Source: a virus
Length of the DNA: 64,000 nucleotides
Reading direction: 5' to 3' (one strand)
UHGV virus genome: UHGV-0033546
Positions within the stretch are counted from its first letter, which is position 1; each line of letters begins with the position of its first letter. Of the stretch, positions 1-64,000 are shown one piece after another. A program made the translations under genes and the position numbers. The notes below the pieces were generated by a model that saw nothing but the letters and a program-made list of their open reading frames with translations, had not been told where the DNA came from and ran no database searches.

Positions 1-2
1 TT

Positions 3-614
3 GTATGGCAAGACATCATGGGAGTTAACATGATGGACTATGATATGATGATAAATCAAGAACCATATCCAATGATTGTAGGTGAGCCAACTTTAATAGG
101 TCAATTCGTCCAAGAATTAAAATATCCATTAGCATATGATTTTGTTTGGTTGACTAAATCAAACCCGCATAAACGTGATCCAATGAAAAATGCTACTATC
201 TATGCTCATTCATTTTTAGATTCTTCATTACCAATGATTACTACAGGAAAGGGTGAAAACTCTATTGTAGTGTCAAGGTCAGGTGCTTATTCTGAAATGA
301 CTTATAGAAATGGATATGAAGAAGCTATTCGTCTTCAGACTATGGCGCAGTATGATGGTTACGCTAAATGTTCTACTGTCGGTAATTTTAACTTGACTCC
401 TGGCGTTAAAATTATTTTTAATGATAGTAAAAACCAATTTAAAACAGAATTTTACGTTGATGAAGTTATTCACGAATTATCAAATAATAATTCCGTAACT
501 CATCTTTATATGTTCACTAATGCAACGAAACTGGAAACAATCGACCCAGTTAAGGTTAAAAATGAATTTAAAACTGATACTACCACTGAAGAAAGTAGTT
601 CTTCCGATAAGTAA
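3..614 (+). CDS. 27: baseplate hub subunit gp27, C-terminal part (start lies outside window)
   Basis: ORF open to window edge, ends TAA 612-614, overlaps downstream gp28 start; assigned by synteny with 28-29-48-54. Confidence 0.6.
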
Positions 615-1095
615 TAAAGAAGTTTCTATTCCTAAGATGGGTCTTAAACATTATAACATTTTAAAAGATGTTAAAGGTCCTGATGAAAATTTAAAGCTTC
701 TTATTGATTCTATTTGTCCGAATTTATCACCGGCAGAAGTTGATTTCGTTTCTATTCATTTATTGGAATTTAATGGAAAGATTAAATCTCGTAAAGAAAT
801 AGATGGTTATACTTATGACATTAATGATGTTTATGTGTGCCAAAGATTAGAATTTCAATACCAAGGAAATACATTTTATTTTAGACCTCCTGGAAAATTT
901 GAACAATTTTTAACTGTAAGCGATATGTTATCCAAATGCTTGCTTAAGGTCAATGATGAAGTTAAAGAAATTAATTTTCTTGAGATGCCAGCATTCGTTT
1001 TAAAATGGGCAAATGATATTTCTACAACTTTAGCAATTCCTGGCCCTAATGGTCCAATAACCGGAATTGGCAATATTATTGGATTATTTGAATGA
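562..1095 (+). CDS. 28: baseplate hub distal subunit gp28
   Basis: ATG at 562 preceded by AAGG; 177 codons matches T4 gp28 length; stop overlaps gp29 start (ATGA). Confidence 0.7.
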
Positions 1096-2864
1096 AAAAG
1101 CCACAAGAAATGCAAACAATGCGTAGAAAAGTCATTTCAGATAATAAACCAACACAGGAAGCGGCTAAAACCGCTTCTAATACTTTATCTGGTCTTAATG
1201 ACATTTCTACAAAATTAGATGATGCTCAAGCTGCTTCTGAATTAATAGCTCAGACTGTTGAAGAAAAATCAAATGAAATAGTTGGAGCAATTGATAACGT
1301 TGAAAGCGCAGTAAGTGATACTACTGCCGGTTCTGAGTTAATTGCTGAAACTGTCGAAATTGGCAACAATATTAATAAAGAAATCGGTGAATCGCTCGGA
1401 AGTAAATTAGATAAATTGACAAGTTTACTGGAGCAAAAAATTCAGACAGCTGGAATTCAGCAGACTGGAACGAGTTTAGCAGTAGTCGAAAGCGCTATTC
1501 CTGTTAAGGTGGTTGAGGATAATACAGCTGAATTTGTTGGTCCTTTATTACCGGCTCCTGAAGCAGTTAATAACAACCCAGATGCTGATTTTTTCCCTAC
1601 TCCTCAGCCAGTTGAACCAAAACAAGAGTCTCCAGAAGAGAAGCAAAAAAGAGACGCATTTAACTTAAAAATATCTAATGCATTAGATAAATTAACAAAG
1701 ACAGTTGATTTTGGATTTAAGAAATCTATTTCAATTACTGATAAAATATCTAGCATGCTATTTAAGTATACCGTCAGTGCTGCTATTGAAGCTGCTAAAA
1801 TGGTTGCATTGATAATGGCTGTTGTTATTGGAATAGACCTGCTGATGGTTCATTTTAAATACTGGTCAGATAAATTTTCAAAAGCCTGGGATTTATTTAG
1901 CACTGATTTTAAAACTTTCTCAAGCGAAACAGGAACTTGGGGTCCTTTATTACAAAGCATCTTTGAATCTATTGATGAAATTAAAAAGTTCTGGGAAGCT
2001 GGAGATTGGGGCGGATTAACAGTAGCTATTGTTGAAGGGCTTGGAAGTGTTCTTTATAATTTAGGAGAGCTTATTCAATTAGGTATGGCTAAATTATCTG
2101 CAGCAATTCTTCGAGTCATTCCTGGCATGAAGGATACTGCTGATGAAGTAGAAGGAAGAGCATTAGAAAATTTCCAAAATTCTACTGGAGCATCTCTTAA
2201 TAAAGAAGACCGAGAAAAAGTAGCAAATTATCAAGATAAACGAATGAATGACGATCTTGGCCCAATAGCAAAAGGATTAGACAAAATTGCGAACTGGAAA
2301 ACTCGTGCATCTAACTGGATTCGTGGCGTTGATAATAAAGAAGCACTAACTACCGACGAAGAACGTGCAGCAGAAGAAGAAAAATTAAAGCAACTTTCAC
2401 CAGAAGAAAGAAAAAATGCTTTAATGAAGGCTAATGAAGCCCGTGCCGCGATGATTCGTTTTGAAAAATACGCTGATTCGGCTGATATGAGTAAAGACTC
2501 AACGGTTAAATCAGTTGAAGCTGCCTATGAAGACCTTAAAAAACGAATGGATGACCCGGATTTAAATAATTCACCGGCAGTTAAAAAAGAACTTGCTGCT
2601 AGATTTTCTAAAATTGATGCTACTTATCAAGAGCTCAAGAAAAATCAGCCTAATGCCAAACCTGAAACTTCTGCTAAATCACCGGAAGCAAAACAAGTCC
2701 AGGTAATAGAAAAGAACAAAGCACAGCAAGCTCCTGTTCAACAAGCATCTCCTTCGATCAATAATACTAATAATGTTATTAAGAAAAATACTGTCGTTCA
2801 TAATATGACACCCGTAACGAGCACGACTGCTCCTGGTGTATTTGATGCGACTGGAGTTAATTAA
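1092..2864 (+). CDS. 29: baseplate hub / tail-length determinator gp29
   Basis: 590-aa ORF, same length as T4 gp29; synteny. Confidence 0.85.
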   Translation: MKKPQEMQTMRRKVISDNKPTQEAAKTASNTLSGLNDISTKLDDAQAASELIAQTVEEKSNEIVGAIDNVESAVSDTTAGSELIAETVEIGNNINKEIGESLGSKLDKLTSLLEQKIQTAGIQQTGTSLAVVESAIPVKVVEDNTAEFVGPLLPAPEAVNNNPDADFFPTPQPVEPKQESPEEKQKRDAFNLKISNALDKLTKTVDFGFKKSISITDKISSMLFKYTVSAAIEAAKMVALIMAVVIGIDLLMVHFKYWSDKFSKAWDLFSTDFKTFSSETGTWGPLLQSIFESIDEIKKFWEAGDWGGLTVAIVEGLGSVLYNLGELIQLGMAKLSAAILRVIPGMKDTADEVEGRALENFQNSTGASLNKEDREKVANYQDKRMNDDLGPIAKGLDKIANWKTRASNWIRGVDNKEALTTDEERAAEEEKLKQLSPEERKNALMKANEARAAMIRFEKYADSADMSKDSTVKSVEAAYEDLKKRMDDPDLNNSPAVKKELAARFSKIDATYQELKKNQPNAKPETSAKSPEAKQVQVIEKNKAQQAPVQQASPSINNTNNVIKKNTVVHNMTPVTSTTAPGVFDATGVN

Positions 2865-2872
2865 GGAATAAT

Positions 2873-3967
2873 ATGGCAATTGTTAAAGAAATAACTGCTG
2901 ATTTAATTAAAAAGTCTGGTGAGAAAATTTCAGCCGGACAGAGTACTAAATCAGAAGTAGCAACTAAAACATACACTGCCCAGTTTCCAACTGGGCGTGC
3001 TAGTGGTAATGACACTACAGGGGACTTCCAGGTAACAGATCTATATAAGAATGGATTATTATTTACTGCATACAATATGTCATCTAGGGATTCTGGAAGT
3101 CTTAGAACGATGAGATCTAACTACTCTTCTTCATCTTCGAGTATTTTACGTACAGCTAGAAACACTATCAGTAATACAGTATCAAAACTATCAAATGGAT
3201 TAGTATCAGATAATAATTCAGGAACAATAAGTAAAGTTCCTGTTGCAAATATTCTTTTACCTAGATCTAAATCTGACGTCGATACGTCATCACATAGATT
3301 TAATGATGTTCAAGATAGTCTTATTACAAAAGGCGGAGGTACTGCTACTGGTGTGCTAAGCAATATGGCTTCAACCGCAGTATTTGGAGCATTGGAAAGT
3401 ATAACACAAGGTATAATGGCTGATAATAATGAACAGATTTATACTACAGCCAGAAGTATGTATGGCGGTGCTGAGAATAGAACTAAAGTGTTCACTTGGG
3501 ATTTGACTCCGCGTTCAACAGAAGATTTAATGGCTATTATTAATATCTATCAGTATTTTAATTATTTTTCTTATGGTGAAACGGGTAAATCTCAATATGC
3601 TGCTGAAATAAAAGGATACTTAGATGAGTGGTATCGTTCTACATTTATTGAACCATTAACTCCAGAAGATGCAGTTAAAAATAAGACGTTATTTGAGAAA
3701 ATGACATCGAGTTTAACGAACGTTCTAGTAGTTTCAAACCCGACAGTTTGGATGGTGAAAAACTTTGGTGCAACATCTAAGTTTGATGGAAAAACGGAAG
3801 TATTTGGCCCATGCCAAATACAGAGTATCAGATTTGATAAAACACCAAATGGTAATTTTAATGGATTAGCTATTGCTCCAAATCTTCCTAGTACATTTAC
3901 CCTTGAGATTACTATGAGAGAAATTATTACGTTAAACCGTGCTTCTTTATATGCGGGGGCTTTCTAA
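2873..3967 (+). CDS. 48: baseplate tail-tube junction protein gp48
   Basis: 364-aa ORF, same length as T4 gp48; synteny. Confidence 0.85.
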   Translation: MAIVKEITADLIKKSGEKISAGQSTKSEVATKTYTAQFPTGRASGNDTTGDFQVTDLYKNGLLFTAYNMSSRDSGSLRTMRSNYSSSSSSILRTARNTISNTVSKLSNGLVSDNNSGTISKVPVANILLPRSKSDVDTSSHRFNDVQDSLITKGGGTATGVLSNMASTAVFGALESITQGIMADNNEQIYTTARSMYGGAENRTKVFTWDLTPRSTEDLMAIINIYQYFNYFSYGETGKSQYAAEIKGYLDEWYRSTFIEPLTPEDAVKNKTLFEKMTSSLTNVLVVSNPTVWMVKNFGATSKFDGKTEVFGPCQIQSIRFDKTPNGNFNGLAIAPNLPSTFTLEITMREIITLNRASLYAGAF

Positions 3968-4932
3968 TGTATTCTTTAGAGGAATTTAATAACCAAGCAA
4001 TAAACGCAGACTTCCAACGCAATAATATGTTTAGTTGCGTTTTTGCGACAACTCCATCAACTAAAAGCTCTTCGTTGATAAGTTCAATTAGCAACTTTTC
4101 TTATAATAACTTGGGCCTAAATTCAGATTGGTTAGGACTAACTCAAGGCGATATTAATCAGGGAATTACCACGTTAATTACTGCTGGCACACAAAAACTG
4201 ATAAGAAAATCAGGGGTTAGTAAATATCTTATTGGTGCTATGAGTCAACGTACAGTTCAAAGTTTATTAGGCTCATTTACAGTTGGTACATATTTAATTG
4301 ACTTCTTTAACATGGCGTATAACTCATCTGGTTTGATGATATATTCTGTAAAAATGCCAGAGAATAGATTATCCTATGAAACTGACTGGAACTATAACTC
4401 TCCTAATATTCGTATAACTGGAAGAGAATTAGACCCTTTGGTTATTTCATTCAGAATGGATTCAGAAGCATGTAACTATCGTGCAATGCAAGACTGGGTT
4501 AACTCCGTTCAAGACCCAGTAACTGGACTGCGTGCTTTGCCGCAAGATGTCGAGGCAGATATTCAGGTTAATCTTCATTCTCGCAATGGATTACCACATA
4601 CTGCGGTGATGTTCACTGGATGCATTCCAATATCAGTGAGCGCTCCTGAGTTATCATATGACGGAGATAACCAAATAACTACATTTGATGTTACTTTTGC
4701 GTATAGAGTCATGCAGGCTGGAGCAGTTGATAGACAAGCTGCCCTTGAATGGCTTGAATCTGCTACTATAAATGGTATTCAAAGCGTTCTCGGAAATAGT
4801 GGAGGTGTTACTGGACTATCTAATTCGCTTTCACGACTTAGTAGATTAGGGGGAACTGCAGGAAGCATTTCAAATATTAATACTATGACAGGAATTGTCA
4901 ATTCGCAAAGTAAAATATTAGGAGCAATATAA
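3967..4932 (+). CDS. 54: baseplate tail-tube initiator gp54
   Basis: 321-aa ORF (T4 gp54 about 320 aa); start overlaps gp48 stop (TAATG). Confidence 0.85.
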   Translation: MYSLEEFNNQAINADFQRNNMFSCVFATTPSTKSSSLISSISNFSYNNLGLNSDWLGLTQGDINQGITTLITAGTQKLIRKSGVSKYLIGAMSQRTVQSLLGSFTVGTYLIDFFNMAYNSSGLMIYSVKMPENRLSYETDWNYNSPNIRITGRELDPLVISFRMDSEACNYRAMQDWVNSVQDPVTGLRALPQDVEADIQVNLHSRNGLPHTAVMFTGCIPISVSAPELSYDGDNQITTFDVTFAYRVMQAGAVDRQAALEWLESATINGIQSVLGNSGGVTGLSNSLSRLSRLGGTAGSISNINTMTGIVNSQSKILGAI

Positions 4933-4936
4933 CAAT

Positions 4937-4966
4937 GGGGACCTTTCGGTCCCCATATTTTTATTT
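4937..4966 (+). terminator. rho-independent terminator after gene 54
   Basis: hairpin GGGGACC-TTTC-GGTCCCC at 4937-4954 followed by ATATTTTTATTT. Confidence 0.55.
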
Positions 4967-5251
4967 ACGGAATGAAATAAAAGCAGCAACTGAAGCAACT
5001 AAACTGTCTTCAATATAAACTTCAATTTTTACCGGAGCTTCTGACTCAAATTTACCTGTTACTACACCTTGGAAAATGCTTTCAGTCTGTTCTGGCTTTG
5101 AAAAATTTTCAGAAGGAAAAATTCCGAACTTTTTATCTGTTCCAAAAATTTTGATAAATTCATCATAAACTGCTTCATTGAAAGCGTTATCAGCGGGAAT
5201 AACGCCCTCAACGACGAGTTCTTGACCTAAAAAGCGCAAAGAAGATTTCAT
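4961..5251 (-). CDS. hypothetical early protein (96 aa)
   Basis: ATG at 5251, GAGGAA RBS, early-type promoter immediately upstream. Confidence 0.5.
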   Translation of the reverse strand: MKSSLRFLGQELVVEGVIPADNAFNEAVYDEFIKIFGTDKKFGIFPSENFSKPEQTESIFQGVVTGKFESEAPVKIEVYIEDSLVASVAAFISFRK

Positions 5252-5282
5252 TTTGTGTTCCTCATATTATGTCAGTAAGACT

Positions 5283-5312
5283 ATTATAACACAACACGAG
5301 GGACTTGTAAAC
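5283..5312 (-). promoter_or_regulatory. T4-type early promoter (GTTTAC -35, 18 bp, TATAAT -10)
   Basis: - strand GTTTAC at 5312-5307 and TATAAT at 5288-5283; module near-identical to the one upstream of alc. Confidence 0.5.
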
Positions 5313-7369
5313 TACATCTTGAACTTTTTAGACATTCCGTTGATGTTAACCAAAGAAGCCAATATTTGAGAAACTTCGTTTTCCTCTTCTTTTGATTCTT
5401 CTACAAGGAATTGATTAAACCCAGCCATTGGACGAACTTCACCAGTTTCCATTAGATGATCGCCATCATATACTGATTCTTCTAATTGTTCAGAAGGAGG
5501 AACGATTGTGCCTTCGATTAGATACTTATTATAAGCAGTTTCTTTCGTCATGTACGTACTTACTTTATTAATCTTCAGTAAAATTCCACGTGGCAAAATA
5601 ACTTCAGCTTCGGATGGAAATCCTGATAAATGACCTGGAACGATAACTTTAACTCGTTCAGCTCCTTTAATTACCATACCTACATTAGTTTCAGCGTCTT
5701 CATTCGCATATGTAGAATGACTACCCATATGCATTAAATCTTCGGCATCAACTGAACCTTCTCCTTCGCCAGAAAATACTGCTCCGGAATCATCTAAGGC
5801 CATATAATTTTTACCATACTCACCAAAGATATTTGGTTTAAGTGATGTCGATACGAAGTTCTTGAAATAGAACATTTTATTTTCAATGTTATGACGCAAA
5901 GTTTTAAAGGTAACTTCTTGCCCGCGATAAAGAGTAGTTCCTGGAGGAAGAACTGAACCTTTAGTAAATGCAGAATCTAACGCTTCGATGTTCTTAATAG
6001 CACGTTCCATATATTCTTCACGGGTGGAATCTGGTTTACCTAAAAGGAACGAGTTCATTTCAACATATGAATCTGCACAATACTCTTCAATTACATCAGA
6101 CTCAGCCTGAGTTAATCCTTTTGGAGTTACTTCAGTGCTTGCATATTCATACGCCTGAGCAGCGGATTCATCAATCAATTTATAAATTCCATTCATTACA
6201 AATTGAATAATAGCTGTCTTTTCATCTGGTGTAGCTTTAGAACCTTTAACTAAATCATTGATAATTTTCTTAATAACATCAAAGCTATTAGAAATATTAA
6301 TATCAGCAAGATCGCTTAAAATTTTATCAGCTTTATAATTAAAAAATTCTTTATTCTTTGAATATTCCTGAGAACCTTGATATGATATATCGCTCTGCAA
6401 CTTGATAGATGGATCACGTAAACGTGCATGAGCCAATGCAATATGATTTCTGAAGCTTTCTAATTCATAATCGCTAGATTTAAAACGAGAAGCACTTCTC
6501 ATACCACCGATAGCTCCTTTGCTGAAGTTTGAACCAACTTGAATAACACCAGAGTTCATCGGTCCTTCTGCTTTATATACCGGAACTTTAGATTCAAACT
6601 CTTGATATTTCTTGGCAGCGAAGCTATCACCCTGAAGTGAAGCATCAACAGTAGAATATTGAGCTTGTGCTGCTAATCGACGACTAATTTTAGTTTTTTG
6701 AATAACAGCTTGATCCGTACGCTTATCATTTTCTAAAGCAATAGAAGCAGCAACAGCAACAGCTTTAGGAACAGCATTGCCTGTTTTAACGTCTACATAA
6801 ACATCACCGACCTTTGATTCAACTTTTGTGAATAGCTCTGTTGAAATAGGAGGTACACCTGGAATGTCTTCTAAGTTAGCATTTTTACGGTAAACCATAA
6901 TATATGCATACTTTTTATCATAATCCCAGATTTCCTTTAAAAGAACGTATCGACCTGCTCCTTTAGTACGTACTAAACGGTCAGCAATAACTTGCAATTG
7001 ACGAGCTGCGCCATTTGTTTTACTCTTTAGTACGCGGAATAAGCATGCATCAATTTTATACTGTTTCATTGTTTGAAGAGCAGTATCAAAAACCGCATTA
7101 ATGACACCAATTGGATTTCCACCTAAGTTTTTAAGTTTAACTAATGATAGTTTCTCATTAACACCTATCATTACGACATGCATCATTTTATCGCCTGGCT
7201 TAACGTTTTTATTTGTATCACCACCAGAGGTGTATGTACAAAATCTAAATCCAGGAAGCACGCTTTCTTCACCGGCTTGAATAGCAAAAATTTGAGGTAT
7301 TTTATGCTTAGGATTTAAGTTAACAACCGGCGCCGAAGCGCCGTCAAATAATTCTGTAATAAGTTCCAT
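5312..7369 (-). CDS. Alt-like ADP-ribosyltransferase paralog (internal head protein family)
   Basis: 685-aa ORF; N-terminal ~250 aa closely parallel the upstream Alt (MELITELFD..., CTYTSGGDTN, KIDAC, GRYVLLKE, DYDKKYAYI), C-terminal half diverged; AAGGAT RBS. Confidence 0.75.
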   Translation of the reverse strand: MELITELFDGASAPVVNLNPKHKIPQIFAIQAGEESVLPGFRFCTYTSGGDTNKNVKPGDKMMHVVMIGVNEKLSLVKLKNLGGNPIGVINAVFDTALQTMKQYKIDACLFRVLKSKTNGAARQLQVIADRLVRTKGAGRYVLLKEIWDYDKKYAYIMVYRKNANLEDIPGVPPISTELFTKVESKVGDVYVDVKTGNAVPKAVAVAASIALENDKRTDQAVIQKTKISRRLAAQAQYSTVDASLQGDSFAAKKYQEFESKVPVYKAEGPMNSGVIQVGSNFSKGAIGGMRSASRFKSSDYELESFRNHIALAHARLRDPSIKLQSDISYQGSQEYSKNKEFFNYKADKILSDLADINISNSFDVIKKIINDLVKGSKATPDEKTAIIQFVMNGIYKLIDESAAQAYEYASTEVTPKGLTQAESDVIEEYCADSYVEMNSFLLGKPDSTREEYMERAIKNIEALDSAFTKGSVLPPGTTLYRGQEVTFKTLRHNIENKMFYFKNFVSTSLKPNIFGEYGKNYMALDDSGAVFSGEGEGSVDAEDLMHMGSHSTYANEDAETNVGMVIKGAERVKVIVPGHLSGFPSEAEVILPRGILLKINKVSTYMTKETAYNKYLIEGTIVPPSEQLEESVYDGDHLMETGEVRPMAGFNQFLVEESKEEENEVSQILASLVNINGMSKKFKM

Positions 7370-7372
7370 GAT

Positions 7373-9466
7373 TTATCCTTGAACGAACTTGTAAGGCATG
7401 TTTGTAATATCTATGCAAGACGCAATAATTCCAAGAGATGATTCTACTTTTTGTTTAACATTTGATGAAACAAATGATGCAAAGTCAACTCTGTTTTCTG
7501 TTTCAATATCACCTGTCATTGCAACTACTTCGCCGGTTTCCATTAAACGGTCTCCGTCATAGATTACCGATTCGGTGAGTTCTTCCGTAGTCATAACTTC
7601 AGCTTGAATGAGTTTTGTATTATTAGATGTTGTTCCGTCATTATTAGAAGCATCAGTTATTTTATTAACTTTGACCATCAATCCGCGCGGTAGAATAACT
7701 TCAGCTTCTGTTGCTATTCCGAGACTTCCTGGATATACAACATTAACTTTATGAGCTCCATCAATTGCCCATCCTATTTGAACTTTAACGTATTCAGGAT
7801 TTTCTTTATACGCTCTTATTTCATTTGGATTAATAGTTATTCCTTCTTCATTTTTATCAACTGTTAATTCATTACGAGCTTCTGGTTCTAAAAGACCAAT
7901 ACCAGCATGTGTAATTCCAAAACGTCCAAAAATGATAGGAGTTAAAGAAGTAGATACAAAATTTCTGAAATAGAACACTTTATTTTTAACTAGTGCTTCG
8001 TATATAGGAGCAGTCATACTTTGAGCACGATAAACTGTGATGCCTTCCGGTATACGGTCACCATTTTCAAAAGCTGAATCTAAGTTATTTATAGCAGATT
8101 CAATTTCTTTTTCACTCATTACATCATATCGTTCTGGATTGTAACGACCTAAAAGAAGATTATTGATGTCAGTATATCCTGAACCGCAATATTCTCTAAT
8201 GCCACGCTTTTGTAATGGAGTATATTTAGAACCATCGCGGGCAATAGTAATATCAATCATTGAACCAGCACCAATTCCAGAAAAACTGTAAATCATTCGT
8301 TTGAGGAATTTAGTTTTTGCTGCGTTCCAGGAATTTTTAGTTATTTCTTCCCAGACTTCATCTGGTTGTCCTTTACGGGTTTTATTATGACTAGCAAGCC
8401 ATTTATCTTTATAATCTTCAAAGAATTTATTAACAGCTGCTGCGTATTTCTCTAAACATTTTATTGAAGTAGTTGGTTCATTTTTAATCGCGTTAAAAAT
8501 TACATCTTTAATTTTTTCTGAAACTTCACCGACTTGACTCATTGGAAAGAATTTATAGTCATAGTGAAGTTCATCTGCAGTTCCTTCAGCAATAATTTTT
8601 GCTGCCTTAGTTTTAGAAGCCAATGAATTAATTCCAAGTTTCATTTCTTCTGCTTCGGGAATTAAAGGAGCGGTGGCAGGTTTATTGAAATTAGCTGCGG
8701 TAGATTCATACTTCTGGAATAATTCACTTTCAAATCTAGAAGATTCTAATGATTGACTTTGCGCAATTGCTCTACGGGAAATTTTAACTTTAACGATTAC
8801 AGCTTGGTCAGAACGTTTATCGTTTTCTTGCGCAATAGATGCTGCAATTGCCTCATTTTTAGTTACTTGAGCTCCGGTATCTTTATTGATATAAACATCA
8901 CCGACCTTCGATTCAACTTTAGTAAAGAGCTCGGTACTAATTTCCGGAACTCCTGGAATGTCTTCTAGTGATACATTTTTGCGATGTATAAGAATATATG
9001 CATACTTTTTATCGTAATCCCAGAGTTCCTTAAGAAGGACGTATCTGCCACCTGAGCGACTACGGATAAGTCTATCAGCAATAAGTTGAATTTGTCGAGC
9101 TTGGCCAGCGGTTTTAGACTTAAGAATACGGAGCATGCAGGCATCAATTTTATATTGACGCATTGTTTGCATTGCAACAGTAAAAACTGAATTGATATAA
9201 TTAATTGGGCTTGGACCAAGACCTTTTAGTTTAGCAATTGAACCTTTAGCAGTTAATGTAAAAGGAACAATATGCATCATTTTATCGCCCATTTTTAAAT
9301 CACGGTTAGTATCACCTCCGGATGTATAGGTACATAAACGAAAGCCTGGTTGTTCAATTGCATCATCAACATGAACTGAAAAAATTTGCGGTATTTTCTT
9401 CTTTGGATTTAAGTTTGTAATCGGAAGAGTAGTATCTTCGTCAAATAATTCTGTAATAAGTTCCAT
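7373..9466 (-). CDS. alt: Alt ADP-ribosyltransferase (packaged internal protein)
   Basis: 697/698-aa ORF starting MELITELFDEDTTLPITNL as recalled for T4 Alt; late promoter upstream; tandem ATG, second has better RBS spacing. Confidence 0.85.
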   Translation of the reverse strand: MELITELFDEDTTLPITNLNPKKKIPQIFSVHVDDAIEQPGFRLCTYTSGGDTNRDLKMGDKMMHIVPFTLTAKGSIAKLKGLGPSPINYINSVFTVAMQTMRQYKIDACMLRILKSKTAGQARQIQLIADRLIRSRSGGRYVLLKELWDYDKKYAYILIHRKNVSLEDIPGVPEISTELFTKVESKVGDVYINKDTGAQVTKNEAIAASIAQENDKRSDQAVIVKVKISRRAIAQSQSLESSRFESELFQKYESTAANFNKPATAPLIPEAEEMKLGINSLASKTKAAKIIAEGTADELHYDYKFFPMSQVGEVSEKIKDVIFNAIKNEPTTSIKCLEKYAAAVNKFFEDYKDKWLASHNKTRKGQPDEVWEEITKNSWNAAKTKFLKRMIYSFSGIGAGSMIDITIARDGSKYTPLQKRGIREYCGSGYTDINNLLLGRYNPERYDVMSEKEIESAINNLDSAFENGDRIPEGITVYRAQSMTAPIYEALVKNKVFYFRNFVSTSLTPIIFGRFGITHAGIGLLEPEARNELTVDKNEEGITINPNEIRAYKENPEYVKVQIGWAIDGAHKVNVVYPGSLGIATEAEVILPRGLMVKVNKITDASNNDGTTSNNTKLIQAEVMTTEELTESVIYDGDRLMETGEVVAMTGDIETENRVDFASFVSSNVKQKVESSLGIIASCIDITNMPYKFVQG

Positions 9467-9489
9467 CATATCCTCTCTAGTGTTTATTC

Positions 9490-9497
9490 TATTTATA
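9490..9497 (-). promoter_or_regulatory. late promoter TATAAATA upstream of alt
   Basis: + strand tatttata at 9490-9497 = TATAAATA on - strand, about 25 nt upstream of alt ATG. Confidence 0.5.
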
Positions 9498-9502
9498 AAA
9501 TT

Positions 9503-9520
9503 AAAGGCCCGAAGGCCTTT
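9503..9520 (-). terminator. stem-loop / probable terminator
   Basis: AAAGGCC-CGAA-GGCCTTT hairpin followed on - strand by AATTTTATAAAT. Confidence 0.45.
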
Positions 9521-9707
9521 AATAATCTAATGGTAAGAGAGTACGGTATATTTCAAACTTTGGACCTTTTTCATAGGCATCAAATGTTTCTGTAAATTTA
9601 TTATAAGCGTATGCATCTACAAATTCAAGCATGATTTGTGATACAGAAGTAGAAACATCTCCGCCTTCTTTTTGAGCTACAACAATTGTTTCTAAGTAAG
9701 CTTTCAT
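9519..9707 (-). CDS. hypothetical protein (62 aa) downstream of ligase
   Basis: ATG overlaps ligase stop (ATGA), implying translational coupling. Confidence 0.5.
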   Translation of the reverse strand: MKAYLETIVVAQKEGGDVSTSVSQIMLEFVDAYAYNKFTETFDAYEKGPKFEIYRTLLPLDY

Positions 9708-11167
9708 AGACCAGTTACCTCATGAAAATCACCAAATACATCCTCGAATGTATTAGCTTTAGTTTTATCTTCACGCAAACGAATCGCAATTGGAAGAAAT
9801 AATTTAACGTAATCAGCGCGACCATCAGATTTTAACCAACCGTTGCATTCGCACTCTAGAATTTTTCCAATATAATAATTTTGGTTTTCCATGATGCGAG
9901 TACGGTCAAGTTCGTGTGATTTTACACCGGCTTTATCTTTTAAGCCTGAACCAGCATTTACTTTAATTTTTCCACACTCTGACTCGAGAATAAATCCACC
10001 CGCTTTAGTAGGGTCTTTACGGTGAGGATAAATTCCTACAATTTTTAAATCAACATCAATTACTTCTTTAAATTTATAGAGATTTTTTGAACGAGCATTT
10101 TCCCATAACCCATCGACGTTTTTGAGAATAATACCTTCAAGACCTTGGTCAATATATTTTTTATAAATTACCTTGGCTTCGTCTAAATTATTTACTACCT
10201 GGTTTTCAATTAAAATTACTTTGTCATATCCTGATGTCATTTGTTCTAATTTAGAAAAACGTACATCATACTTCAAACGAAATGCTGGAAGACCGTATAT
10301 TTCTACCAACGGAACATAATCCCATACCTGAAACTTCATGCATTGAGCTTCTTTTTCAGAAATGGTTCCTTTTAAGGATTTATTGGCGATTCCATTAGAA
10401 GTAGTACGAGATTCCGCTACTTCAGCGAATTCTTTAGCTTTACTAATTTCAGGATAAGCATCAAAAAGAAAATCTAGGCCTTCTGGTTCCTTTTTAACTT
10501 GCTCATGGTATACCAATTCGCCATCAATTAACACACCTTCTGGATGAATCTGGCGGGCTTCAGCGGTCATTTTGATTAACTCTTCTTTAAGAAAATCTAA
10601 TCCTAGATATTCATTACCAGCTCGTGATAAAAGACGAACATCGTCTAATTCATCACCTCTGATTTCAGCAAAACACCGAGCTCCATCTGCTTTTAACTGT
10701 GCAAAGGCTGGAAATTTGATATTCTTATTAATGCCTTTTTCGTCATAAGAACTTGCAAGCATTTGAGGTTGTTCAGGAATTAAACCTGGCCAGACTTTGT
10801 TTGCAATAGATACAGAAGCACCACATTCAAGGTCTCGCATCATCACTCGACGCAAAACTTCAACATCATCTTTTTTACCGTCAGTAATATAACCAATTAA
10901 TTCTTCAATTGCCGCATTTCCGGTTAATTTCCGAGTAGCTAACGTGAATTCAATAAAATCAAGCATATCGGTAATAGTCAACATTCCAAAACTCTGGGTG
11001 GCAATGCCGGGTTTAGGCCATTTTTTGATATAATACTGCAACCCGCGAGAATAAGTTAGACGATATACTCGTTTAAGCAATTCATTATCTTTATTCTTTT
11101 CAAGAATTGCCTGCTTCTGCTTAGTTGAACCAATAGATGCTATTTCATTCAGAATTTTAAGAATCAT
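9704..11167 (-). CDS. 30: ATP-dependent DNA ligase
   Basis: 487-aa ORF; sequence matches T4 DNA ligase as recalled, incl. adenylation motif KADGARCF. Confidence 0.95.
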   Translation of the reverse strand: MILKILNEIASIGSTKQKQAILEKNKDNELLKRVYRLTYSRGLQYYIKKWPKPGIATQSFGMLTITDMLDFIEFTLATRKLTGNAAIEELIGYITDGKKDDVEVLRRVMMRDLECGASVSIANKVWPGLIPEQPQMLASSYDEKGINKNIKFPAFAQLKADGARCFAEIRGDELDDVRLLSRAGNEYLGLDFLKEELIKMTAEARQIHPEGVLIDGELVYHEQVKKEPEGLDFLFDAYPEISKAKEFAEVAESRTTSNGIANKSLKGTISEKEAQCMKFQVWDYVPLVEIYGLPAFRLKYDVRFSKLEQMTSGYDKVILIENQVVNNLDEAKVIYKKYIDQGLEGIILKNVDGLWENARSKNLYKFKEVIDVDLKIVGIYPHRKDPTKAGGFILESECGKIKVNAGSGLKDKAGVKSHELDRTRIMENQNYYIGKILECECNGWLKSDGRADYVKLFLPIAIRLREDKTKANTFEDVFGDFHEVTGL

Positions 11168-11433
11168 TATTCATCCTTCAGAGTTTGGTTTACAGCTCTA
11201 TTATAAATCAATTCATCATTAAGCTCAGTCAAAGACCTATGATATGTAGTTCTAACTTTATTTCCTTGCATCCAGTGCTTGATATAAATGAAACCTTGCT
11301 CTACACATTTTTTAAAAATTCGTTCGTCTTTTTGAGCTCGGAATTCTGGATTGCATCTAAAAAATTGATTTACGTGACCGTAATCACGTGTAGTATTACC
11401 TTCATTTTCATAAATAGTATGAACAACAAACAT
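11167..11433 (-). CDS. hypothetical protein (88 aa)
   Basis: ATG start; TAATG overlap with upstream ORF. Confidence 0.5.
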   Translation of the reverse strand: MFVVHTIYENEGNTTRDYGHVNQFFRCNPEFRAQKDERIFKKCVEQGFIYIKHWMQGNKVRTTYHRSLTELNDELIYNRAVNQTLKDE

Positions 11434-12275
11434 TAGAATGCTCCTTGGAAAATATTATCAGCACTAGTAGGTCTATTATACAAATACTCTATGCCACCAG
11501 GTTTAATATAGTTCCATGTATGAAATGGATGCACATGATATGGATGTGTATAATATGGATGGTATGGATTTAATCCAGGAGTTCTCCAGGTAGTATTCCA
11601 ACGAAAAGAATCGTTTTTAATCATCTTCTCAATTACATCTTTTATTGCTTTTTCACTATCAAAACTTTCTTTATTTTCCTTTGGTGAAAAAAGCTTATTT
11701 TCTATATCATTCCATGTATAAACTCGCTGAGCAGTTTTTGGAATATTGTCACGCTCTCCTCGAGTCATCCAATAAACAGGAACATTTAATATTTCACTCG
11801 CATGATCACAATGATGAGCGAGATCGTCAATATAACAAATTACATTATATTTCTCTTTTGCCTTTTTGAACAACTCTTCTTTTGAAGAATCATGTCCACA
11901 CATCATTACTTCTGAGAAGGCACCAGGAAAAAGAGCATTCAAATTAAATTGACGATTTAACAGAGCATCAATAGAATCACCCAGTGCTGTAACAGCAACA
12001 AAATTATAATCTTCTTTTAATTTGTTAATTACACACAGGGCATCTTTGTACGGAGACAAGTAACGAATAAAATCTGATCGATTGTATTTTTCAATTAACT
12101 TGACGCCAAGTTCTTCATCGCAATTAAAAAGTTTACCTGGAGAAATAAATTTCTCATCTTGGATCATTTTTAAAATATGTTCTAACGGAAGATTATATTT
12201 CTGAGCAAAATAAGGAAGGCCCGATTGCCAGCTTAAACATACTCCATCAATATCAGTTAAAATAGTAGGCTTCAT
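11433..12275 (-). CDS. HAD-superfamily hydrolase-like protein (possible 5-prime nucleotidase) with His/aromatic-rich C-terminal tail
   Basis: 280 aa; N-terminal LTDIDGV resembles HAD motif I (DxDGx), later YIDD resembles motif IV; tail PYHPYYTHPYHVHPFHTW. Confidence 0.55.
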   Translation of the reverse strand: MKPTILTDIDGVCLSWQSGLPYFAQKYNLPLEHILKMIQDEKFISPGKLFNCDEELGVKLIEKYNRSDFIRYLSPYKDALCVINKLKEDYNFVAVTALGDSIDALLNRQFNLNALFPGAFSEVMMCGHDSSKEELFKKAKEKYNVICYIDDLAHHCDHASEILNVPVYWMTRGERDNIPKTAQRVYTWNDIENKLFSPKENKESFDSEKAIKDVIEKMIKNDSFRWNTTWRTPGLNPYHPYYTHPYHVHPFHTWNYIKPGGIEYLYNRPTSADNIFQGAF

Positions 12276-12730
12276 AGAGAGTCTCTTAATAGGTTTAACA
12301 CATCAATAAATTCAGCTTCGGTTAGTATTGTATCATCTTTTGTTAGACCACTAGCCATGCTATGCTTCAAAACTTTTCCTTTCGAGGCTTGTAATGCATC
12401 GCGAAAGCCCCTGTTTTGGAACGCTGCTTCAAAATATGCATTTGTGTATAATTCTTTCCACGCTGGAGAGTATCTTGAAAACGGAGTTCCAAGCCAGAAG
12501 AGGGTCCCACGGTCCTGAGCTCTAGCATAAGACCTTCCAGCTTGTTGGGCGGCAAGCCCGGATAACCCAAATATACGACGTTGCTGTTCAACATTTTTCA
12601 CCTTGCAACCTTGGAGGAATCCTTCGAGACCTCCAAATTGAATGCCATCCATAATGAAAGGCCATTGGGCGAAATTACTTAATGCGCATGATGGCCATCT
12701 AAAATTGCTTCTAATCTCTAACTCAGACAT
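12272..12730 (-). CDS. NADAR / YbiA-like (DUF1768-like) protein
   Basis: 152 aa from first ATG (track start is TTG); segment LSNFAQWPFIMDGIQFGGLEGFLQGCKV resembles the YbiA motif FSNFAAWPIKVDGKTWPTSEHYFQAQKF, recalled from memory. Confidence 0.5.
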   Translation of the reverse strand: MSELEIRSNFRWPSCALSNFAQWPFIMDGIQFGGLEGFLQGCKVKNVEQQRRIFGLSGLAAQQAGRSYARAQDRGTLFWLGTPFSRYSPAWKELYTNAYFEAAFQNRGFRDALQASKGKVLKHSMASGLTKDDTILTEAEFIDVLNLLRDSL

Positions 12731-12929
12731 TTTCAATACTTATAATTTCAACATCAGCCCAATGACCATAGCAAGGAAGACGAAATTCAACTGGCCAATC
12801 ACTACCTTTTTCTAGTATAATAGACTTAACTTGTGGTTCTTCATGTTCATCAGTATATGGATTTTTATCTGTTACTTTATATGTGACCTTAATGTACTGA
12901 ATTCCAAAAATCTTATTAATTATATTCAT
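12723..12929 (-). CDS. hypothetical protein (68 aa)
   Basis: ATG start; packed between neighbours. Confidence 0.45.
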   Translation of the reverse strand: MNIINKIFGIQYIKVTYKVTDKNPYTDEHEEPQVKSIILEKGSDWPVEFRLPCYGHWADVEIISIENV

Positions 12930-13123
12930 ACTAATTCCTTTAATCCGTAAATAGGAGATAATTCATCACCCATACGAAGGTCTTCATTTCCATCTACCCA
13001 GGAAACAATATAAGCCTCCTTTATTTGAATACCACTCCATTTAAATGGAGGTAGAACCTTAGAAATTAATCCAGGTATACCGACTCCCTTTAATTCAACA
13101 GTTTGACCTAAAAAGAATTTCAT
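12926..13123 (-). CDS. hypothetical protein (65 aa)
   Basis: ATG start; overlaps neighbours by 4 nt. Confidence 0.45.
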   Translation of the reverse strand: MKFFLGQTVELKGVGIPGLISKVLPPFKWSGIQIKEAYIVSWVDGNEDLRMGDELSPIYGLKELV

Positions 13124-13410
13124 TAGAACCTCATCTGAAAGCCATGTGATTTAACATTACCACCATCAATATCAGAAATATTGATTTCACACGCAATTGA
13201 AGGATCAATGTCAATTTCACGATTAAGTTTAGCGATAGCTAAAGTATCGCGCCCATTTACGGTACGGAATTCTAAAGGACAAACCAAATTAACGTAGTTC
13301 TTAATCGATTCGCGGGTAGGTTGCAAATGAGCAGGAAGGTCTTTAGGCGCCTTAGAGAAAACCACTTCACAGAAATTTTTGCGAGTATCAAAATAAGTAG
13401 TCATAAACAT
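13123..13410 (-). CDS. hypothetical protein (95 aa)
   Basis: ATG with GAGGAAA RBS. Confidence 0.5.
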   Translation of the reverse strand: MFMTTYFDTRKNFCEVVFSKAPKDLPAHLQPTRESIKNYVNLVCPLEFRTVNGRDTLAIAKLNREIDIDPSIACEINISDIDGGNVKSHGFQMRF

Positions 13411-13451
13411 AGTATTTTCCTCAGTAAGGGGCCGAAGCCCCTCATTTCATT

Positions 13452-13817
13452 TTAAATATCAAATTCGTTAAGAACTACATCAAAGATTGCTTCAAGATGC
13501 TCAGGTTTAGCTCTGTTACTCAGAATATGACGAATCCAAGTTTTAACTAAGAGTTTACGATTAACACCATTCCAGCAAGGATGAGTCCCTAAATCGCGTT
13601 GACGAAAATCATCATCCAGAGCGATTTTGAAGTTTGAACCTTCCATTGTGATTGAAACCGTGATGCCATTTTCAAATCGCATATAAACGTAGTTAGGAGT
13701 CATATACTGTTCAATTTCGCATACTGATCCATTTTGATGTTTCCAAAGGCAGATGGTATCAATAGAACCTGCAATACCATTAGAAACATATTTACGTTCG
13801 AAGTTGATGTAGTTCAT
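13452..13817 (-). CDS. hypothetical protein (121 aa)
   Basis: ATG with GGAGA RBS; early promoter upstream. Confidence 0.5.
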   Translation of the reverse strand: MNYINFERKYVSNGIAGSIDTICLWKHQNGSVCEIEQYMTPNYVYMRFENGITVSITMEGSNFKIALDDDFRQRDLGTHPCWNGVNRKLLVKTWIRHILSNRAKPEHLEAIFDVVLNEFDI

Positions 13818-13853
13818 TTTATTCTCCAGGATGTTTAATTGCGGTACAGGTAT

Positions 13854-13882
13854 ATAATATCATGTCCTGTACCAAAGTAAAC
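13854..13882 (-). promoter_or_regulatory. T4-type early promoter
   Basis: - strand GTTTAC (13882-13877), 17-bp spacer, TATTAT (13859-13854); -10 bracketed by 8-bp inverted repeat GGTACAGG/CCTGTACC (13843-13873). Confidence 0.45.
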
Positions 13883-13886
13883 TGTT

Positions 13887-14255
13887 TTATGCAACTTTAA
13901 TCCAATTATCTAAATTTAAAACACCTTTGGCTTTCATTTTTTCGATCAGGTTATCTGCGGTAATGCGTCCATTTTGATACCATGTAACATCTTCAGCGTA
14001 ATCAGTTTCTTCGTCAACGTATGTTTCTGAACGAATTTTACCTGTGATAATAGTTTTTAATTCGTATGTGTCGCCTGTGAAAAAGTTAGTTAACATGATT
14101 TTCCAAGAGAAATCATCAGAAGGACCCTCAGGAGTCATGCAACCTACAAATTCAAATTGTTCTTTATATAAATGCCACTGAAGTTCTTTAGTTTCGATAG
14201 CTTTATAGCCGTCGTGATCTTTACCTTTGATGTATGAGTTAAGATTGATTTTCAT
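13887..14255 (-). CDS. hypothetical protein (122 aa)
   Basis: ATG with AGGAGA RBS. Confidence 0.5.
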   Translation of the reverse strand: MKINLNSYIKGKDHDGYKAIETKELQWHLYKEQFEFVGCMTPEGPSDDFSWKIMLTNFFTGDTYELKTIITGKIRSETYVDEETDYAEDVTWYQNGRITADNLIEKMKAKGVLNLDNWIKVA

Positions 14256-14282
14256 TTTATTCTCCTTTGTTTGTGTAAGATA

Positions 14283-14312
14283 ATACTATCACAAAGGAAC
14301 TATACTGTAAAC
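14283..14312 (-). promoter_or_regulatory. T4-type early promoter
   Basis: - strand GTTTAC at 14312-14307 with TAGTAT/ATAGTA 17-18 bp downstream. Confidence 0.4.
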
Positions 14313-14327
14313 AACTTTGTGCAATCT

Positions 14328-14361
14328 TTGGAAAATAAAAAAGGACTCCCGAAGGAGTCCT
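14328..14361 (-). terminator. rho-independent terminator
   Basis: hairpin AGGACTCC-CGAA-GGAGTCCT (14342-14361) followed on - strand by TTTTTTATTTT. Confidence 0.55.
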
Positions 14362-14365
14362 CAAC

Positions 14366-14542
14366 TTATGCTTTCTGCTTACCAAAACGAGAAGCATCAT
14401 CTCGAAGAACCGCACGTGCTCGGCGCATGATCTTCTCAACAGTTTGATTGATACGAGAGTTCGACCCACGCTTGTAACCAGCGCGTTTAGAATCACCAAT
14501 TTTCTTTTCAACTGCTTTCTTTGCTTTAGCTTGTTTTGCCAT
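14366..14542 (-). CDS. small basic protein (58 aa; T4 30.9-like position)
   Basis: first ATG at 14542 (track ORF extends upstream); MAKQAKAKKAVEKK..., very lysine/arginine rich. Confidence 0.5.
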   Translation of the reverse strand: MAKQAKAKKAVEKKIGDSKRAGYKRGSNSRINQTVEKIMRRARAVLRDDASRFGKQKA

Positions 14543-14831
14543 TATAAATTCTCTTTTAAATGAAAATGCAGGACTTATTGGCATTGCCTGCGCAAGCCCT
14601 CAAGGGGGTACTTAGGTTTTGAATATTTACCGACAGGATAACCATAAACCTCGTCATCATACCACCAAGACTTACACAGATAACACTTTTCTGACGCATG
14701 ATAGTAACATTCAAGAGGTACACCATAAAACTGCCGGGGTCTTAAAACTATAATGATTCGCAAATCATCAATCAGACAGTTCGATGGCTCCTCGATTTTA
14801 GCTCACACTAAGGCAGTGAATCTCCAATAAA

Positions 14832-15080
14832 TTACTTCAATGTTACCACAAAGTGACGAACTGCTTTTCGTGCGGCAGAAGCCAGAGGCTTAGCATATTT
14901 AAGCTCATCTTTTTCCTGAAGCTCAGCAGCTAATGCAGTTTGTGCAGGATTCAGATGTTTGAAATAACGCAGGATTTCAAGAGCTTCGGCTTCAACATCA
15001 ATAGATGCGCCATAGTTTTCGTGACCATTATTCCATGCGTTTCGTTGCAGTTCAAGAGCGTGTTGTAATTGTTTAATCAT
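14832..15080 (-). CDS. rIII: lysis-inhibition accessory protein rIII
   Basis: 82-aa ORF, same length and map position (just downstream of gene 31) as T4 rIII. Confidence 0.75.
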   Translation of the reverse strand: MIKQLQHALELQRNAWNNGHENYGASIDVEAEALEILRYFKHLNPAQTALAAELQEKDELKYAKPLASAARKAVRHFVVTLK

Positions 15081-15198
15081 TTAAAAATTCTCGTTAGAGA
15101 TTAAAACTCGGTAGTCACGTTCTTCTGAATTTCATCTTCTTTCGACAGATCTCTCAGTTGTAGACTACCACATAGAATTGAAACTCAATTCATATTAT

Positions 15199-15206
15199 TA
15201 TTTATA
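15199..15206 (-). promoter_or_regulatory. late promoter TATAAATA
   Basis: + strand tatttata at 15199-15206, immediately after gene 31 stop and upstream of rIII. Confidence 0.4.
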
Positions 15207-15542
15207 TCACTTATAAAGACATGGAATAGCTTTATAGTGACAGGTAACGAATTTTTGTTTAATTTCTTTTGGCTGCTTAAGACCCAGAGCTACAAAAGGA
15301 TGCGGAACGTTTCGAATTTGACCAACTGGAAGAGAAGTCAAATCACCAACTTCACAGAAACCTTCAGGAACATCAGGACCAACAGAGTGAACTACACACA
15401 GTTCAGGAACTTCACCTTGAACACGTTTACCGATAATAAGTCCTGATTCTGTAACTTCTTCATCACCGGCTTGTGCAGGTTCAGAAACTAAAATCACATA
15501 TTCACCGACAGCACGAATTGGTAGCTGTTGTACTTCAGACAT
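15207..15542 (-). CDS. 31: co-chaperonin GroES-like gp31
   Basis: 111-aa ORF, same length and position as T4 gp31. Confidence 0.85.
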
Positions 15543-15572
15543 CGTTTTTCCTTTTTGTTAGCAGATGAATTA

Positions 15573-15597
15573 ATAATAACAAATAATTCTTAAAGCA
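15573..15597 (-). promoter_or_regulatory. MotA-dependent middle promoter (MotA box TGCTTTA + -10 TATTAT)
   Basis: - strand aaTGCTTTA at 15597-15591, 12-bp spacer, TATTAT at 15578-15573, upstream of gene 31. Confidence 0.45.
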
Positions 15598-15598
15598 T

Positions 15599-15907
15599 TT
15601 ATTTACCAATAAATTGAAGCAAATGCTCAACTTTCATACCATTAACGGAAATCAATTTGTCAATAGAAAAACCTCGCCATGCGCCAAGCTCAACATCAAA
15701 TACTGGAATCATATCAGTAGATTCTTTCCGAGCAGATTCAGTCAATTTACCAGTTTGCATGGTTGGCATAAAGTCCGCATCACGAGTGCCTTTCATAGTA
15801 CGAATAGTACCATCAGACTTTTCAAAAACTACGTTTGAAATACCCATGGACAATTTAGTTTTCAAAATTTCACGAATTGCTACTTTCTGTTCAGTTGTCA
15901 GTTTCAT
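15599..15907 (-). CDS. hypothetical protein (102 aa)
   Basis: ATG start, compact arrangement. Confidence 0.5.
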   Translation of the reverse strand: MKLTTEQKVAIREILKTKLSMGISNVVFEKSDGTIRTMKGTRDADFMPTMQTGKLTESARKESTDMIPVFDVELGAWRGFSIDKLISVNGMKVEHLLQFIGK

Positions 15908-16144
15908 TTATTTACCTATTACAGTTTTAATATGGGTTGTTCCACGCTCTTTAAGAGTGGAAAGCAATTTTTGGCATTTTTCTAAATCAGATTTCCAACT
16001 ATATGGTCTATCAATACTAGTCCAATCAGTTTTATAATACTGTTTCCATTTAGAGAAAAAATATTTCTTATACTCTACAGCAAATGAAATATTCTCGTTA
16101 GAATAAGAACTGATTGCTGTGAGCTGTACCAAACGAAATTTCAT
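15908..16144 (-). CDS. hypothetical protein (78 aa)
   Basis: ATG start; abuts cd stop. Confidence 0.45.
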   Translation of the reverse strand: MKFRLVQLTAISSYSNENISFAVEYKKYFFSKWKQYYKTDWTSIDRPYSWKSDLEKCQKLLSTLKERGTTHIKTVIGK

Positions 16145-16725
16145 TATTCACCACAGAATTCGTTGATATTTTCCCAGTTTAACTTATTCAAGTTTTTCTT
16201 AGGAACATTAAACACTTCAATACCCGCATTTCGCAGAATATCATCCCAGCCAGGTTTATTTTTATCGTATGTTTCGCAATAAACCAGCTTTTTAATACCG
16301 GATTGAGCTATCGCTTTTGCACAATCTGGGCAAGGAGAAAGTGTTACATACATAGTAGCACCTTCAATTGAAGAACCGTTTCGTGCAGCAAACAAAATCG
16401 CATTTAGTTCAGCATGAATTTCATTTTTAGACGACCATTCAGAGTGAGCGCTGCGGTGTTCTTTCGCTAAGACAAAACGATCGGCTGAACCAAATGATAC
16501 GCATTCAGGCTTATGACCTTGAATGATAGTATGTTTAGGCTTATTCAACAACCAACCTTGCTCAGCAGCATAATCACAACAGTTCACACCCCCTGCGGGT
16601 GAACCATTATATCCGGTAGAAATAATACGTCCATTCTTTTCAATTACTGCTCCTACCTTCCAGGAGCAACATTTTGATTCCTGTGATACTAAATATGCAA
16701 TTTGAAGTACTGTACTCGCTTTCAT
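16144..16725 (-). CDS. cd: dCMP deaminase
   Basis: 193-aa ORF; cytidine/dCMP deaminase zinc motifs HAELNAI and PCPDCAKAI; T4 cd position. Confidence 0.85.
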   Translation of the reverse strand: MKASTVLQIAYLVSQESKCCSWKVGAVIEKNGRIISTGYNGSPAGGVNCCDYAAEQGWLLNKPKHTIIQGHKPECVSFGSADRFVLAKEHRSAHSEWSSKNEIHAELNAILFAARNGSSIEGATMYVTLSPCPDCAKAIAQSGIKKLVYCETYDKNKPGWDDILRNAGIEVFNVPKKNLNKLNWENINEFCGE

Positions 16726-17060
16726 TTCATAATCACCAGATAAGCGGATTTAGCAGTTTCAACACGATAAATTTCGTGACGAAGTTTAGTTATACTTTTA
16801 ATAACAGAACTAATTATATTCTGCCCATCTTTAAAGCGGTTTTTCTTATCAATAAAAACTGCGCCAGTCATCTTTTTGTGAAGCTCAACTGGATACTTCG
16901 TCACAATAATAGCATCATACACAGAAGGATGAATACTATTCACTAGAGTGTCGTTCATTAAAGTTATTCTAATGAACTGTGCTGTTTCAGAGTCAAGCGC
17001 TCTATGATCGCCAGTATCATTTTCAAGACAATTATCAATTATATCAGTTAAATTCATCAT
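16722..17060 (-). CDS. hypothetical protein (112 aa)
   Basis: tandem ATG start; 4-nt overlap with cd. Confidence 0.5.
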   Translation of the reverse strand: MMNLTDIIDNCLENDTGDHRALDSETAQFIRITLMNDTLVNSIHPSVYDAIIVTKYPVELHKKMTGAVFIDKKNRFKDGQNIISSVIKSITKLRHEIYRVETAKSAYLVIMK

Positions 17061-17293
17061 AGTACGCCATACACCCTTTGTGCTTCAACTAATCCATCAA
17101 AATCCAATTTGAGATGTGTTATTTGGTCACCATCACCTGGATTCACAATTACTAATACTGAACGAGGAGTTTCGGTAATAACGCGAACCGATGTTTCTGG
17201 AAATCGTTCAGAAACCTTATTTACTAATTCCTGCGCAAATAGTTTAACTTTTTCTTGGAATTCTTTAACAGTAATTGGTTTTTCACTTAGCAT
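17057..17293 (-). CDS. hypothetical protein (78 aa)
   Basis: ATG start. Confidence 0.45.
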   Translation of the reverse strand: MLSEKPITVKEFQEKVKLFAQELVNKVSERFPETSVRVITETPRSVLVIVNPGDGDQITHLKLDFDGLVEAQRVYGVL

Positions 17294-17817
17294 GTTGATC
17301 CCAGCTCCTTACTTTCAACGTTTTTAACTAATTTAACAGAAACTAATTCGGCATCTTGGGTAATCATTACCGGACCTTCTTCATACTCTTCAAGATATTC
17401 TAGAGCTTTCTTTTTAGCTTCTTCCTTCGTATCAGTTTGAGCATAGATATAAAACATGCAACCACCAGTAATACCTACTACTTTCCACTTAATTTCTTTA
17501 TCAGTTTTAATTTCAAATTTACTGACAGAATCATCCTTTTGAACTTCTTCGAAAAAAGAATATTCTAACATATAAGCAATTGAAAATAACGGGCTAACTT
17601 TATAGGATTCGCCCATTACATCAACAGCTTTATACCAGCAGTCATCAATTTCGCGTTTAATGCTAATAACATTCTTTGCAGGGTCAATTTTTACTTTAAA
17701 TGAATTTTCCCCAATAAACTGGGCAATTCGTTTATTAGCCCCGCAAGTTTCATTAAAAATATCTTTATATCCAGCTTTAAAGCGATAAACCTTATCTTCT
17801 TCAAACCATTCGCTCAT
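17287..17817 (-). CDS. hypothetical protein (176 aa)
   Basis: ATG start; early promoter upstream. Confidence 0.5.
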   Translation of the reverse strand: MSEWFEEDKVYRFKAGYKDIFNETCGANKRIAQFIGENSFKVKIDPAKNVISIKREIDDCWYKAVDVMGESYKVSPLFSIAYMLEYSFFEEVQKDDSVSKFEIKTDKEIKWKVVGITGGCMFYIYAQTDTKEEAKKKALEYLEEYEEGPVMITQDAELVSVKLVKNVESKELGSTC

Positions 17818-17847
17818 TTCAATTTCCTCGTTTGTTTTGGTAGAGCC

Positions 17848-17877
17848 ATAATATCACAACTCTACCGTAAAGTAAAC
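17848..17877 (-). promoter_or_regulatory. T4-type early promoter
   Basis: - strand GTTTAC (17877-17872), 18 bp, TATTAT (17853-17848); -10 bracketed by inverted repeat GGTAGAG/CTCTACC. Confidence 0.45.
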
Positions 17878-17879
17878 TA

Positions 17880-18155
17880 TTAAATCGCTTTAAATTCCGC
17901 AGTTTGAGATTCAAAGCGAATGTCGCCTTTAATGACTAGCTCAGCATCAAGACCAAATACGACAATGATATGCGCGGAACCTGGATACAGCGTAATGGCA
18001 ACAGAATCCACCTGGTCTGGAAGCAAAGTGTTCAATACATGAGTCACTTGAGCATGAATTCGAAGCTCAGCTGCGTTATCAAGCTTTTCAAACATATTAT
18101 TAGCGATAATTTGGCTAAACACTACTTCTACGATTTTAGAGTAAGTCGGAAACAT
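17880..18155 (-). CDS. hypothetical protein (91 aa)
   Basis: ATG start. Confidence 0.5.
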   Translation of the reverse strand: MFPTYSKIVEVVFSQIIANNMFEKLDNAAELRIHAQVTHVLNTLLPDQVDSVAITLYPGSAHIIVVFGLDAELVIKGDIRFESQTAEFKAI

Positions 18156-18157
18156 AT

Positions 18158-18358
18158 TTACCTCACATAATTTTCTTCAAGCCAATCAATAACATCCAAC
18201 GCATTATCAAAAGTTGCGCCATCTACCTTGTCTTCTGTTTCATAATCAAGAACATCTAAACCTACTCTTCCATTAACAATAGGCCATAAACAAAATAGAT
18301 ATTTCTTTTCTTTTTCAATTTTATCACAAAGTCGATAAATCTTTTCTATGTTATTCAT
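18158..18358 (-). CDS. hypothetical protein (66 aa)
   Basis: ATG start. Confidence 0.45.
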   Translation of the reverse strand: MNNIEKIYRLCDKIEKEKKYLFCLWPIVNGRVGLDVLDYETEDKVDGATFDNALDVIDWLEENYVR

Positions 18359-18547
18359 AAGTTTTCCATGGTAAAGGCAGTTTAGTTTTCTTTACTGTTA
18401 GTTCAACATCAGGATTCTTTTCTCTTAATTTAAGGCATTCCTCCCAAGCTCTGATTTCACTAGTGAATACGCAAAATTGCCCATTACTAGTACCAACTAA
18501 ACCACTATTTACAATAACAATAGACCAAGTTTCATGATGCCACGCCA

Positions 18548-18548
<1 letters not shown>
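18351..18548 (-). CDS. hypothetical protein (65 aa)
   Basis: ATG at 18548 overlaps pseT stop (TAATG); the longer track ORF would run 30 nt into pseT. Confidence 0.4.
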
Positions 18549-19752
<1,204 letters not shown>

Positions 19753-19755
19753 TTA

Positions 19756-19986
19756 TTATTTCTCAACCAATGATTGAATATAATCATGCAGGTCTTTAGA
19801 TGCTTTACCCCACTTATTTTGATATTCATTTTTGAGATTAGCGCGTGATTGAGCTAATAAAACATCATTAGTTGGAGGTAAAGATTCTAATCGCTGAATC
19901 TGACGTCCATAAATCATTGCAGCCATCTCGGATTCATAAATCAATCCTTTGAGATGTTCAAATTGATGCCATGAAATCATTTGCAT
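19756..19986 (-). CDS. hypothetical protein (76 aa)
   Basis: ATG start. Confidence 0.45.
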   Translation of the reverse strand: MQMISWHQFEHLKGLIYESEMAAMIYGRQIQRLESLPPTNDVLLAQSRANLKNEYQNKWGKASKDLHDYIQSLVEK

Positions 19987-20276
19987 TTATCCTCTTTTAA
20001 ATCTGCACGATAATAACATATCATAGTTTTCTGATCATGTACATATCGTTTTACATCATTAAGCCAAATACGAAACTCCTGAGAATCTTCAAATGGCATA
20101 CCGACCCAAGCTTTACCATCAATAACTTTAACTTGCCAAGATAGTTTAGCTTCGTCATATGACTTTATTTGCACAGGCCAATTAGGATGAACTGTTTCTT
20201 TCTTTACTTCTAGAGGCTTTGTCGAACAACCAACTAGAAGACCAATAGATAATATTACTGCAGATAATTTAATCAT
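19977..20276 (-). CDS. outer-membrane spanin (o-spanin) lipoprotein
   Basis: 99 aa; signal peptide with lipobox LLVGC; start overlaps upstream i-spanin stop (ATGA); separate-gene spanin architecture. Confidence 0.6.
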   Translation of the reverse strand: MIKLSAVILSIGLLVGCSTKPLEVKKETVHPNWPVQIKSYDEAKLSWQVKVIDGKAWVGMPFEDSQEFRIWLNDVKRYVHDQKTMICYYRADLKEDKCK

Positions 20277-20626
20277 TTAGAAAGGTCCTGGATGTCTTCT
20301 GCGAACTTATTGAAGGAGTTGTTGATTTGTTTTTCAACCAATCCTGGCTTACGAGCCACCACATCCGCCTTCTTTGCATCTTTGCGCAGTTTTTCATTTT
20401 CACGCTCAATAGCAGCAATTGCCTCACGATTTTTATTATTCATCGCATCAATATAATTATACTGAATTCGCAAATTATTTAATGCTAAAGCGTTTTCATT
20501 GGCCGTTTTTGTAATTTCTACAACAGACGTTTCTAATCTTTCAATTTTATTTTTTAAAATTAAAGAAGTTCCGCCCAATGCAATTACAATTAATAACAAG
20601 CCTGTTGTCGTATTACTTAATTGCAT
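20273..20626 (-). CDS. inner-membrane spanin (i-spanin)
   Basis: 117 aa; N-terminal transmembrane helix (GLLLIVIALGGTSLIL) followed by charged coiled-coil region; immediately upstream of lipoprotein partner. Confidence 0.6.
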   Translation of the reverse strand: MQLSNTTTGLLLIVIALGGTSLILKNKIERLETSVVEITKTANENALALNNLRIQYNYIDAMNNKNREAIAAIERENEKLRKDAKKADVVARKPGLVEKQINNSFNKFAEDIQDLSK

Positions 20627-21123
20627 AAAGTTTTAATAACCTCTATAATATCGTCTTGAGAAAGACCGTTAATTAAAATATGATGTTCAGCAGGAGATTT
20701 AGAAATTTTAAAGCATGCCTCAACATCTTCTGCCATATCCGATGCACTACGATTTGGATTACTAATTCCAAGACGATGCTTTCCTGTCAAAGGATTAACG
20801 ATAATATAACATTTACAGTTGTTAATATGAACATTAGGTTGAGTCTGATTAATGAACACATCACAATCATATTTCGCAAGCTGATTTTCTAAAAAGACTT
20901 TCATCTCCTCAACCGCATCAGGAAGCATATCACGGGCTTGCTCAAGACGACGATTTCGATATTCTTTAATGGTCGTTTTCCGCTTGACTTGTTTAGCTAA
21001 ATCTTTCTTAAGATCGGTGATATATCCAACTCGACGATTTCCTTTGAATACAGAAATCCCATCTGTATTATCACCGTATGCTTCAACGACCATTTCAGTA
21101 GTAATAAGCTGCAAATCCATCAT
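20617..21123 (-). CDS. alc: Alc transcription-unfolding protein
   Basis: 167/168-aa ORF in the T4 alc position between pseT region and rnlA. Confidence 0.75.
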   Translation of the reverse strand: MMDLQLITTEMVVEAYGDNTDGISVFKGNRRVGYITDLKKDLAKQVKRKTTIKEYRNRRLEQARDMLPDAVEEMKVFLENQLAKYDCDVFINQTQPNVHINNCKCYIIVNPLTGKHRLGISNPNRSASDMAEDVEACFKISKSPAEHHILINGLSQDDIIEVIKTLCN

Positions 21124-21151
21124 AAAGTCCTCATGTTATGTCAGTAAGACT

Positions 21152-21181
21152 ACTATAACACAACATGAGGGACTTGTAAAC
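21152..21181 (-). promoter_or_regulatory. T4-type early promoter (duplicate of module at 5283-5312)
   Basis: - strand GTTTAC (21181-21176), 18 bp, TATAGT (21157-21152); ~55 bp incl. leader near-identical to 5252-5312. Confidence 0.5.
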
Positions 21182-21184
21182 AGC

Positions 21185-22767
<1,583 letters not shown>

Positions 22768-22772
<5 letters not shown>

Positions 22773-22795
22773 AATAAAATGGGCCTTGCGGCCCA
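22768..22795 (-). terminator. stem-loop / probable terminator after nrdB
   Basis: hairpin TGGGCC-TTGC-GGCCCA (22780-22795) followed on - strand by ATTTTATTAT. Confidence 0.45.
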
Positions 22796-22799
22796 CTCC

Positions 22800-23966
22800 T
22801 TAAAAATATTTTTTAAAACTCATCATAACTTTATCATCAACATCATTATCAATCTGTGCTACAAGGTAAGATGACAGTTCTACTTCTTGTGGCGCGGATT
22901 GAACATTATCAGAATTAAGATATTCACGAATCCAAGGATACGGGTGTTTAACCGGAGCATCGGTAATTGGGCATGGAAGACCGCACTGTTTCATACGAGA
23001 TACAGTTAAGTAATCAATAAAGCTCCACATGCTATTTGTATTTAATCCAGGAACATCACCGTCTTTAAATAAATGAACTGCCCAATCTTTTTCTTGACGG
23101 TTAACTTCCATGAAAATATCAACTGCTTCTTGTTCGCACTCTTGGGCGATTTTAACCCATTCATCACCATCAGTTCCAAGTTGAAGTTGACGAATAATAT
23201 ATTGGGTGCCTTTAAGATGAAGCTGCTCATCGCGCGCAATGAACTTCATAATCTTAGCATTACCTTCCATGATTTCCATGTTCTTATGGAAGTTAAATGT
23301 ACATGCGAAAGATACGTAAAAACGAATAGCTTCCAGTGCGTTGATTACGTGCAGGCAGAGGTAAAGAGAGCGCATTAGTTCACGTTTAGCTCTTTGCTCA
23401 GCATCTTTATCAACTAAAGTTAGACCTTGGTCTTTATAATACTTAGCCATGTCTTTGGTATTTTCCCAGGCACGGGTTTTAATCAGAACATCATCGTAAT
23501 AATGACCGATAGATTCAGCGCGTTTCATAATAGCTTCATCTAATACAATCTCATCAAACACCTTCGATGGATCAGTATAAAGATTTCGCATGATATGAGT
23601 ATATGAACGGCTGTGAATAGTTTCACTAAAAGTCCATGTAGCAACCCATGTATCAAGACTTGGGTCTGAAATTAATGACATAAGTACAGCAGACGGTGCA
23701 CGCCCCTGAATGCTATCCAAAAGTGATTGATACTTCAGGTTATTAGTAAAAATATTTTGCTGATACTGAGGAAGCTTGTTAAATTGTGCAGCATCCATCA
23801 TCAAGTTTACTTCTTCAGGACGCCAAAAGAATGATAAAGATTTCTCAGTAAGTTCTTCAAATACTCTATGTCGTTGAATATCATAACGCGCAATACCAAG
23901 ACCTGAACCAAAAAACATAGGTTCTTTTAAAACATCAACTGGATTTGTATTAAAAACTGTGCTCAT
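22800..23966 (-). CDS. nrdB: ribonucleotide reductase beta subunit (uninterrupted, no intron)
   Basis: continuous 388-aa ORF, the length recalled for spliced T4 NrdB. Confidence 0.9.
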   Translation of the reverse strand: MSTVFNTNPVDVLKEPMFFGSGLGIARYDIQRHRVFEELTEKSLSFFWRPEEVNLMMDAAQFNKLPQYQQNIFTNNLKYQSLLDSIQGRAPSAVLMSLISDPSLDTWVATWTFSETIHSRSYTHIMRNLYTDPSKVFDEIVLDEAIMKRAESIGHYYDDVLIKTRAWENTKDMAKYYKDQGLTLVDKDAEQRAKRELMRSLYLCLHVINALEAIRFYVSFACTFNFHKNMEIMEGNAKIMKFIARDEQLHLKGTQYIIRQLQLGTDGDEWVKIAQECEQEAVDIFMEVNRQEKDWAVHLFKDGDVPGLNTNSMWSFIDYLTVSRMKQCGLPCPITDAPVKHPYPWIREYLNSDNVQSAPQEVELSSYLVAQIDNDVDDKVMMSFKKYF

Positions 23967-24017
23967 AAATTTTCCGCTTAGTTAATAGATAGTGACTCGT
24001 CCGTGAGTCAAATTATA

Positions 24018-26282
24018 TCATAATTTACAAGATGAACAATCTTCAGCTTTTGGAGTTTCTATTTCATAATCATCAGTACCAGAACCATCACGGGTATTAT
24101 GATAATAGAAATTTTTTCCGCCAAAATACCAAAAATACAAAAGGTCATCAATCATTATTGACATTGGAACCTTTCCTTTTGGAAAAATCTGTGGGTCATA
24201 ATATGTATTCGCTGAAGCTGATTGACATACCCATTTAAGCATAATAGCTACCTGCGTAAGATAAGGTTTATTACCTTTCTTAGCTAATTTCCACGTATAA
24301 TCATATAGGTCTATGTTATGTTCAATATTGGGCACGACTTGATTAAAGGAACCCTCTTTTGATTCTTTAACAGAGACTGGTCCACGTGGAGGCTCGATAC
24401 CGTTTGTACTGTTAGAAACTTGGGAAGATGACTCACATGGCATAAGTGCTGATAATGTGCTATTACGGATGCCAAAGAGCTTAAGGTCTTCCCGCAGCGA
24501 CGACCAGTCACAAACGTATTTTGGAGCTGCGATTTGGTCAATCTTTTTATTGTACCAGTCGATAGGTAATTCGCCTCGAGACCAACGAGTGTCTGAATAA
24601 TATTCGCAAGGTCCTTTTTCTTTGGCGAGCTTAATGGATGCTTTAATGAGTCCATACTGTAATCTCTCAAATAGTTCATGTGTTAAATCGTTAGCATCTT
24701 CATAAGAAGCGAAGTTACTTGCCAGCCAAGCTGCATAGTTAGTAACACCTACGCCAAGGTTTCGACGCTTTTTAGCTTTTTCTGCTTCAGGAACAGGATA
24801 TCCTTGGTAATCCAATAGATTATCAAGAGCGCGAACTTGAACTTCTGCCAATTCATTAATTTTATCTTGGTCTTGCCAATCGAAGTTATCTAACACAAAT
24901 GCAGATAATGTACACAATCCAATTTCAGCATCAGGACTATTCACGTCATTTGTTGGAATAGCGATTTCACAACACAAGTTACTCTGACGAATAGGTGCCT
25001 TTTCACGAATAAATGGCGTATAGTTATTCGTATTATCAATGAACTGCACATAAATCCTTGCTGTTCCTGAGCGTTCAGTCATGAGCAATTCAAATAGTTC
25101 ACGGGCTTTAATACGCTTTTTACGAATATTAGGGTCTTTTTCTGCTGCTTCGTATAATTCACGGAAACGGTCTTGGTCTTTAAAATAAGAATAATAAAGC
25201 TCTCCACCCATTTCATGTGGACTGAACAAAGTAATGTAATCGTTCTTTCCGAATCGTTCCATCATTAGGTCATTAAGTTGAACGCCATAATCCATATGAC
25301 GGATACGGTTTTCTTCTACACCTTTGTTATTTTTCAAAACGAGAAGATTTTCAACTTCCAAATGCCAAATAGGATAATAAGCAGTAGCAGCGCCGCCACG
25401 AATTCCACCCTGTGAGCATGATTTAACAGCAGTCTGAAAATGTTTCCAAAAAGGAATGACACCAGTATGACGCACTTCACCCATACCAATCTTAGAACCT
25501 TCGGCACGAATCATACCAACGTTAATACCAATTCCAGCGCGTTTGGAGATATATTCAACAATTGAAGCAGAAGCCTTATTGATAGACTTCAATGAATCAC
25601 CTGCCTCAATAACAACGCATGAACTAAATTGTCGAGTCGGAGTACGGCAACCAGCCATAATAGGAGTTGGTAATGAAATCTGTCGAGTAGATACTGCTTC
25701 ATAAAAACGGATAACATGTTTTAATCTATCAACAGGTTCATCTTGATGCAATGCCATTCCAATAGTCATAAATGCAAACTGTGGAGTTTCATAAATTTGA
25801 CCAGTGGTTTTATCTTTAACTAGATATTTTTCCTTTAGCTGCATCGCCCCGGAATAAGTAAATTCCATATCCCGCTCATGCTTAATTTTTGATTCTAAAA
25901 ATGTAATTTCTTCTGCAGAATATTTTGATAACAGTTCAGGGTCATATTTCCCTGCATTTACACAATAAGAAATATGGTCAATAAATGAACGTGGTTCATA
26001 CTGTCCATAAACATGCTTACGAAGAGCAAACATTAAACAACGCGCAGCTACATATTGATAATCAGGCTCTTCAACCGAAATAGAATTCGCAGCAGCCTTA
26101 ATGACAATAGTCTGAATATCATCAGTTGTCATTCCATCACGGAGATAAGATTTAATATTTTCATATAATTCATAAGGATCGACTGATGTTCCTTCAGCTG
26201 CCCAAGATAAAACTTTAATAATTTTTTGCGGGTCAAAGCTCTGAGAAACACCACTACTTTTGATAACATTAATTAATTGCAT
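24018..26282 (-). CDS. nrdA: ribonucleotide reductase alpha subunit
   Basis: 754-aa ORF, class I RNR large subunit, T4 nrdA position. Confidence 0.9.
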   Translation of the reverse strand: MQLINVIKSSGVSQSFDPQKIIKVLSWAAEGTSVDPYELYENIKSYLRDGMTTDDIQTIVIKAAANSISVEEPDYQYVAARCLMFALRKHVYGQYEPRSFIDHISYCVNAGKYDPELLSKYSAEEITFLESKIKHERDMEFTYSGAMQLKEKYLVKDKTTGQIYETPQFAFMTIGMALHQDEPVDRLKHVIRFYEAVSTRQISLPTPIMAGCRTPTRQFSSCVVIEAGDSLKSINKASASIVEYISKRAGIGINVGMIRAEGSKIGMGEVRHTGVIPFWKHFQTAVKSCSQGGIRGGAATAYYPIWHLEVENLLVLKNNKGVEENRIRHMDYGVQLNDLMMERFGKNDYITLFSPHEMGGELYYSYFKDQDRFRELYEAAEKDPNIRKKRIKARELFELLMTERSGTARIYVQFIDNTNNYTPFIREKAPIRQSNLCCEIAIPTNDVNSPDAEIGLCTLSAFVLDNFDWQDQDKINELAEVQVRALDNLLDYQGYPVPEAEKAKKRRNLGVGVTNYAAWLASNFASYEDANDLTHELFERLQYGLIKASIKLAKEKGPCEYYSDTRWSRGELPIDWYNKKIDQIAAPKYVCDWSSLREDLKLFGIRNSTLSALMPCESSSQVSNSTNGIEPPRGPVSVKESKEGSFNQVVPNIEHNIDLYDYTWKLAKKGNKPYLTQVAIMLKWVCQSASANTYYDPQIFPKGKVPMSIMIDDLLYFWYFGGKNFYYHNTRDGSGTDDYEIETPKAEDCSSCKL

Positions 26283-26599
26283 AAGTCCTCAACTTGAAAA
26301 TCGTCTTTAAACAATCGGTTAACTATATGAGCTATTATATCACCATGACACGGCTTTGGTTTACATGTGCATCCTAGCCTCATTCCACGTAAAGGCTCTA
26401 AATGTGCTTTAGTTATTTCTCCGGATTTAATTCGACGTATAAAATCTTTTTTGAATAATTCAATGGCAGCCTCCCGGCTGCCAGCATCTTTACCGACGTA
26501 ATTTCCCCAAAATGTACCACGGTGAATATTAACATCAAAGTCGGATTTATATTTATTCACTACCCGGCATAGACGGCCCGGTTGGTAATAATTCTTCAT
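26273..26599 (-). CDS. hypothetical protein (108 aa) with C-terminal Cys/His cluster
   Basis: ATG start; motif [13 protein letters not shown]. Confidence 0.5.
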
Positions 26600-26816
26600 A
26601 TTGTTGTTCCGTTAAAACAGTAATATCATAATAACAATCAGAAGAAGTTTTAACTGTGGAAATTTTATTATCAAAATACTCACGAGTCATTTTATAAGTA
26701 TAGTATTTTTTACCATAAATGATAATAGGCTGATTTGGTCCTGGAACTTCTAACTCACTTGGATTAGGAAGTGTAAAAAGAACGACACCAGAAGTATCTT
26801 TAAATCGTAAAATCAT
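26553..26816 (-). CDS. hypothetical protein (87 aa)
   Basis: first ATG at 26816 with GAGGAT RBS (track start is TTG); overlaps downstream ORF. Confidence 0.4.
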
Positions 26817-26836
26817 ATATCCTCGCAATAATAAAA

Positions 26837-27696
26837 TTACACCGCCATTTTTCCTTTAATTGGCGGATGAGATACATAGTTGTTAAGAACAAAATTATGC
26901 GGCTTTGCGAATTGACTCAACCAAAATACCTGCGATTCTGTGTCCCATTCATCAAATTCATCTGGAAATTTTAATTGCAATTCACATAAATCCATAGGTT
27001 CACGGCGTAAAATTTCTTTACATTGTTCTACGTGATTCATATAGATATGAGTATTACCACCAGAAAATATCAAATCTCCAGGAATAAGATTACACATCTT
27101 AGCTACAATATGAACTAATGCAGCATATGATGCAATATTAAATGGAAGACCGAGAAAAACATCTACCGAGCGTTGATACCACTGCAAATCTAAATATCCA
27201 TTACGAACATTAAATTGATAGAACATATGACAAGGTGGTAATGCCATATATTTAAGTTCAGCTGGATTCCATGCAGAAACAATTTGACGTCTATCATTTG
27301 GCAGTTTTTTAATACGATCAACAACTTCTATAATTTGGTCTACACCGCCAAAATCGCGCCATTGTTTTCCATAAATTGGACCAAGTTCACCACTATGGTA
27401 TCCTAAATCTTTTGCTTGATTTTCGTAATTTTCATCCCAGACTGTTTTGCCTTGAATTAATGAATCATGTTGAATTAATCGCAAATCATTGACATTTGTA
27501 CTTCCCGATAAAAACCATATTAGCTCAGCAATGCAAGCTTTCCAGGCAAGCTTCTTAGTTGTTACTGCAGGAAAACCTTTAGTTAAATCCCAGCGTAATT
27601 TAGTACCGAACAAAGCAATTGTTCCTGTGCCTGTTCGGTCGTCGGTTTCGTAACCATTTTCCAGGATATCTTTAATTAAAAATTGGTATTGTTTCA

Positions 27697-27697
<1 letters not shown>
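26837..27697 (-). CDS. td: thymidylate synthase (uninterrupted, no intron)
   Basis: 286 aa from ATG at 27697 (MKQYQ...); continuous ORF; track start is TTG. Confidence 0.9.
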
Positions 27698-28819
<1,122 letters not shown>

Positions 28820-28911
28820 TATATTTTCCTCAAATTCATTTAAATCAAGACTATGCAATTTTTAAAGCATTGCATAATAGAATTCATCATTCATAAACTC
28901 AAATACAAAAA

Positions 28912-29271
28912 TTATATTATCTCCCATCGAAAAGGGTCAGGAGCATATCCGATAGAGTTAATCATTTTAACTAAAGTTACCATTCCTTTGTTAACTGCTT
29001 GTGCGATTTCATCAAAAACTTCATCGCTATCATCATAAAGGTCATTAAAAAGTTCTAACACGTTCTTCTGAACTTTTAATTTATGACCAACAATCTCGCC
29101 TACAGTAAATTCGTTTCCGCCGATTCCAGTGTAAAACGTAATTACACCAGTTAACAGACTTTCGCGAGAATCTAGGTCATGTGATAAATTAATATAAGCC
29201 ATCCCGGGTGCAGTTTTAAGTTGGCAACGAATTCTTACTTGAGTAATTCCGGTTACATGAATGTCGGACAT
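28912..29271 (-). CDS. hypothetical protein (119 aa)
   Basis: internal ATG at 29271 with GAGGAAA RBS; upstream track extension overlaps next gene. Confidence 0.5.
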   Translation of the reverse strand: MSDIHVTGITQVRIRCQLKTAPGMAYINLSHDLDSRESLLTGVITFYTGIGGNEFTVGEIVGHKLKVQKNVLELFNDLYDDSDEVFDEIAQAVNKGMVTLVKMINSIGYAPDPFRWEII

Positions 29272-29281
29272 ATTATTTTCC

Positions 29282-29521
29282 TCACGCTTTCTTAGCGACT
29301 TTCCAGTCAGCTTTAAATTGGTCAACGTCAGAGTGATGAATCCAGAAACCAGATGAGCTACCATCTTCATAAAGAGGACAACCATCACACTCATCTTCCC
29401 ATCCCATATCACGTAAAAGATGTTCAGCTTTTTCAATGAGTTCAGAATCTTTACCGATGATATTAAAATACCATTTACCTCTAACTTCTGAATCTTTGAT
29501 GCTCTGGCGTTGTAATCTCAT
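29282..29521 (-). CDS. hypothetical protein (79 aa)
   Basis: ATG at 29521 with GAGGAG RBS; early promoter upstream. Confidence 0.45.
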   Translation of the reverse strand: MRLQRQSIKDSEVRGKWYFNIIGKDSELIEKAEHLLRDMGWEDECDGCPLYEDGSSSGFWIHHSDVDQFKADWKVAKKA

Positions 29522-29547
29522 TTTATTCTCCTCAAGTTGATAGGGTA

Positions 29548-29577
29548 ATAGTATCACACTACTACCCTGTTGTAAAC
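29548..29577 (-). promoter_or_regulatory. T4-type early promoter
   Basis: - strand GTTTAC (29577-29572), 18 bp, TACTAT (29553-29548); -10 bracketed by inverted repeat AGGGTA/TACCCT. Confidence 0.45.
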
Positions 29578-29579
29578 AA

Positions 29580-29840
29580 TTATTTTTGAATTTTATCGAG
29601 CCACTTACCAAGCTTAATCATTTCTTTAGTAGCCTTTTCCATACTTCTGAACTTAACCAATAGAGGATAGGTATCGACACCCATAACTAAACTGGTTACA
29701 AGACTGTGTTCACCCACAAGCCATAACGAATACGTTTGAATATCGAGTCCGTAATTTCTGTCTTTATGGACCCGTACACCCATCACTTCAAATTTCTCAC
29801 TAGCTTTTTCTACCGCATCCAGGAAATCATCTTTAGTCAT
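29580..29840 (-). CDS. hypothetical protein (86 aa)
   Basis: ATG at 29840 just after upstream stop, AAGG RBS. Confidence 0.45.
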   Translation of the reverse strand: MTKDDFLDAVEKASEKFEVMGVRVHKDRNYGLDIQTYSLWLVGEHSLVTSLVMGVDTYPLLVKFRSMEKATKEMIKLGKWLDKIQK

Positions 29841-29841
29841 A

Positions 29842-30228
29842 TTAGGCCTTAAAAGTTTTTCGCAAAAGTTCAATGATTTCATCTACATTGTTTTCGTCAA
29901 CAATGCAGTGAATTTTTGTTACGCCAGAAACTATACCTTCATTAGCGGATTGAGGCTTTTCTAAAGTTACCTCAGTAAAGTATTTGAATTCTTCAGAGTA
30001 AATCTCAAAATACGTCTCAAGTGGGCCACCCGCCATGTATTCAGTGCCGTCTTCCATAGTTACACGTACCACACAGTCACCAGCACAATCATCACTTTCC
30101 ATTTCATCTACAACAAAACTAGGTCCGTGCTTCTCTATTAAATTTAGCATCATTACATTGCAACGGCACTCGTTAGCAAAGTCATTTTTAAATAAAGGGT
30201 TAATGATATAAGTTTTTCCAACTTCCAC
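29842..30228 (-). CDS. hypothetical protein (128 aa, GTG start)
   Basis: GTG start with GAGGAAAT RBS 6 nt upstream; no in-frame ATG near. Confidence 0.45.
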   Translation of the reverse strand: MEVGKTYIINPLFKNDFANECRCNVMMLNLIEKHGPSFVVDEMESDDCAGDCVVRVTMEDGTEYMAGGPLETYFEIYSEEFKYFTEVTLEKPQSANEGIVSGVTKIHCIVDENNVDEIIELLRKTFKA

Positions 30229-30272
30229 TTTGATTTCCTCATTTTAATAGGGGCTTGATAGCCCCTTGATAA

Positions 30273-30500
30273 TTATTGTTCAATCAGTCCCATGTAAAAT
30301 TCTGCGTCTTCAGAATCCATGTCATCACAATATTTACTAGCCATAAAGTGGGTGAGGTCTTCAAGAGGACCTTTAATGACAATTTGAATACTCCAAAACT
30401 TAGAATCTTGCACGCTTGTGATGCTAAGTTCAGGATAACGATTACGAATAATCTCTTCAATGTATTCAAAATCAACAATGTCAATATCAACTTTAGCCAT
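30273..30500 (-). CDS. hypothetical protein (75 aa)
   Basis: ATG at 30500 with AGAGGAAA RBS; track N-terminal extension is translated promoter. Confidence 0.45.
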
Positions 30501-30543
30501 ATTATTTTCCTCTTTAATCATCAGCAGTATTGCCGATAGTTGT

Positions 30544-30573
30544 ATAGTACCATGGAAGGACAAGGATGTAAAC
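30544..30573 (-). promoter_or_regulatory. T4-type early promoter
   Basis: - strand GTTTAC (30573-30568), 18 bp, TACTAT (30549-30544); upstream A/T tract. Confidence 0.5.
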
Positions 30574-30591
30574 CGTTTTGTGAAAAAATTT

Positions 30592-30622
30592 TTGAAATAA
30601 AAAGGGGACCCTAGAGGTCCCC
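30592..30622 (-). terminator. rho-independent terminator after gene 32
   Basis: hairpin GGGGACC-CTAGA-GGTCCCC (30604-30622) followed on - strand by TTTTTTATTTC. Confidence 0.6.
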
Positions 30623-30644
30623 GATTAATTAGTAATATAATCTA

Positions 30645-31553
30645 TTAAAGGTCATTCAAAAGGTCATCCAGGTCCGTGTCATCAGCACTAGATGAACTGC
30701 CAGAGCTTGAGCTCATAAAATCATCTTCAGTTTTTGTATTGAAGTCATCAACATTGAATGCATCCAAATCATCAGCAACTTTATCAGCTTTCTTAGCGGC
30801 AGTCGCTGCCGCACCACCCATAACAGCAGTTCCCATAACTTGACTGAACTTCGTGCTCAGTTCTTCAAACGATTTGAATTTATCTTTAGAAGTCATTTCA
30901 GAAAGGTCAACCATTTGTTCGAACAGTTCTTTCTGGAAAGATTCATCATCAATGTTTGGAATCGCAGATTGATTCAGGAATTTAGATTCGTCGTAGTTAC
31001 TAAAACCAGAAACTTGTTTAACTTTCAGTACAAAGTTAGCACCTTCCCACGGACAAGTTACATCAACCGGAGTTTCACCCATTTCGACATCAACTGCAAT
31101 CATTGCATTGATTTTATCCCAGATTTTCTTACCGAAACGATATTTAAATACTTTACCTTCATTTTCTGGAGCAGCTGGGTCTTTTACAACAAGAATATTA
31201 GCCCAGTAAGAAGTTTTACGTTTAACAAGACCGTATTCTTTATTGTCAGTGTTGTACAAATCATTTTTACTGATGTACTGACATACTGGGCAAGAATCGT
31301 AATCACCATGGGTAGATGAGCATGTTTCAATATACCATTTACCATTTTTCTTGAAACCGTGATTTACAAGAATTGCGAACGGTGCTTGTTCATCATTTTT
31401 AGACGGAAGAAAACGAATTACTGCTTGACCGTTACCCGCATTGTCGAGTTTCAGTTTCCACTCGCCTTTATCTTCAGAAGAAAAACCACCTTTATTTCCA
31501 GCCAGTTTAGCCATTTGTGCAGCAAGTTCAGCAGTAGATTTACGTTTAAACAT
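30645..31553 (-). CDS. 32: single-stranded DNA-binding protein gp32
   Basis: 301/302-aa ORF; sequence matches T4 gp32 as recalled (zinc ligands CPVC, acidic Ser/Asp-rich C-terminus). Confidence 0.95.
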
Positions 31554-31590
31554 TTTATTTCCTTTTTAATTTAATTAACAGTTGGTGCTA
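31554..31590 (-). promoter_or_regulatory. gene 32 mRNA leader / translational operator
   Basis: leader reads GUUAAUUAAAUUAAAAAGGAAAUAAAAUG, the unstructured A/U-rich gp32 autoregulation site. Confidence 0.5.
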
Positions 31591-31602
31591 TGACACTTTA
31601 CC

Positions 31603-32235
31603 TCATAGCTGGCATAATTTACAATACTCTGGGTCTTCGAGAGGTATCCAACCTGAGTTGAAATACTTTACCATCGATTTAGCAGTTGTATCAGTTATAT
31701 TTATATTACCTTTAACTCTTCGCCATCCAGGAGTTTTACCGTACAGATTAGAAGATAATAATAACACATAATTCTCGTAAGCAATATGAGATAATTTCCA
31801 AGACTCTATATTAGCTCGTGATGTTTTCCAAGGTCTGAAATCGTCACGGTTCATATAATTAGCCAATCTCATATGCTCTCTAACTTCCGGGTCTTTGGCT
31901 GGATGAGTTTCACCACTCACACCAAATCCACCGCCAGCATATACCAGATTAAAATAGTCTGGATTATCTCTGGCATTTACTTCAAGTTGATATTTTCGCT
32001 CTGCTTCAATAACATCCAAGTCATCATCAATTTGAATTATTTTAACGCTCGGTTTTTGAAGCATTACCGCATTCAAAAATCTTTTTTGTTTACATGAGCT
32101 CCAATATTCCTTTCCGGAAGAGTCATATATTATTCCGTTCTCAAATGAGCAATTTAATTTACTACCGATATAGTAGTATGGCGGAGTCTTATTTTTGACA
32201 CGGTCTTCAAATGTAAACCAATATACTATATTCAT
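31603..32235 (-). CDS. segG: GIY-YIG family homing endonuclease (Seg-like, segG position)
   Basis: 210 aa; N-terminal IVYWFTF...YYYIGSKL resembles GIY-(x)n-YIG motif; sits between 32 and 59 as T4 segG does. Confidence 0.55.
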   Translation of the reverse strand: MNIVYWFTFEDRVKNKTPPYYYIGSKLNCSFENGIIYDSSGKEYWSSCKQKRFLNAVMLQKPSVKIIQIDDDLDVIEAERKYQLEVNARDNPDYFNLVYAGGGFGVSGETHPAKDPEVREHMRLANYMNRDDFRPWKTSRANIESWKLSHIAYENYVLLLSSNLYGKTPGWRRVKGNINITDTTAKSMVKYFNSGWIPLEDPEYCKLCQL

Positions 32236-32236
32236 A

Positions 32237-32890
32237 TTAATACTTGCAAGATTTCACAGTTTCAATGAAAACATTTTTAGCTTTCTGTGAATCAATATTT
32301 AAAATTTTTCTATAAGCCTTTAACTTTATAGAATAATTATTCCAGACTAAATTATCAGTCTGTTCATCATGTTTATCAATTATATTTAAAAACGAATCAA
32401 GCAAGATAAACGTCTCAAACGAAATTATGTTCGATTGAAGTAGTTTAAAAATATAACTTGACTGAACCTTTGGATTATATTCAAAAATTTCTTTAAAAGC
32501 AGAAACTTCAACTTTTTTACTAAAATAATAAATGTTGCGAATATCTTCTTCAAACTTAAATTTAATTTGCTTTAAGCGTCCGATATATTCACGATAAAAC
32601 ACAAGTGCATCAGCGTCAGAGATGTCACCAATCCAAGCATCTTGGTTAGCAACCAAATTGCTTATAAAGATTAAAGCAAGTTCCTTTAATTTATATTTTT
32701 CTGATAACTTCTGAAAAAAATACTTATCCCTTCGCTTTTGATAAGCGGCATCAGACACCCGCATGCACCAATTATACTTAATTACATCATACTTTCCATT
32801 CATATGTTGTTTTATCATTAAGTATAATTTATAAACTGATTTACCATCAATGTATCTTTCACCACCAGCAGGCATGCGGAGTTTAATCAT
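32237..32890 (-). CDS. 59: helicase loader gp59
   Basis: 217-aa ORF, same length and position as T4 gp59. Confidence 0.85.
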   Translation of the reverse strand: MIKLRMPAGGERYIDGKSVYKLYLMIKQHMNGKYDVIKYNWCMRVSDAAYQKRRDKYFFQKLSEKYKLKELALIFISNLVANQDAWIGDISDADALVFYREYIGRLKQIKFKFEEDIRNIYYFSKKVEVSAFKEIFEYNPKVQSSYIFKLLQSNIISFETFILLDSFLNIIDKHDEQTDNLVWNNYSIKLKAYRKILNIDSQKAKNVFIETVKSCKY

Positions 32891-33225
32891 AATAGAAAAT
32901 CTAATGTATTAGTTTTTTCACAACGAACGACAGAAGGACGTAAAAGATTTTCGTCAATAGCTTCTGACTGAATTTTTTCAATTATACCCGAAGGAATAAA
33001 TTTAGCAAATTGAGTTTCAGGAATAGAATTTTCTTCTAAGAATGCTGTTGTAGCTTCAAGATAACTCATTCCAAACTCTTCTACCATTTTTTCAATGATA
33101 AATCCATTTTCTTGACGATCAAGAAGCTTTGCTATTTCATCCTTTTCTTTCTTAATTGAAAGTTCTTTTTCTGAAAGACCGGCCTCATCGACCGGACGAA
33201 TATCATTTAGAGAAAACTGTGTCAT
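32887..33225 (-). CDS. 33: late transcription co-activator gp33
   Basis: 112 aa from ATG at 33225 (MTQFSLNDIRP...); track adds 3 codons. Confidence 0.8.
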   Translation of the reverse strand: MTQFSLNDIRPVDEAGLSEKELSIKKEKDEIAKLLDRQENGFIIEKMVEEFGMSYLEATTAFLEENSIPETQFAKFIPSGIIEKIQSEAIDENLLRPSVVRCEKTNTLDFLL

Positions 33226-33472
33226 AAAGTTCAACTACCTCTTCAGTTTCAGCTTCAAACACATCACGGTTATCTTTATGATACAAAGCTAACAGACGAT
33301 TAAACATCTTGCCATCAACACCAAGTTCATCTTTGGCGCGAATTCGAATATCTTTAATCAATTCATTATAACCGGAAATTTTCAGTTTATGATCAGATGC
33401 TTCTTTAATAAATTTAGCCAAATCTTCGCCATGGATAGCTTCATCAAATTCAACCATTTCTTTTTTAGCCAT
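33203..33472 (-). CDS. dsbA: dsDNA-binding protein DsbA
   Basis: 89-aa ORF, same length and position as T4 dsbA. Confidence 0.75.
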   Translation of the reverse strand: MAKKEMVEFDEAIHGEDLAKFIKEASDHKLKISGYNELIKDIRIRAKDELGVDGKMFNRLLALYHKDNRDVFEAETEEVVELYDTVFSK

Positions 33473-33480
33473 TATTCACC

Positions 33481-34398
33481 TCAAAATTCATTAATGCTAT
33501 TAGTTAATTTAGAAAGACCCGCTTTTACAAAATATGAATAAATTTTGCCACGCGGTGGTAATTTATATGAATTATAGTAATTCACAATATTTGAAGCAAT
33601 ATTATCAGGAATATAATCAAAATCAATTAGAACTAGATTTTCTTTATAACGATTATATTCAGATTCTGTGAGAAGCACCTTAGCTTGCTCACGGTCATTA
33701 GCAATAGCTTCAACGATTGAAGTTTTCATTGAAGGGGTTCGTTCACCATCGACTTTGGTAAACCAAAAGTCAGATCGTACTTTAACTGAAGCAACGTTAT
33801 CCTTTTTATCGCCTTTAAGGATTTTAGTCATACAGTCAATTTCGGCAGAACCGCTTTTAATTTTAACCCATTTCTTATGCATCGGTGACCATTGCTTAAC
33901 ATTTGGGTATTTGTGAAGTTGAGTAAAGTCACCATCCGACGAAATGATTAAAATCTTATGTCCTTCTAAAGAGAACTTTTTAACAAGAACAGCAATATGG
34001 TCATCTGCTTCATACTTATCGATATCCATAACAATGTATGGCATATAAGCTTTCAATTCATCTATAACTTTATGGCTGGATTCAAAATAACCTTCCCAGT
34101 CCCAAGTAGATTCTTCTCGTGCTTTTCCGCGGTTTTTCTTGTAATAATATGCGAAATCACGGCGCCAATATCCAGATTTCGCATTATCAATACACAGCAC
34201 GATTTTAGTGTATCCAAGCGTTTTTGCTTTTTTGACATTAAACTTAATTGAGTTCAATATCAAATGACGAACCATTGATAAATTAATTTTTTCTTTATCT
34301 GGGAAGTTTACCAAAGCAGTTGAAAGTGCAATTTGACTAAAGTCAATAAAGCAAATTCCTTCTTTGTAATCTTCATCCAGCATCATTTCTAAATCCAT
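33481..34398 (-). CDS. rnh: RNase H (5-prime to 3-prime exonuclease, FEN family)
   Basis: 305 aa from ATG at 34398 (MDLEMMLDEDYKEG...); track start is TTG. Confidence 0.9.
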   Translation of the reverse strand: MDLEMMLDEDYKEGICFIDFSQIALSTALVNFPDKEKINLSMVRHLILNSIKFNVKKAKTLGYTKIVLCIDNAKSGYWRRDFAYYYKKNRGKAREESTWDWEGYFESSHKVIDELKAYMPYIVMDIDKYEADDHIAVLVKKFSLEGHKILIISSDGDFTQLHKYPNVKQWSPMHKKWVKIKSGSAEIDCMTKILKGDKKDNVASVKVRSDFWFTKVDGERTPSMKTSIVEAIANDREQAKVLLTESEYNRYKENLVLIDFDYIPDNIASNIVNYYNSYKLPPRGKIYSYFVKAGLSKLTNSINEF

Positions 34399-34460
34399 AT
34401 GAACCTCGTTCAATTAGTGAGATTTCTATTATATACCATCCGAATCTTAAAGTAAACAAG

Positions 34461-34468
34461 TATAAATA
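34461..34468 (+). promoter_or_regulatory. late promoter TATAAATA for gene 34
   Basis: TATAAATA 35 nt upstream of gene 34 ATG, with GGAG RBS between. Confidence 0.6.
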
Positions 34469-34502
34469 CTTATTATTGAAAACACAATAGGAGCCCGGGA
34501 GA

Positions 34503-37500
34503 ATGGCCGAGATTAAAAGAAAGTTCAGAGCGGAAGACGGTCTGGACGCAGGTGGCGATAAAATAATCAACGTAGCTTTAGCTGATCGTACCGTAGGAAC
34601 TGACGGTGTTAACGTTGATTACTTAATTCAAGAAAACACAGTTCAACAATATGATCCAACTCGTGGATATTTAAAAGATTTTGTAATCATTTATGATAAC
34701 CGCTTTTGGGCTGCTATAAATGATATTCCAAAACCGGCAGGAGCTTTTAATAGCGTACGATGGAGAGCGTTACGTACTGATGCAAACTGGACAACTGTTT
34801 CATCAGGACCGTATCAATTAAAATCAGGCGAATCAATTTCGGTTAACACTGCAGCTGGTAATGACATTACATTTACTTTGCCATCTTCTCCAATTGATGG
34901 TGATACTATAGTTCTCCAAGATATTGGAGGAAAACCTGGAGTTAACCAGGTTTTAATTACAGCTCCGGTACAAAGCATTGTAAACTTCAGAGGTCAACAA
35001 GTACGCTCAGTACTAATGACTCATCCAAAATCACAGATAGTTTTAATTTTTAGTAATCGTCTGTGGCAAATGTATGTTGCTGATTATAGCAGAGAAGCGG
35101 CAGTTGTAACGCCAGCGAGTCTTTATCAAGCGCAATCAAACGATTTTATCGTGCGTAGATTTACTTCTGCTTCAGCAATTAATATTAAACTTCCGAGATT
35201 TGCTAATCACGGGGATATCATTAATTTCGTTGATTTGGATAAATTAAATCCTCTTTATCATACAATTGTTACTACATATGATGAAACGACTTCAGTGCAA
35301 GAAGTTGGAACTCATTCCATTGAAGGCCGTACATCTATTGATGGTTTCTTGATGTTTGATGATAATGAGAAACTGTGGAGATTGTTTGACGGGGATAGTA
35401 AAGCCCGTTTACGTATCATAACGACTAATTCAAACATTCGTCCAAATGAAGAAGTTATGGTATTTGGTGCGAATAATGGAACAACTCAAACGATTGAACT
35501 TCAGCTTCCGACCGATATTTCCATTGGTGATACTGTTAAAATTTCCATGAATTATATGAGAAAAGGACAAACAGTTAAAATCAAAGCTGCTGGTGAAGAT
35601 AAAATTGCTTCTTCAGTTCAATTGCTGCAATTCCCAAAACGTTCAGAATATCCGCCTGAAACTAAATGGGTGACTGTTCAAGAATTAGTTTTTAATGGCG
35701 AAACCAATTATGTTCCAGTTTTACAGCTTGCTTATATCGAAGATTCCGATGGAAAATATTGGGTTGTACAGCAAAACGTTCCAACTGTAGAAAGAGTAGA
35801 CTCTTTAAATAATTCTACCAGAGCAAGATTAGGCGTAATTGCTTTAGCTACACAGGCTCAAGCTAATGCAGATTTAGAAAATTCTCCACAAAAAGAATTA
35901 GCAATTACTCCAGAAACGTTAGCTAATCGTACTGCTACAGAAACTCGCAGAGGTATTGCAAGAATAGCAACAACTGCACAAGTTAACCAGGATACTACAT
36001 TCTCTTTTGCAGATGACCTTATCATCACTCCTAAAAAGCTGAATGAAAGAACTGCTACAGAAACTCGCAGGGGTGTCGCTGAAATTGCTACGCAGCAGGA
36101 AACTAACACAGGTACTGATGATACTACAATCATCACTCCTAAAAAGCTTCAAGCTCGTCAAGGTTCTGAGTCATTATCTGGTATTGTAACTTTTGTATCT
36201 ACTGCAGGTGCTACTCCAGCTTCTAGTCGTGAATTAAATGGTACAAATGTTTATAATAAAAATACTAATAATTTAGTAGTTTCACCTAAAGCCTTGGACC
36301 AGTATAAAGCTACTCCAACACAACAAGGTGCGGTAATTTTAGCAGTTGAAAGTGAAGTAATTGCTGGACAAAGCCAAGAAGGATGGGCAAATGCGGTTGT
36401 AACGCCAGAAACGTTACATAAAAAGACATCAACTGATGGAAGAATTGGTTTAATTGAAATTGCTACGCAAAGTGAAGTTAATACAGGAACTGATTATACT
36501 CGTGCAGTCACTCCTAAAACTTTAAATGACCGTAAAGCAACTGAAAGTTTAAGTGGTATAGCTGAAATTGCTACACAAGTTGAATTCGACGCAGGCGTCG
36601 ACGATACTCGTATCTCTACACCATTAAAAATTAAAACTAGATTTAATAGTACTGATCGTACTTCTGTTGTTGCTCTATCTGGATTAGTTGAATCAGGAAC
36701 TCTCTGGGACCATTATACCCTTAATATTCTTGAAGCAAATGAGACACAACGTGGTACACTTCGTGTGGCTACACAAGTTGAAGCTACTGCAGGAACATTA
36801 GATAATGTTTTAATAACTCCTAAAAAGCTTTTAGGTACTAAATCTACCGAATCGCAGGAAGGTGTTATTAAAGTTGCAACTCAGTCTGAAACTGTGACTG
36901 GAACGTCAGCAAATACTGCTGTATCTCCAAAAAATTTAAAATGGATTGTGCAGAGTGAACCTACTTGGGCAGCTACTACCCTGGTAAGAGGTTTTGTTAA
37001 AACTTCATCTGGTTCAATTACATTCGTTGGTAATGATACAGTTGGGTCAACGCAGTCATTAGAATTATACGAAAAAAATAGCTATGCAGTATCGCCATAT
37101 GAATTAAACCGTGTATTAGCAAATTATTTGCCGTTAAAAGCAAAAGCTGCAGATAGTAATTTATTAGATGGTCTAGATTCATCTCAGTTCATTCGTAGGG
37201 ATATTGCGCAGACGGTTAATGGTTCACTAACCTTAACCCAACAAACGAATCTGAGTGCCCCTCTTGTATCATCTAGTACTGCTACGTTTGGTGGGTCAGT
37301 TTCAGCAAATAGTACATTAACTATTTCTAATACTGGAACAGCAACTCGATTGATTTTTGAGAAAGGACCTCAAACTGGAACAAACCCAGCCCAAACGATG
37401 ACTGTCAGAGTGTGGGGAAATCAATTTAGTGGGGAATCAGACACGACACGTTCTACTGTATTTGAAGTTAGTGATGAAACATCTAGTCATTTTTATTCTC

Positions 37501-38372
37501 AGCGCAATAAAGCCGGAAATATAACATTTAATATCAACGGTACAGTAACTCCGATAAATGTTAATGCTTCAGGAACATTGAATGCAAATGGTGTAGCAAC
37601 ATTTGGTAATTCAGTTACTGCAACTGGTGAAATTATTTCTCGAAGCGCAAATGCTTTCCGTGCTATTAACGGAAATTATGGTTTCATTGTTCGCAATGAC
37701 GGATCAGTAACGAATTTTATGCTTACTGCATCAGGTGATCAGACTGGTGGATTTAATGGATTACGCCCATTAGCTATTAATAATGCATCTGGTCAAGTAA
37801 CGATTGGTGAAAGCTTAATAATCGCCAAAGGTGCTACTATAAATTCAGGTGGTTTGACTGTTAACTCGAGAATTCGTTCTCAGGGCACTAAAACATCTGA
37901 CTTATATACCCGTGCGCCAACATCTGATACTGTAGGATTCTGGTCAATCGATATTAACGATTCAGCCACTTATAACCAATTCCCAGGTTATTTTAAAATG
38001 GTTGAAAAAACTAATGAAGTGACTGGACTTCCATATTTAGAACGTGGCGAAGAAGTTAAATCTCCTGGTACACTGACTCAGTTTGGTAACACACTTGATT
38101 CGCTTTACCAAGATTGGATTACTTATCCAACAACTCCAGAAGCGCGTACCACTCGCTGGACGCGTACATGGCAGAAAACCAAAAACTCTTGGTCAAGTTT
38201 TGTTCAGGTATTTGATGGAGGTAACCCTCCTCAACCGTCTGATATCGGTGCTTTACCATCTGATAATGCTACAATGGGTAATCTTACCATTCGTGATTTC
38301 TTACGAATTGGTAATGTTCGCATTATTCCTGACCCAGTGAATAAAACTGTTAAATTTGAATGGGTTGAATAA
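34503..38372 (+). CDS. 34: long tail fibre proximal subunit gp34
   Basis: 1289-aa ORF, same length as T4 gp34; internal tail-fibre repeats. Confidence 0.95.
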   Translation: MAEIKRKFRAEDGLDAGGDKIINVALADRTVGTDGVNVDYLIQENTVQQYDPTRGYLKDFVIIYDNRFWAAINDIPKPAGAFNSVRWRALRTDANWTTVSSGPYQLKSGESISVNTAAGNDITFTLPSSPIDGDTIVLQDIGGKPGVNQVLITAPVQSIVNFRGQQVRSVLMTHPKSQIVLIFSNRLWQMYVADYSREAAVVTPASLYQAQSNDFIVRRFTSASAINIKLPRFANHGDIINFVDLDKLNPLYHTIVTTYDETTSVQEVGTHSIEGRTSIDGFLMFDDNEKLWRLFDGDSKARLRIITTNSNIRPNEEVMVFGANNGTTQTIELQLPTDISIGDTVKISMNYMRKGQTVKIKAAGEDKIASSVQLLQFPKRSEYPPETKWVTVQELVFNGETNYVPVLQLAYIEDSDGKYWVVQQNVPTVERVDSLNNSTRARLGVIALATQAQANADLENSPQKELAITPETLANRTATETRRGIARIATTAQVNQDTTFSFADDLIITPKKLNERTATETRRGVAEIATQQETNTGTDDTTIITPKKLQARQGSESLSGIVTFVSTAGATPASSRELNGTNVYNKNTNNLVVSPKALDQYKATPTQQGAVILAVESEVIAGQSQEGWANAVVTPETLHKKTSTDGRIGLIEIATQSEVNTGTDYTRAVTPKTLNDRKATESLSGIAEIATQVEFDAGVDDTRISTPLKIKTRFNSTDRTSVVALSGLVESGTLWDHYTLNILEANETQRGTLRVATQVEATAGTLDNVLITPKKLLGTKSTESQEGVIKVATQSETVTGTSANTAVSPKNLKWIVQSEPTWAATTLVRGFVKTSSGSITFVGNDTVGSTQSLELYEKNSYAVSPYELNRVLANYLPLKAKAADSNLLDGLDSSQFIRRDIAQTVNGSLTLTQQTNLSAPLVSSSTATFGGSVSANSTLTISNTGTATRLIFEKGPQTGTNPAQTMTVRVWGNQFSGESDTTRSTVFEVSDETSSHFYSQRNKAGNITFNINGTVTPINVNASGTLNANGVATFGNSVTATGEIISRSANAFRAINGNYGFIVRNDGSVTNFMLTASGDQTGGFNGLRPLAINNASGQVTIGESLIIAKGATINSGGLTVNSRIRSQGTKTSDLYTRAPTSDTVGFWSIDINDSATYNQFPGYFKMVEKTNEVTGLPYLERGEEVKSPGTLTQFGNTLDSLYQDWITYPTTPEARTTRWTRTWQKTKNSWSSFVQVFDGGNPPQPSDIGALPSDNATMGNLTIRDFLRIGNVRIIPDPVNKTVKFEWVE
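35880..36910 (+). repeat. tandem tail-fibre repeat units inside gene 34
   Basis: repeated protein motif ...TATETRRG[IV]A.IAT......ITPKKL...; exact 20-bp DNA repeats actgctacagaaactcgcag at 35931 and 36051 and atcatcactcctaaaaagct at 36021 and 36130. Confidence 0.6.
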
Positions 38373-38380
38373 GAGGTATT

Positions 38381-39496
38381 ATGGAAAAATTTATGGCAAA
38401 GTTTGGACAAGGATATGTCCAAACGCCATTTTTATCGGAAAGCAATTCAGTAAGATATAAAATAAGCATAGCGGGTTCTTGCCCGCTTTCTACTGCAGGA
38501 CCATACGTTAAATTTCAAGATAATCCTGTAGGAAGTCAAACATTTAGTGCAGGTCTTCATTTAAGAGTTTTTGACCCTTCCACGGGAGCATTGGTTGATA
38601 GTAAGTCATATGCTTTTTCTACTTCAAATGATACAACATCTGCTGCTTTCGTTAGTTTCATGAATTCTTTTTTAAACAATAGACTTGTTGCTATATTAAC
38701 TAGCGGAAAGGTTAATTTTCCTCCTGAAGTAGTATCTTGGTTAAGAACAGCAGGAACATCTGCTTTTCCATCTGATTCTATATTGTCAAGATTTGATGTA
38801 TCATATGCTGCTTTTTACACTTCTTCTAAAAGAGCTATTGCATTAGAACATGTTAAACTGGGTAATAGAAAAAGCACAGATGACTATCAAACTATATTAG
38901 ATGTAGTATTTGATAGTTTAGAAGATGTTGGAGCGACAGGATTTCCTAAAAGAACATATGAAAGCGTTGAGCAATTTATGTCAGCTGTTGGTGGAACTAA
39001 TAACGAAATTGCGCGTTTACCAACTTCATCCGCGATAAGTAAACTTTCTGACTACAATTTAATTCCTGGAGATGTGCTTTATCTTAAAGCACAACTATAT
39101 GCTGATGCTGATTTACTTGCTCTTGGAACTACGAATATATCCATTCGATTTTATAATGCATCAAATGGATATATTTCCTCAACACATGCTGAGTTTACTG
39201 GACAAGCTGGGTCTTGGGAATTAAAAGAAGATTATGTAGTTGTTCCTGAAAATGCAGTAGGATTTACGATATACGCACAGAGAACTGCACAAGCGGGTCA
39301 AGGCGGTATGAGAAATTTAAGCTTTTCTGAAGTGTCAAGAAATGGCGGCATTTCAAAACCTGCTGAATTTGGCGTCAATGGTATTCGAGTTAATTATATC
39401 TGCGAATCTGCTTCACCTCCGGATATAATGGTACTTCCTACGCAAGCATCGTCTAAAACTGGTAAAGTGTTTGGACAAGAATTTAGAGAAGTTTAA
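38381..39496 (+). CDS. 35: long tail fibre hinge protein gp35
   Basis: 371-aa ORF (T4 gp35 372 aa); GAGG RBS. Confidence 0.9.
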   Translation: MEKFMAKFGQGYVQTPFLSESNSVRYKISIAGSCPLSTAGPYVKFQDNPVGSQTFSAGLHLRVFDPSTGALVDSKSYAFSTSNDTTSAAFVSFMNSFLNNRLVAILTSGKVNFPPEVVSWLRTAGTSAFPSDSILSRFDVSYAAFYTSSKRAIALEHVKLGNRKSTDDYQTILDVVFDSLEDVGATGFPKRTYESVEQFMSAVGGTNNEIARLPTSSAISKLSDYNLIPGDVLYLKAQLYADADLLALGTTNISIRFYNASNGYISSTHAEFTGQAGSWELKEDYVVVPENAVGFTIYAQRTAQAGQGGMRNLSFSEVSRNGGISKPAEFGVNGIRVNYICESASPPDIMVLPTQASSKTGKVFGQEFREV

Positions 39497-39500
39497 ATTG

Positions 39501-39530
39501 AGGGAGCCTTCGGGTTCCCTTTTTCTTTAT
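39501..39530 (+). terminator. rho-independent terminator after gene 35
   Basis: hairpin AGGGAGCC-TTCG-GGTTCCCT followed by TTTTTCTTTAT. Confidence 0.55.
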
Positions 39531-39535
39531 AAATA
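39528..39535 (+). promoter_or_regulatory. late promoter TATAAATA for gene 36
   Basis: TATAAATA 24 nt upstream of gene 36 ATG. Confidence 0.55.
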
Positions 39536-39558
39536 CTATTAAAATAAAGGGGCATACA

Positions 39559-40215
39559 ATGGCTGATTTAAAAGTAGGTTCAACAACTGGAGGCTCTGTC
39601 ATTTGGCATCAAGGAAATTTTCCATTGAATCCAGCCGGTGACGATGTACTCTATAAATCATTTAAAATATATTCAGAATACAATAAACCACAAGCTGCTG
39701 ATAATGATTTCGTTTCTAAAGCTAATGGTGGTACTTATTTAAATAAAGTAATTTTTAATAAAGGAATGACTGTTCCTGGTGCTGGGTCAGGTGACAACGG
39801 TATTTTTGCCGGTCCTGGTGATAATGCCACGTATGATACTACAAATATGGATATTGTTTCATGGTATGGTATCGGCTTTAAATCATCACAAGGAACAGCA
39901 GGTAGAACTGTAGTAATTAACACACGAAACGGAGATATTAGCTCAAAGGGTGTAATTGAAGCATCACAAATACGCGCAACTTCATTATCCCCAGTAAATA
40001 ATTATGACCTTACGAGAAAAGATTATGTTGATGGAGCAATAAATATTGTTACAACAAACGCAAACTCTAGGGTGTTACGCTCTGGAGACACTATGACAGG
40101 AAATTTAACTGCGCCAAACCTTTTTTCACAGAATCCTGCATCTCAACCCTCACATGTTCCGCGATTTGACCAAATCGTAATTAAGGATTCTGTTCAAGAT
40201 TTCGGCTATTATTAA
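39559..40215 (+). CDS. 36: long tail fibre distal connector gp36
   Basis: 218-aa ORF (T4 gp36 about 221 aa). Confidence 0.9.
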   Translation: MADLKVGSTTGGSVIWHQGNFPLNPAGDDVLYKSFKIYSEYNKPQAADNDFVSKANGGTYLNKVIFNKGMTVPGAGSGDNGIFAGPGDNATYDTTNMDIVSWYGIGFKSSQGTAGRTVVINTRNGDISSKGVIEASQIRATSLSPVNNYDLTRKDYVDGAINIVTTNANSRVLRSGDTMTGNLTAPNLFSQNPASQPSHVPRFDQIVIKDSVQDFGYY

Positions 40216-40223
40216 GAGGACTT

Positions 40224-43200
40224 ATGGCTACTTTAAAACAAATACAATTTAAAAGAAGCAAAACGGCAGGTCAACGTCCAGCTGCTTCAGTATTAGCCGA
40301 AGGTGAATTGGCTATAAACTTAAAAGACCGTGTACTTTTTACTAAAGATGACCAAGGAAATATTATTGATTTAGGTTTTGCTAAAGGCGGTAGTATTGAC
40401 GGGAATGTTATTCATAAAGGCAATTATAACCAAACTGGCGATTATACTTTAAACGGTACATTCACCCAGACTGGTAATTTTAATTTAACCGGTATTGCTC
40501 GAGTAACTCGTGATATTATTGCTGCTGGCCAGATTATGACTGAAGGCGGAGAACTTATTACAAAAAGTTCAGGTACATCACATGTTCGTTTTTTCGATGG
40601 CAATAGCCGCGAACGCGGAATCATTTTTTCTCCTGCTAATGATGGATTAACTACACAAGTAATTAACATCAGAGTTCAAGATTACAAAGCCGGTTCGGAA
40701 AATACTTTTTCTTTTAGCGGTAATGGTCTTTTCACATCGCCGGAAGTTTCTGCATGGAAATCTATGTCAACTCCCCAGATTTTGACTAACAAAGTCATTA
40801 CTAATAATAAATCTACGAGTGATTATGACATTTATTCGATGGCAGACAATGTTCCACTGTCTGAAAGCACTACTGCTATTAATCATCTACGCGTCATGCG
40901 CAATGCAGTCGGTTCTGGTATTTTCCATGAAGTTAAAGATAATGATGGAATAACTTGGTATAGTGGAGATGGATTAGATGCTTATCTTTGGTCATTTACC
41001 TGGAGCGGCGGAATTAAATCAAGCCACTCAATTTCTATCGGTTTAACACCCGGTAATAAAGATTATTCAATATTAGGACCATCTAGCATTGCTTTAGGAG
41101 ATAATGATACTGGATTTAAATGGCATCAAGACGGATATTATTTCAGCGTTAATAATGGAACAAAAACGTTTTTATTTAGCCCTAGCGAAACAACTAGCCT
41201 AAGAAAATTTGTAGCTGGATATTCTACTAATGGAACCGATTTAACTACTCCTCCGACTGAAAACTATGCTCTTGCTACTGTCGTGACATATCACGACAAT
41301 AACGCGTTTGGAGATGGTCAGACTCTTTTGGGGTATTATCAAGGCGGTAGATATCACCATTATTTTCGTGGAAGAGGAACAACTAATATTAATACCGCTG
41401 GAGGATTATTAGTTACTCCTGGTAATATTGATGTTATTGGCGGTTCTGTTAATATCGATGGTAGAAATAATGCTTCTACATTGCTATTGAAAGGTAACAC
41501 AACTGGTAGTAGTTCTGTGGATAACATGACAATTTCTGTGTGGGGTAATACATTTACTAATCCTAGCGAAGGTAATCGCAAAAATGTCATGGAAATTTCC
41601 GATGCAACTAGCTGGATGAGCTATATTCAAAGACTTACTACTGGTGAAGTAGAAATGAATGTTAACGGTTCATTTGAATCATCTGGTGTTACTGCTGGAA
41701 ATAGAGGAGTTCACACAACAGGTGAAATTTCATCTAGTGCCGTGAATGCACTCCGTATTTGGAATGCAGATTATGGGGCCATTTTTAGACGTTCAGAAGG
41801 TAATCTTCATATTATTCCAACTGCTTATGGTGAAGGCAAAAATGGTGATATTGGTCCACTTCGTCCATTTAGTATTGCTTTGGATACTGGTAAGGTTGTT
41901 ATTCCTGACTTGGATTTAAGTTATGCTTCTTTTGCCGCAAACGGTTATATTAAATTTGGCGGTCATGGCGCAGGTGCCGGCGGTTATGATATTCAGTATG
42001 TTCAAGCGGCTCCTATTTTCCAGGAAATCGATGATGATGCTATAAGCAAATATTATCCTATTGTTAAACAGAAGTTTTTAAATGGTAAAGCCGTTTGGTC
42101 TTTAGGTACTGAAATTAATTCTGGTACATTTGTTTTACATCATTTGAAAGAAGATGGTTCACAAGGCCATACATCAAGATTTAATGCTGACGGTACAGTC
42201 AATTTCCCCGATAACGTTCAAGTCGGTGGTGGTGAAGCTACTATTGCTCGTAATGGTAATATTTTCTCAGATATTTGGAAATCGTTTACTTCAGCAGGAG
42301 ACACTACAAATATTCGCGATGCGATAGCTACTCGTGTTGCCAAAGAAGGCGATACGATGACTGGCAAATTAATCGTTAAAAGAGGCTCTGACGCTATTAA
42401 CATTGCTGCCGATGAAAATGATTCTGGCTATTTACTTGGAACATCGGGTGGAGCGAATTCATGGTACATCGGTAAAGGAGGAGCAGATGACACTGCTTCA
42501 TTTTATAATTTCAAAACTACCGCAGGAATTACTCTTAATAGTGTAGGTGATATTGATTTTAATGTTAAAAATCAATCTACTGCCGCTTCATTAAATTTTT
42601 ATCGTTTATATTTAAATGGAAGACAGTGGACAGCTACACAAGGTCACGGCTATAATAATCAATGGCAAACAGAAGCCCCATTCTTCGTTGACTTTGGCGA
42701 ATCTGTTCCGAAAGATAGTTATATGCCTATAATTAAAGGAAGAAGCCAAATCATTAACGAAGGATATGCCACAAAGGCAGATTTTGGTATTATTCGATTG
42801 GGTGGAAATGCTACTTGGGGAAATGCAGTAATTCGTGTTGGTTCTGCGGAAAGCGGAGATAGCAGTCATCCTAATGCAATATTTGTGTTTCAGGCTAATG
42901 GCGATTTTAAAGCTCCGGCTGGCCTTCGTGCTGGTGTTAACTTGGGTGTCGGCACAATTCCAATATGGGGCGGAGCATCTATCGCCATCGGTGATGATGA
43001 TACCGGTTTAGTTCATGGCGGCGATGGTCGAATTAATATGTATGCTAACGCGCAGCATATTGCATCATGGGGCGCGGGCTATCAATCTCATCCGGGCCTT
43101 TGGGATTCAAATGGGGCTCTTTGGACAGAAGTTGGCAAAGCAATTATTTCTCATGGCCATTTAGTTCAGGCGAATGACAGTTATTCCACATATGTCCGTG

Positions 43201-43550
43201 ATGTTTATGTCCGCTCTGATATTCGTGTTAAAAAGGACCTTGTTAAATTTGAAAATGCTTCTGAGAAGCTTTCTAAAATTAACGGTTACACTTATATGCA
43301 GAAGCGAGGTCTAGATGAAGACGGTAATCAGAAGTGGGAACCTAATGCCGGTTTAATTGCTCAAGAAGTTCAAGCTATTTTACCTGAATTAGTTGAAGGC
43401 GATCAGGATGGTGAAGCTTTACTTCGTTTGAACTATAATGGTGTAATCGGTTTAAATACAGCTGCTATCAATGAGCATACCGCAGAAATTGCAGAACTTA
43501 AATCCGAAATTGAAGAGCTTAAAAAATTAGTTAAATCATTGTTAAAATAA
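40224..43550 (+). CDS. 37: long tail fibre distal subunit gp37 with C-terminal intramolecular chaperone domain
   Basis: 1108-aa ORF; last ~111 aa (from SDIRVKKD at 43215) carry peptidase-S74/IMC-like motifs SDxRx[14 protein letters not shown] and a C-terminal coiled coil. Confidence 0.9.
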
Positions 43551-43554
43551 AATG

Positions 43555-43570
43555 AGGGGCTTCGGCCCCT
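43555..43570 (+). other. GC-rich stem-loop between genes 37 and 38
   Basis: AGGGGC-TTCG-GCCCCT; no T-run follows, GGAGG RBS of gene 38 immediately downstream. Confidence 0.4.
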
Positions 43571-43581
43571 TGGAGGTTTAT

Positions 43582-44376
43582 ATGGCAGTTGAAGGACCGT
43601 GGGTAGGATGGTCTGCAAGGGTACAGACTGGAGACCCTTGGATGGCAGGAGCAGCCGTAAGATTAAGAATGGGTGTTCCGTTTTGGATGAGTAATATGAT
43701 AGGTCGATCTGTTGAAGTAATTCACACACTTGGAGCGGACCATAACTTCAATGGTCAATGGTTCCGAGATAGATGTTTTGAGGCAGGTAGTGCACCTATA
43801 GTGTTTAATATTACCGGAAATTTGGTATCATATTCTAGAGACGTTCCTTTATTCTTTATGTATGGAGATACACCTAATGAATATGTTCAGTTGAATATTG
43901 GTGGTGGCGTCCATATGTGGGGTAGAGGTGGACAAGGTGGATGGACTCATTCCGGCGGAGATGGTAATGGTCAACAAGGTGGTCATTGTATTCAAAATGA
44001 CATCGGTGGACGATTAAGAATTAATAACGGTGGAGTAATTTGCGGCGGAGGTGGAGGCGGAGGTGGTATCGCTTATCGTCCCCACTCTGGTGCAAATTGG
44101 CAAGATATTGGTGGTGGTGGAGGAAGACCATTTGGACCAGGTGGAGGCGGAGGTTATTCCGGCGGCGCAGCTTCTTATGATGGCCCAGGAGGTGGTTATA
44201 ATTATGGTAATGCTCACTCTGGACAAGGTGGTGATGCTGGCGCAAATGGACAAAATGCCTGGCATGATGGCGGTAAAGTACTAAAAGTCGGTGCTGGCGG
44301 AGCTGCTGGTTATGCCGTCATAGGGTCCGCTCCAACATGGCAAAATGTTGGAGTAATATATGGTCCAAGAGTATAA
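43582..44376 (+). CDS. 38: receptor-recognising adhesin gp38 (T2-type, glycine-rich motifs)
   Basis: 264 aa from ATG at 43582 (GGAGG RBS); C-terminal half has poly-Gly blocks [23 protein letters not shown] separated by short variable segments. Confidence 0.8.
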
Positions 44377-44406
44377 TTTGAATAAATACCCTTAAAAGGA
44401 GGGTCT

Positions 44407-45063
44407 ATGGCAGCACCTAGAATATCATTTTCGCCCTCTGATATTCTATTTGGTGTTCTAGATCGCTTGTTCAAAGATAATGCTACCGGGAAAGTTCTTG
44501 CTTCCCGGGTAGCTGTCGTAATTCTTTTGTTTATGATGGCGATTGTTTGGTATAGGGGAGATAGTTTCTTTGAGTACTATAAGCAATCAAAGTATGAAAC
44601 ATACAGTGAAATTATTGAAAAGGAAAGAAATGCACGCTTTGAATCTGTCGCCCTGGAACAACTCCAGATAGTTCATATATCATCTGAGGCAGACTTTAGT
44701 GCGGTGTATTCTTTCCGCCCTAAAAACTTAAACTATTTTGTTGATATTATAGCATATGAAGGAAAATTACCTTCAACAATAAGTGAAAAATCGCTTGGAG
44801 GATATCCTGTTGATAAAACTATGGATGAATATGCAGTTCATTTAAATGGACGTCATTATTATTCCGACTCAAAATTTGCTTTTTTACCAACTAAAAAGCC
44901 TACTCCCGAAATAAACTACATGTACAGTTGTCCATATTTTAATTTGGATAATATCTATGCTGGAACGATAACCATGTACTGGTATAGAAATGATCATATA
45001 AGTAATGACCGCCTTGAATCAATATGTGCTCAGGCGGCCAGAATATTAGGAAGGGCTAAATAA
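44407..45063 (+). CDS. t: holin T
   Basis: 218-aa ORF, same length as T4 holin; one N-terminal TM segment then large periplasmic domain; GGAGGG RBS. Confidence 0.9.
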   Translation: MAAPRISFSPSDILFGVLDRLFKDNATGKVLASRVAVVILLFMMAIVWYRGDSFFEYYKQSKYETYSEIIEKERNARFESVALEQLQIVHISSEADFSAVYSFRPKNLNYFVDIIAYEGKLPSTISEKSLGGYPVDKTMDEYAVHLNGRHYYSDSKFAFLPTKKPTPEINYMYSCPYFNLDNIYAGTITMYWYRNDHISNDRLESICAQAARILGRAK

Positions 45064-45336
45064 TTACTTGTTTGTATACATCTCTAGATATCGATATACA
45101 CCCTCAAAACCCTCGTTGAATTCGTCGATGAGGGTTTTCTTATCTTCCTGAGTTAATTCAGAAACAATTTTACGGAATGAATTCTGATTTAACTTTCTAC
45201 CTTCATGCGTTACTCCAATCTCATTCAGAAATGCAATAAAATTAGCACGATTCTCAACAATATCTTCTCGGGAAAATTTAATCAAAATAGACGCAACAGT
45301 AATAATTTCACGAACTGTATCAATATTTTTATTCAT
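45064..45336 (-). CDS. asiA: anti-sigma70 factor AsiA
   Basis: 90-aa ORF starting MNKNIDTVREIITVASILIKF..., as recalled for T4 AsiA. Confidence 0.9.
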   Translation of the reverse strand: MNKNIDTVREIITVASILIKFSREDIVENRANFIAFLNEIGVTHEGRKLNQNSFRKIVSELTQEDKKTLIDEFNEGFEGVYRYLEMYTNK

Positions 45337-45348
45337 TAACTATACCAC

Positions 45349-45501
45349 TCAATTAGTTGACTTTGTTATAATATCATCAGACGTTTGATTTGTAAACTGG
45401 TCTGCGGTATTTTCTTCAAAAATTTTTTCTACGAATTCTTTGAACGACTTACGTTCCTGAGCTACATTATGCTCGATTACTTTTTCAAGATTATGACTCA
45501 T
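45349..45501 (-). CDS. hypothetical small protein (50 aa)
   Basis: ATG overlaps arn stop (ATGA); not in six-frame track (below length cutoff); its 3-prime end contains the asiA promoter. Confidence 0.35.
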   Translation of the reverse strand: MSHNLEKVIEHNVAQERKSFKEFVEKIFEENTADQFTNQTSDDIITKSTN

Positions 45502-45776
45502 TCGAAATAATCTTCAATTTCGTAATCATGGACATAAATCATTATAGTTTTTAATACATCATCAATACTTTTTCCTGGCGCTGGAATTACATAAAAATAT
45601 CTTGCTTTTGAGAGGTCTTTATAAGTTCCAACCAAGAAATCATTATTCTCGAGATGTAGTTCTTCAACTAATTCATTAACAATTGAATGATATAGATTTG
45701 GTAGAAACTTATATAGCTTTTCTAGAATATCAATTTTGATTGTGTATTGAACCACAGACTGAGAATCAATAATCAT
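45498..45776 (-). CDS. arn: Arn, anti-restriction (McrBC inhibitor)
   Basis: 92-aa ORF in T4 arn position next to asiA. Confidence 0.75.
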   Translation of the reverse strand: MIIDSQSVVQYTIKIDILEKLYKFLPNLYHSIVNELVEELHLENNDFLVGTYKDLSKARYFYVIPAPGKSIDDVLKTIMIYVHDYEIEDYFE

Positions 45777-45854
45777 AGACCTTCCCCCTTATGTTTCTGT
45801 TTGTGATTAGATTCTTTAAACGCTTTCTTCTTATCTTTATGAACAGAAGCTTTA

Positions 45855-46079
45855 TTAAAATTGTGCTTTGCGACTAAATTGTTCATAGTGTTGAATTACC
45901 TCTCTTAAACATTTGCATGTGAATGAAAACTTTTTAGCTACACCACATTCAAATATATGTTCTCTTAAATCACGTGTGTCAGTATATCCCATCTCAACAA
46001 TAAAGTGTCTTATTAGATTTTTATCTTTATCATTGAGAGAATTAAAATAATCGGATTTTGAATTAATTTCCCTGGCCAA
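45855..46079 (-). CDS. hypothetical protein (74 aa from TTG, or 45 aa from first ATG)
   Basis: no ATG at track start; first ATG at 45992. Confidence 0.35.
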   Translation of the reverse strand: MAREINSKSDYFNSLNDKDKNLIRHFIVEMGYTDTRDLREHIFECGVAKKFSFTCKCLREVIQHYEQFSRKAQF

Positions 46080-46359
46080 ATTGAATCACCTTCAGTTGAC
46101 GTTTTAATTCTTTTATCATTTCTTCGTTCATCGCAATATAAAGATCGCGTAAAGCGGGTTTTAGCATTCCATTTACTGGAGAACTAAATGGGCACACATA
46201 ATCTTTTCCTACGAGCCTTTTAGCGAATTCCATATCACAAAACTGAAATGCTGGTTCATTGGCATAAATGCCCCAATTAGTTGACATCATTTTATTGGCA
46301 TATTCCAGTGCCTGGATTTGATTCTTAATTCCATCAATTTGAAACTTTTTAATATTCAT
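46063..46359 (-). CDS. hypothetical protein (98 aa)
   Basis: ATG start. Confidence 0.5.
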   Translation of the reverse strand: MNIKKFQIDGIKNQIQALEYANKMMSTNWGIYANEPAFQFCDMEFAKRLVGKDYVCPFSSPVNGMLKPALRDLYIAMNEEMIKELKRQLKVIQFGQGN

Positions 46360-46820
46360 TAGTAAAGGTCCTCAGAGTAAAGTTCTTTTTCACTACCACC
46401 ACGTTCAATACGTACTTGTCCGGCGTAAGTTGCAATAATCATTGCTTCTTCACGTGTCCAATAATTACTATATTGGTCAATAAACCCTTGGTCATCATCA
46501 CAAACTTGTTGAGTAACTAATTGAGGTTTAACTACATCTAAAACTTCTGCCATATCTTTAGAATAATGACGAGCACCTGGAATAACAAGAGTTCGTCCAT
46601 CTTTTAGTTTAAAACGGTTGGCTGCGCAAACAATTCGTCGTTGATACTTTTGGTTTTCGTCCCAATATGCAGACTGCCAACAAATTTCAGGAACTTCTTT
46701 CAGAATATCTTCTTCTGTGCATTTATAACCATGTGCTTTAAATTTTTCAACAAGACTTTCTGGAGTTTCACGAGATAAAGGAACATTCAGCATTTTTAAA
46801 CGATTAATAAATGGGTTCAT
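46359..46820 (-). CDS. hypothetical protein (153 aa)
   Basis: ATG start, coupled to neighbours. Confidence 0.5.
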
Positions 46821-47146
46821 TTAAACCATCCTTTAATACGCTGCCACAAAGTTTTCTGTTGAGCTTTGTTAACACCAATTGAGCGAATAACTGGTTGAGA
46901 TTCCTGGAATTCTTTATAATCAGCAAGGTAAATTTCGTAAGCCGATTGAACAAAGGTACTAATCGCTGCCATGAAGTTCTTGCGAATTCCCATAGAGGCT
47001 TCAGAACCACCACGGATGATTAAATATTTGCCAGTCTTAATCTTTACGATAGTTCCAAGATAAGCTCCATGGTACCAGATGTCCCATCCCTCTTGAGTGG
47101 GTTCTGCACAACGACGAAGTTCATTAACAATTTCTAACTTGTTCAT
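46817..47146 (-). CDS. hypothetical protein (109 aa)
   Basis: ATG start. Confidence 0.5.
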
Positions 47147-47156
47147 TATTTATTCC

Positions 47157-47792
47157 TCACAGTTCAGATGCTACGGTGATTACTGCTTCAATGTTTTCTG
47201 CTGAGCGTTTAATGTCAAGATACACATTACCGTTTTTAGCAATTTTACATGACATTCCGATATCAGTAAATTTCTGAATATGATGTTCCATCATTTTGTA
47301 TCCAAAAATTCGCATATTTCCATTGTTGTTAATTTCAAAATTGCGAATTCCATGAGTGCGTTTTTCTAAAATAGCAAGATAGTTACTGCGGTAAGTTTCA
47401 ACCTTTTTAAGAACAAATCCATTTTCATCTAAAAGTTTTAACATGAGGTCTTTATCTTCTTCCATATCGGAAGTAATCTCACGAGCTTTACGAGTTGCTC
47501 GTTTTTTCAGAAGTTCCGGAGCATTTTCTTGTGCGTATAAAGTTGCTGCATTTGAAATAATATCCTGGGCTTCACCAGTAATGATTAATCCATCACCTGA
47601 TTTCTCCACCAGGCCTTTTTTAATCAATACCCCAATATTACTATTAACTACTGCGTTACCTAAATCTGGATGCACCTCACGAACTTCTGCAGCTGTAATG
47701 AAATCTTTCTTAGCAATGGTAATTAAAATCGCAGCAGTTTTTTCATTCAGAACATCGTTAGAAGCTTTGATGATGTAAGTTACTTTAGACAT
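47157..47792 (-). CDS. motA: middle-transcription activator MotA
   Basis: 211-aa ORF, same length and position as T4 MotA. Confidence 0.9.
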   Translation of the reverse strand: MSKVTYIIKASNDVLNEKTAAILITIAKKDFITAAEVREVHPDLGNAVVNSNIGVLIKKGLVEKSGDGLIITGEAQDIISNAATLYAQENAPELLKKRATRKAREITSDMEEDKDLMLKLLDENGFVLKKVETYRSNYLAILEKRTHGIRNFEINNNGNMRIFGYKMMEHHIQKFTDIGMSCKIAKNGNVYLDIKRSAENIEAVITVASEL

Positions 47793-47833
47793 TTTCTAAT
47801 CTCCGTAATTCTGTATCAGTAGTTGATAGTTGT

Positions 47834-47863
47834 ATAGTACCACAGTATGCTTTGGTTGTAAAC
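47834..47863 (-). promoter_or_regulatory. T4-type early promoter (motA)
   Basis: - strand GTTTAC (47863-47858), 18 bp, TACTAT (47839-47834); conserved leader ACAACTATCAACTACTG. Confidence 0.5.
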
Positions 47864-47880
47864 CGTTTTGTGAAAAATTT

Positions 47881-47914
47881 TTGAAATAAAAAAAGGGAGA
47901 GCCTCGGCTCTCCC
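47881..47914 (-). terminator. rho-independent terminator
   Basis: hairpin GGGAGAGCC-TC-GGCTCTCCC followed on - strand by TTTTTTTATTTC. Confidence 0.6.
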
Positions 47915-47919
47915 TAAAA

Positions 47920-48069
47920 TTACTGCATGACTGTGATAACTGTCATGATAACACGTTGAATTCCGAATGCAAGAAGACCTCCTGCTACGGCAGGAACAAC
48001 ACCTAACCCCGCCAGTAAAATGCCACCGGATACTAATGCGGCGCTTGTAATACCAATGAATGGACTCAT
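47920..48069 (-). CDS. small hydrophobic membrane protein (49 aa)
   Basis: MSPFIGITSAALVSGGILLAGLGVVPAVAGGLLAFGIQRVIMTVITVMQ; ATG overlaps gene 52 stop (ATGA); not in track. Confidence 0.45.
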   Translation of the reverse strand: MSPFIGITSAALVSGGILLAGLGVVPAVAGGLLAFGIQRVIMTVITVMQ

Positions 48070-49394
48070 TTGATTTCCTCTAAATCTTTGGTGTATTCTG
48101 TAACTACATCAGTAGTTTTCCAATATTCGTTTTCTTCTTTTTTAGCTTTAGCTTCTTCAGCAAGTTTCTTTGCTTCGTCGGAAGTCATATGAAAAATATT
48201 CATTCCAACTAGTTTATCAACATAAGAAGAATACATATCAATTTTAGAAAGTTCTTCAGTCAGTTCTTTACGAGTTTTACCTTGCACAACAATTTCACCT
48301 GAAATTACTTTCTTAATGAAATGCGCCTTGGCAAAGGCTAAACGAAATGCTGATTCAGTTTCTTTGATTTTGTTATCAATTCGTTTTTGGACATAAGTTT
48401 TACGAACTTCAACGAAGTCTTTGATTAAATCAACTACGTTATCGTAAACTTGTAGTTTTCCTTTCTCATTAATAACGGTAATATTCTGGGAACGACGCTC
48501 AATCAACCCGAAGTCTTTCATAATTTTTGCATGGCGTTCTTCTTCGTTATCGCTTAAGGAATATTCTTTACGGAATTTAACTTTGAAGCCAAAACCATGC
48601 TCACCGCAAGCATCATCCCACGTAATAAAGCCTTTATCTTCAAGCGGGTCTAAAATTTTGCTCACGTAAGTTTCACGATCATACTTATACGGAATCTCAG
48701 TGATATGCATTTGAGTTCGTGAAGTAAACTTATATGTTCCACGAATTTCATATTGTCCATCAATTTCAACGACTTCACCGCGAAATTCTGGGAATTCTAC
48801 CTTCGGTTTAGTTACTTTCTTTCCTTGAAGAGCTTGTAGTACAGCTTTCTTGACAGAAGAAACACTATGAGGAAGAATGTAAGTTGCATAACCAGTTGCA
48901 ATACCGGAAACACCGTTAAGAAGAACAGTAGGAATAATAGGCAAATAGAAAGCAGGCGGAATGTGTTCTTTATCTTGATGTATCGGAGCATATTCAGTAT
49001 CTTTATATACACTATAGAAATTTTTACTTACACGAGCAAAAATATAACGACTTGCCGCTGCTTTTTGAACGGTACGGGAACCAAAGTTTCCTTGACCATC
49101 TAACAAAGGAAAGTTATTATTCCAAGTGTTAGCCATCAAAGCACCTGCGTCTTGCGCAGAGTTTTCACCATGATGATATCCAAGGTCTGCGACACCACCT
49201 GCAATAGAAGCGAGTTTGTGAAACTTATCTTTATTTCCTCGTGCCAAATCAAGAGCTCGAGCAATAACAAATCGTTGAACTGGCTTAAATCCATCAATCA
49301 TATTTGGAATAGCACGATTTTCAACCGTGTACATAGCATAAGCCAATGCTTCATTATCAATGATACTTTTTAAATCGCGATTATTCAGTTGCAT
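48066..49394 (-). CDS. 52: DNA topoisomerase II medium subunit gp52 (GyrA-like)
   Basis: 442-aa ORF, same length and position as T4 gp52. Confidence 0.9.
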   Translation of the reverse strand: MQLNNRDLKSIIDNEALAYAMYTVENRAIPNMIDGFKPVQRFVIARALDLARGNKDKFHKLASIAGGVADLGYHHGENSAQDAGALMANTWNNNFPLLDGQGNFGSRTVQKAAASRYIFARVSKNFYSVYKDTEYAPIHQDKEHIPPAFYLPIIPTVLLNGVSGIATGYATYILPHSVSSVKKAVLQALQGKKVTKPKVEFPEFRGEVVEIDGQYEIRGTYKFTSRTQMHITEIPYKYDRETYVSKILDPLEDKGFITWDDACGEHGFGFKVKFRKEYSLSDNEEERHAKIMKDFGLIERRSQNITVINEKGKLQVYDNVVDLIKDFVEVRKTYVQKRIDNKIKETESAFRLAFAKAHFIKKVISGEIVVQGKTRKELTEELSKIDMYSSYVDKLVGMNIFHMTSDEAKKLAEEAKAKKEENEYWKTTDVVTEYTKDLEEIK

Positions 49395-49398
49395 AAAT

Positions 49399-49539
49399 TT
49401 ACCATACTAGTGAATGTAGTGCCATAATAACATCAGAAATGAAAAGCACGACTTGAATTAATCCGAACATTACTCCATAATATAGTGCTACCAATAAAGT
49501 AGCAAGGACTAATGAATAGCCCAAGATTTTCTTAATCAT
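49399..49539 (-). CDS. small hydrophobic protein (46 aa)
   Basis: MIKKILGYSLVLATLLVALYYGVMFGLIQVVLFISDVIMALHSLVW; not in track. Confidence 0.45.
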   Translation of the reverse strand: MIKKILGYSLVLATLLVALYYGVMFGLIQVVLFISDVIMALHSLVW

Positions 49540-49693
49540 TTTTAATCATCTTAAGTAAGCCAACAGAAGTAGAAAGCACCCAGGCAATAAACAGAAAACT
49601 TAAGAATACTGGACCTGGGGCCCACACGCCTAAAAAGAAGCAAACCGAACAGACAATAGCCGTAATAAGTTCAATAAAAACCAGAATAACCAT
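49532..49693 (-). CDS. ac: small membrane protein, likely Ac (acridine sensitivity)
   Basis: 53 aa, two hydrophobic segments, GAGGAAAA RBS; position between 52 and stp as T4 ac. Confidence 0.5.
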   Translation of the reverse strand: MVILVFIELITAIVCSVCFFLGVWAPGPVFLSFLFIAWVLSTSVGLLKMIKND

Positions 49694-49703
49694 GTTTTCC
49701 TCA

Positions 49704-49781
49704 TTAGCGTCCGAAGACGCCTTTAGTTTTAAAATTATTACGATAGAATTGCATCACATGTTCGTTATGAAAATTACTCAT
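49704..49781 (-). CDS. stp: Stp peptide (activator of host PrrC anticodon nuclease)
   Basis: 25-codon [28 protein letters not shown] as recalled for T4 Stp; start overlaps ndd stop (TAATG). Confidence 0.7.
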
Positions 49782-50236
49782 TAATATGCCTGCAAAACGA
49801 ATTTAAAGTTATCAGCCAACATACGGTTCATTTCTTCAAGCGTTTGATACTCAGAATGATGATTACGAGTAAACGCTAAAGCTAACTGACCTTTTCCAAA
49901 TCCCGTCGTCAGAGGTTTCATCTTAGAAGCAGGAAGATAAAATACTGCGTATGGAACATTGTTATTTGCAATAGTACGTGCAAGCTGAGACCGACGTTGA
50001 CGAATATGACTTAGAACTGCACTGAACCCTTGCTTAGAACGCTGATTACCTACATAAAATCGTGCAGATACGCATGGACTACTAAATGGACCACCGAGTT
50101 TACTCACTAAAAAGTAAAATCCAGGTTTAGACAAAATGTCTTTGTGCGGAGTTCCCAAAAACCACTCACCACCCTTGATTGTACCAATAACAGTAGCACC
50201 TGCGTTGTTAAGATCAGTAACAGTCATATATTTCAT
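49781..50236 (-). CDS. ndd: nucleoid disruption protein Ndd
   Basis: 151 aa from ATG at 50236 ([13 protein letters not shown]...) with GAGGAAA RBS. Confidence 0.85.
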
Positions 50237-50296
50237 ATTAATTTCCTCTAAATTATTTTCTACTCCAAGGCCGCATGAATACACACGGCCATTAAA

Positions 50297-50512
50297 TTAA
50301 TCGTCGCAGTCGACGCTCAATTCCCAAAACTCTTCTACAGTATAAGTTTCAGTATCATTTTCAATACAGAAACGTTCATTACTGTTATTTGCTAAAGTAG
50401 CATTAACTGTCGGTTTCTCGCTAGTGCTCTTAAGAGGTGAAATACGAATTAATTGATCACCATTATCTAAACAGAAAATTTCGCCAACTTTTACATCTTT
50501 AAAAATTTTCAT
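50297..50512 (-). CDS. hypothetical protein (71 aa)
   Basis: ATG with GAGGTG RBS. Confidence 0.5.
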   Translation of the reverse strand: MKIFKDVKVGEIFCLDNGDQLIRISPLKSTSEKPTVNATLANNSNERFCIENDTETYTVEEFWELSVDCDD

Positions 50513-50520
50513 AATTCACC

Positions 50521-50631
50521 TCAGGGAGTATAAAATCCAAATGCAGTTGTTGACCATCCCATCCAATACGGAAAATTTGCACCAATGTAAAACATAAGAA
50601 TATAAAACCAACCGCTCAGTAAATTCATCAT
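50521..50631 (-). CDS. tiny hydrophobic peptide (36 aa)
   Basis: MMNLLSGWFYILMFYIGANFPYWMGWSTTAFGFYTP; ATG overlaps upstream stop (ATGA). Confidence 0.4.
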   Translation of the reverse strand: MMNLLSGWFYILMFYIGANFPYWMGWSTTAFGFYTP

Positions 50632-50825
50632 TTTACACCATTCCAAATTGTTTCAACCACAGATTTTAAACCATTTTGATGAATATCCATTCCGACTACC
50701 GCCATCAAATAGATTCCAACTACAACTGAACCTAAGGCAAAAATCAGCATGAAAATGAATAAAGCCGGAAAAATATTATCGAAAAACCATTCAATAAATG
50801 TAAAAGCACTGCGTTTACGCTTCAT
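50628..50825 (-). CDS. small membrane protein (65 aa)
   Basis: first ATG at 50825 with GAGGAAA RBS (track start TTG); one TM segment. Confidence 0.45.
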   Translation of the reverse strand: MKRKRSAFTFIEWFFDNIFPALFIFMLIFALGSVVVGIYLMAVVGMDIHQNGLKSVVETIWNGVK

Positions 50826-50832
50826 GTTTTCC

Positions 50833-50946
50833 TCACATAAATCCAAAGTAAGCGTTTAATACATCAATCATTAAAACGATTGGGAATATACTCAAAACTA
50901 CTAGTATTATAACTACATTCCATATAGCTTTAACAATCTTTTTCAT
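50833..50946 (-). CDS. tiny membrane peptide (37 aa)
   Basis: MKKIVKAIWNVVIILVVLSIFPIVLMIDVLNAYFGFM; ATG at 50946 with GGAGGAA RBS; track ORF upstream part is translated promoter. Confidence 0.45.
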   Translation of the reverse strand: MKKIVKAIWNVVIILVVLSIFPIVLMIDVLNAYFGFM

Positions 50947-50974
50947 TTTCTGTTCCTCCGCAGTTGATAGAGTA

Positions 50975-51004
50975 ATAATACCACAGAGGAACAGTCTTGT
51001 AAAC
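50975..51004 (-). promoter_or_regulatory. T4-type early promoter
   Basis: - strand GTTTAC (51004-50999), 18 bp, TATTAT (50980-50975). Confidence 0.45.
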
Positions 51005-51011
51005 AACTTTT

Positions 51012-51110
51012 TTAAAAATATTCGTAATAAATGTGAATACCAACTACTACCGCTGAAACTTGCGCAACCCACCATGCACAAGCAATAAGCACAGAATTCA
51101 AAATTTTCAT
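51012..51110 (-). CDS. tiny hydrophobic peptide (32 aa)
   Basis: MKILNSVLIACAWWVAQVSAVVVGIHIYYEYF; ATG overlaps upstream stop (ATGA). Confidence 0.4.
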   Translation of the reverse strand: MKILNSVLIACAWWVAQVSAVVVGIHIYYEYF

Positions 51111-51193
51111 AATAACCTCATTACAAAAGTAAATGTTAAACAAATTACTGGAATACTAATTAACCAAACAAAACACCACCACAATGAACTCAT
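51107..51193 (-). CDS. tiny hydrophobic peptide (28 aa)
   Basis: MSSLWWCFVWLISIPVICLTFTFVMRLL; ATG overlaps upstream stop (ATGA). Confidence 0.4.
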   Translation of the reverse strand: MSSLWWCFVWLISIPVICLTFTFVMRLL

Positions 51194-51453
51194 AGTTCAA
51201 TCTCAGCGATTTTCATTTCATTACTATTAATAGCCGCTTTAAGACTATCTGAAAGAATTACACACCAGTGGTCATTCATATGACCATTAACTAAGCGTGT
51301 AATTTCTTCAGGAGTTGAAAAATAAGGCGTATCAGACTCCCAATGCGATAGTCCCAAGCGAGTATAAATCATACCTTCATCATCGCTAGAATATTCAACT
51401 GACACAAACTCATCAGTTATTTTATGTTTAGCGTAATAAAATTTAAATTTCAT
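51190..51453 (-). CDS. hypothetical protein (87 aa)
   Basis: ATG at 51453 with GGAGGAG RBS; track N-terminal extension is translated promoter. Confidence 0.5.
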   Translation of the reverse strand: MKFKFYYAKHKITDEFVSVEYSSDDEGMIYTRLGLSHWESDTPYFSTPEEITRLVNGHMNDHWCVILSDSLKAAINSNEMKIAEIEL

Positions 51454-51480
51454 TTTTACTCCTCCGTAGCTGATAGTTGT

Positions 51481-51510
51481 ATAGTACCACAGTCCTTGTG
51501 GTATGTAAAC
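51481..51510 (-). promoter_or_regulatory. T4-type early promoter
   Basis: - strand GTTTAC (51510-51505), 18 bp, TACTAT (51486-51481); inverted repeat ACCACA/TGTGGT in spacer. Confidence 0.5.
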
Positions 51511-51527
51511 CGTTTTGTGAAAAATTT

Positions 51528-52085
51528 TTAAATGGAAAGATACCATCCATTGTAGTTGCTTTTTCTTACAACCTTACGAAGGTCTTCTCTATCACCGATG
51601 AACTTCGGAGTGTACTGGATGACGCCTGGATGAATTTCTTTAGTGTTGAATATAATTATACAGTCTGCGACTTGATGATTCAGAATGGGCCCTAGATTTA
51701 TTCCAGAACCGTATGGATACTCTCCGCTGCATCCTGTTGTTACAGAAATCCAACGTGAGTCGGTTTGATGTGTCTTAACTTCTACACGAAGCCCGCAATA
51801 TCTTGGATGCGCCAATACATCCCATGCGTATGTATACGGGTCATTAACATCCTCTTGGCCTTTGTTAACATACCCGCTTAGCCAATCTGCTACAAAAAAT
51901 TCTGCGTACACCGCGATACGGCATCTTTCGATAACTTCTGCTTTATCCTGGTTCGGGTTTTGTTTTAAAGAGTATCTTGCTGTATCAGCAATTTTGACCT
52001 TCATTTCACTAGTCAAGTCACTGTTCGATAGGGTAAATATCGGAATCTGAAATAGTCTCTGTAGCCCCGGATTCGTTTTCTGCAT
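51528..52085 (-). CDS. denB: endonuclease IV
   Basis: 185-aa ORF in T4 denB position between ndd cluster and rIIB. Confidence 0.8.
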   Translation of the reverse strand: MQKTNPGLQRLFQIPIFTLSNSDLTSEMKVKIADTARYSLKQNPNQDKAEVIERCRIAVYAEFFVADWLSGYVNKGQEDVNDPYTYAWDVLAHPRYCGLRVEVKTHQTDSRWISVTTGCSGEYPYGSGINLGPILNHQVADCIIIFNTKEIHPGVIQYTPKFIGDREDLRKVVRKSNYNGWYLSI

Positions 52086-52347
52086 TTAAACTTTCCTTTT
52101 TACCACTAAGATAAGCGTTATACACTTTAAGAGTACCATAGTAAATTCGATCATTTTCATCTAAAGAATTACGATCAAGTTCATCGAGCTCCTTTTTATC
52201 CATGACTATAATATCATTGCAGTAAAGAAACCCAAGTTTTTCGTGACCAAACTCAAATTTATTGCAGTACACAATATTAGCATGATGGTTTCCGTGCAGT
52301 TTAATCTCTTTTATGTCGGAATCACCGATATTCATACAATAAATCAT
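52018..52347 (-). CDS. hypothetical protein (109 aa)
   Basis: ATG with AAGGAAAA RBS; 3-prime end overlaps denB start by ~68 nt. Confidence 0.45.
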   Translation of the reverse strand: MIYCMNIGDSDIKEIKLHGNHHANIVYCNKFEFGHEKLGFLYCNDIIVMDKKELDELDRNSLDENDRIYYGTLKVYNAYLSGKKESLNAENESGATETISDSDIYPIEQ

Positions 52348-52385
52348 AATTTTTCCTTAAAACAAAAGGGCCGAAGCCCCTTATT

Positions 52386-52580
52386 TTATTTGAATTGTGC
52401 AATTCTTTTCTCTAAACAATCTGCGTAAGATTTCATTGAGATGAACTGTGAAAGCAGCAGTTCTTGCTCAACTGCACTAACTGTTAGAAACTTTGTGCTT
52501 TCTAAAAATTTACTCAGTGCATTAATTTTGAGCAGCAATTGATCGTATTCTTCTTTTACTCGTGCTTGATAACCTAACAT
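52386..52580 (-). CDS. hypothetical protein (64 aa)
   Basis: ATG with AGGAAAA RBS; flanked by GC hairpins. Confidence 0.45.
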   Translation of the reverse strand: MLGYQARVKEEYDQLLLKINALSKFLESTKFLTVSAVEQELLLSQFISMKSYADCLEKRIAQFK

Positions 52581-52608
52581 AATTTTCCTTAGTTAAGGGC
52601 CGAAGCCC

Positions 52609-53547
52609 TTATTTAAATTGTTCAGTAACGTCTTCAACTACTTCGTATTGGCAGGTACGCATTTTAGCATCGTTGTAATCAATCGGAATTGATACTACAT
52701 CGCGAGGATGCACTTTAACTTTTACAACTCGGCTGGTTGAACTGCCAAAGTGACGAATATAAGATTTAGAACACACATGCAGACCACGAGAACAAGTCTG
52801 TGTATCATCGTCATTCACACGAGTACGTGGCATTTTAACTACTTTACCCGGACTGTTATCAAAGGTATTTGAGTGACAGTCAAAGTAATTGCTGCGAACT
52901 ACTTTCCAAGCATAGAAGTAGCCGTCTTCTGTAATTTCAATATCGTTTGCTACCAAGAAATCAAAGAGTCGAGATACCGCTTTTTGGCTCGGGTTTTCCA
53001 ACAGATTTTCCAAGAATGGAAAATAAAATTCAAAGTTTTCGCCTTTTTCCATCGAGTCAAGAATACGATCAACTAAACCAGATCGCAATTCAATATTTTG
53101 ATAGAACAAGCTTCCACCTTCAATTCGAACATCACCGGAAATATATTTTTCAACAGCGCGACGAACGTTAATTTTTTGTGCAGCTTCTTCCAACTTATCT
53201 GCAACAAGCAGATTAAGAATTTCCTGGAAGTTTGAATGAGTATTAGGAGTTGCGTTATAAGTTACACCGTCAACAGTAATTGAAATGAATTTTTTAGATG
53301 CATTCCAAATAATGTCAGATTTAGTAACTGGAGCAATAACTGCATCGCTATTAACTTTAACTGTAATATCACCGCTAATAGTAACTTTAGAGTGTTCAGC
53401 TTCTTCAGCATTTTTCAAAACACGACGGATTGTGTCCACCGATACACCTTGCCAATCAGCCAATTCCTGTTGGGTGTAATTACCACTTGAATACAGTTTA
53501 ACAATTTCAGCTTGTTCGTTTTTGGTGAGGCATTTAATATTGTACAT
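52609..53547 (-). CDS. rIIB: rIIB membrane-associated protein
   Basis: 312-aa ORF, same length and position as T4 rIIB. Confidence 0.9.
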   Translation of the reverse strand: MYNIKCLTKNEQAEIVKLYSSGNYTQQELADWQGVSVDTIRRVLKNAEEAEHSKVTISGDITVKVNSDAVIAPVTKSDIIWNASKKFISITVDGVTYNATPNTHSNFQEILNLLVADKLEEAAQKINVRRAVEKYISGDVRIEGGSLFYQNIELRSGLVDRILDSMEKGENFEFYFPFLENLLENPSQKAVSRLFDFLVANDIEITEDGYFYAWKVVRSNYFDCHSNTFDNSPGKVVKMPRTRVNDDDTQTCSRGLHVCSKSYIRHFGSSTSRVVKVKVHPRDVVSIPIDYNDAKMRTCQYEVVEDVTEQFK

Positions 53548-53558
53548 AATTTTCCTTA

Positions 53559-55736
53559 TTAGGCCGCAAGGGCCTTCATAGTTTTAGCGATTTGGGAAAC
53601 TTCATCATCACTTAAAGAGTTGCGATAACCGATGAAGTCGGAAACAATACGGAATTTCTTGGTAAACTCAGCAACCATTTTATCACTGTTTTTTGAAGCA
53701 TTATTTGATAATACATCAAAAAGATTAGTTACTGTCCAGATGTCATGACCGATGGTACCTTTTCCACCGTTGAAATATATACCCTGCAATGAACTAACCA
53801 TATTACCAAGGCGAGTATATTCTTCAGAAACTTCATCTACACTGAAGTACTTCATCATAAAATCGAGTTCAGGATACTTAATAATTTTATCAATATATCG
53901 TTTAGCTGAACTTGAATAACCTACATACTTATCATAATCTACAGCATCAAAAGCATCTACATATAAATCACGCAGAGTTTCAAAAATACATTGGCACTGA
54001 TCAAGTTCTTTTACCTTTTTCTGCAAAAGCGGACGAATAACATAAAATTTATTAATGCCAATAAGATTAGCCATACGAATCAAAATATTCATAGATGGAT
54101 GACAAAGAGATGTAGTACCATCCATAGAAAAAATATCAGAACGATGCATATACGCTACATACCCAGTAATTTCATCTGCTTCTGATGTGAGCGTAAATAA
54201 TTCCTCTTTTTCCCAGCGCCCGTCTTTAATTTCAAACTTAAATGCAGTGGCAGCTTTAGGACGAGGAGCTTTACTTTTAACTACCTTCGGAATATAACTT
54301 TTAACTAAAGCTTCAATTTCTGACAAATAATGAATGTTAACTTCATCACTTTCAAACATTGCCATAATATCAGGGAGTAAATCAATCTGCGATTCTACTT
54401 CCGGATTAATAAACAGAAGACGCTCATTATGATGAATATTCAAAGTGTTGTTAAATTCTTTATCATCTAACGCATGCGCTAATCCACGGACAATATTAAC
54501 ACGATTTTTAATATTATCAATAACAATATTAATTTTTGTTGTATTAATACCAAACAGACGATAACTTGATGCAACGGCTGAAGTTTCATGACTTTGCTTA
54601 ATGCGTTTCAGTCGAGGGTCAAGATTTACTTCATACACAACTCCTGCATTGCATAACTTACTGTCAGGTTCAAACATGCTTTGCATTTTCTTATATGACA
54701 GATTTTTAGTCGTGAATTTGACTGAATTACTAATCATATAATCTCGAGCAGAATATCCCATCTTCATCAATTCACGGTATGTATGACGAGGAGATGTAGA
54801 TTCTTTAAATCGTTTTACATCTTCATTGAATGCCTTCTCACTAAGCTCTTTAACACGCTCAATAATATTTTTACGAGTACGATCATCTAGTGAAAGAGCC
54901 TCGCGAGATGGAGCAATATCAAGTGAACCCATTGGAAACTTAATATAATTCACTTCATTGCGAATGCTTAGCCAGTTACGGTCTCTAATAACACCATCGA
55001 TAGGATAAACAATACCACCATAGATAGCGTACAATCCACCACGATCTGGCCAGTATCTTTCTGGATTTACGCCGTAATAATCATCGAAATCCGGAAAATA
55101 ATCAATTTCGCGGTCAAGACCATTAATGATAGCCAAATCTTTGAACGGTCGCATGATATAAGAAACTTCATAAGCAAAGTTTCTAAAGTCTTTTTCTTCA
55201 ACTGGAACTACGATTTCAATACCAGTTTTATCATCTGGACCCATTTCTTTTACGAATGTAGGTTTAATCTGCGGCCCGTCACCATCCATGTAAGCTACAT
55301 AACCACGAATTTCACCTTTATGATATGAAGTAATACTAAATGTATCAGTATAACTAAACGGAGATTTAGAACCTAAACCAAACCCACCAATGAAATCGTT
55401 AGATTCAGCCTTAGATGAACTAAAGTATGAATTATACAACCCGGGAGAATTATCATCACCTTGAATATCAAAATCACTCATACCCGGACCAAAATCTCGA
55501 CAAACAAATCGCGGATCTAATCGTCCTGGAACTTGTACGATAAATTTTTCAGGATTTCCATTGAGAGCATGGGCATCAATCATGTTGGTAATCAATTCAC
55601 GGACTACTGCGCGAATCTTGTTTGTATACAAATCAGATGACAGAATTTTAAATACTTTAGGAGATGCTGTGATGCTAAATGCTTTTGATTTAGAACCATT
55701 ACCAAGAATTGTTTCTTTTTCAGTGGTGATAATCAT
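53559..55736 (-). CDS. rIIA: rIIA protein
   Basis: 725-aa ORF, same length and position as T4 rIIA. Confidence 0.9.
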
Positions 55737-55746
55737 AATTTCCTCA

Positions 55747-55950
55747 TTAATTCATATTACGCTTAATAACTTCAGCAACTTCTAGTAATTCATCTTTAGT
55801 TGCAGTGTCGGATTGAATTCTATCTCTAATATCTTTAAAGCGGTTTTTAAATTCTTCTGCTTCTCCCATATCGAAAAAGCGTTGAATGATTCTATATTCT
55901 CGATGAACTGCTTTATCAAAAAGTTCTAAATTTACTCTGTATGATTTCAT
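55747..55950 (-). CDS. hypothetical protein (67 aa)
   Basis: ATG start directly upstream of rIIA. Confidence 0.5.
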
Positions 55951-55975
55951 TTCAATATCCTCATTTGCCCAATTA

Positions 55976-56005
55976 ATTATACCACATCCTTGTGGTAAAG
56001 TAAAC
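55976..56005 (-). promoter_or_regulatory. T4-type early promoter (rIIA region)
   Basis: - strand GTTTAC (56005-56000), 18 bp, TATAAT (55981-55976); inverted repeat ACCACA/TGTGGT in spacer. Confidence 0.5.
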
Positions 56006-57822
56006 TACTGGCTCATCCATTCTTTACGAAGGTCAGCATTATCTCCCATGAGCATTTCAAAAAGTTCTTTCCAATTCTCAGGAAGTTTAACAACATCATA
56101 TACTGGGTTTTGAATCATCTCACGATATTCAGATTTTTCCAAAGAGCCAAGTCCCTTAATATAACGGATGCTATGTTTAGGTAGAGCATCTTTGGCACTC
56201 TCATATTCAGCGACTGTATAAAACCATTCTTGTTTTTTACCGACCTGAGCGATGATTACAGGAGTTTTGACGAAACGAATTCTTCCTTGTTCAAACAGTT
56301 CTGGCCAATTACTAAAAAATCCGAGCAGAGAAGGATAAATGCTTCCTAGACCATCGTGATCAGCATCGGTCATAATAGCAATATTATGATAATTCAAGTT
56401 TTCAGCCTTTTCACCAAGAACTAATCCAGTGATTGCGCAAATATCAAACAGTTCTTTGTTTTTAAGCATATCAGCATATGACATACCCCAACTGTTAAGA
56501 ACTTTACCACGCAATGGATAACCACCATGAAGTTCTTTATCACGAACATCAATAAGATATCCGATAGCAGAATCACCCTCAGTCAAGAAAAGAGTCGTGT
56601 CAGCATCTTTACCACAAAGATTCGCTTTAATATGTTTATGAACCTTAGCTTTAGAAGCCTTTTTAGCTGCTTTAGTTTCTGCTGCCTTTTCTGCCGCCAA
56701 TTTACGAGCTAATGCTGCTTCAATAATTGGCATTAAAATTGCTTCATTATTTAGAATAGCGCGTGAAATCTTTTTAGCATCAAGTTGAATATGGCTACGG
56801 ATTTCACCAAATGGAGAAGTCAAACGCTCTTTAGTTTGAGAATCAAATCGCATGTTTTTCATATCACGAACAAACATAACGATAGTCAAACATTCTTTAA
56901 CACGTGCTTTAGTTACATCAATTTTGAACTTACGTTTGATTTGTGGAATAAGGTCTTCACAAATATCATCCATAACGCAGTCAATGTGATGGCCACCATT
57001 CTTAGTATGAATGTTATTGACGTATGTTAATTGACGAAAACCATCCGGTGAACGACCAACCGCAATAGAACAATTTTCTTGTTCTTGAACGATAGCGTGC
57101 TCATCATATTGGCGTGCGTATTTCTTAAAATTACCCTGAACCTTTTTACCATTAAAGGTAAATTGAATATCAGGATAAACTACCGCAAGTGTCTGGAGAC
57201 GATCTAGTGTAATGTCAAGATAAACCTGAGACAGCTCATTAGTTTCAAATGACATAAAATCAGGAATGAAAGTAACACGAGTTCCTTTCCATTTTCCAGG
57301 AATAGTTTCCCATGATTTATTTTCCATGCCATTTGAACAACGAACTACAATATTATTTTGACCATCACCAGTTTCACCGACAAACATCACAGAAAAAATA
57401 TTTGTCAAACTAGAACCAACACCATTCATACCGCCAGTGACGCGTTCTTTATCATCACCAAAGTTACCACCAGCTTTTGGAATAGTCCAGGCAGCAACAG
57501 GACCAGGAATTTCTTCACCAGTAGGTGTTTTAACCATCGCTTGTGGAATACCGCGACCGTTATCTTCAACTGTTACTTGATTGTTTTTAATAGTAACATT
57601 AATTTTATTTGCGAATTTAAACTTAGTACGAATACCTTCATCTACTGAGTTATCGATAATTTCATCAATAAGCTTAACAAGACCAGGTACATACTGAACA
57701 CTTTCCCATTTACCAAACAGAAAGCGCTCATGCATTTCATTAGCTGAAGAGCCAATGTACATGCCGCTACGCTTTTTGATATGTTCAATATCGCTCAGAA
57801 TTTTAATTTCATTCTTAATCAT
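56005..57822 (-). CDS. 39: DNA topoisomerase II large subunit (GyrB-like), unsplit gene 39
   Basis: 605 aa from ATG at 57822 (track start is GTG); GHKL ATPase N-terminus and Toprim C-terminus in one ORF. Confidence 0.9.
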   Translation of the reverse strand: MIKNEIKILSDIEHIKKRSGMYIGSSANEMHERFLFGKWESVQYVPGLVKLIDEIIDNSVDEGIRTKFKFANKINVTIKNNQVTVEDNGRGIPQAMVKTPTGEEIPGPVAAWTIPKAGGNFGDDKERVTGGMNGVGSSLTNIFSVMFVGETGDGQNNIVVRCSNGMENKSWETIPGKWKGTRVTFIPDFMSFETNELSQVYLDITLDRLQTLAVVYPDIQFTFNGKKVQGNFKKYARQYDEHAIVQEQENCSIAVGRSPDGFRQLTYVNNIHTKNGGHHIDCVMDDICEDLIPQIKRKFKIDVTKARVKECLTIVMFVRDMKNMRFDSQTKERLTSPFGEIRSHIQLDAKKISRAILNNEAILMPIIEAALARKLAAEKAAETKAAKKASKAKVHKHIKANLCGKDADTTLFLTEGDSAIGYLIDVRDKELHGGYPLRGKVLNSWGMSYADMLKNKELFDICAITGLVLGEKAENLNYHNIAIMTDADHDGLGSIYPSLLGFFSNWPELFEQGRIRFVKTPVIIAQVGKKQEWFYTVAEYESAKDALPKHSIRYIKGLGSLEKSEYREMIQNPVYDVVKLPENWKELFEMLMGDNADLRKEWMSQ

Positions 57823-57859
57823 CACTTATCCTCGTTTGGTTTCGGGAATATTATACTCC

Positions 57860-57892
57860 GGTAATCATAAAGCTAAAGGCCCGAAGGCCTTT
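57860..57892 (-). terminator. stem-loop / possible terminator
   Basis: hairpin AAAGGCC-CGAA-GGCCTTT (57875-57892); T-run is on + side, weaker on - side. Confidence 0.4.
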
Positions 57893-58152
57893 TATTTAAA
57901 ACGGATAGTCGAATCCTTGAAGAATAGACCAGAACATACGGTTCCTTCTACTTTCTGCCCGGTAGGTCCAATAGCACGAAATCCAGTATGTTGGAAATCA
58001 TTTTCAGAGCAACCGAACCAATTGTATCCAGTGATTTCAATATTAGTAAAACCGCTTGAAGACAAAACTCTAGTTGCGTTATCAGCATCAGTACATCCTG
58101 CTAAAGACACCGCTAATACTAATGCTGCGATAGAACGATTAATATATTTCAT
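57892..58152 (-). CDS. small lipoprotein (86 aa)
   Basis: ATG at 58152 (track start is GTG); signal peptide with lipobox LAGC. Confidence 0.5.
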   Translation of the reverse strand: MKYINRSIAALVLAVSLAGCTDADNATRVLSSSGFTNIEITGYNWFGCSENDFQHTGFRAIGPTGQKVEGTVCSGLFFKDSTIRFK

Positions 58153-58157
58153 AGTTT

Positions 58158-58532
58158 TCACTTAAATTTAATTGCTTGAAGGAGACTAATAATTCTCAAG
58201 CGACTTCCTTCATCTTTAACTGTAAAGGAAAGAGGGTCACCAGATTTCATAGTGATAGTGCATTCAAAATCAAAACCTTCGGGAACTTCTTCGAAGAAGT
58301 CAAATTCTTCATCATAAATTAAAACTTCACTCCGCAGACTGTGAAGAATTTTTCCAGCATTTCTGCTAGTTGCTGTACTAATCATTGTAACATTATGACC
58401 TTTCATATCTTCAACGATAAATTCGCTTGTAGATATTACGGCATTAATAGAACCATTCCTATTACTAGCAGAAAGTAGATATTTCTTTTCTTCGCCTTCG
58501 CGAATACGATATTTCTTACCGATTTTAAACAT
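58158..58532 (-). CDS. hypothetical protein (124 aa)
   Basis: ATG start. Confidence 0.5.
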   Translation of the reverse strand: MFKIGKKYRIREGEEKKYLLSASNRNGSINAVISTSEFIVEDMKGHNVTMISTATSRNAGKILHSLRSEVLIYDEEFDFFEEVPEGFDFECTITMKSGDPLSFTVKDEGSRLRIISLLQAIKFK

Positions 58533-58534
58533 AA

Positions 58535-58711
58535 TTACCCTTTAAGTAAGTCGTAAAATCCACCATTCACATGCTTAGGAGCGGAAGGCCGACGAGTAGA
58601 CAGACGATGACATTTAGGGCAAACATCATTTTCTCGTTCAGAAATCTTTTTAATTTTTTCATATTCATGCCCGCAATCTTCGGATTGGCATTTATAATCA
58701 TACATCGGCAT
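58535..58711 (-). CDS. zinc-ribbon protein (58 aa)
   Basis: MPMYDYKCQSEDCGHEYEKIKKISERENDVCPKCHRLSTRR...; two CxxC pairs; not in track. Confidence 0.5.
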   Translation of the reverse strand: MPMYDYKCQSEDCGHEYEKIKKISERENDVCPKCHRLSTRRPSAPKHVNGGFYDLLKG

Positions 58712-58713
58712 AA

Positions 58714-59118
58714 TTATTCCTTAAAATGAGCTTTCAACATCTGATACAAGGACCATGCCTGTTCATTATTTTCAATAGTAACTTTCATGACCGGGAATTC
58801 TGTGAAATCTTCTATTTGTTCTTGCTCTTCAGCTGCCTGATATGGGTTTTCCACTTCATCAAAGAACCCAGCTTCGTTAGTAGAAAGCCAAATAAAGTTT
58901 TCGTCAAGGATATCACCATGTGTTGCATATCCAATTGTGCCAGTAGATGTCACAATTTTAGTAGGACGACCAAGATGGTCAACATCTAAAATTTTAAAAG
59001 GATGCATACCTAAACGGCGTGCATAAATTCCGTTATCAGTATGGTCTTTAATAAAATTTTCTTGAGCTTGTTTATTTTTAAATTGATACCATTTATTAAC
59101 TTCAAATTTAATAGCCAT
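58714..59118 (-). CDS. hypothetical protein (134 aa)
   Basis: ATG start. Confidence 0.5.
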
Positions 59119-59333
59119 TAATAAATTTCCTTCCAGTAAGTTGTGCCATCTTCAGTAATTTCACGAAATACACCGTAAATTGGTTGTTTATCATCAACCT
59201 TTTCATACACATAAACTGAAGTCAAGTGAGTAAACTTAGCAGTGTGTTCCTTTTGAACTACTACCAAATCTGGATCGAATAATACATCTTCAAATTCGTC
59301 ATTAGTGCAATTCTGAACCGTTTTATGTTTCAT
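59118..59333 (-). CDS. hypothetical protein (71 aa; possibly Cef by size and position)
   Basis: ATG start; size equals T4 Cef as recalled. Confidence 0.45.
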
Positions 59334-59346
59334 TACAATTTCCTCA

Positions 59347-59616
59347 TTAATTGAACAGTGGAGCGATGCGTTTCAGAAGAGTAGCAGCACCTTTGGCGAA
59401 TTTTACATCATGAAAAACAGTTTCTTCTTCCGTTACAACACGAGCTTTAATGTTTTCACAATCCCAATTTTTGCGAACAATCTTCAAAAGCTGCAGTAAA
59501 TCTTTACATTCAGCAATATCGATAACACATCCACGAGAATCTTCCATTATCGCACGATAACCATAAGCCATACCATAATCGTTGAAAGATTGCTCGATGA
59601 TAATTAAGTTTTCCAT
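59347..59616 (-). CDS. hypothetical protein (89 aa)
   Basis: ATG at 59616 with GGAGAA RBS; track start is TTG. Confidence 0.45.
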   Translation of the reverse strand: MENLIIIEQSFNDYGMAYGYRAIMEDSRGCVIDIAECKDLLQLLKIVRKNWDCENIKARVVTEEETVFHDVKFAKGAATLLKRIAPLFN

Positions 59617-59640
59617 TTTATTCTCCAAGTTGTTTTCTAT

Positions 59641-59683
59641 ATCAGTAGTTGATATTGATATAGTACCATAATCAACTACTGAT
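59641..59683 (-). repeat. perfect 13-bp inverted repeat enclosing a promoter -10-like element
   Basis: ATCAGTAGTTGAT (59641-59653) and ATCAACTACTGAT (59671-59683) are exact reverse complements; loop has TACTAT; right arm equals the conserved early-leader motif. Confidence 0.6.
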
Positions 59684-59714
59684 GTATATAGTTTTATGAA
59701 AAAAATTTTAAACT

Positions 59715-60212
59715 TTATGCACAGCGAGCTCGGCTATAATGTTTAATCCAACTTTCAGGAATGACTTTGTATGTTCCTAAAAATACCACGTTATACAGCT
59801 TAACACCATCTTCTACCCATTGATCAGTAATGTATGCACACATAGCGCGAGTACGATGTTTTTGAACAACCCCTTCCTCATCTTCAGTAAATTCGAATTC
59901 ATAAGGAGCAACGAACTTAATAGCCTGACCGAGTTTCCACTTAAAGTCTACACCTACATGCGAAGTATCAATCGTCTCAATTCCTTTAGCGGGAACAGCT
60001 TTCAAAAACGCAGATTCAAGAAATTTCGCACGAACATAGCCAAACTGAGGTTTAGACTTTCCATCTTTAGGAATGATACGCACTTTTACTTCAGAATCTT
60101 CATCTTTAACGCCATGTTTGAGCTGAATGCTTACAATTTCGACCAATTTTCCTGCTGCTTTAGAACGGGATTTATCAGATACACGAGCAATTTCACCAAT
60201 ATTAATAATCAT
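59715..60212 (-). CDS. motB: MotB-like protein (165 aa)
   Basis: size (T4 MotB 162 aa) and position between gene 39 region and dexA; assignment by synteny only. Confidence 0.45.
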   Translation of the reverse strand: MIINIGEIARVSDKSRSKAAGKLVEIVSIQLKHGVKDEDSEVKVRIIPKDGKSKPQFGYVRAKFLESAFLKAVPAKGIETIDTSHVGVDFKWKLGQAIKFVAPYEFEFTEDEEGVVQKHRTRAMCAYITDQWVEDGVKLYNVVFLGTYKVIPESWIKHYSRARCA

Positions 60213-60255
60213 AGTTATCTCTCACTTGTTAAAAAGATTTATACTCCACAGGACC

Positions 60256-60285
60256 ATTATACTCTGGTCCCAAGAGTTTGTAAAC
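60256..60285 (-). promoter_or_regulatory. T4-type early promoter
   Basis: - strand GTTTAC (60285-60280), 18 bp, TATAAT (60261-60256); -10 bracketed by GGACC/GGTCC inverted repeat. Confidence 0.5.
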
Positions 60286-60287
60286 TA

Positions 60288-60830
60288 TTAATTCAAAATA
60301 GCTACCACCGCACTACGGGGTACTACACTAAAATCACCTGCATGAACAACGTTCAGGAGTTCAACACCATCTTCAATCCACTGGTCTGTTACCCAACCAC
60401 AGACCGAAATAAATGGGGTCTTGATAGCTACAGCACGAGTCAAAAGGTCAGTGGGATCGCATTCTTGGAAGAGGATAAACTCTGCTTCAAAGACTATAGT
60501 TTTAATTACTTCATCATTATCTAAGCGTTGTGCTCGAATCACGTAAGCTTTATTCTTATCATGCCAATTACTTTTTGAAAAACTTTTAACCACAAACTCG
60601 CCTTCACCGAAAGCATCAGTCAATGCTTTATAACCCAAATTTAGTTCAGCAGTTTTAATTTCAGTTTCAACCAGTTTGTATGTTTTGCCAGTTTCGATGG
60701 TCCGAGCAGTCATAAATGTTTCCTTAATTTCTAATGGTTTAACAAGAGTGCCGTACATGCTTGCTATATCCATATCAAACGGTTTATCTACAGGATTCGG
60801 CGTGTATTCAGGATTATAATTAAATTTCAT
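60288..60830 (-). CDS. hypothetical protein (180 aa), paralog of downstream MotB-like ORF
   Basis: shares C-terminal motif TDQW[VI]EDGV.L.NVV with ORF 59715-60212. Confidence 0.5.
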   Translation of the reverse strand: MKFNYNPEYTPNPVDKPFDMDIASMYGTLVKPLEIKETFMTARTIETGKTYKLVETEIKTAELNLGYKALTDAFGEGEFVVKSFSKSNWHDKNKAYVIRAQRLDNDEVIKTIVFEAEFILFQECDPTDLLTRAVAIKTPFISVCGWVTDQWIEDGVELLNVVHAGDFSVVPRSAVVAILN

Positions 60831-60832
60831 AA

Positions 60833-61345
60833 TTATCTCATTTCAATAAAATCTACAAGTTCAGCATGGGATTTACGGAACATTACTTGATGCCCACCAA
60901 TGATAACTTCATCTTCAGGAACTTCATAAATCGCAATGTACATTCCACGATCTTTTAAGTCTTCACGCTCTTCTCGAGTGAACCATCTCATCATATCATA
61001 TTCACTAGCGAAAGCAAAATGATATAATGCAATAAACCACAATGGAATGTAATTTTCAAATCGTGAATAATCTTTATTCCATTTAGTTTTAATAGCATCA
61101 TTAGCATTTTCAACTAATAACTTATCATCGTGTGGAATAGGAATACTTTCATGGCTTTCATAATTATCGCTATGATGATGAAATGACGATGAATTAATAC
61201 CGCAAAATTTTAGCCAAGTTCGAGTTTTCATAGAATCAAATCCACGATAAGGAGTTGATTGAACGCATAACTCTTGCCTAATTTTCACTATACCACTATC
61301 ATCGTTTAATGCGCTAAACGATGATTCAACACGATAAATTTTCAT
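60833..61345 (-). CDS. hypothetical protein (170 aa)
   Basis: ATG at 61345 with GAGGAT RBS; track N-terminal extension (TTG) is translated promoter. Confidence 0.5.
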   Translation of the reverse strand: MKIYRVESSFSALNDDSGIVKIRQELCVQSTPYRGFDSMKTRTWLKFCGINSSSFHHHSDNYESHESIPIPHDDKLLVENANDAIKTKWNKDYSRFENYIPLWFIALYHFAFASEYDMMRWFTREEREDLKDRGMYIAIYEVPEDEVIIGGHQVMFRKSHAELVDFIEMR

Positions 61346-61372
61346 TTTATTATCCTCAGTAGCTATGGTGTT

Positions 61373-61402
61373 ATAATACCACAACTAACTGAGGAAGTAA
61401 AC
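61373..61402 (-). promoter_or_regulatory. T4-type early promoter
   Basis: - strand GTTTAC (61402-61397), 18 bp, TATTAT (61378-61373). Confidence 0.5.
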
Positions 61403-61408
61403 AACTTT

Positions 61409-62092
61409 TTATCGTTTTGTTGGAAGAGATAGAGGATCGCACTCTTCCTCTGACGGAGCATCTTCAAGACCCATAGCATATCGCAAAGCATACTTCATCA
61501 TCAGGATGTCTTTCGCACAGTCATGAATAGAATCATGTGCAACGAATCCATTTAAGGTTCCCTTTGGAAGAGGACATGTGGTCATATCACGAACAAGCAG
61601 AAGTGCTTCAATTCTGGTACGAATATCACGTTGATTCCAGAATTTACAAGGTTCTAACTTAAATGTATCAAGCTCATTCTCGGAAACGCCGTTAAGACGT
61701 TGAATATCGCGAATGAGATCGACTAAAATTGGAAAATCAAACGACATTCCACGGCACCAGCCTTGAGATTTCCAAGGATCGATGTTATGTGCGTTGATGT
61801 AATCATTAAATTTTGCAATACCATCGATAGTGCTTACATCTTCATCTGATGGTGCAATATTTTTTCGAGCTTCAGGAGATTGATTTTTCCACCATTCGAT
61901 AGTGCTTTTAGTAAAAAGACGTTGTCCTTTTTGGCTTTTTAAATCAAATTTGATTTTAATGCCACGTGAAACTAATTCATCGAATGTTTCAACTACTTCT
62001 GGATTAGGGTCAAAGGCAATAACGGCCAAATCAATAACCGCTGCTTTTTCACCACTTCCCATTGTTTCAAAATCTATAATAAAATCAAACAT
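61409..62092 (-). CDS. dexA: exonuclease A (DEDDh 3-prime to 5-prime exonuclease)
   Basis: 227-aa ORF, same length and position as T4 dexA; N-terminal FDFIIDFETMG. Confidence 0.85.
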   Translation of the reverse strand: MFDFIIDFETMGSGEKAAVIDLAVIAFDPNPEVVETFDELVSRGIKIKFDLKSQKGQRLFTKSTIEWWKNQSPEARKNIAPSDEDVSTIDGIAKFNDYINAHNIDPWKSQGWCRGMSFDFPILVDLIRDIQRLNGVSENELDTFKLEPCKFWNQRDIRTRIEALLLVRDMTTCPLPKGTLNGFVAHDSIHDCAKDILMMKYALRYAMGLEDAPSEEECDPLSLPTKR

Positions 62093-62334
62093 TAAATTTT
62101 CCTCGCTAAATCACGAATTTGACCTACAGTATAATCTTGGATATAAACTTTATTAATGGGCTCATCAATAAATTTTGCCATAGATTCAATATCTTTTTGT
62201 ATCTCTTCAAGACTGTATACTATCTTTAAAGCTTTTTCGCGAATAGTAACATTATCAGGTCCTGGATTTTCTTGAATGACAGCTTTGACATTTGTCATAA
62301 GAGATTTAAACTGGTACCAATTTAATTCAATCAT
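62092..62334 (-). CDS. hypothetical protein (80 aa)
   Basis: first ATG at 62334 (track start GTG). Confidence 0.4.
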   Translation of the reverse strand: MIELNWYQFKSLMTNVKAVIQENPGPDNVTIREKALKIVYSLEEIQKDIESMAKFIDEPINKVYIQDYTVGQIRDLARKI

Positions 62335-62572
62335 TAATAACCGCCTTATAAAGATGGCTAATTTCACCTAAAACATAATCACTGATTGTAACAGTTTTCA
62401 CTTCACCACAAAAGAATTCTAGAGCAATTAAGTCTCGTTCAATTTCTTCCAATTGAAGCATCAACTTGCCCGATTTAATTTTTACATTTGTACGATTTTT
62501 ACTATAAGCTATTTCATAAATTTCGCTAACTTTATCCTGAAGAAGATAAAACTGATCTTTAGTTATTTCCAC
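62327..62572 (-). CDS. hypothetical protein (about 81 aa, GTG start)
   Basis: GTG at 62572 preceded by GAGGAAG RBS; no in-frame ATG nearby. Confidence 0.35.
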   Translation of the reverse strand: MEITKDQFYLLQDKVSEIYEIAYSKNRTNVKIKSGKLMLQLEEIERDLIALEFFCGEVKTVTISDYVLGEISHLYKAVIND

Positions 62573-62819
62573 GAATAGCTTCCTCAAATTTAATTAGTAA
62601 TTTACAGACACTTTCATCTAATGTAATTACCGTATCTGTATTACTATGATATGATTGTTTTTCAATTCGTTTAATTGCTAGTATAGTATCACTTATAAGA
62701 TAAAGCTTATGAAGGAGCTCAGCTCCTGTTACCATAACATTAAGATTGTCTTGCTTATTAGTATGCTTCCTTATACCATCTATTAGACGATTTAAATATT
62801 TTGAATTGATGTTAATCAT
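62559..62819 (-). CDS. hypothetical protein (86 aa)
   Basis: ATG start just downstream of dda stop. Confidence 0.45.
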   Translation of the reverse strand: MININSKYLNRLIDGIRKHTNKQDNLNVMVTGAELLHKLYLISDTILAIKRIEKQSYHSNTDTVITLDESVCKLLIKFEEAIRGNN

Positions 62820-62825
62820 ATAGCC

Positions 62826-64000
62826 TCACACATAAAACACATCATAACGACCACGGGTGACACCAACATAAAGAAGTTGTTGAGCTAATTCAGCATCTGC
62901 ATAATGAATACAAGGCGTATAGATGAAAGCACGGTCTACAGACATGCCCTGAGCTTTATGGAATGTCGATGCAGGAAGTGCTTTCACTTTACTAAACTGT
63001 GATTTAGCATCCCAAAAATCACTCCATGGAGCTTTTCCGCCTTTGTTCCAATTTTTATAAGTTTCTGCCGTTTTACCTAAAAATAGGTTAAACTTATACA
63101 GCTCTTCATCAGATGAAATTATTTTAATCTTTTCACGATAATATTCATCATCGCCGTAAGTTTCTACTGTTAAATCCCAATGACGAATTAGATATTCTCC
63201 AGAAACACCACGAGCTTTAACAAAGGTTGATGTATACTCTGCTTCTATAATACGAACTAATTGTCCGTTGTTAAAAATAATTTCTGATACAGGCTTTCCA
63301 TCAATTTTATATGTTTTAATTAATGGTTCCTGCATTACAATAATTTCACCAACGATAAAATCTTTATCAGTTTCAAAAATCTTTTTACGAATGATGCTAT
63401 TTAACTTGTCAACAGATTTATTCGTAAATGCCATTACACGATTTTCAAACAAATCATCTAGTGATTTTACGATTGAAAAATAATTTACCATAAAATCGCG
63501 TAAAGCAGTATCACCAGTAAATCCACGTACTCCATGCCCGTCAACAACTTTATCATAAATCCACTTACCGTTGCGAACATCAGTAGCTACATCAATAATA
63601 GGAGCATTACTGCGTTTAACTTCAGTGAGTTCACACTGATAAAAGTCTTTGTGCGTAAAGAATGGACTGATATAAGCAGTGTTTTCTCCTGGGTCAACGG
63701 GTCTAATTTGCTTATTATCACCTATTCCAATTATAGTACACCACGGCGGGATAGTTGAAAGCAGAATTTTAAATAGCTTTCTATCATACATTGACACTTC
63801 GTCGCAGATTAATACTCTGCATTTAGCTAAATCCGGTACTTCTTTTTGTTCAAAAAGAACGTTTTCTTCATATGTTACCGGGTTAATTTTGAGAATACTG
63901 TGAATAGTACTCGCTTCTTTCCCCGATAGTTTTGAAAGAATCTTTTTAGCCGCATGTGTAGGAGCTGCTAAAATAATACCAGTTTCGCCTGTAGATATTA
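62826..64000 (-). CDS. dda: Dda DNA helicase, C-terminal part (start lies beyond window end)
   Basis: reading frame open to window edge; ...PTHAAKKILSKLSGKEASTIHSILK...GVTRGRYDVFYV matches T4 Dda as recalled. Confidence 0.9.
   Translation of the reverse strand, partial: ISTGETGIILAAPTHAAKKILSKLSGKEASTIHSILKINPVTYEENVLFEQKEVPDLAKCRVLICDEVSMYDRKLFKILLSTIPPWCTIIGIGDNKQIRPVDPGENTAYISPFFTHKDFYQCELTEVKRSNAPIIDVATDVRNGKWIYDKVVDGHGVRGFTGDTALRDFMVNYFSIVKSLDDLFENRVMAFTNKSVDKLNSIIRKKIFETDKDFIVGEIIVMQEPLIKTYKIDGKPVSEIIFNNGQLVRIIEAEYTSTFVKARGVSGEYLIRHWDLTVETYGDDEYYREKIKIISSDEELYKFNLFLGKTAETYKNWNKGGKAPWSDFWDAKSQFSKVKALPASTFHKAQGMSVDRAFIYTPCIHYADAELAQQLLYVGVTRGRYDVFYV

What the first reader, a model, noticed from the sequence alone, without database searches (positions are those of the whole stretch)
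49399..51453. Chain of at least seven tiny hydrophobic ORFs (25 to 65 codons) translationally coupled by ATGA/TAATG overlaps
Between gene 52 and denB, besides ndd, ac and stp, I read a series of single-TM peptides (46, 53, 36, 65, 37, 32 and 28 aa), most below the ORF-track length cutoff. Several start codons overlap the preceding stop. Such micro-proteins are typical of T-even accessory regions and are candidates for superinfection-exclusion or membrane-targeted host takeover. Individual calls are uncertain.
Basis: seen in the sequence. Interest (0 to 1): 0.45.

Follow-up and report, generated by a model that had tools for sequence, protein, structure and literature searches.

The report
Known T4 early membrane micro-protein genes
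The seven tiny hydrophobic reading frames are real, conserved early genes of T4-like phages (52.1, the "ac" slot and ndd.2 to ndd.6). They have been annotated for decades and can be lost without harm in the laboratory, so the finding is ordinary, although what they do is still unknown.

Summary
On the minus strand between gene 52 and denB lie hydrophobic ORFs of 46, 53, 36, 65, 37, 32 and 28 codons. Four of them start inside the preceding stop codon.

They are orthologues of T4 genes:
- 52.1 (Pfam DUF7396)
- ndd.2
- ndd.2a plus ndd.3, read as one 65-codon gene (DUF7248)
- ndd.4, ndd.5 and ndd.6

Each matches a PHROG family, and the frames are kept intact across up to five genera.

- The chain is not continuous. 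Two T4 early promoters and the soluble genes ndd, ndd.1 and stp split it into three blocks.
- The 53-codon ORF fills the ac slot but is not homologous to T4 Ac. It is a two-helix hairpin cassette typical of Dhakavirus, and it is rare in Tequatrovirus.
- The members without a Shine-Dalgarno site (52.1, ndd.6, stp) are always overlapped by an upstream ORF, even where that ORF has shrunk to eight codons.

Published T4 data show early transcripts, no proteomic detection and no fitness cost on knock-down. Deleting the whole region abolishes the stimulation of phosphatidylglycerol synthesis.

The function is unresolved. The most likely role is small inner-membrane modulators of the host envelope.

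The parts
51481..51510 (-). T4 early promoter (GTTTAC, 15 nt, TGGTACTAT) driving block A: 87-aa ORF, ndd.6, ndd.5
   Evidence: One of 6 strict motif copies in the window, against 0 expected. It matches the promoter annotated at 1017-1053 of the T4D record X75802.1.
51190..51453 (-). 87-aa soluble ORF (phrog_2390) with a strong Shine-Dalgarno site. Its stop overlaps the ndd.6 start (ATGA). Its last 8 codons (51190-51216, MKIAEIEL*) persist as a mini-ORF in phages that have lost or replaced the gene.
   Evidence: SD -9.5 kcal/mol. T4 has an in-frame deletion here. T2 and RB32 carry a different gene but keep the mini-ORF.
51107..51193 (-). ndd.6 orthologue, 28 aa, single hydrophobic helix, no Shine-Dalgarno site, start inside the upstream stop
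   Evidence: 100% identical to T4 Ndd.6. Matches phrog_8851 at 1.6e-17. SD -2.7 kcal/mol. 44-50% identical homologues in the fetched Mosigvirus, Dhakavirus and Gaprivervirus loci, with a conserved SIPxIC motif in the first two. dN/dS 0.15.
51012..51110 (-). ndd.5 orthologue, 32 aa, single hydrophobic helix, ATGA overlap with ndd.6
   Evidence: 100% identical to T4 Ndd.5. Matches phrog_5011 at 3.6e-26. dN/dS 0.05. Found only in Tequatrovirus-type loci.
50975..51004 (-). Second T4 early promoter, driving block B: ndd.4, 65-aa ORF, ndd.2, ndd.1
   Evidence: It matches the promoter annotated at 1296-1332 of X75802.1.
50833..50946 (-). ndd.4 orthologue, 37 aa, basic N-terminus (MKKIVK) followed by one transmembrane helix, strong Shine-Dalgarno site
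   Evidence: 92% identical to T4 Ndd.4. Matches phrog_3098 at 3e-21. SD -9.5 kcal/mol. 40-61% identical in three other genera, with conserved KAIWN and SIFPIVxMID motifs. Present in 19 of 22 IMG/VR loci.
50628..50825 (-). 65-aa ORF, the intact form of T4 ndd.3 plus ndd.2a: MKRKR N-terminus, one transmembrane helix and a conserved C-terminal tail NGLKSVVExIWNGxK
   Evidence: Pfam DUF7248, 71.9 bits against a cut-off of 27. Matches phrog_2401. dN/dS 0.13. The tail is conserved in VR25. T4 reference frameshift.
50521..50631 (-). ndd.2 orthologue, 36 aa, no charged residue, 33% aromatic residues, ATGA overlap with the 65-aa ORF
   Evidence: 97% identical to T4 Ndd.2. Matches phrog_4135. 44% identical in Klebsiella phage P545, with a conserved PYWxGWS motif. 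dN/dS 0.16.
50297..50512 (-). ndd.1, 71 aa, soluble and acidic. Not one of the micro-membrane ORFs, but the last gene of block B.
49781..50236 (-). ndd (nucleoid disruption protein), first gene of block C, preceded by a stable stem-loop at 50269-50290
   Evidence: Fold of -16.8 kcal/mol, z = -3.5. Annotated as a stem_loop in X75802.1.
49704..49781 (-). stp, 25 aa, not hydrophobic. Its start shares one base with the ndd stop (TAATG). Its 3' end forms an invariant C(UUCG)G hairpin (49706-49721) just before the Shine-Dalgarno site of the ac slot.
49532..49693 (-). ac-slot ORF, 53 aa, two-helix transmembrane hairpin of family phrog_9347. It is not homologous to T4 Ac. The swapped cassette body is 49541-49684.
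   Evidence: Matches phrog_9347 at 1.3e-24, with no hit to phrog_2501. hhalign probability 0.2% against the Ac family. AlphaFold2 gives helices 2-24 and 28-52, pLDDT 84.6. Found in 77 phage records, mostly Dhakavirus. Cassette boundaries.
49399..49539 (-). 52.1 orthologue, 46 aa, one long helix, no Shine-Dalgarno site, start overlapped by 8 nt by the ac-slot ORF
   Evidence: Pfam DUF7396, 81.7 bits against a cut-off of 27. AlphaFold2 gives one helix 2-45, pLDDT 94.7. SD -1.4 kcal/mol. 732 phage records. No relative found in a pattern-seeded scan of 185,579 bacterial and archaeal species genomes. Always overlapped by an upstream hairpin ORF in 22 of 22 IMG/VR loci.

Best explanation
This is the 'D region' of a T4-like phage (Tequatrovirus). 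It is a non-essential early-gene cluster between denB and topoisomerase gene 52.

The seven hydrophobic micro-ORFs are genuine protein-coding genes:
- 52.1
- a Dhakavirus-type hairpin in the ac slot
- ndd.2
- the intact 65-codon ndd.2a/3 gene
- ndd.4, ndd.5 and ndd.6

Proposed mechanism:
1. Host sigma-70 RNA polymerase transcribes them within the first minutes of infection. Transcription starts from two T4-type early promoters, plus read-through from upstream.
2. Translation runs in three blocks. The first ORF after each gap has a strong Shine-Dalgarno site. The members that lack one (ndd.6, 52.1, stp) are translated by ribosomes that terminate on the overlapping upstream ORF.
3. The products insert into the inner membrane. 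Most are single-pass, with the N-terminus in the cytoplasm. The ac-slot protein is a two-helix hairpin.
4. There they act as small modulators of host envelope functions such as permeability or efflux and phospholipid synthesis. They improve fitness only under particular hosts or conditions.

Shown here: gene identity, conservation, promoters, the overlap and Shine-Dalgarno pattern, and hydrophobic helical character.

From the literature on T4: early transcription, dispensability, and the lipid and acridine phenotypes of the region.

Inferred: membrane insertion and topology, actual translational coupling, and the envelope-modulator role.

My estimates: identity as real conserved genes 0.95; inner-membrane location 0.8; coupling 0.7; envelope-modulator function 0.4.
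For: Orthology:
- 92-100% protein identity to T4 52.1, ndd.2, ndd.4, ndd.5 and ndd.6, and to the ndd.2a frame.
- The T4 annotation has the same gene order.
- Pfam DUF7396 and DUF7248 match above their cut-offs.
- Every ORF hits a PHROG at 1e-17 to 1e-30.

Coding selection:
- dN/dS is 0.05-0.16 for ndd.6, ndd.5, the 65-aa ORF and ndd.2.
- Specific motifs are conserved at 40-70% identity across Dhaka-, Mosig-, Gapriver- and Marfavirus.
- Presence in 22 IMG/VR loci is tabulated.

Promoters:
- Two copies of GTTTAC-N15-TGGTAYTAT lie in the region (6 in the window, 0 expected).
- They correspond to the promoters annotated in the T4D record X75802.1.

Coupling:
- Shine-Dalgarno pairing is -6.0 to -9.5 kcal/mol for the eight region ORFs that follow a gap (4 to 74 nt).
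- It is -1.4 to -2.7 kcal/mol for the overlapped ndd.6, stp and 52.1.
- The 87-aa/ndd.6 ATGA junction is kept in four genera.
- T4, T2 and RB32 have lost or replaced the 87-aa gene, yet keep an 8-codon ORF that ends in that ATGA.
- The 52.1 start is overlapped by an upstream hairpin ORF in 22 of 22 IMG/VR loci, whichever of three unrelated families fills the slot.

Structure:
- AlphaFold2 gives confident helices.
- Hydrophobicity and basic N-termini support membrane insertion.

Literature:
- T4 transcripts of all these genes are classed as early (PMC9697503 Table S2).
- The sa-delta-9 deletion, which removes 52.1 through denB, still gives 50% of wild-type yield. It abolishes the stimulation of phosphatidylglycerol synthesis after infection (PMC6071114).
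- T4 Ac is a two-helix membrane protein that sensitises cells to acriflavine (10.1101/2025.06.30.662393).
- CRISPRi-ART scores all these T4 genes 'Not Fit' (PMC11879866 supplement).
Against: - No protein product of any of these T4 genes was detected by proteomics (Class_P = NA in PMC9697503 Table S2). That is expected for tiny hydrophobic proteins, but translation remains undemonstrated.
- ndd.4 and 52.1 show too few substitutions within Tequatrovirus for a dN/dS test. All of those substitutions in ndd.4, and most in 52.1, are non-synonymous.
- The dN/dS counts are summed over non-independent pairs from 7 genomes.
- The conserved 27 nt upstream of ndd.6 could be conserved as a recombination junction or as a translation-initiation region, not for coupling as such.
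- In some distant lineages 52.1 has its own Shine-Dalgarno site.
- No homology links any member to a protein of known function.
- The lipid phenotype maps to a 3.4-kb deletion that also removes ndd, stp, ac and denB.
Confidence: 0.6

Rival explanations
1. Arms-race cassettes. The micro-proteins counter, or are sensed by, membrane-associated host or prophage defence systems. This is how the neighbouring rIIA/rIIB genes (against RexAB) and stp (which triggers PrrC) behave. It would explain why the slots are repeatedly swapped.
For: - The ac slot is filled by three unrelated hairpin families, with precise ORF-for-ORF boundaries.
- The 87-aa slot is deleted, replaced or highly diverged among close relatives.
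- Sf24 has an extra hairpin gene.
- JS98 carries two ac-slot alleles in tandem.
- The neighbours stp and rII are known defence-interaction genes (T4 annotation; 10.1101/2025.11.20.689424).
- All the genes are dispensable on a laboratory host.
Against: - No member matches a PADLOC family convincingly. The best hit is KwaA at E = 0.0085 on one hydrophobic helix.
- 52.1, ndd.4 and ndd.6 are conserved rather than diversifying.
- No defence phenotype for these genes was found in the papers read.
Confidence: 0.2
2. Superinfection exclusion. Early membrane proteins would block DNA entry from later-arriving phages, as T4 Imm and Sp do.
For: The timing (early promoters) and the predicted inner-membrane location fit what an exclusion protein needs.
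Against: - No similarity to any named Pfam, NCBIfam or PHROG function was found.
- From my own knowledge, T4 exclusion is attributed to imm and sp, which lie elsewhere in the genome. D-region deletions have not been reported to lose exclusion.
Confidence: 0.08
3. Efflux or permeability control only. The ac-slot hairpin, possibly paired with 52.1, replaces T4 Ac functionally and alters drug efflux such as AcrAB-TolC. The ndd.x peptides would be unrelated passengers.
For: - The hairpin has the same position, size, two-helix architecture, Shine-Dalgarno site and 8-nt overlap with 52.1 as T4 Ac.
- Ac sensitises cells to acriflavine and ampicillin, and is proposed to block AcrAB-TolC.
Against: - There is no sequence homology to Ac.
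- The AcrAB-TolC model for Ac is itself a proposal without direct binding data.
- No acriflavine data exist for phages that carry this allele.
Confidence: 0.15
4. Chance ORFs or purely regulatory upstream ORFs. The T-rich coding strand would produce hydrophobic frames that are not functional proteins.
For: - Composition alone produces some hydrophobic ORFs: shuffle means of 0.35-0.61 per segment.
- No product was detected by proteomics.
- The 8-codon MKIAEIEL remnant shows that an ORF here can serve only to deliver ribosomes.
Against: - Frames, lengths and specific non-hydrophobic motifs are conserved across genera at 40-70% identity.
- dN/dS is 0.05-0.16.
- Pfam and PHROG families exist for them.
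- The plus strand has no such ORFs.
Confidence: 0.03

Closest known systems
Bacteriophage T4 genes 52.1, ndd.2, ndd.2a/ndd.3, ndd.4, ndd.5 and ndd.6 (D region, between rIIB/denB and gene 52)
   Same: Same order, strand, overlaps and promoters. Protein identity is 92-100%. The Pfam and PHROG families are the same.
   Different: - The window has one intact 65-codon gene where the T4 reference annotates ndd.3 plus ndd.2a. A re-sequenced T4 clone also has the intact gene.
- The window keeps the 87-aa gene upstream of ndd.6, which T4 has deleted.
- The ndd.4 start used here is 5 codons shorter than the T4 annotation.
T4 Ac (acridine/acriflavine sensitivity protein, phrog_2501)
   Same: The 53-aa ORF occupies the same slot between stp and 52.1. 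It has the same Shine-Dalgarno context and 8-nt overlap, a similar length, and a two-helix hydrophobic hairpin.
   Different: It is not homologous. It belongs to a different PHROG (9347, not 2501), and profile-profile probability is 0.2%. The family is typical of Dhakavirus and a few other genera and is found in only about 4 Tequatrovirus phages (5 records). No acridine phenotype is known for it. The label 'acridine resistance protein' on the AugustSocin copy is positional only.
Bacterial small inner-membrane regulators such as AcrZ (binds AcrB), MgrB and MgtS (from my own knowledge, not tested here)
   Same: They are peptides of 30-65 residues with one transmembrane helix, and they act by binding larger membrane proteins. 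This is the working model proposed here, and it is the model proposed for T4 Ac.
   Different: No sequence similarity was found (NCBIfam and Pfam at E <= 1). The phage families have no relatives in bacterial genomes (52.1 tested).
Staphylococcal phage PhiNM1 Gp11, a small early membrane protein that inhibits host cell-wall synthesis (PMC11237401; abstract listed)
   Same: It is a precedent for an early phage small membrane protein that targets a host envelope enzyme.
   Different: The phage and host are unrelated. No homology was tested or expected. The T4 proteins show no fitness effect on knock-down in the laboratory screen.
T4 superinfection-exclusion proteins Imm and Sp
   Same: They are early, small and envelope-located.
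   Different: They are encoded elsewhere in T4 (sp and imm.1 appear at other coordinates). No family match was found.

Membership tests
T4 gp52.1 family (Pfam DUF7396, phrog_3595) | Profile match above the curated cut-off over the full length | tested here: met
   81.7 bits against a cut-off of 27, residues 1-46 of 46. phrog_3595 at 3.9e-25.
T4 gp52.1 family (Pfam DUF7396, phrog_3595) | Lies immediately upstream of topoisomerase gene 52 on the same strand, with its start overlapped by the preceding hairpin ORF | tested here: met
   4-nt gap to gene 52 and 8-nt overlap with the ac-slot ORF. Same arrangement in T4 and in 22 of 22 IMG/VR loci.
T4 Ndd.2a family (Pfam DUF7248, phrog_2401) | Profile match above the curated cut-off | tested here: met
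   71.9 bits against a cut-off of 27, residues 6-63. phrog_2401 at 3.4e-30 over residues 1-65.
T4 Ndd.2, Ndd.4, Ndd.5 and Ndd.6 families (phrog_4135, 3098, 5011, 8851) | Full-length profile match and synteny with T4 | tested here: met
   E-values of 1.7e-24, 3.1e-21, 3.6e-26 and 1.6e-17. 92-100% identity to the T4 proteins in the same order.
T4 Ac (acridine sensitivity protein, phrog_2501) | Sequence homology to T4 Ac | tested here: not met
   The 53-aa ORF hits only phrog_9347, while T4 Ac hits phrog_2501. tblastn finds no match to the T4-type ac slot at E < 1. hhalign probability is 0.2%. No T4-type Ac is found anywhere in the 64-kb window.
T4 Ac (acridine sensitivity protein, phrog_2501) | Position between stp and 52.1, and a two-helix hydrophobic hairpin | tested here: met
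T4 Ac (acridine sensitivity protein, phrog_2501) | Confers acriflavine sensitivity on infected or expressing cells | not testable with these tools
   This needs plating on acriflavine. No data exist for phages with this allele.
T4 early transcription unit | T4 early promoter motif (GTTTAC -35 element and an extended -10 element TGGTAYAAT-like) upstream, on the coding strand | tested here: met
   Sites at 51481-51510 and 50975-51004. There are 6 strict copies in the window, all on the minus strand, against 0 expected. They match the promoters annotated in X75802.1.
T4 early transcription unit | Transcripts appear in the first minutes of infection | not testable with these tools
   Shown for the T4 orthologues only (Class_Tx = early in PMC9697503 Table S2).
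Translationally coupled gene pairs | The downstream start lies within or next to the upstream stop, and the downstream gene lacks its own Shine-Dalgarno site | tested here: met
   Met for ndd.6, stp and 52.1 (-2.7, -2.5 and -1.4 kcal/mol). ndd.5 and ndd.2 overlap the upstream stop but keep moderate Shine-Dalgarno sites (-6.3 and -5.2 kcal/mol).
Translationally coupled gene pairs | Downstream translation depends on translation of the upstream ORF | not testable with these tools
   The only support is comparative: an overlapping upstream ORF or mini-ORF is retained.
Integral inner-membrane small proteins | A hydrophobic helix long enough to span the membrane | tested here: met
   19-residue windows have Wimley-White octanol sums of -6 to -17 kcal/mol. 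AlphaFold2 predicts helices.
Integral inner-membrane small proteins | Protein found in the membrane fraction | not testable with these tools
   The T4 products were not detected at all by proteomics. The labels 'outer membrane' and 'periplasmic' in the annotations are predictions.
Superinfection exclusion proteins (Imm/Sp type) | Homology to a known exclusion protein family | tested here: not met
   No Pfam, NCBIfam or PHROG match other than families of unknown function at E <= 1.

The most novel reading that the evidence does not exclude
The ac-slot hairpin and 52.1 may form an obligatorily co-translated two-part inner-membrane module. 52.1 would be the constant partner. The hairpin partner has been replaced at least three times by unrelated families: T4 Ac type, the type found in this window, and a Cys-rich FERICK..GVY type.

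If so, the window phage is a Tequatrovirus carrying the Dhakavirus partner. It should then differ from T4 in acridine or efflux-related sensitivity.

In addition, one or more of ndd.2 to ndd.6 could be the unmapped determinant of the phosphatidylglycerol stimulation that is lost in the sa-delta-9 deletion.
Probability: 0.2. Interest if true: 0.5.

Novelty: already known. Interest (0 to 1): 0.18.

Why it matters
As found, it does not matter much. These genes have been in the T4 annotation for decades, and each has a Pfam or PHROG family.

The analysis does clean up several points:
- The 53-aa ORF should not be called Ac.
- T4 'ndd.3' is probably an artefact of a one-base error in the reference sequence, and ndd.2a is really a 65-codon gene.
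- Several relatives carry propagated misnomers on these ORFs, such as 'naphthalene 1,2-dioxygenase', 'dNMP kinase' and 'outer membrane protein'.

It also gives a concrete, cheap test set for a long-standing loose end in T4 biology. The questions are which D-region gene changes host lipid synthesis and envelope permeability, and whether the members that lack a Shine-Dalgarno site depend on translational coupling.

Tried and rejected
- Known RNA families. An Rfam scan of 48900-52700 at E <= 1 gave only a chance microRNA hit.
- Homology to bacterial small proteins or defence proteins. NCBIfam and PADLOC gave nothing credible.
- Paralogy among the seven micro-proteins. All-against-all BLASTP gave no pair below E = 0.07.
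- Homology between the 53-aa ORF and T4 Ac. Rejected.
- A T4-type ac gene elsewhere in the window. None found.
- 52.1 relatives in bacterial or archaeal genomes. None found among 185,579 species representatives.
- Literature searches for 'ndd.2a' and related names gave either no papers or only neurodevelopmental-disorder papers.
- No T4 ribosome-profiling study was found.
- No acriflavine data for BASEL phage Bas38 (AugustSocin), which carries the same ac-slot allele.
- A tblastn search with five micro-proteins concatenated gave usable coverage counts, but the identity values are not interpretable.
- My first promoter pattern used the wrong spacing and found nothing.
- My greedy transmembrane-window script cannot call two helices in proteins of about 50 aa. 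AlphaFold2 was used for that instead.

Full report
**What is there**

The window is a T4-like phage. The query region is 96% identical at best to Tequatrovirus records and matches 565 phage records. All genes in 47.9-52.6 kb lie on the minus strand.

- 28 aa, 51107-51193
- 32 aa, 51012-51110
- 37 aa, 50833-50946
- 65 aa, 50628-50825
- 36 aa, 50521-50631
- 53 aa, 49532-49693
- 46 aa, 49399-49539

Four soluble genes are interleaved with them: an 87-aa ORF (51190-51453), ndd.1, ndd and stp.

The junctions are as follows:
- ATGA overlaps at 87-aa/28-aa, 28-aa/32-aa and 65-aa/36-aa
- TAATG at ndd/stp
- an 8-nt overlap at 53-aa/46-aa
- gaps of 4-10 nt at four further junctions
- three gaps of 60-74 nt

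**More than chance**

Dinucleotide shuffles of the two micro-ORF segments give 0.61 and 0.35 hydrophobic ATG-ORFs, against 3 and 2 counted by the same conservative rule. The opposite strand has none.

Conservation is the decisive evidence:
- tblastn against ten fetched relatives finds every ORF in frame and full length.
- Nei-Gojobori dN/dS within Tequatrovirus is 0.15 for ndd.6, 0.05 for ndd.5, 0.13 for the 65-aa ORF and 0.16 for ndd.2. This is similar to ndd (0.09) and ndd.1 (0.11).
- ndd.4 and 52.1 vary too little within the genus to test. Across genera they keep 40-89% identity, with specific motifs: KAIWN...SIFPIVxMID in ndd.4, and LYYG...VLFISDVI...W in 52.1.
- A search with the five ndd micro-proteins concatenated (ndd.6 to ndd.2) covers 80% or more of the query in 490 phage records.
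- 52.1 is full length in 732 records.
- In 22 IMG/VR contigs fetched through 52.1, the counts are: 52.1 in 22, ndd.4 in 19, ndd.6 in 16, the 65-aa gene in 11, ndd.2 in 8, and ndd.5 in 5 (Tequatrovirus type only).
- No relative of 52.1 exists in representative genomes of 185,579 bacterial and archaeal species.

That test is clearly passed.

**Identity**

The T4 annotation gives the same order: 52.1, ac, stp, ndd, ndd.1, ndd.2, ndd.2a, ndd.3, ndd.4, ndd.5, ndd.6, denB. Identities to T4 are 95.7% (52.1), 97.2% (ndd.2), 91.9% (ndd.4), 100% (ndd.5) and 100% (ndd.6).

52.1 is Pfam DUF7396 and the 65-aa protein is DUF7248, both well above the gathering score. Every ORF hits one PHROG at 1e-17 to 1e-30. 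So these are known genes of unknown function.

*First, the 65-aa ORF is the intact form of T4 ndd.3 plus ndd.2a.* The T4 reference, and the 1994 T4D entry X75802.1, read ATGAACGTAAACGC. The window and all other relatives read ATGAAGCGTAAACGC. A re-sequenced T4 clone (OL964745.1) is identical to NC_000866 over 1363 nt except for that one extra G, and it has the 65-codon gene. PHROGs lists T4 ndd.3 as a singleton (file 8). 'ndd.3' is therefore most likely a sequencing artefact.

*Second, the 53-aa ORF is not Ac.*
- It hits phrog_9347, whereas T4 Ac hits phrog_2501.
- tblastn finds it in AugustSocin and JS98 but not in T4, teqhad, Sf24, slur03 or Lv5cm.
- A profile-profile comparison of the two families gives probability 0.2%.
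- The family occurs in 77 phage records, mainly Dhakavirus plus Enterobacter, Edwardsiella and Kosakonia phages. Only about four Tequatrovirus phages (five records) carry it.
- The swapped segment is just the ORF body (49541-49684). Upstream it is bounded by the stp 3' end and the Shine-Dalgarno region (GTCTTCGGACGC..TGAGGAAAAyATG). Downstream it is bounded by AATGATTAAGAAAATC, the 52.1 start. Both boundaries are conserved for both allele types.
- JS98 carries both alleles in tandem, with a stp fragment and a 52.1 fragment between them. That is the footprint of recombination through those flanks.
- AlphaFold2 without an alignment predicts two helices, 2-24 and 28-52, with pLDDT 84.6. So this is a hairpin, not a single-pass peptide.

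*Third, the 'chain' is three blocks.* Two copies of the T4 early-promoter motif GTTTAC-N15-TGGTAYTAT lie in the 74-nt and 65-nt gaps, at 51481-51510 and 50975-51004. The strict motif occurs six times in the window, always on the minus strand, against none expected. The two sites are the promoters annotated in X75802.1. The 60-nt gap before ndd holds a stable stem-loop, which is also annotated in X75802.1.

**Translation**

Pairing energy with the anti-Shine-Dalgarno sequence separates two classes. The eight region ORFs that follow a gap (4 to 74 nt) score -6.0 to -9.5 kcal/mol, which is at or beyond the 5% tail of the window background (-5.9). The overlapped ndd.6, stp and 52.1 score -1.4 to -2.7, close to the background median of -1.2. 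The overlapped ndd.5 and ndd.2 are intermediate.

Comparative data point the same way:
- The 87-aa/ndd.6 ATGA junction is present in Tequatro-, Mosig-, Dhaka- and Gaprivervirus, even though the 87-aa protein is only 28-67% identical among them.
- T4 has lost the 87-aa gene through an in-frame deletion between two ATGAAA repeats. This leaves the original Shine-Dalgarno site and an 8-codon ORF (MKIAEIEL*) that still ends in the ATGA.
- T2 and RB32 have an unrelated 68-aa gene in that slot, yet keep the same 8-codon ORF in front of ndd.6.
- In all 22 IMG/VR loci the 52.1 start is overlapped by 1, 4 or 8 nt by a 46-57-aa hydrophobic hairpin ORF. That ORF belongs to one of three unrelated types: T4 Ac type, the window's type, or a type ending in FERICKxxGVYK.
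- In most lineages the hairpin has the strong Shine-Dalgarno site and 52.1 has a weak one or none. In the FERICK lineage the pattern is reversed.

This is good indirect evidence for termination-reinitiation. It is not proof. The conserved junctions could also be conserved as recombination joints.

**Proteins**

- 52.1 is predicted as one continuous helix, 2-45, with pLDDT 94.7.
- 52.1, ndd.4, the 65-aa protein and ndd.5 have basic N-termini (MIKK, MKKIVK, MKRKR, MK) followed by one hydrophobic helix. This suggests an N-in, C-out orientation.
- In the 65-aa protein the most conserved part is the C-terminal tail NGLKSVV(E/D)xIWNGxK, not the membrane helix. That points to a specific interaction outside the membrane.
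- ndd.2 has no charged residue and is 33% aromatic.
- The annotation labels 'outer membrane' and 'periplasmic' are old predictions, not data.

**What is known experimentally (T4 orthologues)**

- RNA-seq classes 52.1, ac, stp and ndd.2 to ndd.6 as early transcripts. None of their proteins was detected by mass spectrometry, although Ndd and Ndd.1 were (PMC9697503 Table S2).
- CRISPRi-ART knock-down scores all of them 'Not Fit', unlike gene 52 (PMC11879866 supplement).
- The sa-delta-9 deletion removes 52.1 through denB. It still yields 50% of wild-type phage, but abolishes the stimulation of phosphatidylglycerol synthesis after infection (PMC6071114).
- T4 Ac, expressed alone, sensitises E. coli to acriflavine and ampicillin. 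Its authors propose that it blocks AcrAB-TolC (10.1101/2025.06.30.662393).

**Mechanism**

The best-supported reading is that these are early, partly translationally coupled, small inner-membrane proteins that adjust host envelope functions and are beneficial only under some conditions. The steps and their status are set out under 'best explanation'.

The slot-wise replacement is typical of the plastic periphery of T4-type genomes. Examples here are the ac slot, the 87-aa slot and the extra hairpin gene in Sf24. This pattern keeps an arms-race (defence or counter-defence) role open. Nothing found here supports superinfection exclusion.

**Novelty and score**

The finding is already known. The genes are annotated in T4 and in hundreds of relatives, and they have family entries. 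The added value is modest:
- a corrected reading of the ac slot and of ndd.3/ndd.2a
- comparative evidence for coupling
- a testable idea that 52.1 and its upstream hairpin form a module with a replaceable partner

Interest is about 0.18.

Noticed in passing
window 50780-50850 (-); L003 (T4 NC_000866) 1549-1629; L013 (OL964745.1) 769-966: The T4 reference and the T4D record X75802.1 lack one G in codon 2 of the 65-codon gene, which creates the annotated 'ndd.3' and 'ndd.2a'. A re-sequenced T4 clone differs from the reference over 1363 nt only by this base and has the intact gene. This is probably a reference sequencing error. In the T2 record the same gene is interrupted after 32 codons.
   Followed up: yes
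window 51190-51453 (-); L012 995-1125; L014 and L016 330-412: The slot upstream of ndd.6 is highly variable. It holds an 87-aa gene here, a 51-56% identical allele in Sf24, slur03 and Lv5cm, and an unrelated 68-aa gene in T2 and RB32. In T4 the gene is removed by an in-frame deletion. In T4, T2 and RB32, which lack the 87-aa gene, an 8-codon ORF (MKI[A/V]EIEL*, or MKMVEIEL* in RB32) overlapping the ndd.6 start is retained.
   Followed up: yes
L008 (JS98) 560-1104: JS98 carries both ac-slot families in tandem. One is an unannotated 53-aa copy at 560-721 that is 90.6% identical to the window's ORF. It is followed by a stp fragment without a start codon and a 52.1 fragment, and then by the Ac-type orf256 and a full stp. 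This looks like a recombination intermediate.
   Followed up: partly
L005 (Sf24) 2256-2429; L011 (P545) 2937-3122; L036-L038 2331-2504: There is a third family of hydrophobic hairpin micro-proteins, 57-61 aa, with the C-terminal motif F(C)ER(I/L)CK..GVY(K/E). In Sf24 it is inserted between ndd and stp. In some uncultivated T4-like contigs it occupies the slot directly upstream of 52.1.
   Followed up: partly
window 49706-49721 (-): A C(UUCG)G tetraloop hairpin (GGCGUCUUCGGACGC, -9.3 kcal/mol) lies inside the last codons of stp, just before the Shine-Dalgarno site of the ac slot. It is invariant in all five aligned sequences, including the diverged JS98 copy. It forms one boundary of the swapped cassette.
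   Followed up: partly
window 50269-50290 (-): A stable stem-loop (GGCCGUGUG-UAUU-CAUGCGGCC) lies in the 60-nt gap between ndd.1 and ndd. The 65-nt segment folds at -16.8 kcal/mol with z = -3.5. It is annotated as a stem_loop in the T4D record X75802.1. Its role, whether terminator, RNA-processing site or stabiliser, was not examined.
   Followed up: no
window 47920-48069 (-): motA.1 is a 49-aa Gly/Ala/Val-rich hydrophobic ORF. It starts within the stop codon of gene 52 (ATGA). So the series of overlapped membrane micro-ORFs continues downstream of the reported interval.
   Followed up: no
window 30544-30573, 47834-47863, 55976-56005, 61373-61402 (all -): Four further strict copies of the T4 early-promoter motif GTTTAC-N15-TGGTAYWAT occur elsewhere in the window. 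With a relaxed pattern there are 11 copies against 0.15 expected. All are on the minus strand.
   Followed up: no
L006 1522-1632; L015 769-1073; L013 1082-1297; L004, L003: Annotation errors have propagated onto these micro-ORFs in public records. Examples are 'naphthalene 1,2-dioxygenase' (ndd.2 and ndd.1), 'dNMP kinase' (the 65-aa gene in T6), 'chaperone for long tail fiber formation', and 'outer membrane protein' or 'periplasmic protein'. Many records do not annotate 52.1, stp or ndd.6 at all. Examples are AV109 ndd.6 at L009 2130-2216 and the P545 hairpin at L011 2773-2913.
   Followed up: partly
L002 (AugustSocin) 982-1439: In the closest relative, ndd is annotated in two parts (part 1 and part 2). 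tblastn shows the two parts in different frames, so there is a frameshift in the nucleoid-disruption gene of that phage.
   Followed up: no
window 52018-52347 (-); L012 397-510: A 109-aa ORF lies between denB.1 and denB and overlaps the denB start. T4D has only a 37-aa version that shares both ends (MIY.MNIGDSDIKE ... SLNAENES..TETISDSDIYPIEQ). This is another in-frame internal deletion in T4 relative to this phage.
   Followed up: no
window 51012-51110 (-), residues 8-11 of ndd.5: LIAC in ndd.5 resembles a lipoprotein lipobox, but only 7 residues precede it. This is too short for a typical signal peptide and is probably coincidental.
   Followed up: no
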